Assembly: GCF_001447785.1 (NCBI RefSeq)
Contig: NW_015167060.1
Span: 150,041-214,040 of the forward strand
DNA from: Gekko japonicus
Taxonomy: Eukaryota
Direction: 5' to 3'
DNA: 64,000 bases
The notes under the pieces: model-generated
What the model was told of the DNA's origin: nothing
Seen by the model: the letters and a program-made list of their open reading frames with translations, nothing else
Database searches by the model: none
Position numbers and translations under genes: made by a program
Shown here: positions 1 through 64,000 of the stretch, in pieces
How positions within the stretch are numbered: the first letter of the stretch is position 1
Layout: each line of letters starts with the position of its first letter

Positions 1-257
1 TAGAGAAGACACACCCTTCTGTTTAGCCACGCCTTCAAAACCACTGTGAAAGCATCCGTGACATTTATCCCTCAGCCTCTGGATGTGACGTCTCCACCAT
101 TCTACAGGTGAGAACATCTCTGCTGGGCAAGCTGTCACTTTGGCAGAATGCTCCAGCATTTCACATCTCTCCACCCAACTTGGTTAGGTGGCCCGCAGCT
201 TCACTAGGAAACCACTGCCTCCTACTCCTATTCAGTCACCTACTCCAGCCATTGTAC

Positions 258-554
258 CTCTGACAGGAACCTCAAGAGAACATCCTGTTTGAACTTTTCT
301 GCCTCTTCATGGTCCCCCTCACTGGTGCTATCCCATGCCAGGGCATCACTGCTTTCCATCTGGCTATCCTCCTCCTGACTGCTGCTTTCCTCTAGCTCCT
401 CCTCAGCAGTTTCTTCAGTCTTTCTCCAGCGGCTCAGATCCGGATCAGTGCCAGAGTCTGGGGAGCCAAGGAGAGATTGGCAGCAGCTGCTGTTTTCAGA
501 CTCTGTGAAGAAATCATCACCTTTGGTTTCCAGCCATGTCCACACATGACCCAT
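258..554 (-). CDS. BRD8: BRD8 long (two-bromodomain) isoform distal exon, MGHVWTWLETK...VLLRFLSE; later exons lie off the left edge
   Basis: ctttgcag/ATG...GAG/gtacaa; 297 nt, phase 0/0; resembles the recalled human long-isoform segment MGHEWVWLDSEQ...AEELEESS...LLHFLSE. Confidence 0.85.
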
Positions 555-1490
555 CTGCAAAGGTTCATAAGACAGAAAGAGGGTTTTGTCACTCACATGC
601 TAGTTTCTGCCCCTTAGAAGCCAGACTGATTCCTGAGCCCAGTCCTTGTAGGATGCTTTCTGCTGTCATAAACAACATTTTTGGCTAAGTCTCACAAGAG
701 AGCATTTATCAAAATTATTCCCAGCTTCTAAGCTGCCTTGAGTCCCAGTGAGAAAGGCGGGCTAGAAATAAGCTAAATAAATGATTGCCTAGAGAGCACT
801 GCCCCATCCAAAATGAGCAAAAAACGCTCACTATATGTTACAGGAACTCCAAGATATTCCAGTGAGTTATTCTAACCTTGAGTGTAGATTACCACATCTG
901 CAGGACTCAAGATAATGCAAATCTAAAAGCTAAAGAAGTTTCAGAGGTGGGGATTAAAAGGGGAAGATGAAAATACAATGATGCAGTGTACTTCTTCAAC
1001 ACTTTTGGAAGCTGTTGTCTTATCCACACTCAGACTTGAATCAGAATTGAAAACCTTACCTTAGTCCTTGTTTGATTGCAGAGTACATATAAAAATACAA
1101 GTATGAAAATCCACATGAAACTCTTATGCCAACTCTACACTGAGAAAATTGTAGTGGTCGTGATTGGCTCATCTAATAGAATCAAGTCTTAAACCTTTAT
1201 CCCTTGACTCTTCCATAGAACAAGGCTAGAGACAATTTTTGCTGATGAACACAAAGTTGGCAACTACCATTACAAGACACCCTATTTTATTTTTATTTGT
1301 GGCAATCCTAATTTTAGTAGGACTACGTTGATGAGATGTGTATACTGTGGGAAGGTACCACCACTCTAAATGTGGGGCAGTCACTTAGCATGGTTGGAAA
1401 ACAGAAAAAACTGCACACCTGTTCGCACTCCACAGTCTAAAAAACCGTTTTGCATAGCAAGGAGAAGAAATGTACTGAAGATGAATGAGC

Positions 1491-1680
1491 NNNNNNNNNN
1501 NNNNNNNNNNNNNNNNNNNNNNNNNNNNNNNNNNNNNNNNNNNNNNNNNNNNNNNNNNNNNNNNNNNNNNNNNNNNNNNNNNNNNNNNNNNNNNNNNNNN
1601 NNNNNNNNNNNNNNNNNNNNNNNNNNNNNNNNNNNNNNNNNNNNNNNNNNNNNNNNNNNNNNNNNNNNNNNNNNNNNNNN
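1491..1680. other. Assembly gap (190 N)
   Basis: Run of N. Confidence 1.
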
Positions 1681-1804
1681 CGAGCGGGGAGGAGGAACCG
1701 GTGAAGCCGTCCGGGACACGTGGGCAGGCGCGGGAGTGGCGCCGGTACAGGGCCCGGTTGGAGTGAACCAGCTATTAATTGGCCGCTGCTGCCAAAGAGC
1801 TGCT

Positions 1805-2097
1805 ATGCCCAGCAAGCTGCCAGCCGAGATGGCGCAGCTGGTGGACGACTACCTCCAGCACCACCTGTGCGGCCGGCTCGGCGCTGCCCCCCAGCCGCAC
1901 GGCCAAGAGCCTGCGGCGGGTGGTGGATGAGCTGGAAAGCCACGAGAAGATGTTCTTCCGCTCGGCTTGCAGCCCTGCGGCCTCGGAGCCCGGCAGGGCG
2001 GCCGCCCACTTGAGCCGGGTGGCGGCGCAGATGGAAGCAAATGGCGGCCTGAACTGGGGCCGGGTGGTGGCGCTGGTCGTGTTCACCGGCAACCTGC
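1805..2097 (+). pseudogene. BCL2L10: BCL2L10 / NR-13-like Bcl-2 family fragment (BH4 to BH1), frameshifted near 1865 and truncated after BH1
   Basis: MPSKLPAEMAQLVDDYLQH then, in another frame, SALPPSRTAKSLRRVVDELESHEKMFFRS...LSRVAAQMEANGGLNWGRVVALVVFTGNL. Contains the BH1 NWGR motif and aligns with recalled chicken NR-13 (MPGSLKEETALLLEDYFQH...LPPSATAAELRR...DGGLNWGRLLALVVFAGTL). Confidence 0.85.
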
Positions 2098-2115
2098 ATG
2101 GCTGCAGGGTAAGAA

Positions 2116-2434
2116 CAGGGAGGGGGAGGAGGTGAGGGGGGCGCGCTCCTGCTTCTCCTGCTGCTTCTGCAGCATCGCTTGCCTGCCGCCGTGGCTGCAG
2201 CCTTCTCCAACCCAGCCCCTTCGCAATGGCTGTGCTTCCGTCCGGCTGCGCCCCGGGTGATGTGTGTGCGGTGCACGCGTGCTTTGCACGCGCGCACGCA
2301 CATTCCAGCCACAGGCCGGGAGTCCCCCGGTACGGCATTATTTTGACTTGGCAACCCTAGGTAAGAACGATGCTTGCGCCCTCCCCACTTTCCCCAGGCC
2401 TCCCCCCACTAAAAAGGTCCTAGCTACGGGCCTG
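2116..2434. mobile_element. Nested hAT-type MITE ends: TAGGGTTGCC-family end at 2350-2359 and CAGGCCCGTAGC-family right TIR at 2420-2434
   Basis: ttggcaacccta and ctagctacgggcctg; GGTAAGAA is repeated at 2108-2115 and 2360-2367. Confidence 0.6.
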
Positions 2435-2946
2435 CTGATGCTGAGAGAGACCCAGATCTTTTGTGGAAACAATGGGGCACTACAGATCTCCTTAGCAGAA
2501 AGTGGAATAAAAATACATTGCCACAAACAAGAGATGGTCTTGCCCAGAAGCTCCATGAACTCCTAAATTGTGGTGTTAATATAGCTTTGAAAGCTGTCCT
2601 GTCAGAAGCAATGCTACAAGCCAATTTCACCCAGTTTCCTTGCACTAGGAATGGTTGCCTGTGGCCATCTGAGATTCCTTGCCCCGTTTAGCCACGTCAG
2701 ATGTGAATGCAAGCAAGACTATATTCAGTATACTCCATATGTATAAAGCAGCACTCAGAAAGGAACCAGAAGTTGTTCTCTACTTAAGTCCTACAACAGT
2801 AGATTTTATGACAAGGGAATGAGGGATACCCTGAATAACACACACACAACTCTGTTTTAAAACTTCAGTGGCCTCAGATTGTATGAGAACCAGACAGTAA
2901 AAGCCTATTGTTACACACAGGAAGGAAAGTACCCTTTGAAAAGTAC

Positions 2947-3594
2947 TGAGACTGGCAAGTGATTTCAGCTCTCATACTTTATTAGAAGTTCAGAACAAGA
3001 CAAAGTTCCCGACCCACAGGCCGGCTTATATCTCCCCACTACCCAAACACCTTCCCACTCTAGTGATAGGCTATTTACAGTGTAGGGTTGCCAAATTGAC
3101 TTACCTTGACGGCAGGGGAGCCTCACCGGGCTCTGGGAGCTCTCCGGCGATGCATGCGCGAGTGCGCGAAGCGCGTGCGCGCCGCCAGCACATCACAGGA
3201 AGTGACGTGCTACATCGCTCATGTTGGGGGCATGGCCCCGATCGTCAGAGGGGTTTTCCCTCAGACGATCGGGGCCACGGCCCCAACGTGAACGACGTAG
3301 TTGCGTCACCTCCAGTGATGCAACCACGCTGCGCTTCGGGGAACGGAGTTCCCCCCGGGGCCCGATTCCGCGGCGGCGGAAATCAGGCCTCCAAAGCAAG
3401 GGTTTACCCGCCACCCGCCCCCACTTGGCAGCCCTATTACAGTGGCCAAGAGTTCCATAGGTCCAGACCAGAAGCCTAGTCCTCCGATTGGTACAGCTGG
3501 GATCCGCTTGGGCCATTGTCTCCCGGAGCAAAGCTTAAAGGCTTCGCATGACCGCATGGCGATCTATCCTTGCACGTGGTTGGGTCTAGATACA
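2947..3594 (-). mobile_element. Possible solo LTR interrupted by the 3083-3436 MITE
   Basis: TG...CA ends; on the - strand CCAAT (about 3487), ATATAAG (3025-3031) and AATAAA (2978-2983) in LTR order; no TSD seen. Confidence 0.35.
3083..3436. mobile_element. Non-autonomous hAT MITE
   Basis: TIRs TAGGGTTGCCAA / TTGGCAGCCCTA; perfect 8-bp TSD TTACAGTG (3075-3082, 3437-3444). Confidence 0.9.
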
Positions 3595-3599
3595 TTATA

Positions 3600-6535
3600 C
3601 CCTTATTTATAGTGATAGGGACCATCTGCCTGAAGACGATTGATTTGGATCGGACTGCTGCTACGACTTATATAAGTAACCGCTGTAATTGTTGTTTAAA
3701 TTGAGGTATTTGGTCTGATTAATTGATTTGGGGGGGTTGATTAGTGCTACTAGTTAATTGTTATTTGCCAATTAATTGGGGGTGATTTAGAGAGGGTGCT
3801 AATTGATTGTTGTTAAACTGTCCAATTAATTGGGGGTGGATTTAGTTGCTGCTAATAAATTGTTAATTTGCCAATTAATTAGGGAGGGTTGATTTAGAGT
3901 GGGCTTTAATTAATTGTTGCTATTACGCTATTTAATTAATTGGGGGTGGATTTAATCAGATCTAGGGTTCTATTTAATGGCCCTATATTCGATTTATGGT
4001 AAACTTCGACATTAGCTTTAGTAAATATGCCATTGATCCCCAGCCTTTATGTAGTTTACTGGCTGAGAAAGTAGGTTTAGATAAGGGAAAATATAGAAAA
4101 ATAGGCAATCAGAAGCTATAAGATTAATGTTAGGGCTGCAAGAGTAGAATTAGGATAGACCCAGTATTGTATTTGGATTAGGAATAGTCAGCAGTTAATT
4201 TTTATTTTATTTTTATTTATGCATTCGATTTATATACTGCTCAGACCCGAAGGTCTCTGAGTGGTTTACAGGCGATTTTCCAAATACAGTTAATTCCTAA
4301 ACTAGGGCCACATGAAATGGGGGTGGGGGCTGCCTACTGGCACTCAGGTGGTGGGATAGTTGTTCTTCCGGCTTTGGCTCCGGCTGCTTTCTTCCTGGCG
4401 TCCTCGGATTGCCTTTTATCGAATAATAGCAGCATGCAGTAGGTCAGAATACTGCCAACTAATGGGTGAATCTGGGGCTTGAGCCAAGTGCGGTCGATGA
4501 AGATCACCAGGGTAGTAATGGCCAGGCAGGGAATCCCAGTGCTCTTGGGAAGGGGAAGGTATAGCGGTGGGACCAGGCGGAGATGGAAGGGAAGGGGGCA
4601 GAGAAATGGAGAAACTCAGCCACCTTCCAGCCTGTGTCCCATCCCAAAGGTGGCAGACAGTGGGGCAAGGATAAAAAACTCCTCTCTGACACTGGTGCTG
4701 TGCAATGCCAGGTCCATAAACAATAAGACCTCAGTCCTACAGGACTTCCTACTGGAGCAGGACATGGATCTGGCGTGCGTGACCGAGACCTGGGTACGAG
4801 ACGGGGCGACGGTTGCTCTCTCCCAGTTGGCTCCTCCTGGGTTCTCGGTCCTTCACCAATCTCGGACTTTGGGGCGGGGGGGAGGAGTGGCTTTGTTCAT
4901 TCAGGAGGCTTACTCCTTCAGGGCGCTCCCAGCGGTGAGGATCGCAGACACTGAGTGTGCCGGTTTTGTGTGGGAAGCCGGGGAGAGTTTGGCTGTCTGG
5001 CTAGTGTACCATCCGCCCAACGCACCAGCGGACAGCCTGCCATCTCTGGTGGAGGCCGTGTCGGGCTGGGCATTGGAACACCCTAGGCTGCCAGTCCTGG
5101 GTGATTTCAACGTCCATGCCGATGATGCGACCTCCTCCCAGGCGGTGGACCTGGCATCATCCATGGCGGTGCTGGGATTCTCCCAATATGTAACGGCCCC
5201 CACTCATCAGGTCAGTCACACGCTTGATTTGATCTTCGCGGCAGGGGTTACAGTGGACTGGATTACTGCTACGGCAGTACCATGGTCAGACCACCATGCC
5301 ATGAGGGCCCGAGTGAACTTGTCACCCCAACCCTGTTTGGGCAGCGAGCGGATTTTGGCTTGCCCATGGAGCCTAATGGACCCACTGCGGCTTCAGATGG
5401 CTCTCCAGGATCCATTGCCCCCTGGTGGCTCGTTAGATGAGCTAGTCGAGGACTGGCATAGCCGATTCTCGGCGGCCATTGACAAGATTGCTCCCAGACG
5501 CCCTCTGCGCCCTCACTCAAGGCTGGCTCCTTGGTATACCCAGGAGCTGAGGCTGATGAAGCGAAGGCTCAGACAGCTAGAGAGACAGTGGCGGCAGGTT
5601 CACAACGAAGCGTCAAGAACATCCTATCGAACGTTTATGAAATCGTATGAGATGGCAACCAAGGCTGCGAAGAAGGAGTTCTACGCAGCCATGATTGCGT
5701 CTGCAAGCTCATGCCCGGCACAATTATATAGAACGATTTGGTCTCTAACCACCCTGCCACAGAGCAGTCAAATTCTTAGGGAATTGGATATAGGCTGTGA
5801 GGCTTTTGTGAGCTATTTTGCAGATAAAGTCTTGTTACTCCACTGCGACCTCCCGGCCACACTTGAGACAGTATGTGAACTCGATGCCCCATGCACGTCT
5901 TCTGGTCCCATTCTGGATTATTTCAGCCCTCTCAACCTAGAGGAAGTTGACAGATTGATCTCAACGGTATGTCCAACCACATGCAGCCTTGATCCGTGCT
6001 CCTCCTGGCTAATTAATTCTGGCCGCGAGGGGTTTCGAGGCACTCTTAGGAACATTATCAACAGGTCCCTCTCTGAGGGCCTATTCTCTACATGGGGCTG
6101 CCCTTGGGGCAACTCCGGAAGCTGCAGCTGGTACAAAACGCGGCAGCCAGGTTGCTGATGGGCCTCTCCAGGTGGGAGCACATCCAGCCTGTGCTGAAGT
6201 CATTGCACTGGCTTCCAATAGCGTTCCGGGTTCGCTTCAAGGTGCTGGTTTTGACCTTTAAAGCCCTTTATGGTCAGGGGCCTGCCTTTCCCCGCATGTC
6301 CCCCAGAGAGCACTGCAATCTGGAACACAAAACCGCCTGGCCCTCCCTGGGCCTAGGGACGGCAGGCTGGCAGCAACTAGGACCAGGGCGTTCTCCCTGG
6401 CGGCACCGACGCTCTGGAACGAGCTCCCAAGTGAGATCAGAGCACTGCGGGACCTCCAGCCATCCCGCAGGGCCGTGGAAACGGAGCTTTTTCGCCGGGC
6501 CTTCCAGTAGGAACGACTTCATCGGTTGTGTTGCA
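3600..6535 (+). mobile_element. L2-clade LINE with an open APE endonuclease ORF (4479-6086) and the RT domain deleted
   Basis: LCNARSINNK, ACVTETW, GGGVAL, LGDFNVH, HTLDLIF, WSDHH motifs; jumps from IINRSLSEGLF directly to the C-terminal LYMGLP..LQLVQNAAARLL..LHWLP block; no YxDD; 5' boundary approximate. Confidence 0.88.
3700..3955. repeat. About 55-bp degenerate minisatellite (about 5 units) with core CCAATTAATTGGGGGTGGATTTAG
   Basis: Cores at 3768, 3822, 3871 and 3931. Confidence 0.75.
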
Positions 6536-6539
6536 CTTG

Positions 6540-6908
6540 TTTTATTTATTTATTTCATTTCATTTATACCCCGCCCTCCCTGCACACAGGCTCAGGGCGG
6601 CTTACAAGGCACAAAGTGCAATAGAGATAAAACAGATGAAAACAGTTGAAGCTAAAATTTAACAACTAACAGGATACAGGAAGACTAAAACTACACACTC
6701 CCCCACTGCATATCAGGAGGAGGTCAGGAGGGGGGACGCCACGGGCCACGATGTTCCAGTTGCTCCACCAGCCCAACCCGGCGGTACTGCTCCGCAGTTA
6801 CGCGGTGGTGGTAGTGGCGGCGGCGGCTCCTACTCAAAAGCCTGGCGGAAGAGCTCCGTCTTGCAGGCCCTGTGGAACTGTAAAAGGTCCCGCAGGGCCC
6901 TGATCTCT
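6540..6908 (-). mobile_element. L2-clade LINE 3' fragment, inverted relative to the adjacent copy
   Basis: (TTTA)n tail then reverse complement of the L2 3' end (gagctccgtcttgcaggccctg...cccgcagggccctgatctc). Confidence 0.8.
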
Positions 6909-7488
6909 ACAAGTTCCAGCTGCTTTGTGCCCATTTTTCTCAGGGAGAAATGCCAAGGAAAAATCAGTTACTCAAGATTTAGTTGTTTTTGGTTCTTTTC
7001 CTAGCGTCTGTAACAGCTGTAGGCTTTGTTTTGGGAGAGAGATATAAATCCTCATGCCTCTGTGTTCTCAGTTGATAGGAGTGCTTTCTAGTTAAAGAAG
7101 ATATCAGACTGACTAAACTGCTCACCCACGAACCTAGCCCTTCAGAGATCAAATACCTGGCCGAGCTAGGGGGTTAGCAAGGAGGGGAGGGGATAGCAGT
7201 CCTCCACACACATGCACCCCCCCCCAACACTTTTAATAAGGCAGACCACTAAAAGGGAGAAAGGGGAGTGCAGAGTCTGGCTGGAGGCAGAAATCTACTG
7301 GGGCAAAAGGAAGGGGAGCTAGGAATACCCTACAAGCATGTTCAAGTCCCCTCACACCCACATTGAACTCCTCAGCCTCTCAGAGGCTCATATCCTATGA
7401 AAGCAGGCAGGAGGGATGGAGAATCAGGACTTACTGCCACAGCTTACTGTGACAAACATCTGTTTCATGATCAGTGGTAATGCAGACT

Positions 7489-7884
7489 CAAGGGTGTCAT
7501 ACATATGGCCCATGGGCCAGAACTGGCCCATCCAGGGCACTTATCTGGCCCACGAGCAACTGGTCATTACCTTTATTGCCAGATGACAGAGGCTGTGCAT
7601 TATGTCCCTGTATACTGTCCCAGTGTTAATGAGTAATGGGTGATGGAAGTGGGAGGGTGGGCATCAGGGAGATTCTTTAAGGAAATACTGTAAGAGTATT
7701 AATGTTTTAAGCATGTTTGTATTTTGAGTAAAAAATAATATTGTTAATTGGGTTTGCCTGTGTCCTTTGTAAAGTTTATATCTCTGGTACCCGGCATTAC
7801 ATTTTATGGCACACATGGCCTGTCATGACAAAGTGACATTTATTTCAGATCCCGCCGTTGTAACAAATGAGTTCGACACCTCTG
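7489..7884. mobile_element. hAT-like MITE, degraded
   Basis: caagggtgtca ... gagttcgacacctctg ends; TSD not preserved. Confidence 0.55.
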
Positions 7885-9147
7885 CTCTAGGGCATGCAGT
7901 TGTAAGAAAGATCTGGCAAAAGAGGGTGCTTAACTCTTCCCGTATCAATTACTTCCCCCAACAACCCATCCTCTTCCAAGGTAAGTTTACATTCAGTCCT
8001 AGGACCTGTGGGGGTGGGGGGAAATTTCCTGTATTTAAAGGATTCAGTGCAGGCCCATAGCCACAGTGGGCATTTAGGGGCAGTGCCCCCTCACTCATAG
8101 CCCCTGCCCCACAACTCCCGCTGCCCCTGCCCTTACCTGCTGGCTGCACTCGTTCACCTTGACCACTACAGGAGAAGAGCCAGCTGGCCAATGCGATTAA
8201 TACTCGGTGAGTATGCACTCTGCTGGAGTAGCAGGCATGCAAGATCTGCTACTGTAGCACAGAGCACATATTCCCTTATATTAATCCCGCTGGCCCTCTC
8301 TCCCCCAGGCCAAGTGAGCGGGCAGATGAGGCAGGCAGGCCTCACTGCAATCATGCAGAGAGCACATACTAGCTGAATATTTATCATACCGGCCAGCCAG
8401 CTCTCCTCCTGTAGTGGTCAAGGTGAACGAATGCTGTCGGCCGGTAATGAAAGTTTCATTGTACAGACCGGGCCTTGGGAATCCTGGTTTTGCTTGACAG
8501 GTTTTAGCTACACCCACAGCCTTGATTAGTGAGCCTAGCAGATGGAAAGCTCTGTAGAACGAGCTTCCTACTGAATTACGCCAACTTGTTAGTGTGTACA
8601 GTCACCCAGGATTCCTCTCCATGGAAATGATTCAAGCAGCCTACAGAAACATAAATCTCTGCAATCCCTCACTAGCTAAGCACTCTAACAGGTTTAGAGA
8701 AGCTAAAAAAGGTGCTATCATTAGCCTTCAGTGTTTTGAAATGAGGCGGAATGATTTTCTAGAAGAGATGGGCACATGCTGAACAGCCATTTCACATGCA
8801 CACGAACCCAGACACAACACTGCCTTATACTAACTCAAACACCTGCCCCATCAGAGTCAGTATCGTCTACTGAGATTGGCAGCAGTTCTCTAGGGTCTCA
8901 GATGGAAGTCTTTGAGGCCACTCCCTACCTGGTCTTTTTAACTGGAGATGCCACAAATTGAATCAGGGACGTTCTGCATGCCAAGCAGTGGCTCTACCAC
9001 TGAGCCAATGCCCCTCCTCTTGCTGTGAGGCCCTAGGATCAACCCTTGGCATTTCCAGCTGTAAGAAAAGGGGCTCCAAAGTAAAAGGGCTGTAAAAGCT
9101 TTCTACCTACAGCCCAGAATAGTTGATGCCAGTCAGGATGAACAGCG

Positions 9148-9330
9148 CTGGAGCCCAGGCAAGCCCAATCTCATCAAATCTCAGAAGCTAAGCAGGGCCA
9201 ACCCTAACAAATACGTGGGAGACTTCCAAGGAATACCAGGGCTGAGAAGCAGAGGCAGACAATAGTAAGCCACCTTTCTCCAATGTCTAAGCCCCACTAG
9301 GGGTTGCCAGAAGTCAACCATAACTTCCAG
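9148..9330 (+). mobile_element. 5S rRNA-derived SINE
   Basis: gcccaatctcatcaaatctcagaagctaagcagggcc...gggagac..ggaatacc resembles the 5S internal control region; non-5S tail. Confidence 0.65.
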
Positions 9331-10144
9331 GCATACACACATACCCAAAAAGACAAAAAAAAAAAATTAACAGTGATGGCTTAGATAGCCCTATGATACA
9401 AATCAGTATAAGGCATTTCCTTACATTATATTTGAGTTCTGATTTTCTTCTGAGGAAAGAGGACAGATAGAAGCACATGGCACCAAATGATACATGGCCA
9501 GTATAGCCAGTGTGCAGGCACATAAAGAGAACACATTCCTTTGGCCTCTGTGCTGCTCCTTCTCCCATAAACCTCAGAACCAATTCAAGTATTGAGAAAG
9601 AGCATGGGGGCAGTCCTCATATACTACTACAGACTGCACCAGTGAAAATACAAATTTAAATTCTCCACCAGGTTTTTCCTATATGTATATAGAAAATGAG
9701 TATGCCAGTGATAAGACCCTAGTTTTCTTCTCGTCTTTCCACGAGCCGGGTGCCTCTTTTCTTCCTCAAAGAAAAACACCCAAGCATTTGAACCCGCAGT
9801 CTGACATGATTCAGTCCAGGAAGGACCACACCCTATGCTACTTCTATATATTTCAACTTGTAGGAACATGTGTGTGTCTGAAGTCATTCAAGATGCCCCA
9901 GTCGTTCACAAGAACTGCTCCCTCTTATGGGTCTCCCTTGGCATGCAATTTGCTAGTTCAGAAAGGGGGAGATGCATTCAGGAGCTATTCTGTGTGCCTA
10001 TGTAGCCTAAATAGAGGGACAGGTTTGTGAACATGAAATAAGGGTATATCAGTGCTTACAAAGTTGACTTTCCCTGTAGATGTATACGAATCAATGCAGC
10101 CACACATAAAAACACACAAGCGACTATACAGGATTCTCTACTAG

Positions 10145-10150
10145 TTTAAT
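10145..10150 (-). terminator. Poly(A) signal (ATTAAA) of the BRD8 short isoform
   Basis: About 290 nt after the stop codon; followed on the - strand by a GU-rich tract (10101-10120). Confidence 0.6.
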
Positions 10151-10436
10151 ATACACATTTACACTCCACTAATACAAAAAATATGTACACTTCACATTAC
10201 AGTACATAATAGCCACCAGTTGCTAGCTAACAGGAGGGCACTAACAGAGTCCCCGTAGTGCTGCCTTACAACAGGCAGTGGGGTGTTGGCTTTCCCCTGG
10301 GATTTCCCGGGTAACGCTACTCTCTTGTACAGACAGCCCAGGGCCAGAAGTTGCCCTTTCCTGTCTGTAGCAGTTTCTGCTCAGCATCAGGAAGGTTCTG
10401 ATCTTGATCCTTGGGTCAGGTCTGTTGCCTTCTGCT

Positions 10437-10496
10437 TCATTTCTTCATCTTCATGTCCGCTTCGATAGCACAGCGGCGTCCTCTGGTTCCCCCATC
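10437..10496 (-). CDS. BRD8: BRD8 short-isoform terminal coding exon (DGGTRGRRCAIEADMKMKK*)
   Basis: ttag/GAT...AAA TGA. Confidence 0.93.
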   Translation of the reverse strand, partial: DGGTRGRRCAIEADMKMKK

Positions 10497-13400
10497 CTAA
10501 TCAAAATGCAAAGACAAAGGGGAAAGCAAGCGCTGTTAGCAAGCCCTGGGCCAAGGGTGACAGACTGATTGCCATCTGTGTTACCACATGAACAGGCAAT
10601 GCTGCTCTCCTTCCTAAATGACCCTGTGGCAGTGTTACTCCCCCATGTAATGGTGTGGTGGTTAGTGTGTCAATGGAGGGGAGAAGAGGCAATGGGCAGG
10701 TATGCTTCACACTTGCTTGGGGACTCTTTTTTTGGCAAGGATACGGTGCTGCTTTTGCCCCATGTGAAAAGGCCCGAGTTGTTTCCTCAGGTGGGCAGAA
10801 GGGAATGCTGGCTAACATACCTGATCCAACTGCTGATCTTTATAGAAGTTCTCTTCCATGTGCGTGGCCCTGGCACTATCTCCCTAGCATCTCCTCACAG
10901 TGGCTTTCCATGAGTGTAGGGCAATGAGAGAGTTTACTTCCATCTGCTGCCCTCTCCAATTGGCTGCCTTTCCTCATGGGCTGTTCTGCCTTTAACAGAC
11001 AAGTGTTAGAAGATGATACAACTCCCCACCCCAGTTATCGTGGGCTGAGGAAAACTGGCTGAAACACTTCCTTGGCAGATCAACAGACTTCTTAATGCAG
11101 AAACGTGGTTATTATTGTTATAAGCTTCACTTATGTCTGCCTTTCTCACTGGGACTCAAGGAGGATTACAGATTATTCAGTCCATGGTTGTCTCCACATC
11201 TGTAGGAGCAAGTGAATACACCTTTAGTCTCCTTGCTGTGCACACCTTTGTGAATTATCACATTCACTGCGGAGCGCTCGAGGTAGCTGAGGCTTGAACA
11301 CAGTATTCTGAGAAGTGTGTGAGAAGCCGTGGCTTATATGTCGCTTGCTTTCTCTTTACAAGAGGTGCCTGTTATTTAAACATTCTATTCCCAAGTGGGC
11401 AAAACAGCAGGAACAACCCTGCACAATACTTCAAATAACGCAATATGTTTGATAAGTAACAATCAGGCCAATTTTAAAATGCAAACTTTAATTGAGAGCT
11501 AGGCCCTGTTCATGGCCACAGGGCTAATCTGTGAGCAGGTCCAGGATCTTAGTTGACAATCAAGACTAAACTACAGGAAATCAGAAGACCTAGTGTATTC
11601 TTCACCCTTTTATACAAAATGAAATGAGTCACTGAAATTAGTCTGCTAGTTAGGAAACACCTTTACAAGGCCTGATGAAAAGGCTCAGATCTTCTGATAA
11701 GCCTGACATCATGAAGGATAAAAACAATTAGGACTGCACGAAGTGTGTTTTGTTTTGCCATGAATTCTACACTTCATAAGATCTTAATGTAAAATATATG
11801 AAGTGCCAGTTTTTCTAGGTAAACCAATACAACCTGATTCCAATGAAACTCTCCAGTATTTTAATAAAGAACCATCTGGGGCAAGCTGCACTGTGTACTT
11901 TTACCATTTGGGAGTGGAGCAAACTGTTAGATCTAGGATCTTTTCTATTAGACACAATTTCCCTCTTGAATTCCCCACTTAGGGAGATGCCTGGCCATTC
12001 TGATTTCTACAAGGCTAGCCAAAATCTTCTCATTTAGGGAAGCTTTCATGCAAGAGGAATGTGATTGTGGCTAGTGGAGCAGCTTCATTTTAGACACTGT
12101 ACTGATATTTGCTGACTATTTTAATCCAATGCTGGAATTTTATTATATGTTTATTGTGCTGTCTCATCTCTTTTGGAAAGGTTCTTTAAGAATATATGCT
12201 AATAATGCAGGATGTAAATGTTAGCAATACTTAAACCTTATGTAGGATTCTGGAGATGCTATGAGAGACTCTAGGAGAGAGTTGCAAGCCAGTGATATTA
12301 CTGAATAACACAGACTGCACTGCATTATTTTACCCTCAAAGAAGTATGCAGAAGTAAGAGTCTTGTGATCTACACATACTCAGAACAATAGAAGATGAAT
12401 TAGGGAAAATAAAGGAAGTGGCCTGCAGCCGAAAGTGACAAAAACCTCCTTTCCTAGTAGTACAATCACCAATAGTACACTGGAGCTAGACACACATCTT
12501 GCATTTCAGTGACGTAACTCCAATCCTACAGTAATGTTAGCAAGCCCTCATCACAACATGTTCCCCCTATATAGATATGCTGTGCAAAACTGAGTAATTA
12601 AATACTTACAAAGAGAGAAAGAAGAAATGCAGGAGAGCCCATGGGGACACTGTCCTGTTAGTAGACAAACAGAAGGGGTGATCAGATTTGACAAGAACGT
12701 GCACCAAGAAGCTAAGTGCCTGGCCTCCACTACAGTTACAATTTAATGCTCAGTCCCACCCCCTCTATGGGGCACTTCTCACACAGCAGACATGCTGAAT
12801 TACTACAGAAGATACCAAATTCCAGGGGCCACTAGCTTGGCTGCAGCAAGAGCTCCAATACAATGAATTGCCTTCAGCCAGTCCACATTTGTTCTTTGGG
12901 GGACACCCAAGGAACAGGAAGCTCCCAGTTCATAAGATGTTATCAGACAGGCTGATAGACTGAACACCAAGCCTCAGTTGGGCTTAGTGCTGGTAGGTGA
13001 AATTAATTCATTTCCAGTTATTGATAGGTAAAATTATCTGATTCTGTCTGTCTTCAAGCTCTCCATTCAGATTATTCCCATGGAACTGCCCTTCACAGAC
13101 TAAGTCATCTCACTTTGGCAACAACCTCTGACCTGAAAAGATCAAGCTATGTACTTTTCAGCTTACTCGACGCTAAAGACTGCTGGAAGTGGGGGTCTGC
13201 AACAGCCATCTTCGTTACTGATCAACCCAAAGAAGGCAAGCAAGCTTCTATTCTTAGAGAGACTTTTTAAATTGGATTCCAACGGTACAATAACCCCACC
13301 CCTGTGGAGATATATATATAGCAAAAAAATGTATTTAACCATCTCCCCCAAATAAAGCCAAGGATCACCAGCTCATTAGCCCCCACCTTCTCTGAAGCAT

Positions 13401-16400
13401 CTTGTTTCCGAGTGGAATCTCGTCCACGCAGACTTTTTGCACTGATCCCAGACTCAGACGTCTGCATGATCAGCTGTGTGGCTAGAAATTGCTGCAAGAA
13501 ACCACATAACAGCTATTAGGGTTCTCAACGTGAATGCATGTTAGTGGCTTTGCTACTACAATGTTGGACTTTTCAGTTACTGGTTTGTTTCTAAACCTGC
13601 ATTTCTTTTGCTTCATGGTAAGTCAGCAGGTTAAGTGATTTCTTTCTATGGGGGTTGGACAAGCCAATGAGACATTCAAGATGCCAAAAGGAGCAGGCCT
13701 CTTCCCTAATTTTGATCAGTACCTCCCCACACCAAATCAGGATATGAAGACTGCCCTGACTGTGCCTTTACCTGAATCTGCTCCAAGACATCTCGCTGCA
13801 TTTCAACAGCCATGTGGTACACATCATGGTCAGAACTGTTGTACATGACAGCATTCTGGAACATTAGCATGATATCTCGTTGGAACTCTGCTGTGGTCCG
13901 GATCAGCCCATTTTCAATATTTTTTTTAATGGTTGATAAATCCATTGGCCTGTCAAAAACACAGCAATCAAGTTTTTAGCTTTAGCAATAAGATTTATTA
14001 AAAAATACATCTTGAAAAACAAACGGCAACTCTTAAAACTAGCCCATCTCTTTCCTTCTGTATATGCCAAGAATCCAAATCATCTCAATTATTATCTTGA
14101 TTCATTTTATTACTGCTTTGTGCAGATAACTTAGTCTCCTACTTTATATAATTCCTTACTTGTTTCTCCAGTTTTAAAATTGTTCCATCTTTCCTGGTCC
14201 TTTTTTACTTTCTGCTGCTTTAAGCTCAGTTCCTCTGTTACTTACTGCGGTAAGCTGCTCTAAACAACTTTGAGAAGTGGCATATAAATATTTTTAAAGA
14301 TACACACAAACTAATTGCTCCAACTACCTGACTGTATTGGTGCTAGGCTGAATAGACCTTGCTTCTATTCTGAATGCCACATACTTAATAAGAAGTCAGG
14401 CCCGTAGCCATGGGGGGCATTTGGGGGTGACACCCCCCATGGATGAGCCCCGCCCCACCCCAGGAAAATGACAGACCCACCCACCCTCAGTGCGCTGCGT
14501 TCCTTACCCCTGCCTGCGGCAGCCTCTCCAGCTCTGCCTGCTGAAGTCGAGCAGGAGGGGAGGGAGAGGGGCGGCCTCACCAGAAGCAGGAAGACCCAGT
14601 GATGCTGCTCGGTGGCTGCCCACCGGGGTAAGGAGCTGCGGATGGCACCTACAGAGGGGAGGGGGCTCGTCACTCTAAAAGTGATCTGGCAGAGAAGCTC
14701 TGCGGGGAGAGAGACGGCAGCCCGAACGGAGGAGGAGCAAAGCCCATCACAGAGCTGTGTGGCAGGGCAGTGGGTCAGGTCTGTTCTGGGGAGGGGGGCC
14801 TCTCTCTGAAGTCCCCAGCAAGGCCAATGAAGGAGCATTTTAGGATTTCTCCTTTGTCTCCCCACTTTCTTCTGCCTAGTCAGCAGCGTTGACTGTGTTC
14901 AGCTAGTGCAAAAACTTTTACCCACAGACTCCCAGGCACTAGACCAGAAGTCTGTTATAATTTGGCAAGATGAGACATGCCAGCTTTCTGCAGCTGGCCA
15001 TGGCTGGGAAGGACTTTAGGATCATGGAGGAGGAGAGCCCAGCCCAGAGCTGTGCAGTGGGGCAGTGGGTCAGGCCTATTCCAGGGGAGGGGTGTGTGTC
15101 TCTCATTGGAGCCTCCTTGAGGCTCCAAAATTATTTTATTTATTTTTATGTTATTATTTTTGTGACACCATGCCCCCCCCCGGTGCTCCCCCACCGAAAA
15201 TATTCTGGCTAAGGACCTGTAAGAAGTCAGTATTGACCTGTAACAGACTGATTCAACATCAGCACAGAAATGGTTACTGACCTCTGTACAATACTGTGGT
15301 ATCCTGGTGCTATATCATCAGTCACCGGCTGCAAGAAGACATTGGCATATCTGTATAAGGAAACAGGCAGTAGTGAGTCCTTGTAAAATGACATGACTGG
15401 CTGCTGAAACCCAAGTAGATACGGGGGGGGGGGGCTGAGATGGCAGCACAGTCCCCAAGTGCAGACGTATTGACCAGTCCCTCCCACACATTTATTCGAC
15501 ACATTAGACCCAAAGAATTTTGCAGTCTGAAAACCCACATTCTGCAACCCGAGTTGCACAAAGAAACTGTCCACATTTTGTCTGCTTTTTTGGACCAGTT
15601 CTATCAAACTGGGGAAGCAGAACTGGGACCTGTATAACATTGGGCAGTTGCTGATATAAAAAGTCAGATGCATGAAGTGGGAGCTGTAATTTGTGATGAT
15701 CTGCTACTCCCCAACCACTAAAAGGCCATTCTAGATAGACTAAGTCTATCAACCATCTTTTCATCCAAAGACACTCTAGAGAGTGTAAATGAAAATCAGA
15801 TAAGCCAATTCCCCTTTATTCATAACAATCATCCCAACAATGATCGCATCCCTCTTAAACTGAGGTCAAAGGCCTTTTATAAAAGAAAATGTTTGAATTC
15901 AGCCTGAAAGGCCTGTAGGGATGGTGCCAACCTCACTTCTTGGGGGACAAAGCTTCACAGTCAGGGGAGGCCCTCCAAAGAGCGCTAGCCAACCTAACCC
16001 CAGCTAAGCTAATGCTGTTCATGAATTTTGGGACTTTCTCTGAATTTTCCAGCATGGCCACAAGGGCTTGGTCAAGATGTTGGCATATGAGACACCCTTG
16101 GATTCTCAGAATGTCACAGAGGCTGCCAAAAAGCCCCATGGAAATTTCAAATACTAGAGAATTAAAAGCAAGTAGTCTTCTTTTTAGAAGACGAAGAAGA
16201 AGAAGAGATTGGATTTATACCCTGCCCTTCACTACCCAAAGGTGTCTCAGAGCGGCTTACAATCTCCTTTCCCTTCCCCTCCCCACAACAGACACCCTGT
16301 GGGGTGGGTGGGGCTGAGAGAACTCTGACACAAACTGCTCTCTCAGGAACAGCTGTGCCAGAGCTTGCGACTGACCCAAGGTCACATCAGCAGGTGCAAG

Positions 16401-19400
16401 TGGAGGAGTGGGGAATCAAACCCGGTTCTCCCAGATTAGAGTCCGCGCACTTAACCACTACACCAAACTGGCTCTCCCAAACACTGATGGCAGGGAGGGC
16501 CCTCTCCTTTTACTGCTTCCTGAAACACTGGAGCAGAGTCCTGGGACTGTCAATTTACCTGTGATTGGCTGCCGCTCTCCAAACCAGCATAATTGCTTTT
16601 TTCCAAATTTTCTGGGCTTGAATGGCCTCCTGATCCTCACTGCAAACAGAGCTTGAGGAAGAAAAGTATCCATCAGAACAGGACACGGAAAGGTTCCAAA
16701 ACTAGATCACGACAGGCCGGGTTCTGCTAGGCAACTAAGCAGGACGCCTCACAAAACAGTCCCCACCTGCCCACATTTTTCCATGCAAGTGAAAGAAGGA
16801 TGGCTCTCTTCCTAGCAGCTGGAGTCTAAACTATGAAGCTCCTCCACACAGCAATACAATTATTCTTTAAGAAATAAAAGCCTTACAATGACAGCAGTCA
16901 AAGCTAGTTTACACTACAGACCGATGGGCAAAGGGTTACATTAGTCCTGAACCTCTCAGGAGGCTAGTGGCATGATCTTGAATGTCTATGAGTAGCTGTA
17001 GGTTCACCAATACTCACAACTGTGAGGAGGCAGGGCTGCTGGGGATGGAGTCAGCCAGTGTGTGAGACTGCAAAGGTGCATTATGGATACTGAAGCCATC
17101 ATCGCTCTCACTCACAGGGGGCTCATTGTCCATTTCTGAAAGATACCCCTCACCCTGATCTTCCTCTTTGGGTTCCTCCAGACTGGCAGCCTCGCTGGCA
17201 CCATCCTCCTCATCCTCTTCACCCTGAGCATCCTGAGGTACAGGATTAAAATTCCAGCGATCAGCATGACCAGCTGCCAGCAACAGCACCTAGGCCAGCC
17301 TCCAAAGATGACAGCGGTGGGGAAAACAAGAGGACTCGAGCTACCGCCAGGCCATTCTAGAGTCACAAGGACAAGCATCCCCATCACAGCTAGAAGACAT
17401 TCTGGGAGAGGCTCTTTTCCGCTAGTGGCAGCCCCTTAAAAGCTACAGGAAAGGCGTGGATCCCTGCTTTGGGAAAGGTTAACTGAGATTTTCCTTGCAG
17501 TCTACACTTTGAGTAGTCAGCATACCCTTGAGATGACACCAGGTGTCAGTTCTCGCTACCTTAACCTCTGGACTCTTAACAGCTAGCCACTACTCTCAGC
17601 ATGCACTTGTCTCAAGTGATTCTAAATTAAACAAGATAAAATACCTTCATCTGGTTCTCAAAAAGAGCTTGGGCTTCCTCCTTCATTGATTCTGGGGAGG
17701 AAAAAAACAACAAAGGCTTTACTTTAAGGAGTAGTTACCACTGCTCACCCAGTTTGGAACAGCCACTCACCAGGAGTTCCAGGTCATCAGATATGACCCC
17801 TCTCCAATCCCCTAGCAAAGGATCCCATCTCTCCATCAACCCAATCAGGTTACCTGAAAGCTCATATTTGTGGTGAAGGTCTGCCTGTGAGGAGTCTTCA
17901 CTTGCACTTGGAGCATGTGGAGAGGAAGTCTCATCATCAAGGGGGAGCTAGGAAGAAACATAGAATGCCCTTAAGTATTAGGACCTTTTTTGTCTTGTGC
18001 TTACCGTAAAGCCATCAAATGCAATTAAGGGCTATAAAGAAGATAGCAAAAGTAAACTGGCTGCCTACCCAGAAAAGCAATCCACATCCAGCCAACTTAT
18101 TTCCCAAGGAGCTAACAGATAGCCAGAGCTGTGTGCATGTTGTAGTCTTGTGGGAGTGAAATGAAAATGCAGAATGTGGCACTGGGTGAAGAGTTCAGTG
18201 TCTGTTTTTCACTGATTTCAAAAACGCAAACAGAAAAAGAGTACTCATGTGTGGGGGCAGTGCTGGCAGCACCCAGAGAATCTAGAAAGGTGGCTGAGAA
18301 AGATTTCTGTGGGGTTGTGGCTTCAGTAATCACTGCCCACCCCCTTGCCTAGCAAAAGCAGAATGACCTGAGCAGCAGCAATGGACAGGTGGTCTTGATT
18401 TGCATACAAGCAATGGAATTTGAGACTGCCTGGGTGTTTAATCACTGTTTTATATGTGGTAAACACGGTCTTGAATATGGCCAAAAAATGAAATTGCCAG
18501 TTCTCTATTCTATGCCTACTTACTGAAAGGAGCATCAAACCCAGGGCCTCTCTTCCACCCTCTCATTCTTCACTTACCCACCCAATATTCCCATGGAAGC
18601 CTCCTCAACCACATACCTCCGTCTTCACTGTGCCATGATGCACTTCCTCTTTTGAAGAGTCCATCTCCATTTCAGAGCTCTGAACACCAGCCACTGCAGC
18701 CTGCTCATCCTCAGAGACATGGCCCCTCAGCTCAGGGCCTTCATTTGTTCTGGTCACTTCCTCAGGGCCCAAATGTACCTGCTCCTGTTCTGCAGGCTCG
18801 GTTTTTATTTCTGTCCCCAGATCCCCAATGCTCATTAGATCTCGGATCCCCTTCGCTTCCGATTCGTCACAGTCAGCTCTCTCTTGCTTTATGGTCACAG
18901 CCATCTGAGGAATCTGATTCTGCTTCTCATGCTCCTGCTGGATTGGATGTTCTCGTTGGATTGGATGCTCCCAGGGACTAGTCAGTGACTGGGGATCCTC
19001 GATCTCTTCACAAAAAGACAAAGCAGCCTCAACTGCTGCTACATCCAAGACTTCAGGATGGTCATCCACCTATACCAAAGCAATAACAGACCATGACATG
19101 TGGCTCCAGGAGCACCCAGCATCTGAGGCTAGACAGGTGGCAACCCAAGGAAGGGCCTTCTCAGTTATGGCCCTGAAATGTGGCAATTCCCTCCCCAGGG
19201 AGACCTGTCTATCACTCACTATAGTTACCTTCTGCCAAGGGGTAAAGACCTTTCTGTTTTGTTTGGCATTCTCTTACTGACCTTCCTTCCTGTTTACATT
19301 TTTTAACTGTTCTCTCTCTGTATGTACATATTATTTGTAAAGGTTGGTTTTAAAGCCTTCGGTTTGCTGCCTTAAGGACTGAGGGAGAAGTGGGATCAAA

Positions 19401-22400
19401 ATGTTTTTAAAACTAGAAGAGTAAAGCACTTGCAGACAAGGCAGCAGAGGCTACACCTCTTCTGTTCTAAAGGTAACTATAAGAATAGCAAGGCAAGGCA
19501 AAAAAAAAGAAGAAACATTTTTAATCACAAGATTTCCCAAATCAGGCAATACTATTGTAGCAGGCTGGGTGGGTCAAGGCATTAAGGGCTTGCTAAGCAG
19601 CTGTTTACAGCTGTGGAAGATTATAATGGGTGTGAAGCTTCCCTCTGAAAGCCAAGTTATTCTCACTGTTGACAATACATTTCCAGGTCCACCAAGGTTA
19701 GGCACCCTGTATGCCACATAGCAACAGGCTACTATCCTCTCTTTATCAAAGCCAAGGCCAACTCTTCTTTGTTGCATATCTGAAGTCCCATCCCAAGAAG
19801 TTTCCCTGGCATACATATTCAAGTCTGACATTCCTGAATAAAGTGAAAATGCATCACTAGCTCATGTAGTGCATCATCATGGCTATAAGACAACCCATAA
19901 CAAAAAATTATACTTCAAATGAAATATCAGGTTGACTAATCCAGACTGACGTTTGCTTTTTAAAAGAAGCAGCCAGAAGGCTGCCTTGCAAAGGCTACAC
20001 AAACGGCTGAAACCAAAATCTGAACGAAGAATACAACCACCCCAGGATTGTTTTAACCCAGAGACTGAAATCCAGCCAAAATAAGTGCTACGAAACTTTC
20101 AAAAGGTGCTCAGGCTTAACCAATTCTCAATATGAAGGAAGGGAAATCCATACTTAGGGGACAGACATGAAAAATGCCTCTCCACGTATCTTTGACCATG
20201 CATTTTTGGCAGAGAATACAGGCGAGAAAGGTCTCTTCATCAGGCTCTATGAACTACTTGCCAGACTTACCATGGTGAGTCTCCTGCCCCCATTGCTGGC
20301 AAGTGCAACAAGTCCCTGCCCTTTCCCTGAACTTGGAGGTGGGGAGGGGGCAAGAGATGGCTCTGACCTTGTGCTACACTTTGAAGATGCTCCAAGCACC
20401 TCTTAAGTCAGATGTCAGTGACAAGACCTTCCCCTGAGTTAGGGAAGGGGTAGTTGTGCTGACCACAAAGTCCAACCAAAATTTACAGACCTTTCCTGTT
20501 GGTCACCTTCACGGCCCGTTCACAAGTTACAGAGTCCATGTGGCTGGCTGACACATGTGATCTAGGAATTCCCCATCTGAAGCTCCCGATTTGGATTGGA
20601 ACCACAACACATGGGAAGAACCATTTAAGTCTACCCCTTATCACGCCATTTTCCATTTTCCCAACCTGAAATGTCCTTGGAAGCCTAGGTTTGCTCCGTT
20701 GGGGAAACTGACGTGCAGCCAGCAGCATACCTAAGTTTATCCAAAGGGCAAACAGCAGCTCCCTGGGTCCGCTTCAGGTTGGGGAAACAGTAACAGGGGG
20801 CGGGCTTAAGCACTTGCTCTCCCTGGACATCATAGTCACATACTTCGGAATTGAGTTCCCAGTGGGGAACTCCCAGTGTCATCTGACTAAAAGTGCCACC
20901 TGATTATGCATGCCATAAGGGCACTGTAACATGAGAAATGTGTGTGTTGACTTCATTGTCTGTGCGGACGCAGATCCACCTGGTATTGCACGAACTGCAC
21001 CGGCTGCCTATTGAGTACCGGATCTGTTTCAAGGTGTTGGTGCTTACCTTTAAAGCCCTATATATGGCCAGGGGCCTGCATATCTGCGAGACCGCCTCTC
21101 CCTCTATGAGCCCTGAAGGACTTTATGATCTGCCAACCAGCATCTTCTGGTGGCCCCCGGACCCAGGGACATCCACCTCACCTCGACTAGAGCCAGGGCC
21201 CTCTCAGCCCTGGCCCCTACCTGGTGGAATGAGCTCCCATATGAGATCAGGGCCCTGTGGGACCTTTTACAATTACACAGGGCCTGCAAGATGGTGCTCT
21301 TCTGCCAGGCTTTTAACTAGGGCGACGGGTGTCCCTCCCTCTCTATTGGGCCTTCCCCCAGTGGGTCAGAACTCCATTACCATCTAAGGACCAAATCTTG
21401 AAAGAGATGACGTCTGTGAGGCTTTAACTTTAGCTTGCACCGGACGAATGATGTTGTTGTATTTTACTGGTGTTTTAACTGTTTTAATTTTTGTATATTG
21501 TATATAGTTTACTAAATTTGATGGAACCTGCTCTGAGCCTGCTATGCGGAGAGGGTGGGCTATAAATCAAATCAAGTAAATAAATAAATGAAAGGAGTTA
21601 ATGAGGAAGAAATGTCCTGGGGAATCAGGGAATTCCTTAAAGCTGTACACATAAATAATTACCTTGTCCTCAATTATGGCTATGATATCCCCAACGGTCT
21701 CAAAGTCCAGTTCTTCCCCAGTGTAGGAAGGCTCTTCCCCTGCATAGGAAACTGCCATATCCATCTTCTCAGCCAGATCAAGGTCTTCCTTCCCATCCAT
21801 GCTGTGGTCTTTGGAAGTCCCTACAGCAACGGATGCCCCAGAGCCCAGGCATTCTTTCTTGATGGAATCAATGATCATGGAAATTTCACTGCTGTCCATT
21901 GACACTGTCACAGAGTGAGGATCGGGCACTGCCTCCATGGAAACACACGCGTTGGGCTGACTCACTGGACAAGAGTGACAAGTCAAGTGAAAGCCTGGCA
22001 GCTGCAGCAACCAGCAGCGTGGGTCAGATCAAGAAATCAAAAGCATTCTACAGCCCCAAATCAAAAGCACATACAGGGTGGCGTCCCCTCCCCACTAATA
22101 ATAGATGGATTCAATCAGGAACTCTTTGCATCGTAGCCTAGCTTAATCCCCATCACGCTCCTCATCCCAAACCATCCTTCCTTCATCTACTCCTGTATTC
22201 TGACTGGAACCCCGAGTGCTTCTTCTTGACTATATCAATACCATTATCCGCCCCTCCCCCCCCCACTGGCACAAATTCCCTCTGAGTCTTGGGATCAAAA
22301 CATTTTGCTACTGATACGAGATGGCCGAAGCCCCTGTTCATACACCCCTTCTGCTGACCCTAAAATAAATCTTCTTTAAGGCAGCAAGTGACATATGACT

Positions 22401-25400
22401 GCAAAGACGCACCTGACGCTACACTTTCAGAAGTGGCAGTTGGTGGCACAGCAGCTGATGCTGGTAGTGTGGGCACCGTGACTATAGTTGTCTGAGACAC
22501 AGATTCTACAGGGGGAGGCAGAAGTTTGGCTGGAGGTTCACTGGTGACAGCAGAAAAGGAAGCAAGCGATGTGGTGAACTGTGCTGGACCAGCTTCTAAA
22601 AGGCGGGAAAGAGTAGGACCACCTAACAAAGTATGAACAGAGGAAAGGCACATTAGCCAAGAAGCAACAACTACACAGGCCAACAAAGCAAGCAAACCCT
22701 GGGCTCTTCAGAGAATCCATGCTCCAGGGCTGTAAACTATGACACATCTGCAAAACTGGATATAAACAGCAGCTTTCAGAGTCTGTTGATGTCCCTAGCA
22801 AGTCCCAAGGCAACTAGGATTTCAAAAGTCAAACCTGGCAATACTTGACATCATTAATAAAAATCCATTATGCACCAAATCTGGGGTAAATCCCCCCCCC
22901 ATTATTAGCCCACTGAACAATGAAGAATATTTGTGCCATATTTCTTGATTTGCTTATTCACATTCCAGCATTTGGAGGCTTCAAGTATTCATGGAACATT
23001 GATGTGTATTAAATCGTTTAAAGGAAGCAAGGGAAGGGTAGGTTATAGAGTGATGCACATGGGACAGCAGGATAAAAAAGGGAGCTACAAAAGGCTATTT
23101 CTATAACCTCTGACTAGCAGATGACCTGCCCAAGTCTTCTTCTGGCTCCTGAGGCTTCAGCTGACATGGCTGGGTCTAGAAATACTGCTGGTACCAGTGC
23201 TGAGGATCTTTTGGGCAATGATTACAGATCTTTCCCCACTTTCCTGATTTCCCTGGTCAGACATGGCTGATGAGAAGAGGGAGAAGCGGGAAAGATTCAC
23301 AACCACCAGCACCTTCCACTGACAGATCATTGGATCCACCCTGTGGATGTCACCTTTTAAGTATACTTACTTTAATATTTCTATGTTCTTTAGTAAATTT
23401 CTCATACTCTATCATGGTAATATGATTACTTATTTTTGAAAGGACCAAGGAACCTGAGAAATCAAATTCTCCATCGGAGTCAAGATTCTGTTGTATCAGG
23501 TATATAACAGACTAAGTTTGATACAGAACTCTAAAGACAGGGCTGTGTATACATTGTGCTGACAATGCCCTGAGTCTGGCAGCATGGAAAATTGTGTAGC
23601 CAGTATAAGATACAAACACTGACACAATTTGTGGGAAGAATAAGAGGACTACACAGACATTCACAGCACACCAGGGCCACTAATATCCCCGCACTCCTTT
23701 CCCTCACCCCTTCAAGCATCTCTTGAGTTCTGCAAACACTACTCACATTTACACTTATTTTCATACCTTTGCAGGGCTAGAAAATGTCATTTAAAATCAA
23801 AGGTCAAATTCCCAGGCTACTTAAAACTAGACACTTCACAATCGACAAGAACAACAAAAATATGTCCTCAGACCCAAAGACCAATCAAAAAGACACACTC
23901 TACAGGTAGGAAAAGGAAACTGGAATGGGTGGGAAATTAAAAAAGCTATGCCCAACAGGGTCAACCATGAGAGAAAGACATTCTAGGATTACCTAAGAGA
24001 GAGATGTCTGAAGAAGTGCTTTGAGTACAAAGAAGTGGCAGAACAAATACCAGTAAGAAGAGAATCCCAAAGATAAAGAACAACAACAAAAAAGAGAAAA
24101 AGGACAGGACAGAAAGGAAGCATGGTGTGGCTGAACAATGCAAATATGTACCACAGGACTGAAGGGAACACGCAGCTGAAGGAGGATGAGAAGCTGGTGA
24201 GCAGAGGGATTTAGAGAAGAGAGAGTTCTAAACTGAACATGGAAGATAAATGAAAGCCATTCACAAGACAGGAATGACATAACCAAAGCCACCAACAGAC
24301 ACAATCTCTCCTCTAGAACTTTGTCTGTTTTTCAGGGCCTCTCTTTCACAGAATCAAAGCTTTTTCTAAAAAAAAAAGCTATGAGCATGCCCAGCAATAT
24401 AAAATAGCAGGAAGAGGAAAAACAATAACAGTAGCATTCTCGAGACTTACCAGAAGCAGCAGGAGATGCAGGAACGGTCGTAGAAGCTAACTGCATCTCA
24501 CCACCATGCAGCACTGGAAGGACCCCTCCCACATCAAGGAGGATACCAGAGCTGCTTGCATGACCAGAAACCACTGTCATCTCGCTCTCACCAACCTGCC
24601 AAAGGACGGAAGATACTTATATGTTAAAAATCAACTGCCAGTCTACTCCAATGCTGTACACGCAATATCAGGTCTCTCCTCCATACCCAGCCACAGTATT
24701 TCATGACCCAAATTAAACTTTTTCCAAGCACTTACTATCACTCTGTTGACACACTCATATCCTCGGTTACCTGGTAACACAGAATCAAGGTGCTCTGCCA
24801 TGTGGACAAAGCCAACACAGTACAGATGCCAGAGGGCAAGCTGAACCAATTTTTTTGTCTTATTTCTGTTCACACAGAGAGGACACTGTACCTCTCACAA
24901 GGGACTTACATGCTTGTTGTCGGAGCTCCCTTAACTTGTTTAATTAAAATGCTACAACCCTCCCAACTCAAAAATTCATCCCAAAAAGAAAAAAGAAAGA
25001 TTTTAACATTCAGGGGTTTTACTTGGAAACTCTAGGAGACTTTTCCCAGACATCTCCCTAGCATGCAAAAGAAATACAAAAGGGGATCAGGTACGCCACC
25101 AAAAGTCACAGGAGGTAAGGCATAACTAAGACATATATGCTAAAATAAACCCTGGCTATCCTGTATATAGCAAGAGCATGATCCTCCCCTGTGCAAAGGT
25201 GTGGTATCCACAAACAACGGATCCCCTTAAGGCCCAGAGATTTCAACCCCCTCCCCCCAATTTATGCTTGGGAATGCCATGCAGGCAGCACAAGTTACCC
25301 CTGTAATTCACAGCTCTCTTCCCCCATCCCCAGTGTGTGCTCCCCCCCCATATCCCATAATGACCTGTAAACAAGCTCCAAGGGTGGGCAAGGAAGGGAA

Positions 25401-28400
25401 GGTAGTGGGGAAACAGAGAGCTCCAACGAGCCCTCTGTAGATCCTTCTGCATGCAGCTACTGTGCCCATGCAGGAGGAAGGATCGCAACCTACATACATT
25501 AAAAATATGACATCCAAACCACTGCAAATATGGACGTTATAAAATATGTGAATAGTGAGGAAATGGTTGTCTAACCATGAAAGATCACCTGTATTAATGC
25601 ATAGATTCTGGCGTCGTCTTTTCAATATAGCTGATACATACTATTTCATTTTAATACATGCTCCTTGATTAGTCCCTTCTTCTCCAGTGTCAATATCATA
25701 TTAATGATGGCAGAATTTATTTAAAGCACTTCTAGGTGGGCTTACAATACGTATAAATATTTAAAATGGGCCAAGATGAAGCATTCAATGTAGTGGTGTA
25801 GATCTCTTGAAGGAGAGAGCACTGGAAGCCCACGTAAGAGCAAGACGTAAGTATTATAAATCAAAAAGGAAACAGTGAATAACAAATCAATGGCATGAGC
25901 AATCTGCAACTGCATTTCTTCAACAGGCTACATACGGCCACAGCGGTAGCACCTTGGTTACAGGCACGAATCATGAGCTAGATATTCCTGGCTCAAATAT
26001 TGCATCAGCCACAAACTCACTGAGAACAGAATTCGGAAAGCCTCTTTCCCTTTTTTTCTCTGCAGTGTAAGCAAAGCTCTTTGTGTGCCTAGAAAAAGTG
26101 TGCATAAGTATTGTGCTCCTGGCTCCGCAATACATGAAGATGCCTTACACCAAGTCAGACCACTGGTCTATCAAGGTCAATATGGCCTACACTGACTAGG
26201 CAGCAGCTCCCTAGGACTTTAGGGAGAGGCTTTTCACATCACTGCTACCACATCCTTTTACCGGAGATGCTGGGGACTGAAGCTGGGATCTTACATAAGC
26301 CAAGCATATGCTCTATCTCTGTGCCATGGCCCCACCCACAAGCCAGACATCTACGCTTTCCCTTTTCAAAGCTGTTTGTTCGTTTTGCCCTTTGTAGTGG
26401 AAGTCAGTCACAGAGATTCACCAGAACTATTGCATATAAAAGCAGTGAACTCCATACCAGCCTGGGGCTTGTGGGCAGGAGGCTGCCTTTCTTCAGCAGC
26501 TCTGAAAGCAGAGGAGAAGGAGGCGGAGTTGCTTTCTGTCCTAGCATCTTTTTCTGGGCTGAATCATCTGTGACTGGGGTCATGGGGGCATCCAGTGAGG
26601 TGGAGCCCATAGGGGTGTCAGGGATCCCAATGAAGGAGGCAACTGGGGTGTTGGGCAATGTCCCTGGAGTTACCTGAGAAAGAGAAAAACCACACTGTTC
26701 AATGCCACATCCTCATCACCTTGACAAGTCCCACTGACTCCTCCCACCAGGGCCAATGACCCAGCAAACCCCAAGCACCTCCTCCATCATTGCTCCCCTT
26801 AACCCTTTTGTGTATCTCTGCCTTGATATTTCTACACTAACCAAAATATATTCCACTTCCTTGCCACAAAGCAGACTTTGTTCTCTAGAAAAGCTGTCAA
26901 CATGGGGGACGGGGTGTTTAGATTGTGGAGAAAGGCATATAGCCCATCTGGTCTCGGAGAGCTGTACAGATGTCTGCATATTATAGGTTTCTCTTTTTTG
27001 CCAAATCCTTACCCCTGGACTAGCCTCTTCCACAGTGGGCTGAGACAAATCCCCTAGAGTGTAGTCTCCTCCTGGTGAAGTTGAGCCTGCTGGAGAGCGG
27101 ACCATCATTCCTGGCATTCTTCGTGATGGATTCTTAATTGCCTGACGAGCTGGAAGGAAATTGAATTCCACAGCTGTAGTCCAGAGACAGTCACATTGAG
27201 AAATAGGAAATCCCAACACAACATGAGATGAATGTCAACCACCAAATCAAACACTGAGATGCAACAGTTATACCTTGAATCCCAGTGGCTACTCACTTCA
27301 TAAAGATTCTGAATCTGGTACTGGTAGCAAACTTCCTAGTATCTAACGAAAACACTGACCACTAGTCTCCATCTAACAGCTTTTTTACTGCTAAAAGAAC
27401 AGCCCTGGTATTCTTAGGGCTCCCCCTTCAAAATCTGTGGTCCAGCTCTGCAAGCTTGTGCGGTGGCATATGTACTGTTTTCTACAAACACTGGAAGAGC
27501 CTATGGAAATTATACTGATCAAGTATTTCTGTAGGCCTCTTTCCTTTCTATCTGGATTTTACCACCCTGATTTTCATCCTAAATATACTCATATACTCAT
27601 GAGCCAAGTTACAGAATAGGCAAACAAAGAATCTCAGCTAACCTTGATAAGCAGCATCGGTAGCTTTCCTCTTCACCTCTGCCTCCTCTTCTTCCATTCT
27701 TTTTTTCCTAAAGAAATCCAGCAGACCTCAAAGTAACTGAGTGCTAATTGATCCCTTCCCATCAATTCTATGAGTTACATAGATCAGAGTATTTATAAAA
27801 CAACAACAAACTCTTGAGTATAATTTGTTATCCATGACCTAAGAAGTCAGCAGGTCAGGTACCAGAACCATTGTCCAGAAACCTTCCTCAAAGCTTTATT
27901 CCAAAGGAGGGCTTGGAAGACAGTGCAAACACTGAAGAGTCCCCCCTATCCCAGTCTGTGCAACAACCTTCCTCAAAGCTTTATTCCAAAGGACATGAGG
28001 GCTTGGAAGACAGTCCAAACACTGAAGAGTCCCCCCTTTCCCAGTCTGTGCACCATGGGCTTAGAACTACAGCAAAAGCCTAAAGAAGGATGACACAATG
28101 GTCAATTAATTGGTCTAATATTGGCAACATTCCATGAAGCGAAGAATGCCAGTTGATTACATTTTTCTTTCACTGAAATGCTTTTTGTTAGCAGCAACTG
28201 CATTTTGCTGAACAGCTACTGTAACTTTTTGTTCTTTCTGTTTTAATGTCATTACTCTTGAAACCACAGGCTGACCCTGGTGCTTTAAGGTAGATACTAG
28301 AGGGAAGAACTGTTAATCATTCACACGAAAAGAAACCTTACCAAACATTGTTAATTCACTACAATTTCATTCAAACTTGAACTTATTGAGAAGCAGCGGT

Positions 28401-31400
28401 TAATTCACTACAATTTCATTCAAACTTGGTGAACTTATTGAGAAGCAGCAGCTGCATGCATACATTACTTTTAACTAGCGTTAAGACACGATATGCATTT
28501 TTAACTAGCATTTTAACTGCTCCATTTCTAATGCAAACTATGGTTAGAAACTAACTCTAATTTAGAACTGCAGATTATTTGGCATGTGAATGGGACTAAT
28601 ACCACAACGCATGACCCCCTGCATTCATATGTCACAAGTGACCAGTTCGTTTCTAACTGAGATTCTCAGGGCAGGGGAGTGGAATGGGTAGAGAAGGGAG
28701 GTATGCATATAAGCCTGGCAAACCATGCCAGCTAAGAGTGACAGTGGAATACAGCCAATGAAATTAATTTATCTCTGTAATTGACATAAGAATCAAATAT
28801 GTTAATCATTTACATATCTGTTCTCAAAGAGATTATGCTTTTTAAAAACTCAAAAAGTATCTGACAAGCCAATGCTTAGCTCTAAACCCAAGCAGAGTTC
28901 CCTTTCAGATTCAACCTTGAAGTTTAGCAGTTCCAGTGAACCAAGCCCTGGGACTCAGACATGCAATCCCAGAGAGAACTGTTACAGGGAAATAATAAGA
29001 TAACCCACATAACAATGTCATTGTACAGTTCCTCCAGTCTGTGGTCCACGTGCCCCGCCTGAATCAGTTCTGCATCCCTCTTCAGCTGCCTGCAGGGACA
29101 ACACAAACAGAAGTCACATTCTATGTCATTATCAACCCATCCTGAAGCAGTCAAGCTGATCAAAAGCTCTCTACATTATAACTTATCAGGTAGATACCTG
29201 TACTTCTCTTGTGCCTCCTTAATCATCTTCTTCAGCTCCTCAACCCGTTCTGCTGTCAGTTTTCTCACAATAACATCTTCCACAGTTTCTACCACCTCTC
29301 CTTTCTCACCACGCTTTCTTCTACACCAAAAAGAAGGGGAAATAATCTAGGGACTATAAGTGACAACCAGTCCTACCAGACACAGTAGCTTTTCTCCTCC
29401 CCAAGCCCACCGCTCTGCTGTTCATGCCCATTACTTGTTCTCCTTTTTGGTCTTCTGCGACTGACAGGAACTGTTATATTAAAAGATTAGTTTGTACTTA
29501 CATATTCAACTACAGCTCTTAGAGCACATCCCTATATGCCCTGATTACTTGAAAGTAAGTCTTATTTCCCCCCCCCCAATAGTATCTTTTAAAGATTTTT
29601 TTAGTCCTATTTTTCCCCAAGTCAGCATGCCTAGGATCACTGCTTCAGACAGCCACTTTGAATTGCTATACTGAACGGTGGAAACTATGCCTCAGGCATT
29701 TTAAGAGGCCTGCTTCCCCAATCATTGTAAAGAATGTAGGAAACAAACAACACACACAATTCCGTCACACGGCAAAAATCAACACATACAAGAAACCTTT
29801 GCAGCTTTAGGCTTCCCCCATTCTTTCTTAAAGTGTGTGCCTAGATTCACCTCCCAGTACTTCAAGGGTTATATGTATCTGAGTGATCCCCGCATCTGCT
29901 TCAGAACTGTAGCTTTAAGAAGAATATTGTCGAGGTAAGCTGCCAATCGCCTTTGATAAAATCAAATTAGCTGGCCATTCTTACATAATCGCTTTCATAA
30001 GATGGCTGAACCACAACCCGTTTCAGCCCCCAGTGTTCATATAAAGATTTGCATTTGGGCCCTGACCTGGATAGCCCAGGCAAGCCCGATCTCATCAGAT
30101 CTCGGAAGCTAAGCAGGGCTGACTCTGGCAAGTACTTGGAAGGTCAAGCTCCAAGGAATACCAGAGGCAGGACGCAGAGACAGGCTAAACAATCCACCTC
30201 TCTGAAAAACATCCAAACTCCCAGTAGGGGTCACCAGAAGCAAGCAAGCATGCGCACACACACCTTTGTATTTTGGAGTCTTGGAAATGTTACTGTGATA
30301 GATGTATCAGAATTTACATATGATCAGGACTTTACAATATGTTCCTATGAAAAGACAGTAGTAATGCTGAGGGCCATGTATTCCCAGTGCTCTGCAGTGT
30401 GGTATAGTTACTACTCAAACTAGACACTGAGAGGGTATTTTTAGGTTCCAACTACTAGTCCATTCTCTCTTCCAACACAATTCTGGGTTTTGATTCCCCC
30501 CACTCCTCTGGTTGAGGGTGGCATGTCCTCTGAATAAATATGGAATCAACTTTTGAAATAAGATATCTTTGTAGATTTTGTGCATACACTCACATTTCTA
30601 CTAGGACATTAACACACACATACACACAATTTTAACAAACAAATGAAAGCAGGAGGGATGTGAAGCATACTGTTGTCTATGAGGCAGAATGAGTAAACAG
30701 TAAGATTCTGATTACAACATGACTGCAAGGAGTATGAAAGGAAGAAAAAGATTGTCAAACACACTGGCCACAAAAGGAATCACCAACCTGTACCTTTTGT
30801 AAGAATCACAAATATGTTGACAACAGGGATAGCTGCTGACAGTATGCCATAGCAACACTGTTAGAGCAACTGGGGGGGGGGCATTCTTCAAACCCATCTT
30901 GGCATAAAAAGCCTTAAACTTCACAAGATCATCAGAAATCAGGATAGAAGGAAAGGGGGGGGGGGAGGCAGTAAAAAAGCCAGTGTAAGAAAACTGCCCA
31001 AACAAATGAACACATTAGAAGAAGTAGAGGAGAGGGAGATAGGTTATGACTAACTGCCTCATCTTTGTATGTCACCATAGTATTCAACTATGGGCCAAAC
31101 TTAACCCAAAAGATGGTCTGGAAGCATGTTTCGTCTTCCATGTCCAAGATGCCATTCCAGTTCTAAAACAGCTATAGCATTTGTTAACACAAAGTATCTT
31201 CCTTACACTTTGAACCCCTGCCCCATTATAAAGAAAAAGAAAACAAACATCATATGATTTGGCCTTACTCACTTAGGTGTCTCTGTTGTCTCCAGGAGCT
31301 CAGAATACTGGGATGCACAGTGCTAGAAAAACACAAACAATTCTCAGAGAACAATAAATGACACACACTTCTAAGCATCTTCATACTCTGTAGGGTGCAT

Positions 31401-34400
31401 GTAGGGGCTTGGTAACAGGAGATTCTAGGGAGTCGTTTTAGGAACTGCAAGTAGGGATAGCCTGCAGAGCTTCTACACTCCATAAATGGGAGGCGGAGCA
31501 GCAACTGGCCATGATTCTATTGGTAGAAAGGGCCAATTTCTACATGGTGCACTGCTCGCAGAAACCAGTCTGGAGTGGGAGAAAAATACTTGTTCCACAG
31601 AAATTTAGATGTGTCCTCTGCACATCTGATTTACATGCAATCCTATACAGTCTAAGTCTATTGAGATCTGCAAAGGACTGCATGGTCAGTGAGGGATTGT
31701 GTGGAATCAATCTTGTCACACTGGCTGCTGGAAGGATAATAGGCTGCCTTTTTCCATTTTCCAATATGACTGACAACAGCTGGGAAATGCTCTTTGCACT
31801 CACTTCCCTCTACAGCAGTGGCATCCAAGTTTTTTCAGTGGTAGGCCACATGATCTACGAGGCTCTGCACTAAGCATGTGGTCCTAAATAACACCAACGT
31901 GGCAACATAGTCCCTAAACATCAGAATCCAGGGGGTTTATGTTTGGCATATAAATACTGAACATGTCTCAGGCATGAATTACAGGCATTAGGGCTTTATT
32001 CATATCTGTTTTCCTTTTGTCAGTAATTCTTTATAATGCTCGAGTTTTATGATGTAACTGTAGTGGAATATAATTCAAAATCTTTTGCTAAAAATCTTGG
32101 GCAGGCTATATTTGACCTGTAGGCTGCATGTTGGACACCTGTGCACTGCAGGAAGCACCTGGAGAGTCCTCAGCCTGTCACACTACTTATTGTGGCCGCT
32201 GAAAGGGTTTAATAATACCTAGAGATGTAAAAATTGAAGCCATGAGAAAAAGACATTTTTGTGGAATTTTTTTTTGAAAAACTGAAATATATGCAAAATT
32301 TACTTTCCTATCAAACTTAAACTTTTTACTGATTGAACAACATAGGATGGGTTTATATAAAATTCATATGTGTTTATAAAAAATTGTACTACCTCAGTGC
32401 TCCCCCAAATTTTCCAGTTCTTCCACTGAAAAAGCTGAGAGCCCTCGAGATCTTTTTGTGCTGTACATTTGGAATGAGTGAAATGTTTTGTAAGATAAGG
32501 TTTTCCTTACTCTAAAAGAGAAAATATTTTGAAGGAGTTTTCAGTGCTCCCTCAAAATTTTCCATTGGAAGAAGAGGAAAAAACAACAACTTTCCTTCTG
32601 AAGATTTTCTGGGTCTCCCCCGCCTCCACGTCTTCACATCCCTACCACCTAGCTCAGCATGGAGGCAGGTCCACACAATGTGTTCTTGGGCAAATATTTC
32701 TCAATAATGAAATGAAAGACCATTCTGCGCAGTGGGCAAATATAAGCACCAAACCTTCTGAGAAAACCAATCAGGTGGGCGGCCTGGCTCTGCAAAAGGT
32801 TTGATTGCTCTGCTGACAGACACCCTATAGGAGAAAAAAAAAGGCAGAATTAAGATTTACCTTCCTTTTACTGGAAAGATATAGCAGCGAAAAGCTCATG
32901 TTGGGTTCATTATCTGGGGGAAGCATGGAAACATGCTTATTTATATCCCAGCTCAAAGAGCTCGGCAACTAATAACAGTGCATTAATCAAAAATCCTTCC
33001 TCTGCATTACACTAACACTCCCCCCTATATCCTATTCCTAGCTACTAAAATCCAGATTAACCATTATTAGATGTTCAGAAATTCCAGCTGCTCGCATGAC
33101 TCCAAATTATTCCATAAGCCAAGAACTAGACTAAAAAAGGAGTTCCACGCAAATGATACCTAAACAGCTACAATGAGAACTGCTGAAAAATTGTTCTAAA
33201 TTCAGGCTCAGAGCCTCATGAGCATAATCTCATAGCCTTCAGAGCAATTTTTATTAAAAACACTTCAAGCCAAAGTGAACTAGTTAACAAAATGGTTTGA
33301 AGGATCTAGTTGTCATTATTGTTTTATGTTGCCAACTATCTAAATCAGTGTAAATGATACATAACTCAGCAACATTCAGACAAATATGGATGTAATTGCT
33401 TATCTACTTCTCATTAAGATAGTTTTGCATAGCAAGCTTCTCCCCTTCAATTGCTATCAATATCACTAACTCTACTAATCAAGTCAAGCCTGTGTGCAGG
33501 CAGAATAATAACCATTCAAGTATTTCCTAGGACACCTCCTGGAAGAACACATAACAGCAAGTTCTCACTAGCATCAGCCACACGTGTCTCACCAGTTCTG
33601 GTCCCCACTCCGCATGACAGAAGAAGCCAAGCACAGCTTCTCCCGGATAGACCATGGCTCCGTAGGTCCAATACTCAGCAGCTTGTGCTCTGATAGGGAA
33701 GAAAAAAACAAGCAGCAGTGTTGACCTAATCACATACCCCAGAAAGGGATTCTTCTGAGTAGCACCCCATCTAACCTCAATTCATGCCACCTCCCAGACT
33801 CAATGGTTACTTCCTCAAGCATTTTTCATACATGTGGGAATGAAGTAGAAGAATACTGAGATAACAGGGCTAAATAAATAAATAAACCTACAGATGTGAA
33901 ATCTGTATGTTCTCCTATATTAAAAATTCACTACAAACAGAAATGTAGCACAGCATGCAAAGTTATGAAGAAGATCTGTTCCCTCAGCTGTGCTAGTCTT
34001 CTGTTTGCACACCATTTTTCAATGACAACTGGAATCCACCACCACTAATCTGGAGAAAGGAGGTCCATTCTACCACCCTGTTAACAACTAATTTTCCTAC
34101 AAACTAAAAAAAAACACAACACAACATAATAACACTTCTCAAAACTCTTGCGGACATATCACTTCACAAGTAATCCATAATTGGAGAGCCCCTCTCCTAT
34201 GATTGGCATTTTTTCTTTTAAAAGGAAAGATTCTGCACCAACAAAAGCAGATATTTGACCAATTAATTTTTGCTTTGCACAGAGATACAACGATCCAAAA
34301 GACTAAGCTTGTCTTGTTTCATAAATGAATGAAGCTACCCTATACTGAACACTAGTTTACCAAGACCAGGTATTATCTATTCTGACTGGACAACAGCTCT

Positions 34401-34619
34401 CCAAGATGCCAGGTGAAAAATTTTTAGATCACCTATTGCCTGTATTGGGATTGAACCTTACACATGCAAAGGAAATACTCTACAACTAGCCTACAGCTAC
34501 TTCCCATAGCTATCACAAACACAGAAACCTTAACTTTTAAAAAAAGCAATCTTTTACCCTGCTAGAGCCCCACCCACCCTAAAGAAAGCCCCTCACTCAC
34601 TACCCGTCCCAGCTGCCAT
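10437..34619 (-). CDS. BRD8: Bromodomain-containing protein 8 (NuA4/TIP60 subunit), short isoform; 22 coding exons, 2874 nt = 957 aa + stop
   Basis: All exons are GT-AG bounded with consistent phases. Translation runs MAAGTGKHKLLSIGPTEPWSIREKLCLASSVMRSGDQNW ... bromodomain (IWKKAIMLVWRAAANHRYANVFLQPVTDDIAPGYHSIVQRPMDLSTIKKNIENG...NAVMYNSSDHDVYHMAVEM) ... DGGTRGRRCAIEADMKMKK*, matching recalled vertebrate BRD8. Confidence 0.97.
12610..12654 (-). CDS. BRD8: BRD8 45-nt exon (DSVPMGSPAFLLSLF), probably an alternative cassette
   Basis: aacag/GAC...TTT/gtaagt; phase 0/0; matches the recalled mammalian peptide. Confidence 0.88.
13387..13491 (-). CDS. BRD8: BRD8 exon 20 (QFLATQLIMQ...RKQDASEK)
   Basis: 105 nt, phase 0/0. 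Confidence 0.95.
13772..13949 (-). CDS. BRD8: BRD8 exon 19 (PMDLSTIKK...VLEQIQ)
   Basis: 178 nt; bromodomain with the conserved YN acetyl-lysine anchor. Confidence 0.96.
14397..15219. mobile_element. Non-autonomous hAT element, CAGGCCCGTAGCC family, GC-rich interior
   Basis: TIRs CAGGCCCGTAGCC / GGCTAAGGACCTG; perfect 8-bp TSD TAAGAAGT (14389-14396, 15220-15227). Confidence 0.88.
15282..15350 (-). CDS. BRD8: BRD8 exon 18 (YANVFLQPVTDDIAPGYHSIVQR)
   Basis: 69 nt; bromodomain ZA loop. Confidence 0.96.
16186..16476 (-). mobile_element. tRNA-derived Squam3-like SINE
   Basis: - strand head gagagccagtttggtgtagtggttaag (A box) ... ggtttgattccc (B box); (TTC)n tail. Confidence 0.8.
16559..16651 (-). 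CDS. BRD8: BRD8 exon 17 (SVCSEDQEAIQAQKIWKKAIMLVWRAAANHR)
   Basis: 93 nt; start of bromodomain. Confidence 0.95.
17018..17232 (-). CDS. BRD8: BRD8 exon 16 (DAQGEEDEED...SSPASSQF)
   Basis: 215 nt, AG/GT bounded. Confidence 0.95.
17645..17691 (-). CDS. BRD8: BRD8 exon 15 (ESMKEEAQALFENQMK)
   Basis: 47 nt, AG/GT bounded, phase fits neighbours. Confidence 0.88.
17854..17947 (-). CDS. BRD8: BRD8 exon 14 (LPLDDETSSP...HKYELS)
   Basis: 94 nt, AG/GT bounded, phase fits neighbours. Confidence 0.88.
18617..19069 (-). CDS. BRD8: BRD8 exon 13 (VDDHPEVLDV...GTVKTE)
   Basis: 453 nt, phase 0/0. Confidence 0.93.
20955..21590 (+). mobile_element. L2-clade LINE 3' fragment
   Basis: LHRLPIEYRICFKVLVLTFKALY; (TAAA)n tail. 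Confidence 0.85.
21663..21964 (-). CDS. BRD8: BRD8 exon 12 (SQPNACVSME...DIIAIIEDK)
   Basis: 302 nt, AG/GT bounded. Confidence 0.93.
22413..22622 (-). CDS. BRD8: BRD8 exon 11 (GPTLSRLLEAGP...ESVAS), contains LxxLL
   Basis: 210 nt, phase 1/1. Confidence 0.92.
24451..24595 (-). CDS. BRD8: BRD8 exon 10 (VGESEM...ASPAASG)
   Basis: 145 nt, AG/GT bounded. Confidence 0.92.
26150..26335 (-). mobile_element. tRNA-derived SINE, with related copies near 8850-9020 and 34330-34500
   Basis: Shared ggcagcagct...ggagatgc..ggg..tgaa..tggga..tt...catgc.aagc motif. Confidence 0.55.
26458..26673 (-). CDS. BRD8: BRD8 exon 9 (VTPGTLPNTP...PLLSELLKKGSLLPTSPRL), contains LxxLL
   Basis: 216 nt, phase 0/0, AG/GT bounded. 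Confidence 0.93.
27013..27149 (-). CDS. BRD8: BRD8 exon 8 (ARQAIKNPSRR...EEASPG)
   Basis: 137 nt, AG/GT bounded. Confidence 0.93.
27643..27707 (-). CDS. BRD8: BRD8 exon 7 (KKRMEEEAEVKRKATDAAYQ)
   Basis: 65 nt, AG/GT bounded. Confidence 0.93.
29009..29089 (-). CDS. BRD8: BRD8 exon 6 (QLKRDAELIQAGHVDHRLEELYNDIVM)
   Basis: 81 nt, AG/GT bounded. Confidence 0.95.
29198..29320 (-). CDS. BRD8: BRD8 exon 5 (RKRGEKGEVVETVEDVIVRKLTAERVEELKKMIKEAQEKYR)
   Basis: 123 nt, AG/GT bounded. Confidence 0.95.
30060..30240 (+). mobile_element. 5S rRNA-derived SINE
   Basis: gcccgatctcatcagatctcggaagctaagcagggc...agtacttgga...ggaatacc. Confidence 0.7.
31273..31322 (-). CDS. BRD8: BRD8 exon 4 (HCASQYSELLETTETPK)
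   Basis: 50 nt, AG/GT bounded. Confidence 0.95.
32755..32824 (-). CDS. BRD8: BRD8 exon 3 (VSVSRAIKPFAEPGRPPDWFSQK)
   Basis: 70 nt, AG/GT bounded. Confidence 0.95.
33593..33689 (-). CDS. BRD8: BRD8 exon 2 (HKLLSIGPTEPWSIREKLCLASSVMRSGDQNW)
   Basis: 97 nt, AG/GT bounded. Confidence 0.95.
34601..34619 (-). CDS. BRD8: BRD8 coding exon 1 (MAAGTG-K)
   Basis: ATG at 34619-34617; donor GTGAGT at 34600. Confidence 0.9.
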
Positions 34620-34866
34620 TTTCCTGAAGAAACAACCAGACACGGTGCTTGCTGGGAAACAGGCTATTATGCCTATAGCGCTTCCTTCCGGCTGAACAGT
34701 GGGTGGTACCTTCTTCTCAGAATCGCTTTCTTATTGGTTGTTTGAGGAGAAAAGCCCATGATTTTGCTCGTCTATGGTATTTTTTCACCCAGAGTTCTTT
34801 GGTGTGGCACGGAACAGGAAGTGCAGCTAAAAAGGCACGTGGGTTGGTGGGTCTTCCTTTGCAATC
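34620..34866. promoter_or_regulatory. Compact bidirectional promoter for BRD8 and NHP2
   Basis: 247 bp between divergent ATGs; ETS-like CCGGAAGGAAG (- strand, 34681-34691) and CAGGAAGT (34815-34822); CCAAT (- strand, 34733-34737); E-box CACGTG (34836-34841). Confidence 0.8.
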
Positions 34867-35023
34867 ATGGGTCGAAGCAAGCATCAGGAATCTGGGGAAG
34901 CGCCGGAGCCGGAGGCAGCCCCGGAACGGTCTTACCACGAGCTGGTGGAGAATGTGAATGCGATTTCGCGGCCGCTGGCCTCTCGTAAACTCACGCGCAA
35001 GCTGTACAAATGCGCCAAAAAAG
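34867..35023 (+). CDS. NHP2: NHP2 coding exon 1
   Basis: ATG at 34867; donor G/gtgcgg at 35024. Confidence 0.92.
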
Positions 35024-38000
35024 GTGCGGGGGAGTCCGAGGGAAGGCGGACGTGGAGGGGCTGATGTCAGGGGTGGAAAGAATTCCTGTTGGGGGTTCTC
35101 AGGCCACTGAGGCTTCGTGCTGAATATTTCCCATTTCGTTTATAGCGGCGAAGCATAAACAGATCCGGCAAGGCGTGAAAGAGGTCCAGAGGTTTATCAA
35201 CAAAGGCGAGAAGGGGTAAGGGCGTCCGTGATTTCGTCAACATTTTCTACTTTCTTCTTTGTCTGGCCTACAAAATATGTTGAGCTCTCGTCTGTTACTC
35301 TTTGTACGAATTCCATAAGAGTAGCCGTGTTAGCCTGTTGCAGCAAAATAAACAGGAGTCCAGCAGCACCTTCAAAACTTATAGATCCCAGAGTAAGCTT
35401 TCTGAGCCAGAGCACACTTCATCACGTGCATTTGATACAGTTGTTCCATTAGGCAATTTGTACGTTTTATGAAGGGATTTCTGACACACAAAAGTTCATG
35501 GTGGAATAATGTTTCTTTCTTTATTTGGTCTTTTCATTTTTCTTGTCATTCCTCAAGACTCACCTTTTTTCTAAAGGCTTTGGAACAACAGTTTGGAGCC
35601 AAACTATTCAAGACTGATCATCTCAAAGCCAGGCATGACAAGCAGGAAACAGAGTTCCCAAACACACTGGGGCCTGATTTAAATTGGAATCATGACATGG
35701 GGGGGGCGGGCATTAGGCCCCCCCCCCCACACACACACACAGAGAGAGATATTTGTCTAGGCTGAAATGGCCCTGGAGATACATGTGCAGTGTTCAGTGT
35801 ACTTGTAGCCCAGCAGTGGGGCAAATAATGTTCCTGGGGCTGTTTCAGGCTGGGAAAATCGGGAACCCCATTCTGGCTTGTGCTGAAACCTCTCATAGAA
35901 TCTGGCTTTTATTCTATACTTCACTGAAACTTAAGAGTGGAATCCTAAGAAAAGTTACTCTGGTCGAAGCCCATTGATTTCAACGGGAGTAACTCTGTTT
36001 AGGACAGCACGGTAAGTTTAAGTAGGTATAACTGGAATCAGGCCTGTAGCCATGATTTTTTAATGTGGGGGGGCCTTTTAAAAAATGGTGGGCACTGAAA
36101 TTCACGCAGGGGCAAAGACATTTACCAATCAAGGCCCCCCCTCCCCCCGTGCTTTGCTCTCCTTGCCTCGGTGGGGGCTGACCAAATGCCAAAGACTCCA
36201 GCTTTGCTCTCCAGTTCCAGCTCGGGGACTGGAGCCCCTGGCCCCAGTTCCCCTTCCCTGGCTGAGGATGTCTCATGCATCGCCTTAGCAAGACCCTCAG
36301 CTATTGCCCACTCACTCAGCGCCTCTGTGCTGCCTTCCCGTTTCCCAGCCCCCAACTGGCCTCCTGACAGGACTCCAAGGGATAGGAGCCTGCCTGCAAG
36401 AGAGAGGGGGACACTGGTTGACTTAGGACCCCTGGGGGTGCCCAGGAGAAACCTTCTCACAACCCTATCCCTCCAGGCCTGCAAGGGTCTCCGCTGTGTG
36501 TGAGGAGCGGGGGTCTCTCAGTCGAGGGAGAGGCATCACAGAGCCCAGGTTCCTCTGGCCAGTCCAGCTCTTCCCCTGCCCCATCCTCTCCGTTGATTCG
36601 CCCTCCCGCACACACACCCTGCTTCTACCTCAAAACATTTAAAGTTTAGATGCTTTGGGGAGAAGCAGGGTTGTGTGACTCCACTCCAAGCTGTGAATTC
36701 ATGGTTCAGAGTGCAGGTGTGTGCTAGGCCCCCCCCCCCCTTCTCCCATTTAAAGCAAGTTGCTGGGGGGGGGGGGGGGGGGGGGTTGGCAAGATCATTT
36801 GTCTTGCACTGGTGGAAAACTGGTGGGATCCAGGCTACTCAATAATGAGGAAAAGGGCTATTGTGGAAGTGTCCTTTGATTCTGGGTATTGCTTGGGCAT
36901 ACTACATGTTGTAGCAGTCAGGACGTATCATATCTTCTATACTTACTGGAATGAATAGATACTAGCACTTTTATCTAAAAGCCTTCACAATGATATGGAA
37001 ATGTTTTCAAGCTACAGTCATTTTAAGCAATTGAGATCTTTGAACTGGGAGGGATAGCCCCAATTACTCTAGCTGTGATTTTCAATGGATTGTGAGGATA
37101 GTCAGGTGCTGATTGTGGAAGACTTAGTACCTCCTTCTCTAATTGATAGGCATATAATCAGCTTTTTTGGTTTTCTTTTGTTAATTAGATTGCTGCATCT
37201 GGACTAGGGTTGCCGTATCTGAACAAGCCGGTGGGGGACTTGCTGGGTCACTACAGGAGAAGGGAGGGAAGAGGCATGTCATGCCTGCATCATCTCTGGG
37301 GGCAGTGCTCTGGTATTTGGGCAAAACTCTGGTTTGAAGCTAATTCTACCATAGAGGCTTGCCCCAAAACCAGTGCCCCCCCCCCATGTCACCGACGTGC
37401 CTACATCACTTCTGGGTGACGTTAGTATGTTGCGTTTGGGGTAGTAACTGTCTCCCACCAGCCAGTTGGCAGTGCTGGAAGCCGGGGGGGATCCCCTGCA
37501 TGCCAGTGGGGTCTGGCAACCCTTATCTGGACTGCCATAGATTAATAAATGCACCACTAATAGGTGGTTAAACTATTATATTATTTTTTACTTTGATTTT
37601 TACCCTGCCCTACCCCACCAAGGCAGGCTCAGGGCGGCTTACCAATAAAACAACAGTATATGGACAAAGCTGCGCCACAAGTTGCTTTTCACTATTCCAA
37701 GCATATGGGAGACCCACCCCAAGCAAACAGGAGATATTTGAATATATTATGCATTTGGGCCATGGGTCATTACAGTATTTTTTGTTGTTGTTTATACTGT
37801 ATAGGATATAGCTGGAAGGCACATGATCATAGCTGAAGCTAGGCGCATCTGCTCAGTGCTCAGACAGGGTTTCTAGGAAGCCTGCTGTAAGCAAACTTGT
37901 TCCATTATAAAAGAAAGATGGAGTAGAGCCAGTGTGGCGTAGTGATTAGTGTCAAACTAGGATCTGGGAGACAAAGGTTTGCATTTCCACTCTGCCATGG

Positions 38001-39140
38001 AAACTTGCTGGGTGGCCACTGACACTTTCAGCCCAGCTTACCTCACAGGGTTGTTGTGAGGATAAAAATGGAAGAGAGGACAATGATGTAAGCCACTTTG
38101 GTCTACATTGGGGGGGAAAGGTGGGGTATAAATGAAGTAAATAATACAAACGCAGTGATCTTACATGTCAGACCAGAATAACTAGCATGACAAAAACTTT
38201 CTCTTTTTAAGTAAAAACTCAGCAATTGGGGTTGAGCAGTTGGTTAGAAACTGTTTAAAACTAGAAACGCAGTGATCTTACATGTCAGACCAGCAGAATA
38301 ACTGTAGCATGACAAAAACTGTCTCTTTTTAAGTAAAAACTCAGCAGTTGGGGTTGAGCAGTTGGTTAGAAACTGTTTAAAACTAGACCCTAAGTTCTTC
38401 CCTGGCCTAGACTCAGATATTAAATCAGCTGAGAAGGGATGACCAAGGACTTTAGTACTAGATCCTCTCTACAGATAATCTTGTTTAAACCACGGGTGTT
38501 ACTGTCTGGCAGCACAAAGCTGTGCAATACTGGCAAATACGATTGCCTGTATTTAAATCAGCCAGATTATCTTCACAGTAATGCTGTTGTTTACCATGAT
38601 GCAGCCATAGTCAGAATCTCAAAAACCTGCACCATAGGAAGGCAATCTTGCCTTACTGTATTAGAAGTGTGGGTTGTCATTTTTTTAAAAACTACACATT
38701 AACCCTCTTATCGGTACACTATTGCTGAAATCTTTTCCATTTCATCTGCTCATTCTCATGAGTTCTGTATTACAGTCTCTTATGAGCCGTTACTTTTATC
38801 AGGTAGACCTGCATCCTGAAACTTACCTTTCACATTAGTACTCTGAAACAGGGGCCCACTTAAAATGCATCTCAGCATGACCATATTGTACATGTGAATC
38901 GGCCTGTAGAGTGCTGTTGCAATAGTGGAGATATGTGTTTGTTGTGGGCTAATGGGAAACTGTTGTGAGTGATCTGGGAAATGAATTTTGCTTTCCTGTG
39001 GTTTCTCTTCTCAGGACTTGGGATTAGCTGTAGGTACAAAACGCCCAACCTGTGTGATCATGATCAAGCCACATGAAGAATACCAAGAAGCCTATGACGA
39101 GTGCTTGGAAGAGGTGGAGGCTCTTCCTCTCCCCTTGTGA
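34867..39140 (+). CDS. NHP2: H/ACA RNP complex subunit 2; exons 34867-35023, 35146-35215 and 39015-39140; expected exon 3 not found
   Basis: ...NAISRPLASRKLTRKLYKCAKK / AAKHKQIRQGVKEVQRFINKGEKG / [missing] / DLGLAVGTKRPTCVIMIKPHEEYQEAYDECLEEVEALPLPL*; typical L7Ae-family NHP2. Confidence 0.92.
35146..35215 (+). CDS. NHP2: NHP2 exon 2
   Basis: tatag/CGG...GG/gtaagg; 70 nt. Confidence 0.93.
36039..36838. mobile_element. CAGGCCCGTAGCC-family element lacking a complete right TIR
   Basis: Left TIR caggcctgtagcc at 36039; GC-rich interior; long G run near 36765-36785; only ggctac at 36833-36838. Confidence 0.55.
37205..37524. mobile_element. hAT MITE, TAGGGTTGCC family
   Basis: TIRs TAGGGTTGCC / GGCAACCCTT; 8-bp TSD ATCTGGAC. 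Confidence 0.88.
37925..38145 (+). mobile_element. Squam3-like SINE, with further copies near 58825-59040 (-) and 63564-63737 (+)
   Basis: agagccagtgtggcgtagtg...cctcacagggttgttgtgaggataaaa core; A-rich tail. Confidence 0.75.
39015..39140 (+). CDS. NHP2: NHP2 last coding exon
   Basis: ctcag/GAC...TTG TGA; 126 nt. Confidence 0.93.
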   Translation, partial: DLGLAVGTKRPTCVIMIKPHEEYQEAYDECLEEVEALPLPL

Positions 39141-39945
39141 GGAACATTGAAGGAAGATGCTGTTAAGACTGACGTGACTTGTACCTTCTCTGCAAGAGAG
39201 ACAGTAGCTGAACATTGATTTAAAACTATGGGTACAGAAGCTGGCTTTGTCCTTTTGTTACCTTTGGAAGAATACTGGAGTTGGTAATACTAGTAAGCCT
39301 TAAAAGGCAGACTAATCACTGGCTTTAAAAAATCAGTTACATGTCCTTTAGTAAGTACTGCAGAGTGGTGTGTGTTAGTGACTACATTTTGTGGCAAATC
39401 TAGCCTAAGGAGTTAACCATCTCACTCTAAAAGCTAATGTGCTCCTTTTGGGAGTCTTAATACAATTAAAATATTTGTACGATTTCTAAATGTTTTTCAG
39501 TGTCTAATTTAACAGATTATGCCCCATGCTAATTGCCCACATTAGGTGTGTCTTCAGTAACTGCTCACCCCACCCCCAGCAGATGGTTTAATATGAACTG
39601 TTTGAAAAAAACAAAAATGTCTATCACACCCAGTTTTTCTAAATGTTTTTCAGTGTCTAATTTAACAGATTATGTCCTATGCTAATTGCCCACATTAGGT
39701 GTGTCTTCAGTAACTGCTTACCCCACCCCCAGCATATGGTTTAATATACTGACTTGTGTGAACTGTTTGAAAAACAAAAATGTCTATCACACCCAGTTCT
39801 TGTGTTTTGCTCTGTAAGCTACAAGACTATTATGTAATGCAAGCAACAGAATGCTGCACCAGAAAAAAAGTACCTACTGCCTTATATCACATGTTGATGG
39901 CTTTTCCTTCCCTACAGCATGATTGCCAGTTTGTCCTGGAGGAAC

Positions 39946-39951
39946 TTTATT
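39946..39951 (-). terminator. Probable distal poly(A) signal (AATAAA) of RMND5B; a proximal AATAAA lies at 41228-41233
   Basis: - strand reads ttttattgtaactatactcagaactaatAATAAAg, a typical mRNA 3' end context. Confidence 0.5.
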
Positions 39952-41603
39952 ATTAGTTCTGAGTATAGTTACAATAAAAATCATCCACCAAGTCCATTTG
40001 AAAAGAAATTTATTTAGATGTATTTTTTGCCATCCTTCCATAGGTGTGGCAGTTCGGGTGCCCCAAACTGAAGGGAGAAGGGGAAAAAAACAAAACCCTA
40101 GGATTACATGCAGTGGGACAAAACCCTTTGTAAAATGAACAGGCCACAACTCAGATGTCAGAAAAAACCATACAATACCCTTGATAAATATAACCTTCTA
40201 AAGGCCTGTGGTGATTTTCCCTACTTTACAGGGGTTATTTAAGAACATACCATAGTTACAGCTGTGTTTCTGAAGCACAGTTGGTAGGAACTGGCTCTCA
40301 TATACGCATGGTTGCTTTTAGGTTGAACAGTTTGCTCTCGTCAGTGGGATCCTTTCTAAAGTCTGTACTGTCCTATAAGCTTAGCAGTTTTCTCCACAGG
40401 CCCAGCTCTGGAGTCCTACTTCATACACTACCTCATGTAGCATTTTCCCCACTGCTTCCAGGGAGTTCCCCATAATGATGTGCTATTGGCATTCTGCCTC
40501 GAGTTGAACTTAAGAGGCCTCTTCCACTACATACATATACTATATGGATTAACCCACACTGAGCCTTTTTTATCATCGCTTCAAATGATTTTTATCTGTT
40601 AAGCTACAGAATTATTTGAAATTGAATTGCTGACATAATTCATTATGAGAAGGAAAGGACTGCATCTTCTTTCCTATATCCATCAAGTTAAGTATTCTAG
40701 TGACTGCTACACCAGATTTCACATCCTGTAGTTGTTCCACTTTATACTAATCTATAACAGATCGGAGACCTCCACAAGAGGGTTTCTACCTTTACTGAAA
40801 GATACAAGTTGGCTTCTAAGTATGTACTATCAGCAGGTACAAGACCCTTTCTTACAGTTTTCCTGATCTTATCTATGCGCAAGGAGTTTGATAGCAGGAG
40901 GCATGCCATAATGACATACCCTTCATATCTAGGTCAGAAGGCTGCACTTTGGGCCAATCTCCATGCTCAAAAGATTCAGAGATCACCTTTGTTAATGTCT
41001 CGGCTGTTGCCCTTTTCTCCTTTCCCATGTACTTTAAAACTTTCCTCAGAAGATCAGCACTAAGTTTTAAAGATGCCTTTTTAAACTTAAGATGTAGGCT
41101 TCAGTTATTTAAAAAACAAAACACTTTCCCTTTTCAGACACAACTTTTCTCCTTCTTACTGATCAAAACAGAAGATGACAGAGGTTTATTTCCAAGGTAT
41201 TAAGTGGCAGAAGCAGCTCTTCATCTATTTATTGTGCAACCCTAGCCCCAACAAGAATAGATCTGTGCATGGGTAGAGGGCAGAATATCTTGGTAGGAAG
41301 CAGCTGGCTGCTCAGCTAAGCCCTCCCCATGAAGAAGCCTAGGATTGGAAAAAAACATGGTGCCACGTGTACACAATCAATTGCCGTACCTTACAGCACC
41401 CATAAGAAACCACTCTCCTCTGACCTAGGAAGCTGCTGTTCTGTCTCACTGAGCAAGCAGCAACTTTTAGGACTACAGCAGTTAGTGCAGCAGGCCAATA
41501 GGAACTCCTGCAGGCACGTAAGACCTCCCTTTCAAGCCCTGCCCCAAAAGGTGCTTATTCCCACTGTCCATTTCCCCAACAGCACCTCCAAGACACATCA
41601 TTA

Positions 41604-41667
41604 TCAAAAGATGAGGCGTTTCCCATCAGCTGGGTTTTGCTCCATAGGGCAATATGGACATTTCAGC
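41604..41667 (-). CDS. RMND5B: RMND5B last coding exon ([20 protein letters not shown])
   Basis: ctgcag/G...TTT TGA. Confidence 0.93.
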
Positions 41668-44600
41668 CTGCAGAAAAGATACAAAGCAGAGATTAGAAAG
41701 AGGAGCTCTGAATGCTGGCCAGTGACAAGTTTTACAAGAGTAGCACGGCACCACGGAGAAAGTGGGAGAGAGGCCCTTCCTGTGGCCTCCCCTGTGCTCC
41801 ACCAGCAAATCCGATTACCACAGTTCTACTGCACACTTTTCTTGATTCTGCATTGGTAAGAAGAGGGCCAATTTGGCCTTGGGGGCTCCAGGTCCAGATC
41901 CCTTCCTTAGCAACTATAGGAGGCAGTGCTAGAGGTTCTCATGACAGCTGGTATAGCACTACCCGGCAGAAAGCAGCAGACAGTGCTGCTGAAGTATGGT
42001 GGTGATCCCAAGACACTGAATAAAGGTGAGGAATCTGACTTTCTACATTCTTCAAGGGGGTCTGGGTATCCTACAGCATCTCTCAGTGTGGTTATAGAAC
42101 AGCTTGGAGATTGTTTAGTAGCATGGTATCTGATTTTTAGATGGGTTTATCACCCAACAATTCTCAAGAACTCCAGGCAAAAACATCACTCACTTCCCTC
42201 CGTTGATGAGTTTGTTGAGAGCGTCTCGAGAGATGACATGTCCACAGATGAGCTTAATGGGTGGGTTGGAATCTGTTGTCTGCTGGCGCAAGATAGGGCA
42301 TGCAAATACTGAATGGTACCAACACTTCATCCCCAGCTCAATCTCAATCTGTTAAGAGTAACAGGAGTATCAGCCCCTTCACAGCTTCTTCCTCAAGGAA
42401 TTCCCCACCCACAACCTGCAGCTCCTCCATCACAACACCCTTTCCCAGAATGGCTCAGGCACTCACAGGCAGCTCATCCTTGTGGCTCCAGACACCTGTG
42501 CACTGTCTCTGCTCAATCACAGCCTTGATGTTCATCAGCACTGGTAGTGCTACACATCCTGCAGCAAAGCTGCAGACAGAGAGAGACAGAGAGAGCTCAG
42601 CACTGCCCCACCCTGCTCCCCATCCCACCCACATCAGGCTTTACCTGACACTCAGGGGAGACTCCACTGAGAGGCCCAACAGGGCACAGGCATCACGAGT
42701 GAAAGTCTCACAAATCTCAGTCCAGTGGCTGTCATCGAGCAAGTGCCTATATGGAGAGTTCTTTAGGCCCAGGCGCAGGTATACCAGACTCCCCATCATC
42801 ACCTGAATCTCTAGGTAGCAGGATACAGGAAGCACCACATTAACATGCCTTCAGTAACACAATACTCTGTCCTGTGATCAAATTAGACTCAAGCCAATAA
42901 TTCCCTTGTTTTCAGGCAAGGGAATCCCACATCTTCCTCTACTAAAAAGGGGAAGCTTATAACTCTTCAGTGCCAAAAGCTCCCCTTTAAAGGACAAACC
43001 TGCTATCTGACTTCAGAGGGCTTAGTAAGGTCCACGTTAAATTTTGCCCATCACAACTCCTGATGAGAAAAGCTGAGACAATCTTTCCCACTGGAGGAAA
43101 TCCTTGCAAGAAAGATAAATCCCTCCCAAGGTAGCCACTCCAAGAGGCAAGTGCCAGAGTAAGCTTCCAAACAGCCTCACCTTGCTGGTGTAGATGAGCA
43201 AAAGGCTGGAAATGGCGTGCATAGCTCAGGGCCTCTAGCTCCTTGCCTGGACCACCAGCAAGAAGCCTGATGAAGTGGAGCCGATGTAGCCGGAACTCCA
43301 GAGAGCTGTTCAGTTCTGCCAGCTGCTGTCTGTGGAAGATTGCCCAACTGGGCAAAGGACATCCCTTCTTAGTACCAGAGAGAGAACGTGATGGAGTAGT
43401 CATCACAGCAAAAGGATATACTTCAAATCACATATTTATAGAGAAGCTTTCTTTCTTGGGGAAGGTAGAGAATACTAGCAATGTCCTCATTCTCTGGACT
43501 CACAAAGCTTGCAGAGAGACAAGGAGACAGACCAAGAACAGTATTCACTGGACTTTGTGGAAGGGTTAGACTCAGCGGGAGAAAGGCAAGCACAAGTTCT
43601 CAATGCTTGCCCAAGCACAAAGAGAAGAGGTGATGAGCCCCCTAGAGATTTAGTTTGAGGAACAAGCCATGGGTTGGGGCCAGACTAGTGTTTCCACAAG
43701 TGCAAGCAATTCCACCCACAGAGCATGATTTTCCTGTACGGGGAGGAAGGGAAGTTATACTTCCCAGCAGAAATCCTTGCACTGAGTCATTTTTAAATTA
43801 ATTTTTTATTCTTAACAATTCAATATTTCAGAGCATGATTTTCCTGTACGGGGAGGAAGGGAAGTCATACTTCCCAGCAGAAATCCTTGCACTGACATTT
43901 TTAAATTATTTTTTTATTTTTAACAATTCAAAATTCGACATATCAGCAAATCAATATTTATATAATCATACACCTTTTGCGATGTTTAAGTTATTATTTT
44001 CACTTGTTACAGAATTATTTGAATCTTACATAGTTAAATATCAGAATATGTTCTATTAGAATTTAAAAATAGATCATCTCTTGGTACAGGGGATTCTTAG
44101 GTAAAATATCATTTTGTATCATATAACTTATAACTGGACACCAAACTGCTACTTTGTTTTGTGGGGTTTTTTTTAATTGACCGAAGATGCATTGGATGTT
44201 TTGAAAGATATTTTACTTAAAATAAAATGATCCCATATTTGATTATACCATTGTTGTAGTGAGGGAGGATTTCTTTCTATTTTTTTGCTATAAGAATACG
44301 AGCTACAGAAAGCAAAACTGAAATTAGTTCTTTGTTTCTTCCTTCTATTACAGTATCAGGCCATTTCTCCAAAAGAAAAAAATCAGGAGTACAAGGTAAG
44401 TCATTATGAGTAATTTCTTTAATTTGTTGTCCTATTTTTTCCCAGAATTGTTGAATCAGCAGACAAAACCGCCAACAATGCATAAAATCTGCTAATTGTC
44501 CACATTGTTTTTTTGCATATTGGTTTGAATGATTTGTTTATTCAATGTAGTGTAGTTGGTGGAAAATACCACCTTGTTAGCATTTTAACTGCTTGGAACC

Positions 44601-47600
44601 GAATGGGGAGTATTTTGGATATATTACATGATGCGTTCCAAATTGATATCCACTCTTTTTCAGAGAGAAAGGTCTGGATATCTAGTTGCCATTGTTTTTG
44701 ATATAAGGTTGCTGGTTCTTCTTCACTTCTGTTAATGGATTTGTAACAAGTTGTTATTAATCCCAGAGATTGCTCTTTTTTCTTGTTTAAAAGTAATTCA
44801 AATTGAGTCATGGGTCTATTCCTAGTTTGTAATGATGGAAGTAATTCCAGTAAGTGTTTTGAACCACTGTATTTTTTATTTTTTGTTCTAATTTTGCTTT
44901 ATCTAATATCTCATCATTGTCTAATAAGTGAGCTATTTGATTCTTGCGTCTTGCCATGTTTTAAATTTTTGTTAGTTTTGTGTAGGGACAAACCATTTTT
45001 GTAAAGTGTAGGGAGCTTGTTTGGATATCTCTGGAGCTAACTTATCTTTATGTTTGTGCCATGTATTAAGAGAAGTGATCAAATATGGACTGTATTGTTT
45101 GTTGGAATTTTTAAGTGAAATCTGTATCCCACAGGGCTTCATATAATGAGTATGGGGTTATAGGGTTTATTTCAATTTGTGTCCAATCTGGCGGTGGTTG
45201 TGGTGTGGCAGCTCTTATTGGACTGACAAAAACATTAGCGTGGATCCAACTCTTTTCAAGGATCCTTGTCCTGAAGCATATGCTCTACTCATCTTTTCAG
45301 TAAATACAGAAAGGGAAAACCATCCTATGGAGAAAAGCTATGCACGAAGGCTTCATTCCTACCTTAAGGCTGGCTCCAGGTCTTGCTTGTGTAGAGCTTC
45401 TAGTATGCTGTTAAGTTCAAGAAATGGTTTTTTGAAATCTATGTCTACATTCATGGTGGACTCCTGTGGACAGAAAATCTAAAAGTTGAATGGGAACACA
45501 TTTCAGTCTTTTTCACGAAGAAGCAGAGAATGCAGTGGGGAAACAGGAATATCCTCAGTGAGCTTCATCCTTGCAGGCAGGATGGAAGCAGTCAGCTGTG
45601 TGTCATAATAAAACCAGTCAGTAGGGTCAGGTAACTCAAGTTGCTGTCTCCCTTGCATTTGAAGGCAAGAAACAGAAATGTCTAGCAGAACCCTGTGTCA
45701 GTGCCAAGCAGTGGTCAATAGCACAGAAAAAAATGCAAAGCTATGATCATCCGCTCAGCACACTGTAACAAAGACTATTTGCACTTGTATTTCCTTTAAT
45801 CCCAGTACCTGACACAGCTCCTCAGCCACTCCAAGCATTCCTTGTTGGTAAAGGTGTTCTATAATGGCCAGCACCAGGATCTGCTTCTCTTGGGATTCCC
45901 AGACCATTGCAGGAACAATGCCACATAAATCTGCATCAAAATTCTGGAAGGGGGGGGGGAGAAACAGCCATTCTAGAGTGCTATCAGGAAGCCCCACTAA
46001 CAATTTTCCAAACCCCAAAGCACACATGTGGGACAGGTTTTTTTTAGTGCTTCCCCCTTCTCCACATAACAATGAATGGATGGCACTGCCGATACAATAT
46101 TAACCAAGCTTGGCAGTTCCAAAGTTGCAATGAATGGTTTTCATGTGACTATTCCTATGAATTCTGTAATACATGTATGTTTTATCGATTTGTAAAAGGG
46201 GTGGGGGAAGAAACAAAACCACAAGTATGTACAACAACCCAAATAAAAATCAAGTTATGAATGCATCTGATTGGTTTTAATTTGCCTGGCACAGCTAAAG
46301 CACATGTCTCTCCCACATAGTAGGAAGGATATTGTGACCACCAATCTGATATGAACTAACAAGTAATGCAAGTGATGCTACAGAGAGTGACAGAGAAACT
46401 AAGGTGCCCCAGTGACCTCCATGGAAGACAGGTAAATACTGTTGAAGTAGATGGACAACCAATTCCACAGCATAGCATGCACAGTCCCTTTGTTGGTCTT
46501 AAAGGTGCCACTGGACTTGAACTTTGTTTTGGGTGTGCTAAAATTACTGTGTGAACAGTTTTCACTGCCTTTAGTCTCACCCCCCCCTTACATTGTTTAA
46601 ATGTGTTATAGTATGTTTAAATCTTTTCAAGTACTTTTCCAAGAAAAATAAGTTTCCACATAAAGTTTTCTATTTATTTGTGTATAAATCAAAATATACA
46701 TGCTAAATCACATCACACACTGTTTAAGGCATGGAAAAATTTTCCAGTTCAAACTTTTCTGTAAAACCCATTAACACTGGCACAAAACAACCACCTACTT
46801 CCTACCAGCATTGAGTTGCACTGTTACTGGCCAGAAATCACAGCTTAGAGTAAAAACAGGGCAGGCTAAGAGGTTGACACAATGACCACATGAGCTGTTC
46901 AGGGTAAGTCTAACCTGCCTAAGTATCTGAGCTTTCAGTTTAAAACAGAGCAAGAGTCTAGCCAAGCTTTCTGTGAAGAAAAAGTCAAAAAATGGTTTTA
47001 TAAACAGAATGTGGTTATAATTTACTGTCTATAAAAAAGGCAGTTTTATTGCATGGTTTATTTTATGTTTCATTGCATTGCTTATGAATTTCATCATCTG
47101 CCTCAACTCTCAGCAAGAAAGGTAGACTATAAACAAAGTCAATAAAAATATTATAAATGTGTGCAGACAGATCCTTTTCTCAGCAAAGGTCTAGTATAGG
47201 GACCCCAGTGCCATGGCAGCACTGGCAACTTTCCTGGTGCCCACCAAATGTTTTTAGAAACTGGGCAGGGCCAGATAGGGCTTTTGCACACTAGGGCTTC
47301 TGACTGGCCACTGGCCACCTGATTGTCTGTGCAGACTTTTTATAAAGTTGCTTTGGCAGCAGTTGCCACCACAGCACTAATATCTTCACTGTATGACTGA
47401 AGGTAAGTTGTGTGTAAGCATTTTAAAACAATATGCTCACTTTAAAGGGAACCCTGTTAAAAAGACTTCTGCCTGAGAGGTTGAAGAATTACTATTCTTT
47501 AAAGCCCTACATGGTCAGGGACCTACATACCTGAGGGACCGCCTTTCCCCATATGTCCCCCGGAAAGCACTGTGGTCAGGGGCCCAGAACTGGCTGGCCC

Positions 47601-50600
47601 TCCCGGGTCTTAAGGAGGCTAGGCTGTCGGTGACCAGGACCAGGGTTTCTTGGTGGCGGCTCCAACCTGGTGGAATGAGCTCCCAGAGGAGATCAGGGCC
47701 CTGCGGGACCTTTTACAGTTCTGCAGGGCCTGTAAAACGGAGCTCTTCCACCAGGCTTTTGGGAGCCACTGCCACCACCAATGAAGAACATTGGAGAGGG
47801 CCCTGGAGTCCAGAAACTGCCACCAACAGCCTAAAGAACAAAAAGTACTGCTGGAACAACCAAAACGAATACTGTGAGCTGACAGCAAGCTGAGAACTGT
47901 GAATTATGGCTGCTACTGTTTATGGATAACAACGATCACTAGCACTTTATTATGGTTTTAGAATTGTTTTAATCGTAAATTATGTTTTTAATGTAATTAT
48001 CTGTTTGTAAGCCACCCTGAGCCGGCCTTGCCTGGGAGGGCAGTTTAAAAGTTCAAAATAAATAAATAAATAAATACTTATTAGAGTTATGCATCACCCC
48101 CAACCCCTGACATTTTGTGGTTGACTCTGCCTTTTGCAGTCAGTATTCCAAAGGTGCCCACAAGGTCAAAAATGTCAAGGACCCCTGGTCTAGTAAATTC
48201 TCTGCTGTTCGTAACTCATATTTCTCAGTCTCCCCAAAACAAAATCCCTGGTACTGAAACAAAGTTTAAGTGAAGGCTGGTGGTGAATCAAAACTTGCTC
48301 AAGTAATGTTTACCTCACATTATTAACTGCAGTCTGGATAATCAGATTTCTTAGGGGAGGGAAATCTGATATTCCCTAATGCAGAATTCTAGATTTCTGT
48401 GTAATACATACAGGGAAAGCTACTGGTTTTGAAACCAAGCAGAACATCTTTCTGCCTGCACAGCAGCAGGCTATTCTGACTGCAGTGTGGGTGTTACCAA
48501 AACAAAAAATAATGAGATAAGAAGATATACATTTTGCACCCATTCAGTGGCCAGAGAAAATACGCATTGCATCCATTCATAGTGTCCAGTGCTTCATGAA
48601 TGAGCTCCATGTTGCATGACTAAAAATAGGGTAACATTTCCTCCTGAAAACCTATCTATACAATAAAGGTTTCCCTTGGTCGAAAGCCAGTCGAGTCCGA
48701 CTCTAGGGTTGCGGTGCTCATCTCCGTTTCAAAGTCGAAGAGCCAGCGCTGTCCGAAGACGTTTTCCGTGGTCATATGGCCGGCATGACTAAACAGCAAG
48801 GCGCACGGAACGCTGTTACCTTCCCACCGAAGTGGTACCTATTTATCTACTTGCAATTTATTGCTTTTGAACTGCTAGGTTGGCAGGAGCTGGGGCCAGA
48901 GACGGGAGCTCACTCCGTCATGCGGCAACTCAGGTCTCGAACTGCTGAACTACTGACCTTCGACAGCCTGCAGTTCAGCGTCTTAACCACTTGAGCTACC
49001 CGGTTTGAAATGCCTTAGTTCTCATCTTCTTCTTGAAACTCAAACCTAAGCTGATTGAAATACTCACCCGGTCGATTGCCTTGCCAACCCGAGAAATGCT
49101 ACTATGGATGTCTTTGTGATCTGAAGCTAGATTCTGCACAGTGTCCTTGATCTTCTTACAGCACTGGGACATTACCAGGGACAGTGTGGCAGATAGTGGT
49201 GTCCGTTGTAAGGCTGCAATAGGAGAAAGCATCCATATTTTAAGTGCAGATAGTAGTAGAGTTTATAGGCTCTCCCAACAAAACACTTCCTTGACCACAG
49301 CTGCCATCTGAAAACAGCTTGGTACAACAGTAACCAAAATTTTTTCCCAGATGTTATGAGTAACTTAGATTCAACAGGACCAAATCCAATGTTTTAGGAA
49401 ACTTTCTTGTTGTTCAGTCGCACAGTCGAGTCCGACTCTTCGCGACCCCATGGACCAGATCACGCCAGGCCTTACGGTCTTCCGCCGTCCTCTGAAGTTT
49501 GCTCAACTTCATGCTCGTTGCATCTATGACACTGTCTAACCATCTCATCCTTTGCCGTCCCCGTCTTCTTTGACCCTCAATCTTTCCCAGCATCAGGGTC
49601 TTAGTTTAGGAAACTAGGAAACACATTTTCCCACTGTCTCTATAGAACAAGAGCAGAACTAATTCTAAAAGCCTTACTGCTCACAAATGAATGACAAATA
49701 CCAATCAGAATACAATACAATACAGGTGGAAGAACATCCCAAACAAGCAGGAGACCTATTTCCTCTCTTCCTCTAATCTGCTAGGAGAAAGATCAACAGA
49801 TAGGAAGAGAACTGCTACAGCAGGGGTGGCCAAACTGCGGCTTGGGAGCCACATGCGGCTCTTTCACACATATCGTGTGGCTCCCGTCAGGGTGGCCGGG
49901 AAAGTGAAGGGGAGCCATGCTTTCCCTCCCTCCCATCTATTTGCTTTCTTTGTTTCTCTCTCTCCACCTCTTTCCTTCTTTCTTTTCACCTCTCTTTCTC
50001 TTTCTCTCTGTCTTAGACAAATAAATATCATTAGCAAACAAATATCATTGGAGAAATAAATATCATTATCAATATCTGTTTTTACCCCTTTTGTTTTTAT
50101 TTTTGGTAGTCTCATTTATAATGTTAATAAAAAGCAAATGTGCATATTTTAAAAATAAAAATGTGTGTGATATTTGTTCATGTCTTGCAGCTCTTAAACA
50201 GCTGACATTTATTCTATGTGGCTCTTACACTGAGCAAGTTTGGCCACCCCTATGCTACAGACTCATGTAATACCTCATTCCCAAACCAGCCTACCAATTA
50301 AGACCCTCTTCCCAAGTCTTACTGTCTGTGCCCCCACCTGCAGAGGTGAGACGTGAAGACCAGAGGCAGGGCTTTTTCAGTGTTGGCACTTCACCTTTGG
50401 AATGCTCTCCCCCTTGAGGCTTGTCTGGCATCTGCTTTACTGTCCTTTTTAAGAGAGTTCAAAACTTTTTTATATACCCAAGCTTTTAAATGAGGGATTC
50501 CATCTTTTCAGCTGTGTTCATGGTCTGCTTCTAGGCTGAAGGCTGTTTTCTGAATATTGTTTTAGGCCCCTGAAGGCTGTTTCATGCTGTTTTATGGATT

Positions 50601-51789
50601 ATTCATATTTTTGAATAGAAAATATGCATGAATATGAGGTGCTGTTTTTGAGCCACCTGAAGAAGGTCTGTGGAGAGGCAGCATATATAGGTTTTCTAAA
50701 TAAACAACATCTTCAAGGCCAGACTATTTGAGGTTTATGCTGCAGTCAGGTGCTAAACACTCCCACATCAGGCCAGATTTCCAAGCTCATCACTCCCAAT
50801 CATTCAAAAACACCGGGATTTTTTTAAATAGGAGGCAACGTTTTCGGCAACCCTTTAAAAGAAAAAAAAGATCAAAGAGCATTTGACTTTTTTTCTTAGT
50901 GGGCTTTGGAAAACATTCTAAGGAGACTGCTGTCTCACCTCGCATGATTCTGCTGTCTTCCACCCTCATTATATTGACTTGTATACTGGACACATTTCAG
51001 TCGTGCATAGAGATTGGCCCTGAAGGATATACACTCATGCATCTGAAAGGGTTGCCAACATCAAAGAGCATTTGACTTTTTTTCTTAGCGGGCTTTGGAA
51101 AACCTAAGGAGACCACTGCCTCACCTCGCATGATTTTGCTGTCTTCCACGCTCATTATATTGACTTGTATACTGGACACATTTCAGTCGTGCATAGAGAT
51201 TGGCCCTGAAGGATATACACTCATGCATCTGGCAGTTCAAGACCCGGGTGCCGCATGACGGAGTGAGCTCCCATCTCTAGTTCCAGCTCCTGCCAACCTA
51301 GCAGTTTGAAAGCGAGAAATTGCAAGTAGATAAATAGGGACCACTTCGGTGGGAAGGTAACAGCGTTCCGTGCGCCTTGGTGTTTAGTCATGCCGGGCAC
51401 ATGACCACGGAAACGTCTTCGGACAGCGCTGGCTCTTCGGCTTTGAAACGGAGATGAGCACCGCAACCCTAGAGTCGGATTCGACTGGCTTTCGAGCAAG
51501 GGAACCTTTACCTTTAAGCCTCGATTAAACGGACAGGGGAACACTTTTTTCTCTCCAGGCAATTGGCAACCCGTTTCTACCCAGTCCTTCCCGCCTCCTC
51601 GTTGCCCGTGCCTCCGCCTCCGGGCGGCAGGGGAGAGACGGCCCACGTACCTGCAGTGCTCAGCTCCTCCCTCAGCTGGCTGACGTAAACCAGCAGCTCC
51701 TCCAGGCCTCGCTCGCAATGCTGGCCGTAGCAAAGGAACTTCTGCAGCACTTTGTCCAGCTCCCTCTCCACGCAGGCGCACCGCTCCAT
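41604..51789 (-). CDS. RMND5B: RMND5B, E3 ligase subunit of the CTLH/GID complex; 9 coding exons, 1176 nt = 391 aa
   Basis: [18 protein letters not shown] ... LisH/CTLH/CRA region ... RING-like [64 protein letters not shown]; position between NHP2 and N4BP3 supports paralog B. Confidence 0.95.
42194..42348 (-). CDS. RMND5B: RMND5B exon ([13 protein letters not shown]...INGGK)
   Basis: 155 nt, AG/GT bounded. Confidence 0.94.
42467..42569 (-). CDS. RMND5B: RMND5B exon (FAAGCVALP...KDELP)
   Basis: 103 nt, AG/GT bounded. Confidence 0.93.
42645..42810 (-). CDS. RMND5B: RMND5B exon ([11 protein letters not shown]...ESPLSV)
   Basis: 166 nt, AG/GT bounded. Confidence 0.93.
43181..43347 (-). CDS. 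RMND5B: RMND5B exon (WAIFHRQQL...HLHQQ)
   Basis: 167 nt, AG/GT bounded. Confidence 0.93.
43897..45210 (-). mobile_element. L1-clade LINE 3' fragment (ORF2 C-terminal Cys-rich region), decayed
   Basis: [58 protein letters not shown]; A-rich tail. Confidence 0.75.
45363..45463 (-). CDS. RMND5B: RMND5B exon ([33 protein letters not shown])
   Basis: 101 nt, AG/GT bounded. Confidence 0.93.
45809..45943 (-). CDS. RMND5B: RMND5B exon (NFDADLCG...AEELCQ)
   Basis: 135 nt, AG/GT bounded. Confidence 0.93.
47197..48187. mobile_element. hAT MITE with a nested L2 3' fragment (about 47497-48075, +)
   Basis: 8-bp TSD GTCTAGTA (47189-47196, 48188-48195); internal [16 protein letters not shown] segment and (TAAA)n tail. 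Confidence 0.75.
48665..49003 (-). mobile_element. Sauria SINE
   Basis: Core ...aacgctgttaccttccca..gaagtggtacctatttatctact...; ACCTTT tail on the - strand. Confidence 0.88.
49068..49213 (-). CDS. RMND5B: RMND5B exon ([11 protein letters not shown]...VGKAIDR)
   Basis: 146 nt, AG/GT bounded. Confidence 0.93.
49404..49604 (-). mobile_element. RTE-BovB 3' fragment
   Basis: gtccgactcttcgcgaccccatggac...caatctttcccagcatcagggtctt; TSD TTTAGGAAACT (49393-49403, 49605-49615). Confidence 0.88.
49821..50252. mobile_element. hAT (Charlie-like) MITE
   Basis: TIRs CAGGGGTGGCCAAACT / AGTTTGGCCACCCCTA; 8-bp TSD TGCTACAG. Confidence 0.9.
51231..51516 (+). mobile_element. Sauria SINE, 5'-truncated
   Basis: Same core; ends in ACCTTTACCTTT. 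Confidence 0.88.
51651..51789 (-). CDS. RMND5B: RMND5B first coding exon
   Basis: ATG at 51789; acceptor at 51817 (5'UTR part 51790-51816); donor gtacgt. Confidence 0.92.
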
Positions 51790-51905
51790 TGGCCGGGCCT
51801 GCCTACTCCGCACGACCTGGAGGCGGAAGAAGAGCGTTCAATCAATCGCCGACCCTACGAGGCGCCCTGGCGAGGAGCAGAGGCGCCCAGCCCCCTAGAC
51901 CTCAC

Positions 51906-52200
51906 CGTTTGACACTGGCCGTTCCAACCGGGTGGGTGCTAGAAGAATAGCTGGGGCAGGGCGTGTGACAGAGAAGGGGATGCGTGTCAGGATTGGCTGT
52001 GTGAACATGGCCTCTCGGAGTCTGGAAGTGCCCACGCTGAGAGGGGTAGGACCCCGGAGACGTCTGCTCGCCATAAACAAAAGCTTGGGCTGGAGAAAGA
52101 CTGCCCTCTCGCGAAATCATCCCCTCCCGCTGCAATGGCACTTTCCTTTATTGGTAGGTGTAAGGACTGGACTGAGCTATTTCGAGGAAAGCGGGGTGGA
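51906..52200 (-). promoter_or_regulatory. RMND5B promoter and probable non-coding first exon (donor at 51905)
   Basis: CpG-rich 51570-52120; G/gtgagg donor; CCAAT boxes at 51992-51996 and 52150-52154; TCTCGCGAAA (BANP/M8-like) at 52107-52116. Confidence 0.6.
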
Positions 52201-52834
52201 GAAGGGAGCATAAGGGGAAACTGACCTGAGAGTTGTGAAACGACAATCCCGGAGAACAGGCTGATGTTATATGTTAACGTCCTCTTTCTCCTGATGCAGT
52301 CCTATATGGGTATAAAGTTCTCAAAAGATGGGGCAAACCATTCTCATGTAGATAGGGTGTGCCTGGAATGAACCATAAACTGGTAGCAGCTGGGTGGAAC
52401 AAACCATGTGGCTGTGGTAAATTAGGGGGTGACGTACCGGACTGGAATGAACCATTTTGTAGCGAATCAGAGCTACTTCTGATTCGAGAACACTGTGTGG
52501 AGCCGCAGTGGATGTTAGGCAGTGAGATGGATCAAGTCTCAGAGTTTCCACTGGTGACACAGCCCTGACACCCTTTGCTTAGCTCTTCTGAAGTGCTTTT
52601 GTTAATTTATCAACTTTAGGAGTCATAGGACCCTAGAGGCCTTTAATAGTGTTTAGGTTGCATCCCTATGCATCTTTTTTCCATTTAACTTCTCTAGTGC
52701 ATTCTAGAAGAGACTGTCTCTGAAGATTGTTCAGAAACTTCAGCTGATCCAGAATGTGATGTCCCCGCAGAAGGTGAAGCATATTTAATAGATTAGAGCT
52801 TTGTGGGTCTCTAACCAAATCAAGGAGCTGCTGT

Positions 52835-53163
52835 GGCTTGACGCTGAACTGCAGGCTGTGGAAGGTCGGTAGTTCAGCAGTTCGAGACCCGAGTGTGCCG
52901 CATGGCGGAGTGAGCTCCCGTCTCTAGTTCCAGCTCCTGCCAACATAGCAGTTTGAAAGCAAGAAATTGCAAGTAGATAAATAGGTACCACTTCGGTGGG
53001 AAGGTAACAGCGTTCCATGCGCCTTGGTGTTTAGTCATGCCGGCCACATGACCACGGAAATGTCTTCGGACAGTGCTGGCTCTTCAGCTTGGAAACGGAG
53101 ATGAGCACCGCAACCCTAGAGTCGGATTCAATGGGCTTTCGAGCAAGGGAACCTTTACCTTTA
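52835..53163 (+). mobile_element. Sauria SINE
   Basis: Same core; ends in ACCTTTACCTTT. Confidence 0.88.
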
Positions 53164-53309
53164 ACCGAATCTAAGATGGAGAATGTTGCCATTCCTTGAT
53201 GCTTAGTTTTGAGCCACAACAAAGATGCTGTGAGCAACCTAGATCTAAGCTTTTTTAAGGAAATGTCCGACAGGTATAAGAACTGAGCTCTAAATGAGCC
53301 TGTGTTGCC

Positions 53310-54050
53310 CACCCTTCCTATCTCACTCTGACCTAGCCACAGTGATCCATGCAATGGTCACCTCCAGACTAGATTATGGTAACTTGCTCTATATAGGGCT
53401 ACCCTTGAGGCTGACCTGGAAACTTCAGCTGGTCCAGAATGTGGCAGCGCAGGTCCTTACAGGAACCCCTATCAGAGCCCATATCCAACCATTGCTTCAC
53501 CAGCTGCACTGGCTCCAGATAGAGTACCGGATCAAGTTCGAGATGTTGGTTTTAACCTTTAAAGCCCTTCACAGTCTGGGACCAACATATCTTCGGGACC
53601 ACCTCTCCTGGCATGCCCCCCAAAGAACACTACATTCTTTGAACAACAACACACTGATGATCCCAGGACCAAGGAGTATTCACCTGACTTCAACTAAAGC
53701 TAGAGCCTTTTCAGCTGTAGCTCCAGCTTGGTGGAAAGCACTTCCAAATGAGATCCGGACCCTGCGGGACTTGGTACAGTTCTGTGGGGCCTCTAAAACG
53801 GAAATGTACCACCAAGCATATGGGTGAGGTCGGGAGAATTCCTACCTATACACTCTCTCCTGCCTTCTCCTCTCCTTTTCTTCTCCTGGGTCAGTGTTAT
53901 GGTGTTATTATGTGCCACCTGATACTCTGTAAATGTTTGGAATTGTTTTAAATTGGTTTGTTTTAATTGTATTCTAATTTTGTTATTACATGTTGTGACC
54001 TACTCTGAGCCCCAGGATAGTGAGGGAGAGCAGGATACAAAGCGAATGAA
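53310..54050 (+). mobile_element. L2-clade LINE 3' fragment
   Basis: DLATVIHAMVTSRLDYGNLLYIGLP..LQLVQNVAA..LHWLQIEYRIKF. Confidence 0.88.
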
Positions 54051-54371
54051 CAAACAAGATGATAATTCCATTAGATAGCAGCCTTGGGAATGGCTTCGTC
54101 TTTGTAGAACTCCCTTCCCAGGGAAACCCAGCAGCTCTACACCCTTGACCCGTTTAAGGGCAGTGAAATTTTTTTAAAAACATTGCCAACCTTTTAAGTA
54201 TCTCCTTCTGGATTATGTAGCATACAAATGTATCATTGATTTTGTTTTAACGTTGTTGTATGCCACTTTCGGAACGGTATAGCTAAAAAGTAGTTCTCTA
54301 ACAGAAATAATAAGAATCCAGTTTTGTTCCCAGACTACAGAATCCTAAATTTGGCATGATCTAAGATCTTG

Positions 54372-54562
54372 TGTGTGTAAAGTGCTGTCAAGTCACTGCT
54401 GATCCGTGGCAACCCCAGGAAGGGGCTTTCAAGGCAAGTGAGAAGTAGAGGTAGTTTGCCATTGCTTTCCTCTGCAGAGCCTTCCTTAGTGGTCTCCAAG
54501 TGCTGACCATGCTTAGCTTCTGAGAACTGACAAGATCAGGCTATACCATGCTGCCTTCCCTC
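54372..54562 (-). mobile_element. 5S-derived SINE of a second type; related copy at 58198-58392
   Basis: - strand reads gagggaaggcagcatggtatagcctgatcttgtcagttctcagaagctaagc...; (CA)n-type tail. Confidence 0.6.
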
Positions 54563-57500
54563 AGTAGAACAATCTTATAATTGCATTTATTAACTGTTTC
54601 CGTGTTTGTGGTCTGCAGGGCTGTCAGATTACAGTGTGCTTTACTGGATGGTGTTAATTTTAGTGTACTCAGTACAAGAACCAGGCTTTTCTCCTGGGAC
54701 CTCTTAAATGGTTAATTTCTTTTGGATAAGGAAGAGGCAGCCAATTTCTTCCCTTCCCACTGGCAAACTGCAAGCTCCTCAGGGCAGAGGCTTCTTTTTT
54801 CTAATGTTATTCTATGTGCCATAACATGAGAGAGTCGTGTGGCACTTTAAAGACTATTATTTCATAACCTTTCATGAGCTAGAGCTTGCTTCATCAGATA
54901 CATGACAGTATCCTCTATTAGCAAATACACTTGTCATACTGTAATAATAGCTTCAAGAAGCACTGTCTTCATCGCACTGAGGTTTGGGCCCTCAAAATGT
55001 GTTTTATTCCTTTGACTCCCTCATTAGTGGTCAAGGCTTATAACAGTAATAAAGCTGGAAATACCTAAATACCTAACACTTCATAATTCTGGAGTCTGTA
55101 TGCTTGGGCTGTACAAGGTCAGCAAATCTGGGGAGAGAAACTAATCTCAAGATCCCCTCAGCAGACAGTCTTTTGCCTAGTATAGACAATAAGAATATAC
55201 TAAACTCGAATGAAACACTCAAGGCATCATCTTACTTTTCTGAATTTCTGTCAACTGGGGTAAGATGTACAAAAGCTTTAAAATAAGACAAACATAGCAT
55301 TCCAGTGTAGATGTCTTAAGACAATCTTTCCTTCCTAGTAAATATGTGAATAAAATGTCTTTCACACTTTGACTGGAAGATATGTAGCTTAGTTATACAT
55401 AGTTATGCATAAGGCCTCATGTTTGGTGCTTTGGAGAACTACTGTCAAAGTAGACCCTACTGGACTGTCCTTCATGCCCTCCTAGTTGTCCCTAGGGATG
55501 TTAGAAAGATAGTGGTTTGGTCTTTCCAACTGGTTGGTTGTTTATTGGGACATTTATACCCCCCTTTTATTATTATTATTTTATAATAATAATAATACTT
55601 TCAATTTATTAATCGCTTTCCCCAGTGGGCTCAAAGCGATGTAGTTACACATTTTAGACAGGGGACTAACAATGTTCATAGGGGATAGCGAAGACAAAAT
55701 ATATTCATTTTAATTGCACACGCTGTCACTGCACGGTGTAAACGTCTTCTGGCTTGGCTCAGTCATTTTCTGAACGGCTGCTTGTCGACGAGGCTTCAGG
55801 ACCCATATGTCAAATCGCCACACTGCCACCGCCTGGCTGGAAACATCCACTCCAGGGATTTTTGTAGCCGAGAAGTTCTTCCGCCTTTTCCGAACCTCGA
55901 CCAGGACGTCCCGACCGTCAGCTAACACCCTCCCACAAGGGAGATTGGTGTGCCCACCCTCTCTAAGGAGTGGTTCCCATTTTATCTACTCGCCGAAGCT
56001 TTCGAATCGCTGGGTGAAGGATGAGCTGGGGACAACAGGCTGGTTGCTCACACCAGCGCAGGGCTCGAACTAACACAGTTCGGATGTTAAGACAGTAGGA
56101 TATACCCACTGTGGGAACTCAGTGCAGCTGACAGCATCAGTCTTTCTTCCTTCGTTATACCCTGACAGCAAAACCCTTAATCTTAAATCATTGTTGGGGA
56201 TATTTGTTGTTGTATGCATTTATACAGTATATATTGTGGTTTATGTTAGTTTTGGTATAAGTGACCTTGTGGAGACAAGTGGTTTAAATAAATACATTGA
56301 TCACTGATCTGGTTTGGCAACTTTATGGTCATAATGGCTAGCCCACCTCTGGCATTGTAGTTCTATTAAAATTTGGTTGGACTGCTTGGGGGGCAGTCAA
56401 AATAACTTTGGCCTATGCACAACAATTGGGCATATGGGGGGAGGAACTCTGTACAAAAACACCTGCTTGTTTCCCTTGTACTAAAGATTTAGGTGAATCA
56501 ACAGCCAATCTGCCTCTTGGACAGAGGCCAAAGTGATGGAAGTAACAGGAGACAACTTATGGCAAATGTGGCTTGGCTTGGGACAAGAAATCTTCAGTGT
56601 CCGAGTATTTGCTGTTTATAAGATGGAAAGGGGGATGGTGATTGATGTACACCTATAGATCTGGAAAACTGAGCAAGCATCCCGATAATCAGGAAGAATC
56701 CTCATGGCAAGACAGACTAAAAGAGAAATGCTGGATATAACATCATGCCTGAGGGAAAGGGCCTGAAATTGGGTAAGACATGTAAAGGGGAAGCCAGAGT
56801 AACATGCCTGTCTGCATGGTAGGAGAGGCCATGGAGACCAGGTTTCTGGGCTTGAGGCCAAAGAGGTGAAGTTGCTGTTAGAGGCTTTTGGCGGAAAGGC
56901 CCCAGATGGCTGCAGGGGCCCAGGGTGCTTGAGCTCTCCAAGGGTTTTTGGATCACAGCCTTGTAGCACTGTAGCCTTGCTCATATCAGTGGCACCTGCC
57001 AGGGCCCCAGCTGCTTAGAGGGAATGAATCAGTCTCCTGGAATTCAGGAAACTGGTTTGTCTGGCAGCCCTAAGAGGTGGACACTCCCGCTTCTTCTTGC
57101 GACGCCTCGACTCTTCCCTGTGGCATCTGAGCCAGCAGCTTGGTTTCTGGCTCTGCTGCCAAGTTTTGGTGCCGCCCTCTGTTGGGTTGTTCTTCACCTC
57201 CCCACAATTCTAATTGATGGGTGGAAACCTGCTGCAGGGTTTTTGGAGTGAGGCGCCAACAGAGTCCTGGACTGGCGTGGGCACAGTGAAACAAACAAAC
57301 TATTTCAACAGCCAGCTGTCCTACAAGAAAAACGAGCCTGGCCGTAGCAGTTTCCTAGGACCAAGGGAGTCAAATCCAGCTTGACTGCTAGGAAGCACAT
57401 CCCCTTTCCTGGGGTTGTGCTGTTATGCAGTCCTTTTTCATCATTCATTAAGCTGGCCAGGCCCATGGCTTTTTGCGGGTGGCTTGGACACTGGCCATGT

Positions 57501-58419
57501 ACATATCATAACTATTCAATAATGGCATTAGATTTCTAGAGGTGATAGGGAGGTGACAGTGAAGTTCAGCTAACTTATCAGATGAATAAATTATCAAAAG
57601 CTTAGATGCTTCAGCTCCACTATAATTTAGAGAGGATTTTGCAGGGAAGGACCTGCAAACCGTGAATTGTTACATAGGACTGGATCCTTCCATACCCAGC
57701 AAAGGTACTTGCTCCAATAAAATGCATAAAATCAGCTATCAGGCAGTCTGCTTTCTAATTTAGAAAACTGATTGCTGCAAACAGCGATACTGCCATGGTT
57801 AACCTCCAAGCATGGTATTGATGGCAACAAACAAACCAGGTCAGCTATTGCAGCAGGGATCACAGAGAAAAAGCAAGTGATGCAGCTGAGTACCACAAGA
57901 CTCCTTTCAACCAGAACGCCATACATACCTGAAGAGCCATCAGGGATAAGAACCAATCACAGCAACGTCATTTAAGAGGGCTCTCCGCTCCAGGATTGAT
58001 GCACTATATTGGGTGGTGGCAGTCCAAAAGCAACATGCTTTAAGGGAGTTGATAATATCTTTGCACTGGGAACTTATGAAAACAGGTCTTTGGCTTCACT
58101 CCCTCAATTACTTGAACAACATTCTCCTCTGTGGTGAATAAGGATGGAGGTATCATACTCTTGCAGAAGGCCTTACCAACTTACTGTTCTCTCTGTATGT
58201 GTGTAAAAGTACCACCAAGTTGCAGCCAACTTATGGCAACCCCAGCAAGGAGTTTTCAAAGTGAGAAGCAGAGGTGGTTTGCCATCGCTTTCCTCCGCAG
58301 AGTCTTTCTTGGTGGTCTCCTGTCCAAGTACTAACCCTGCTTAGATTCTGAGAACTGACACAATCAGGCTATACCATGCCACCTTCCCTCCCAATGTATC
58401 ACTACCATTCTTAAATTCA

Positions 58420-58457
58420 TTTATTTCACAGACATTATACATGTCTATATCTTTATT
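58420..58457 (-). terminator. Candidate N4BP3 poly(A) signals (two AATAAA)
   Basis: tttatt at 58420-58425 and 58452-58457, with TGTACA upstream on the - strand. Confidence 0.4.
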
Positions 58458-59420
58458 TGTACAGCACACATCTTGATCCGACATGTAAAGATAAGTGTGC
58501 CTAATTGGGATCAGGATGAGAGTTCAGCCTTGCACTGCCCTTACCAGCAAGAGCTTTTCTAAAACTCAGGGAGAAGGTGCAGATGGCAGGCACCACAACA
58601 TGACATGGGAAGAAGCAGGGAAGACCCTGCTAGCTAGCTAGCAGCAGCAGCTGAGTAAAGATCTGTCTGAATCTGTTTCTCCTTTGCTCACAGGCACTAA
58701 GCGTTTATATCCCACTTTTCTCCCCGATGGGGTTATAGTGGCTTACATCATTCTCTCCGACCCTGCTAGCTAGCTAGCAGCAGCAGCAGCAGCAGAGTAA
58801 AGATCTGTCTGAATCACACGTACTAAACGTTTATACCCCACTTTTCTCCCCGATGGGGTTATAGCGGCTTACATCATTCTCCCCCCCTTCCATTTTATCC
58901 TCACAACAGCCTTGTGAGGTAAGTTAGGCTGAGGGAGAGTGGCTGGGCCAAGGTCACCCAGCAAGATTCTGTGGCAGAGTGAGGATCTGAGCTTCAGTAT
59001 CCCCAGAGCCTACTCCAGCACTCTGATCACTACATCATGTTGACCTGGGCTTGTGCCAGTGGAAGCCACAGGGCTCTCGGCCTGAGGTTCTTACTTTAAA
59101 TCTGCACGGAAGATCTGCTAGCAGGGAGAAAGACCTGCTCTGCATTCCAAAGACTTCCCCCCTCCTGTTTTGTATAGTAAACCACTTTGGGTCCCCTTTT
59201 GGGAGAAAAATGGGATATAAATAAATAATTTTCCCCTTCTCAGAGCACCACCACTATAGGTTCCTTGTTTGGTTTAAAGATAGATGCACCCTAAAACCTC
59301 CCTTTCAACACTACCACCAGGGACAGAGCATTCAACCTTCCTGCTATATATGCATGGCGCCACATCCTACTGTGCTGGCTGACTGGCTTGTGCAAAACTG
59401 TAAGAACAGATTGCAGAGCA

Positions 59421-60143
59421 ACTTAGCTTGCATGTAATCTTTTGTGAACATCCGCTAGAGTGTGAATGTGATGGCTTACAGTGCCAGGAGCAGAAAAGAG
59501 AAAGCAACAGTCATGGAACCAGAAGTGTCAGACATAATTTTATTCCAGGAGTTGCCAGGAAGAGCTTCTACTTTATGGCTCATAACTCTGGCTAGGACCT
59601 TCAAATCTAGAACTGGGGCACCAAGCAGCAACCAAACAGAAGGTGCCCACAGCCCCTGTACTCACTCATTGCCAATAGAGAAACACTAGACCAAGCACAC
59701 ATGGCATTGGCCCATGGCCTTTGGGGTGGCTGGGCCCAAGAGTCTGGCCTCTGTTGAGTTTGTGTGTCATACAATACAAGTCATTACTTAGCTTGCATGT
59801 AATCTTTTGTGAACATCCGCTAGAGTGTGAATGTGATGGCTTACAGTGCCAGGAGCAGAAAAGAGAAAGCAACAGTCATGGAACCAGAAGTGTCAGACAT
59901 AATTTTATTCCAGGAGTTGCCAGGAAGAGCTTCTACTTTATGGCTCATAACTCTGGCTAGGACCTTCAAATCTAGAACTGGGGCACCAAGCAGCAACCAA
60001 ACAGAAGGTGCCCACAGCCCCTGTACTCACTCATTGCCAATCGAGAAACACTAGACCAAGCAGACATGGCATTGGCCTTTGGGGTGGCTGAGCCCAAGAG
60101 TCTGGCCTTTGTGGAGTTTGTGTGTCATACAATACAAGTCATT
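59421..60143. repeat. Two-copy 365-bp tandem duplication in the presumed N4BP3 3'UTR
   Basis: Units 59421-59785 and 59786-60143; explains the identical ORFs at 59462 and 59827. Confidence 0.95.
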
Positions 60144-60820
60144 TCCAATACAAGGCACACACAATCAGGTCACATTTGGAGCTTTAAAATCAGGCATAGT
60201 ATGAAGACAAGCCAGGTGGAGAGAGAACAAAATTGTTTAGGGCAGGCAGGACTCATGCCGAGGTGGGTTTGCTGTCAATTTCTCCTCCTTTGTACAACAG
60301 GCCAACTGTCAAGCTATGAAAGGACAGGGTGGTACAGCCCCATATACACATTCCTCATTGGTTTTCCCCAGCAGGTGTTATCAACGGTGGCCAGAGTCTA
60401 TGCGCATTCCACAGTAACAAATATTCCATCCTGAAAGGTAGTGCCAATGTGAGCACGAGAGAGAGAGGACATAGCAGGAAAGCATCCTGCCCTCCAAGAC
60501 AGAAGGCAACAGCCTATGTGGAAGGGCTAAAAGTGCCAGATGTGATGCTGGAACTTTATGCCATGCATGGCAACAGTCTGCAAAACCCTAATGGTTACAG
60601 AAAGGGTTACAGTGCCTATGTGTGTTTTGTGTGTGTAAAGTGCTGTCAAGTTGCAGCTGACTTATGGCGACCCCGTAGGTTACAAGAGCAAATTTCTTCG
60701 CCTGGCTGATAAGCCCCTTGGTTTAACAACTTCCTGTACCGGATCCTTTGGGCACACAATGCAGTGTGGCCTATCCAAACTTGTGCAGTCCCAGCACAGG
60801 GCCTCTCCCATATAGTCTGT

Positions 60821-61390
60821 TCAGATCTTTGAGGACTCAACTCTCTCAATCCAAGGTGACTCCGAGTTGATACCTCTGGATTCAGCTTGGAGCTGCCGGA
60901 ATTCACTGAGCTGCCTTTCCAGGGCCTGGTTCCGGTGATACATCTCCATGTAGCTGGCCTGAATCTCCCGCTGATAGCGCAGAACTTTCTCCTTCTCCTG
61001 TTGCCAGGTTTTTCGCTCCTGCTCAAAGTTTGCAGCTTGCAGCTGAGCCTGGTGCCTCTCCCGCAGCAGCTCTGCCCATAGCCACTCTGGGCCTTCTGCA
61101 CTCTCCCCCTGCATTCCCCTGCATTTGGAGTCATCCGTTTCACACCCCAAAAAGTCCTGGCATGCTTGCACTGAGGAGTCCCTTGGAGGAAGGGGGGAAC
61201 CGTGCTCTGACAAGGCTTGGAAAGAGTCCCCCAAATGCACCAGTTGTGAGTCCTTGACTTGCAACTCTGTCCGGGCCTCCCGCAGCTGGGACTTCAAGCT
61301 GAAGATCTCACCTAGCTTTTGGGTCATCTCCTCCTGGGTATCTCGGATTTGCTGTTTGAGCAATGAAATCTCCGCAGTCTTCTGACAAAC
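60821..61390 (-). CDS. N4BP3: N4BP3 last coding exon
   Basis: ggcag/GTT...ATC TGA; 570 nt. Confidence 0.92.
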   Translation of the reverse strand, partial: VCQKTAEISLLKQQIRDTQEEMTQKLGEIFSLKSQLREARTELQVKDSQLVHLGDSFQALSEHGSPLPPRDSSVQACQDFLGCETDDSKCRGMQGESAEGPEWLWAELLRERHQAQLQAANFEQERKTWQQEKEKVLRYQREIQASYMEMYHRNQALERQLSEFRQLQAESRGINSESPWIERVESSKI

Positions 61391-62602
61391 CTGCCAAAAG
61401 ATTACATGCAAAGTGAGAATCAGGGAGTACACTACAGAGGGAGAACTGATGATCCACTGAAGCAGCAAAAGTTGGGAAGCTAAGATATTTCCAAACACCA
61501 GAGTTGTGGCCACACTGTAGTCAATGAAACAACAATTAGAATTCTTAGAAAAGAAGAGAGATGGGGAAAAGGCTCAGAGGGGATTATGAACATACTCAGG
61601 GAGACTTTGGTATGACTGCATTTGAAACCTGGCTCCTTAACTGGGTAAGCCATGTGCAGCAGCCCCCAGTCACTTTCCCAGTTACCTAATTGAGCTAATT
61701 AGCTAAAGCTAATCTGCTTCACAAAGACACATGGGAGTTCGTTATCACTGGCACCCTGGCTGCACTCTTAGATGGGGGCAGTTTGAACATCAGCAGTCCC
61801 ATGCATAACCTCAAGGACTCCGTGGAGAGGCAGAATATAACAGTATTTCACGTTTAGGAGAAATCCACAAAATGCAAAGCAGTTATTTCACAGAAAATTC
61901 TCAACTCTGTATCTTTTGCTATTCATCTTTAGGTTGGGAATCTTCAAAGACAGAAGTATGTTTTAATATAAGCATACACGTTATTTGTAACATTCCCACA
62001 TGGACCTACTAAGACATTTTAAAAGCTTCTCAAACTCTAATAACCTCAAACATTCCTGGAAGGCAAAAGGGGTCCATTTCCCTAATAAAAATCAAACCAA
62101 TGGGGCAGACTGTCTATGAAAGTATGTTTTGTGTTCCTATGAAACATTTCCTACACTACATGACATATATAGAGGAACTGAGAATTTTCTGTTAAAGGAT
62201 TCTGCATCTCATTGGTTTTGTTTTTGGTTCCCCACACCCCCACTCCTTTTTGCTTGCAGAAGGCACCAACAGCCAGAGTCACAATGGAGAAGGACTAATT
62301 CGGGGTGGGGTGCCGCTCCCTTTACAAACCCTCTTCATCCTCACCTCCCACTTGGTCTCCTCCAGCTTGGGACTGAGACGCTCTGCCTGCTGCTGCCGTT
62401 GCCTCAGTTCTTCACACTGACTCTGTTGGAGCTCCAGCTCTTCTTGCAGCCGCTTCTTCTCCTGCTGCACCTTATAGAGCTGCAGCTGAAGGGCTCGCTG
62501 GCTGCGCTGGGCCTGTTGTGTTACTTGCTGCAACTTGGCCACGTACATCTGCTTCAGTTCCTCCAGCTCCTCCATCCACAATCGCTGTTTGTCTTCAAAC
62601 AT
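60821..62602 (-). CDS. N4BP3: NEDD4-binding protein 3 (Fez1/LZTS family), last two coding exons 62345-62602 and 60821-61390; 5' exons lie off the right edge
   Basis: Coiled coil ...[26 protein letters not shown]...PKLEETKWE / [14 protein letters not shown]...[37 protein letters not shown]...ESSKI*; syntenic with RMND5B and NHP2. Confidence 0.92.
62345..62602 (-). CDS. N4BP3: N4BP3 penultimate coding exon
   Basis: gcatag/ATG...GAG/gtgagg; 258 nt. Confidence 0.92.
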
Positions 62603-62765
62603 CTATGCAAATAAAAAAAGAAAATCATGGAGGAGAAATGGAGGTCAGCCTCAAGTGAGAGAGCTCTCCCACCCCATAAAGCACACGCCTTCCATGGAAG
62701 GCAAATCCACTTCTCTCAGGAAAGGGCTGTTGGGTATCTTCTTCTGTGCGCTGAAGGTCCTAGGC

Positions 62766-63086
62766 CAGTGATGGCGAACCTTTTAGAGACTGAGTGCCCA
62801 AACTGCAACCCAAAACCCACTTATTTATCGCAAAGTGCCAACACAGCAATTTAACCTGAATACTGAGGTTTTACTTTAGAAAAAACCAACGCATACATTA
62901 ACTTAAGATGATCCAAACAAAGTAAGGAAAGCAATCCCAAATGCTTTCATTTACTTAAAATTATTTGGCAGAGAATTCGACACTTTAATGATGGTCTGGG
63001 CCTGGCTGGGGCGATGGCACGCGTGCCCACAGAGAAGGGCTCTGAGTGCCACCTCTCGCACCCGTGCCATAGGTTCGCCACCACTG
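62766..63086. mobile_element. hAT MITE
   Basis: TIRs CAGTGATGGCGAACCT / AGGTTCGCCACCACTG; 8-bp TSD TCCTAGGC. Confidence 0.92.
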
Positions 63087-63775
63087 TCCTAGGCTTAATC
63101 CACGGCATCCTTAAACAGCAGTACTTTAGACAGGACTAGGGCAGAAGTACTATGGCTTGTTTCAGAACAAGGGAGCTACTTATAAGTAGCCCGATTATAT
63201 ATGTATGATAGATGTCTGCATGCCTGTTTAAAATGGGAAAGGAGCAGCTTTATAATATTCATGTGAAGTTACTGCCCAGCTGTTCAAGGGTGGAGGAATA
63301 AAACACAGCCCAAGATCACCGCAGGGGGAAAAATTATCAACTGTCAAATTAAACCCAGGACCACAGCTCATATCTACAGGGATTTCATGGTCTGCCAGTT
63401 GTCCTTTGACAGAGAGAAGGCACACACTTGTGGCAGCAGTAGTTCGGGATATAGTCCCAGACTACAACCTGCACAGTTCTTTCCTTCACCTGATTGTATT
63501 CCTCATATTAGCAAAAAAAGAGGGTTTTTAAATCAAAACAGAAAGGGCGATGAAGCATCATTAACCAGTGTTGTAGAATGGTTAGCGATTTGGACTAGGA
63601 CCTGGGAGATCCAAGTTCAAACCTCCAGTCATGAAACCCATTTGGTAACTTTGAGCCAGTCACCTCTCAGCCTCACCTACAAGGGAGGGAGAACCATATA
63701 TGCTGCCCTGAGCTCCTTGGCAGAAGAGGAGGATAAACACTAACAGATAGATGGGTAAATTGAAAGAACGTAGGG

Positions 63776-64000
63776 AATATGAAAACTAAGATCATGGCAT
63801 CCGGCCCCATCTCTCCTTGGCAAATAGAAGGGGAAGTCGTGGAAGTAGTGACAGACTTCACGCTCCTGGGATCCCAGATCACCGCAGACTGTGACAGCAG
63901 CCATGAAATTAAAAGACGCCTGCTCCTTGGGAGGAAAGCGATGGCGAACCTCAACAGCATGATAAAAAGTAGAGACATCACCCTGCCAACAAAAGTCCGC
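63776..64000 (+). mobile_element. RTE-BovB LINE, 5'-truncated, running off the window
   Basis: KTKIMASGPISPWQIEGEVVEVVTDFTLLGSQITADCDSSHEIKRRLLLGRKAMANLNSMIKSRDITLPTKVR. Confidence 0.92.

What the first reader, a model, noticed from the sequence alone, without database searches (positions are those of the whole stretch)
1681..2434. Apoptosis-gene (BCL2L10/NR-13) 5' end apparently carried inside a DNA-transposon shell: candidate Pack-hAT capture
Seen: a CpG-rich piece of a Bcl-2-family gene, with about 120 bp of GC-rich upstream sequence including TATTAA (1773-1778), an ATG at 1805 and BH4-BH1 with one frameshift. It stops abruptly after BH1. It then runs into a TAGGGTTGCC-type MITE end (2359) and a CAGGCCCGTAGC-type right TIR (2420-2434). 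There is no poly(A) tail and no 3' part of the gene, the opposite of a retrocopy, which keeps the 3' end. Recalled: the amniote BCL2L10 locus is near GNB5/MAPK6, not BRD8. Inference: DNA-mediated capture of a CpG-island gene fragment by a non-autonomous hAT element; the retained CpGs suggest it is recent. It lies antisense in the BRD8 long-isoform intron, so that pre-mRNA would carry antisense BCL2L10 sequence. The left end is hidden by the N gap.
Basis: partly seen in the sequence, partly recalled or inferred. Interest (0 to 1): 0.72.

Follow-up and report, generated by a model that had tools for sequence, protein, structure and literature searches.

The report
Gecko transposon multiplied apoptosis-gene start
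A small cut-and-paste jumping element in a gecko carries the start of the cell-death gene BCL2L10 and has jumped with it to at least 21 separate sites, while sister elements carry pieces of other gene starts; the copies are likely dead, but gene-piece amplification on this scale was reported mainly from plants in the papers read here.

Summary
Confirmed and larger than proposed. The window holds one copy of a multicopy non-autonomous DNA transposon (12-bp TIRs, 8-bp TSDs, probably hAT) carrying BCL2L10 upstream DNA, exon 1 and its splice donor. The parent, with exon 2 and Gβ (GNB5-like) neighbours, is on another contig. Forty-two loci carry BCL2L10 pieces; 21 have distinct TSDs. Corrections: the stop after BH1 is a private ~98-bp deletion; the frameshift is shared by 8 copies; TATTAA is derived, not the TATA box; CpGs are decaying (14 of 104). 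Cargo evolves neutrally. Sister elements are mosaics of other CpG-island DNA (two sources traced). Copies also corrupted the assembled parent's exon-1 end. No matching transposase was found. Pack-TIRs are known in animals, but multicopy ones were rare (4 cases, Tan 2021; 3-5 copies in the two whose counts I read). This scan earlier noted HCN1 and SLC1A4 captures on other DNA in this genome.

The parts
1491..1680 (.). Assembly gap. Hides 166 bp of left flank ending in the TSD CTGATGCT, the left TIR CAGGCCCGTAGC, and about 115 bp of left arm plus first cargo bases
   Evidence: Orphan contig L072; sibling copies
1681..1804 (+). Captured BCL2L10 upstream/5' UTR DNA (full copies begin 183 bp before the ATG); TATTAA at 1773 is a derived change
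   Evidence: Alignment to parent L005; RNA contigs
1805..2096 (+). Captured exon 1 CDS, about codons 1-97 (BH4, BH3, BH1); frame closes after 41 aa
1868..1875 (+). 4-bp insertion (frameshift) shared by 8 copies, inherited from a source copy
2096..2097 (+). Junction of a private ~98-bp internal deletion (rest of exon 1)
2097..2113 (+). Last exon-1 codons (BH2 Trp codon changed) and the GTAAG splice donor at 2109
   Evidence: RNA contigs stop at this boundary in the parent
2114..2254 (+). Probable start of BCL2L10 intron 1 (inferred; the parent's true intron start is not in the assembly)
   Evidence: Shared by siblings directly after the donor; parent stretch chimeric
2255..2434 (+). Family right arm, also present in members without BCL2L10 cargo
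2315..2359 (+). Nested piece ending in a TAGGGTTGCC-type MITE terminus, fixed in one subfamily including the 186-191-bp core MITEs
   Evidence: short matches to MITEs at window 3083-3436 and L071
2423..2434 (-). Right 12-bp TIR
2435..2442 (+). Right copy of the 8-bp TSD CTGATGCT
13709..13975 (-). Host-gene bromodomain exon (BRD8 by recalled motif); a second bromodomain exon lies about 7 kb left of the window, so the element sits between them, antisense

Best explanation
This is one copy of a non-autonomous cut-and-paste transposon (12-bp TIRs, 8-bp TSD, probably hAT) that carries genomic BCL2L10 upstream DNA, exon 1 and its splice donor, likely picked up by template switching during break repair, and that has since jumped to at least 21 separate sites as likely non-functional cargo. 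Shown: TIRs and TSD for this copy, many copies with one shared left junction and different TSDs, nested shared indels, DNA-level (unspliced) cargo, neutral decay, a separate expressed parent. Inferred: a pre-existing family member switched template into the BCL2L10 CpG island at the 8-bp microhomology CGCCGTGG, copied about 0.7 kb and returned to its own right arm; an unidentified transposase then mobilised it in trans; descendants gained further CpG-island pieces or lost internal stretches in the same way. The window copy is a late, internally deleted, frameshifted descendant that landed antisense in a bromodomain-gene (BRD8) intron and is probably inert.
For: Left TIR + TSD on overlapping orphan contig. 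Of 42 fetched loci with >=35 bp of BCL2L10 sequence, 24 showed both ends and 18 of those 24 have an 8-bp TSD with <=1 mismatch (16 exact); three more closed with wider fetches or the orphan contig, giving 21 different TSDs, 14 of them on copies with coding sequence. Shared indels at -162, -20/-28, +176 and a 4-bp insertion in 8 copies. Exon 2 matched only at the parent (1 of 30 protein matches); donor retained. Microhomology CGCCGTGG shared by parent, cargo junction and the BCL2L10-free member L070. Divergence from parent 4-9% in the longer alignments; CpG transitions at about 10-20% of CpG positions versus 2-5% other changes; pooled N/S ratio 0.82 (non-CpG) and 1.19 (CpG), 3 stops. None of 13 copies with an ATG gives a full exon-1 product. 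Further cargo traced to two CpG islands without a family TIR pair (L193/L194, L203), one with permuted order.
Against: No transposase with these ends in 40 DUF4371 loci or 20 more hAT loci, nor inside the elements. 6 of 24 two-ended loci lack a TSD, and several TSDs are swapped between contigs, so the short-read assembly mixes copies and exact counts and the tree (low bootstrap) are soft. The element is not closed in one contiguous sequence here; about 115 bp remain in the gap. The right capture junction cannot be seen because the parent's intron start is chimeric. One microhomology is thin support for a mechanism.
Confidence: 0.9

Rival explanations
1. Assembly artefact: a collapsed or mis-scaffolded piece of the real BCL2L10 gene joined to a MITE end at a gap.
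For: The assembly does make chimeras in this family: the parent's own exon-1 end, right TIR and flank are borrowed from other copies; swapped TSDs; the left end lies in a gap.
Against: Independent orphan contig gives the same 8-bp TSD on the left; window copy has private substitutions and a private deletion; 16 gap-poor loci have exact, different TSDs; DNA-run contigs show the copies' alleles and indels.
Confidence: 0.03
2. Transposition-independent gap filling: resident MITEs at each site were repaired separately from the BCL2L10 locus.
For: The commonest origin of animal Pack-TIRs (PMC8277862 passages); probably applies to the founding event and to secondary captures.
Against: Same left junction and nested shared mutations across dispersed copies cannot come from independent repairs; all copies are on other contigs than the parent.
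Confidence: 0.03
3. Real Pack element, but some copies are functional: mobile promoter/first-exon modules, or sources of antisense or small RNA that tune BCL2L10 or the host gene.
For: Cargo includes promoter-proximal DNA, ATG and donor; the window copy is antisense in an intron; Tan et al. report 30% or more Pack-TIRs transcribed as chimeras (section read); one depth-2.5 RNA? contig contains a short-derivative junction.
Against: Neutral decay and CpG loss implying germline methylation; 41-aa frame; exon-1 RNA cover in two runs came from one parent-type contig each.
Confidence: 0.1
4. Same capture, but the shell belongs to another 8-bp-TSD superfamily (P or Merlin) rather than hAT.
For: No linked hAT transposase found; the main TIR starts CAGGC, one base off the recalled hAT consensus YARNG.
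Against: A subfamily end reads CAGGG; hAT transposase relics are abundant in this genome; hAT is the commonest Pack-TIR superfamily in animals (208 of 370).
Confidence: 0.07

Closest known systems
Animal multicopy Pack-TIRs, e.g. Pack-hAT-N8_XT with the CAPSL 5' UTR in Xenopus tropicalis (Tan et al. 2021, PMC8277862)
   Same: Non-autonomous TIR element with captured 5' gene DNA, dispersed copies with distinct TSDs, junction microhomology; fits their FoSTeST model.
   Different: They found only 4 multicopy cases in 100 genomes (3 and 5 copies in the two whose counts I read), median capture 224 bp, none in the anole and no gecko in the set. Here >=21 TSD-defined copies, about 0.7 kb with a whole coding exon, and serial multi-locus mosaics.
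Drosophila Ssk-FB4 (PMC8277862 sections 9-10)
   Same: Coding gene with its upstream region amplified by a non-autonomous TIR element.
   Different: Ssk-FB4 is near full-length, young, expressed and selected; this cargo is exon 1 only, frameshifted and neutrally decaying.
Plant Pack-MULE / Pack-TYPE elements including maize Pack-hAT (Gisby and Catoni 2022, PMC8903248; passages read)
   Same: Family-wide capture, elements with DNA from several loci, amplification after capture. GC-rich 5' bias of Pack-MULEs is recalled, not read here.
   Different: Amniote host; cargo comes from CpG islands and is then lost to CpG decay; no contribution to host genes shown.
Processed pseudogene (retrocopy)
   Same: Dispersed, broken gene copy.
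   Different: No exon 2, no poly(A); keeps upstream DNA and the splice donor; bounded by TIRs.

Membership tests
Pack-TIR, multicopy class | TIR ends on both sides of internal sequence | tested here: met
   Right TIR in window; left TIR on overlapping orphan contig; 24 of 42 loci two-ended
Pack-TIR, multicopy class | Identifiable non-TE parental locus | tested here: met
   G000:C1129 exon 1 + exon 2, Gβ exons upstream, RNA contigs match it
Pack-TIR, multicopy class | Same chimeric structure with distinct TSDs at distant loci | tested here: met
   21 distinct TSDs, shared left junction
Pack-TIR, multicopy class | Empty orthologous site in an outgroup | not testable with these tools
   No relative genomes held for G000
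hAT superfamily (non-autonomous) | 8-bp TSD | tested here: met
hAT superfamily (non-autonomous) | Short TIRs (5-27 bp; range recalled) | tested here: met
   12-bp core, 15 bp in one subfamily
hAT superfamily (non-autonomous) | TIR begins YARNG (consensus recalled) | tested here: inconclusive
   Main form CAGGC; a subfamily end reads CAGGG
hAT superfamily (non-autonomous) | Autonomous partner with same ends encoding a hAT transposase | tested here: inconclusive
   0 of 40 DUF4371 loci (of 131 matches) and 0 of 20 further hAT loci had a TIR pair around the transposase
Retrocopy | Spliced exon junction and 3' poly(A) | tested here: not met
   Donor retained; exon 2 only at the parent
BCL2L10/NR-13 gene | Bcl-2 domain, best hits BCL2L10 | tested here: met
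   PF00452 E 1.4e-19; 96% to gecko BCL2L10
BCL2L10/NR-13 gene | Intact ORF with BH2 and C-terminal membrane anchor | tested here: not met
   Window copy 41 aa; none of 13 ATG-bearing copies complete

The most novel reading that the evidence does not exclude
This gecko hosts a Pack-MULE-scale system in an amniote: a hAT-type family whose longer members are mostly mosaics of CpG-island promoters and first exons, amplified tens of times and passed on to Helitron-like and other TIR families, so that ready-made promoter-ATG-donor modules are scattered genome-wide and some drive chimeric transcripts or silence their parent genes in trans.
Probability: 0.3. Interest if true: 0.8.

Novelty: new variant of a known kind. 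Interest (0 to 1): 0.58.

Why it matters
The one broad animal survey read here found multicopy Pack-TIRs to be rare exceptions and had no gecko. This family shows plant-style serial capture and amplification of CpG-island DNA in an amniote, with nested copies from which capture order and junction rules can be reconstructed. It also has a practical cost: the copies corrupted the assembled 3' end of the real BCL2L10 exon 1 (BH2 Trp read as Cys, donor lost), and a public predicted protein (P0050) carries those residues, so short-read genomes can misreport CpG-island genes as mutated.

Tried and rejected
1) 'Right TIR resident in the parent's intron' (L005): rejected; that end is 98.5% identical to copy L031, whose own locus has the complete CTGGGACT TSD pair, and RNA contigs give orthologue-type residues. 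2) Autonomous partner: 40 of 131 DUF4371 matches fetched, none with a TIR pair. A decayed hAT transposase (PF05699) next to a family right end in L152 proved unrelated: its 20 fetched relatives share homology only from about 1.7 kb inside that end and lack the TIRs. 3) True parent intron start: no orphan contig overlaps the post-gap side (1 match, itself). 4) Population status of the insertion: DNA-run contigs X5 and X9 cover window 1000-1490 and end 137 and 183 bp further on; inconclusive. RNA? runs X1 and X11 gave no cover there, which shows nothing. 5) The low-depth RNA? contig joining parent-unique upstream DNA to a right arm fits an assembly chimera with a short L043-type derivative through a 33-bp shared stretch (read by eye); not used as evidence. 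6) Copy tree has weak support; no order of events claimed beyond shared indels. 7) Literature searches for a prior description listed nothing on gecko or BCL2L10 capture; Repbase/Dfam entries and subscription journals could not be searched.

Full report
Observation. Window 1681-2434 contains what was described: GC-rich upstream DNA, ATG at 1805, a Bcl-2-like frame with one frameshift, GGCAACCCTA at 2350-2359, a terminal GCTACGGGCCTG at 2423-2434 and CTGATGCT after it. Its CpG observed/expected ratio is 0.64-0.79 against mostly 0.05-0.35 elsewhere in the window.

It is multicopy. Window 1681-2100 has 41 matches on 34 contigs of the 2.49-Gb genome; all 34 contigs were fetched. Near-complete copies are 0.83-1.0 kb and share both ends. 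The ends are 12-bp TIRs, CAGGCCCGTAGC...GCTACGGGCCTG, flanked by 8-bp TSDs. Of 42 fetched loci with at least 35 bp of BCL2L10-derived sequence (28 with at least 30 coding bp, 15 with at least 150), 24 showed both ends and 18 of these 24 have a TSD with at most one mismatch, 16 exact. Wider fetches closed two more (L153, L166). The six two-ended loci without a TSD include flanks swapped between contigs, a sign of repeat collapse, so counts are approximate. Two of the 42 (L052, L053) belong to a different, Helitron-like element.

The window copy is complete. A pattern search for CTGATGCT plus the left TIR gave two places. One (L071) is unrelated. The other, a 951-bp orphan contig (L072), matches window 736-1490 at 99.08% over 757 bp, runs 166 bp into the gap and ends in CTGATGCT followed by the left TIR and arm. 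About 115 bp inside the gap are still inferred from siblings.

The parent. The gecko BCL2L10 protein P0002 matches exon 1 at G000:C1129:130593-130997 and exon 2 (100%) at 119793-119921; exon 2 matched nowhere else among 30 matches. G-protein-beta WD40 exons lie 24-37 kb upstream on the same strand (the name GNB5 is recalled). Exon 1 matches PF00452 and its closest relatives are gecko BCL2L10, so the organism is a gekkonid gecko. As assembled, the parent's exon 1 ends in AGQRECL..GGW, an AT in place of the donor, then a family right arm, a TIR and a gap. This is an assembly chimera: contigs from two probable RNA runs (depth 295 and 142) match the exon except at four sites and one 3-bp insertion that restore the orthologous AGEKREWL, and stop at the exon end; the assembled tail is 98.5% identical to copy L031 and carries its flank, whose own locus has the full TSD pair. 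The public predicted protein P0050 has the chimeric residues.

What was captured. Full copies start 183 bp upstream of the ATG, run through all of exon 1 and keep the GTAAG donor, followed by about 140 bp that is probably intron 1. This is genomic DNA, not mRNA. The window copy has a private ~98-bp deletion after BH1, which explains the abrupt stop. TATTAA is TCTTAA in the parent and lies within RNA-covered sequence. At the left junction, parent, cargo and a BCL2L10-free family member (L070) share CGCCGTGG, consistent with microhomology-mediated template switching; the right junction cannot be seen.

History and selection. Copies share a 4-bp deletion at -162, a 6-bp deletion near -20 to -28 and a codon deletion at +176; eight share the 4-bp frameshifting insertion, so it is not a sequencing error. 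Longer alignments differ from the parent by 4-9%, with transitions at roughly 10-20% of CpG positions and 2-5% other changes; the window copy has 23 substitutions in 412 bp, 14 of them CpG transitions at 104 CpG positions. Non-CpG distance to the parent is 1.1-5.3% for 13 copies, of the order of ten million years at recalled squamate rates. Pooled distinct substitutions give N/S ratios of 0.82 and 1.19 with three stops. The window copy's frame ends at 41 aa and none of 13 ATG-bearing copies encodes a full exon-1 product. The tree is poorly supported.

The family. Each end has about 800 first-look candidates; an exact 20-nt left end occurs 103 times against 0 for the control. In the first 30 of those 103, 14 closed with a TSD within 1.5 kb: eight were 175-179-bp MITEs and six were 0.9-1.4-kb elements with CpG ratios of 0.43-0.74; 7 of 30 carry BCL2L10-derived sequence. 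Longer members are mosaics. Extra cargo of L153 traces to a CpG island with an apparent first exon and donor at C7856, in permuted order, and cargo of L033 to a CpG island at C17313; neither source has a family TIR pair. Cargo of L025 is shared with another TIR family. The TAGGGTTGCC-type end at 2350-2359 is a nested piece fixed in one subfamily's right arm, including 186-191-bp core MITEs.

Superfamily. 8-bp TSDs and short TIRs point to hAT, but no transposase with these ends was found in 40 of 131 DUF4371 matches or 20 further hAT loci. It works like a non-autonomous hAT; membership is likely, not proven.

Host gene. Bromodomain exons lie on the minus strand at window 13709-13975 and about 7 kb left of the window (BRD8 by recalled motif). 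The element lies between them, antisense. That both exons share a transcript, or that the copy has any effect, was not shown.

Comparison. Tan et al. 2021 (PMC8277862; passages, sections 9 and 10, and a term search of 12 supplementary files) found 370 Pack-TIRs in 100 animal genomes, 208 of them hAT, only four multicopy, median capture 224 bp, zero in the anole, and the words gecko, Gekko and BCL2L10 do not occur in the supplements searched. Plant Pack-TYPE elements often hold DNA of several loci (PMC8903248, passages). Five searches (listings only) showed no report of this family; repeat databases and subscription journals were not searchable. Earlier unchecked notes of this scan report HCN1 and SLC1A4 5' ends in transposons of this genome; a look-up by this sequence found nothing.

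Verdict. A real Pack-type DNA transposon, a new variant of a known kind: unusual for copy number, whole-exon cargo and serial mosaic capture in an amniote; this copy is probably inert.

Noticed in passing
L005:1070-1426 (G000:C1129:130276-130632): The assembled 3' end of the real BCL2L10 exon 1 is built from transposon copies (Trp to Cys, lost codon, lost donor, borrowed TIR and flank); RNA contigs give the orthologous sequence, and public model P0050 carries the artefact residues.
   Followed up: yes
Proteins P0022, P0024, P0026-P0028, P0031, P0051-P0057; P0021, P0030, P0045, P0058: Heteronotia binoei has many full-length 178-aa NR13-like models about 70% identical to BCL2L10 (one cluster of 8 sequences on up to 8 contigs each, at least 18 protein accessions listed); Gekko kuhli also has diverged copies. 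They include exon-2 sequence, so this is a separate, apparently intact amplification not seen in G000. One paper search found nothing on it.
   Followed up: partly
L052:1049-1711 and L053:1090-1698 (oriented): Two copies of a Helitron-like element (3' hairpin then CTAG|T; hallmarks recalled) carry the BCL2L10 exon-1 end with a duplication typical of L033-type hAT copies, suggesting cargo passed from one transposon class to another.
   Followed up: partly
L147, L148, L151 (and L146, L149): A second TIR family (ends GGGTGCGTTCAGACGG) shares CpG-rich cargo with BCL2L10-bearing elements L025/L009/L030.
   Followed up: partly
L194:1500-1800 (G000:C7856:473773-474739): CpG island with an apparent first coding exon and donor of an unidentified gene; source of permuted cargo in element L153.
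   Followed up: partly
L091, L092, L097, L098, L103 (179 bp): Near-identical 179-bp MITE subfamily with related TIRs, implying more recent activity of the mobilising transposase than the BCL2L10 copies.
   Followed up: no
L152:5182-6780 (minus): Decayed hAT transposase family (PF05699) with about 40 scored copies at 70-94% identity; different termini from the Pack family.
   Followed up: partly
window 3083-3436: CpG-rich TAGGGTTGCC-type MITE with an internal palindrome.
   Followed up: no
window 4470-6650 (+): CpG-rich LINE fragment with a 562-aa open frame resembling an endonuclease/RT ORF (resemblance recalled), also antisense in the bromodomain-gene intron.
   Followed up: no
L165:125-3121: 2.6-3.0-kb family member with a duplicated right end and TSD and a retrotransposon-like internal stretch.
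   Followed up: no
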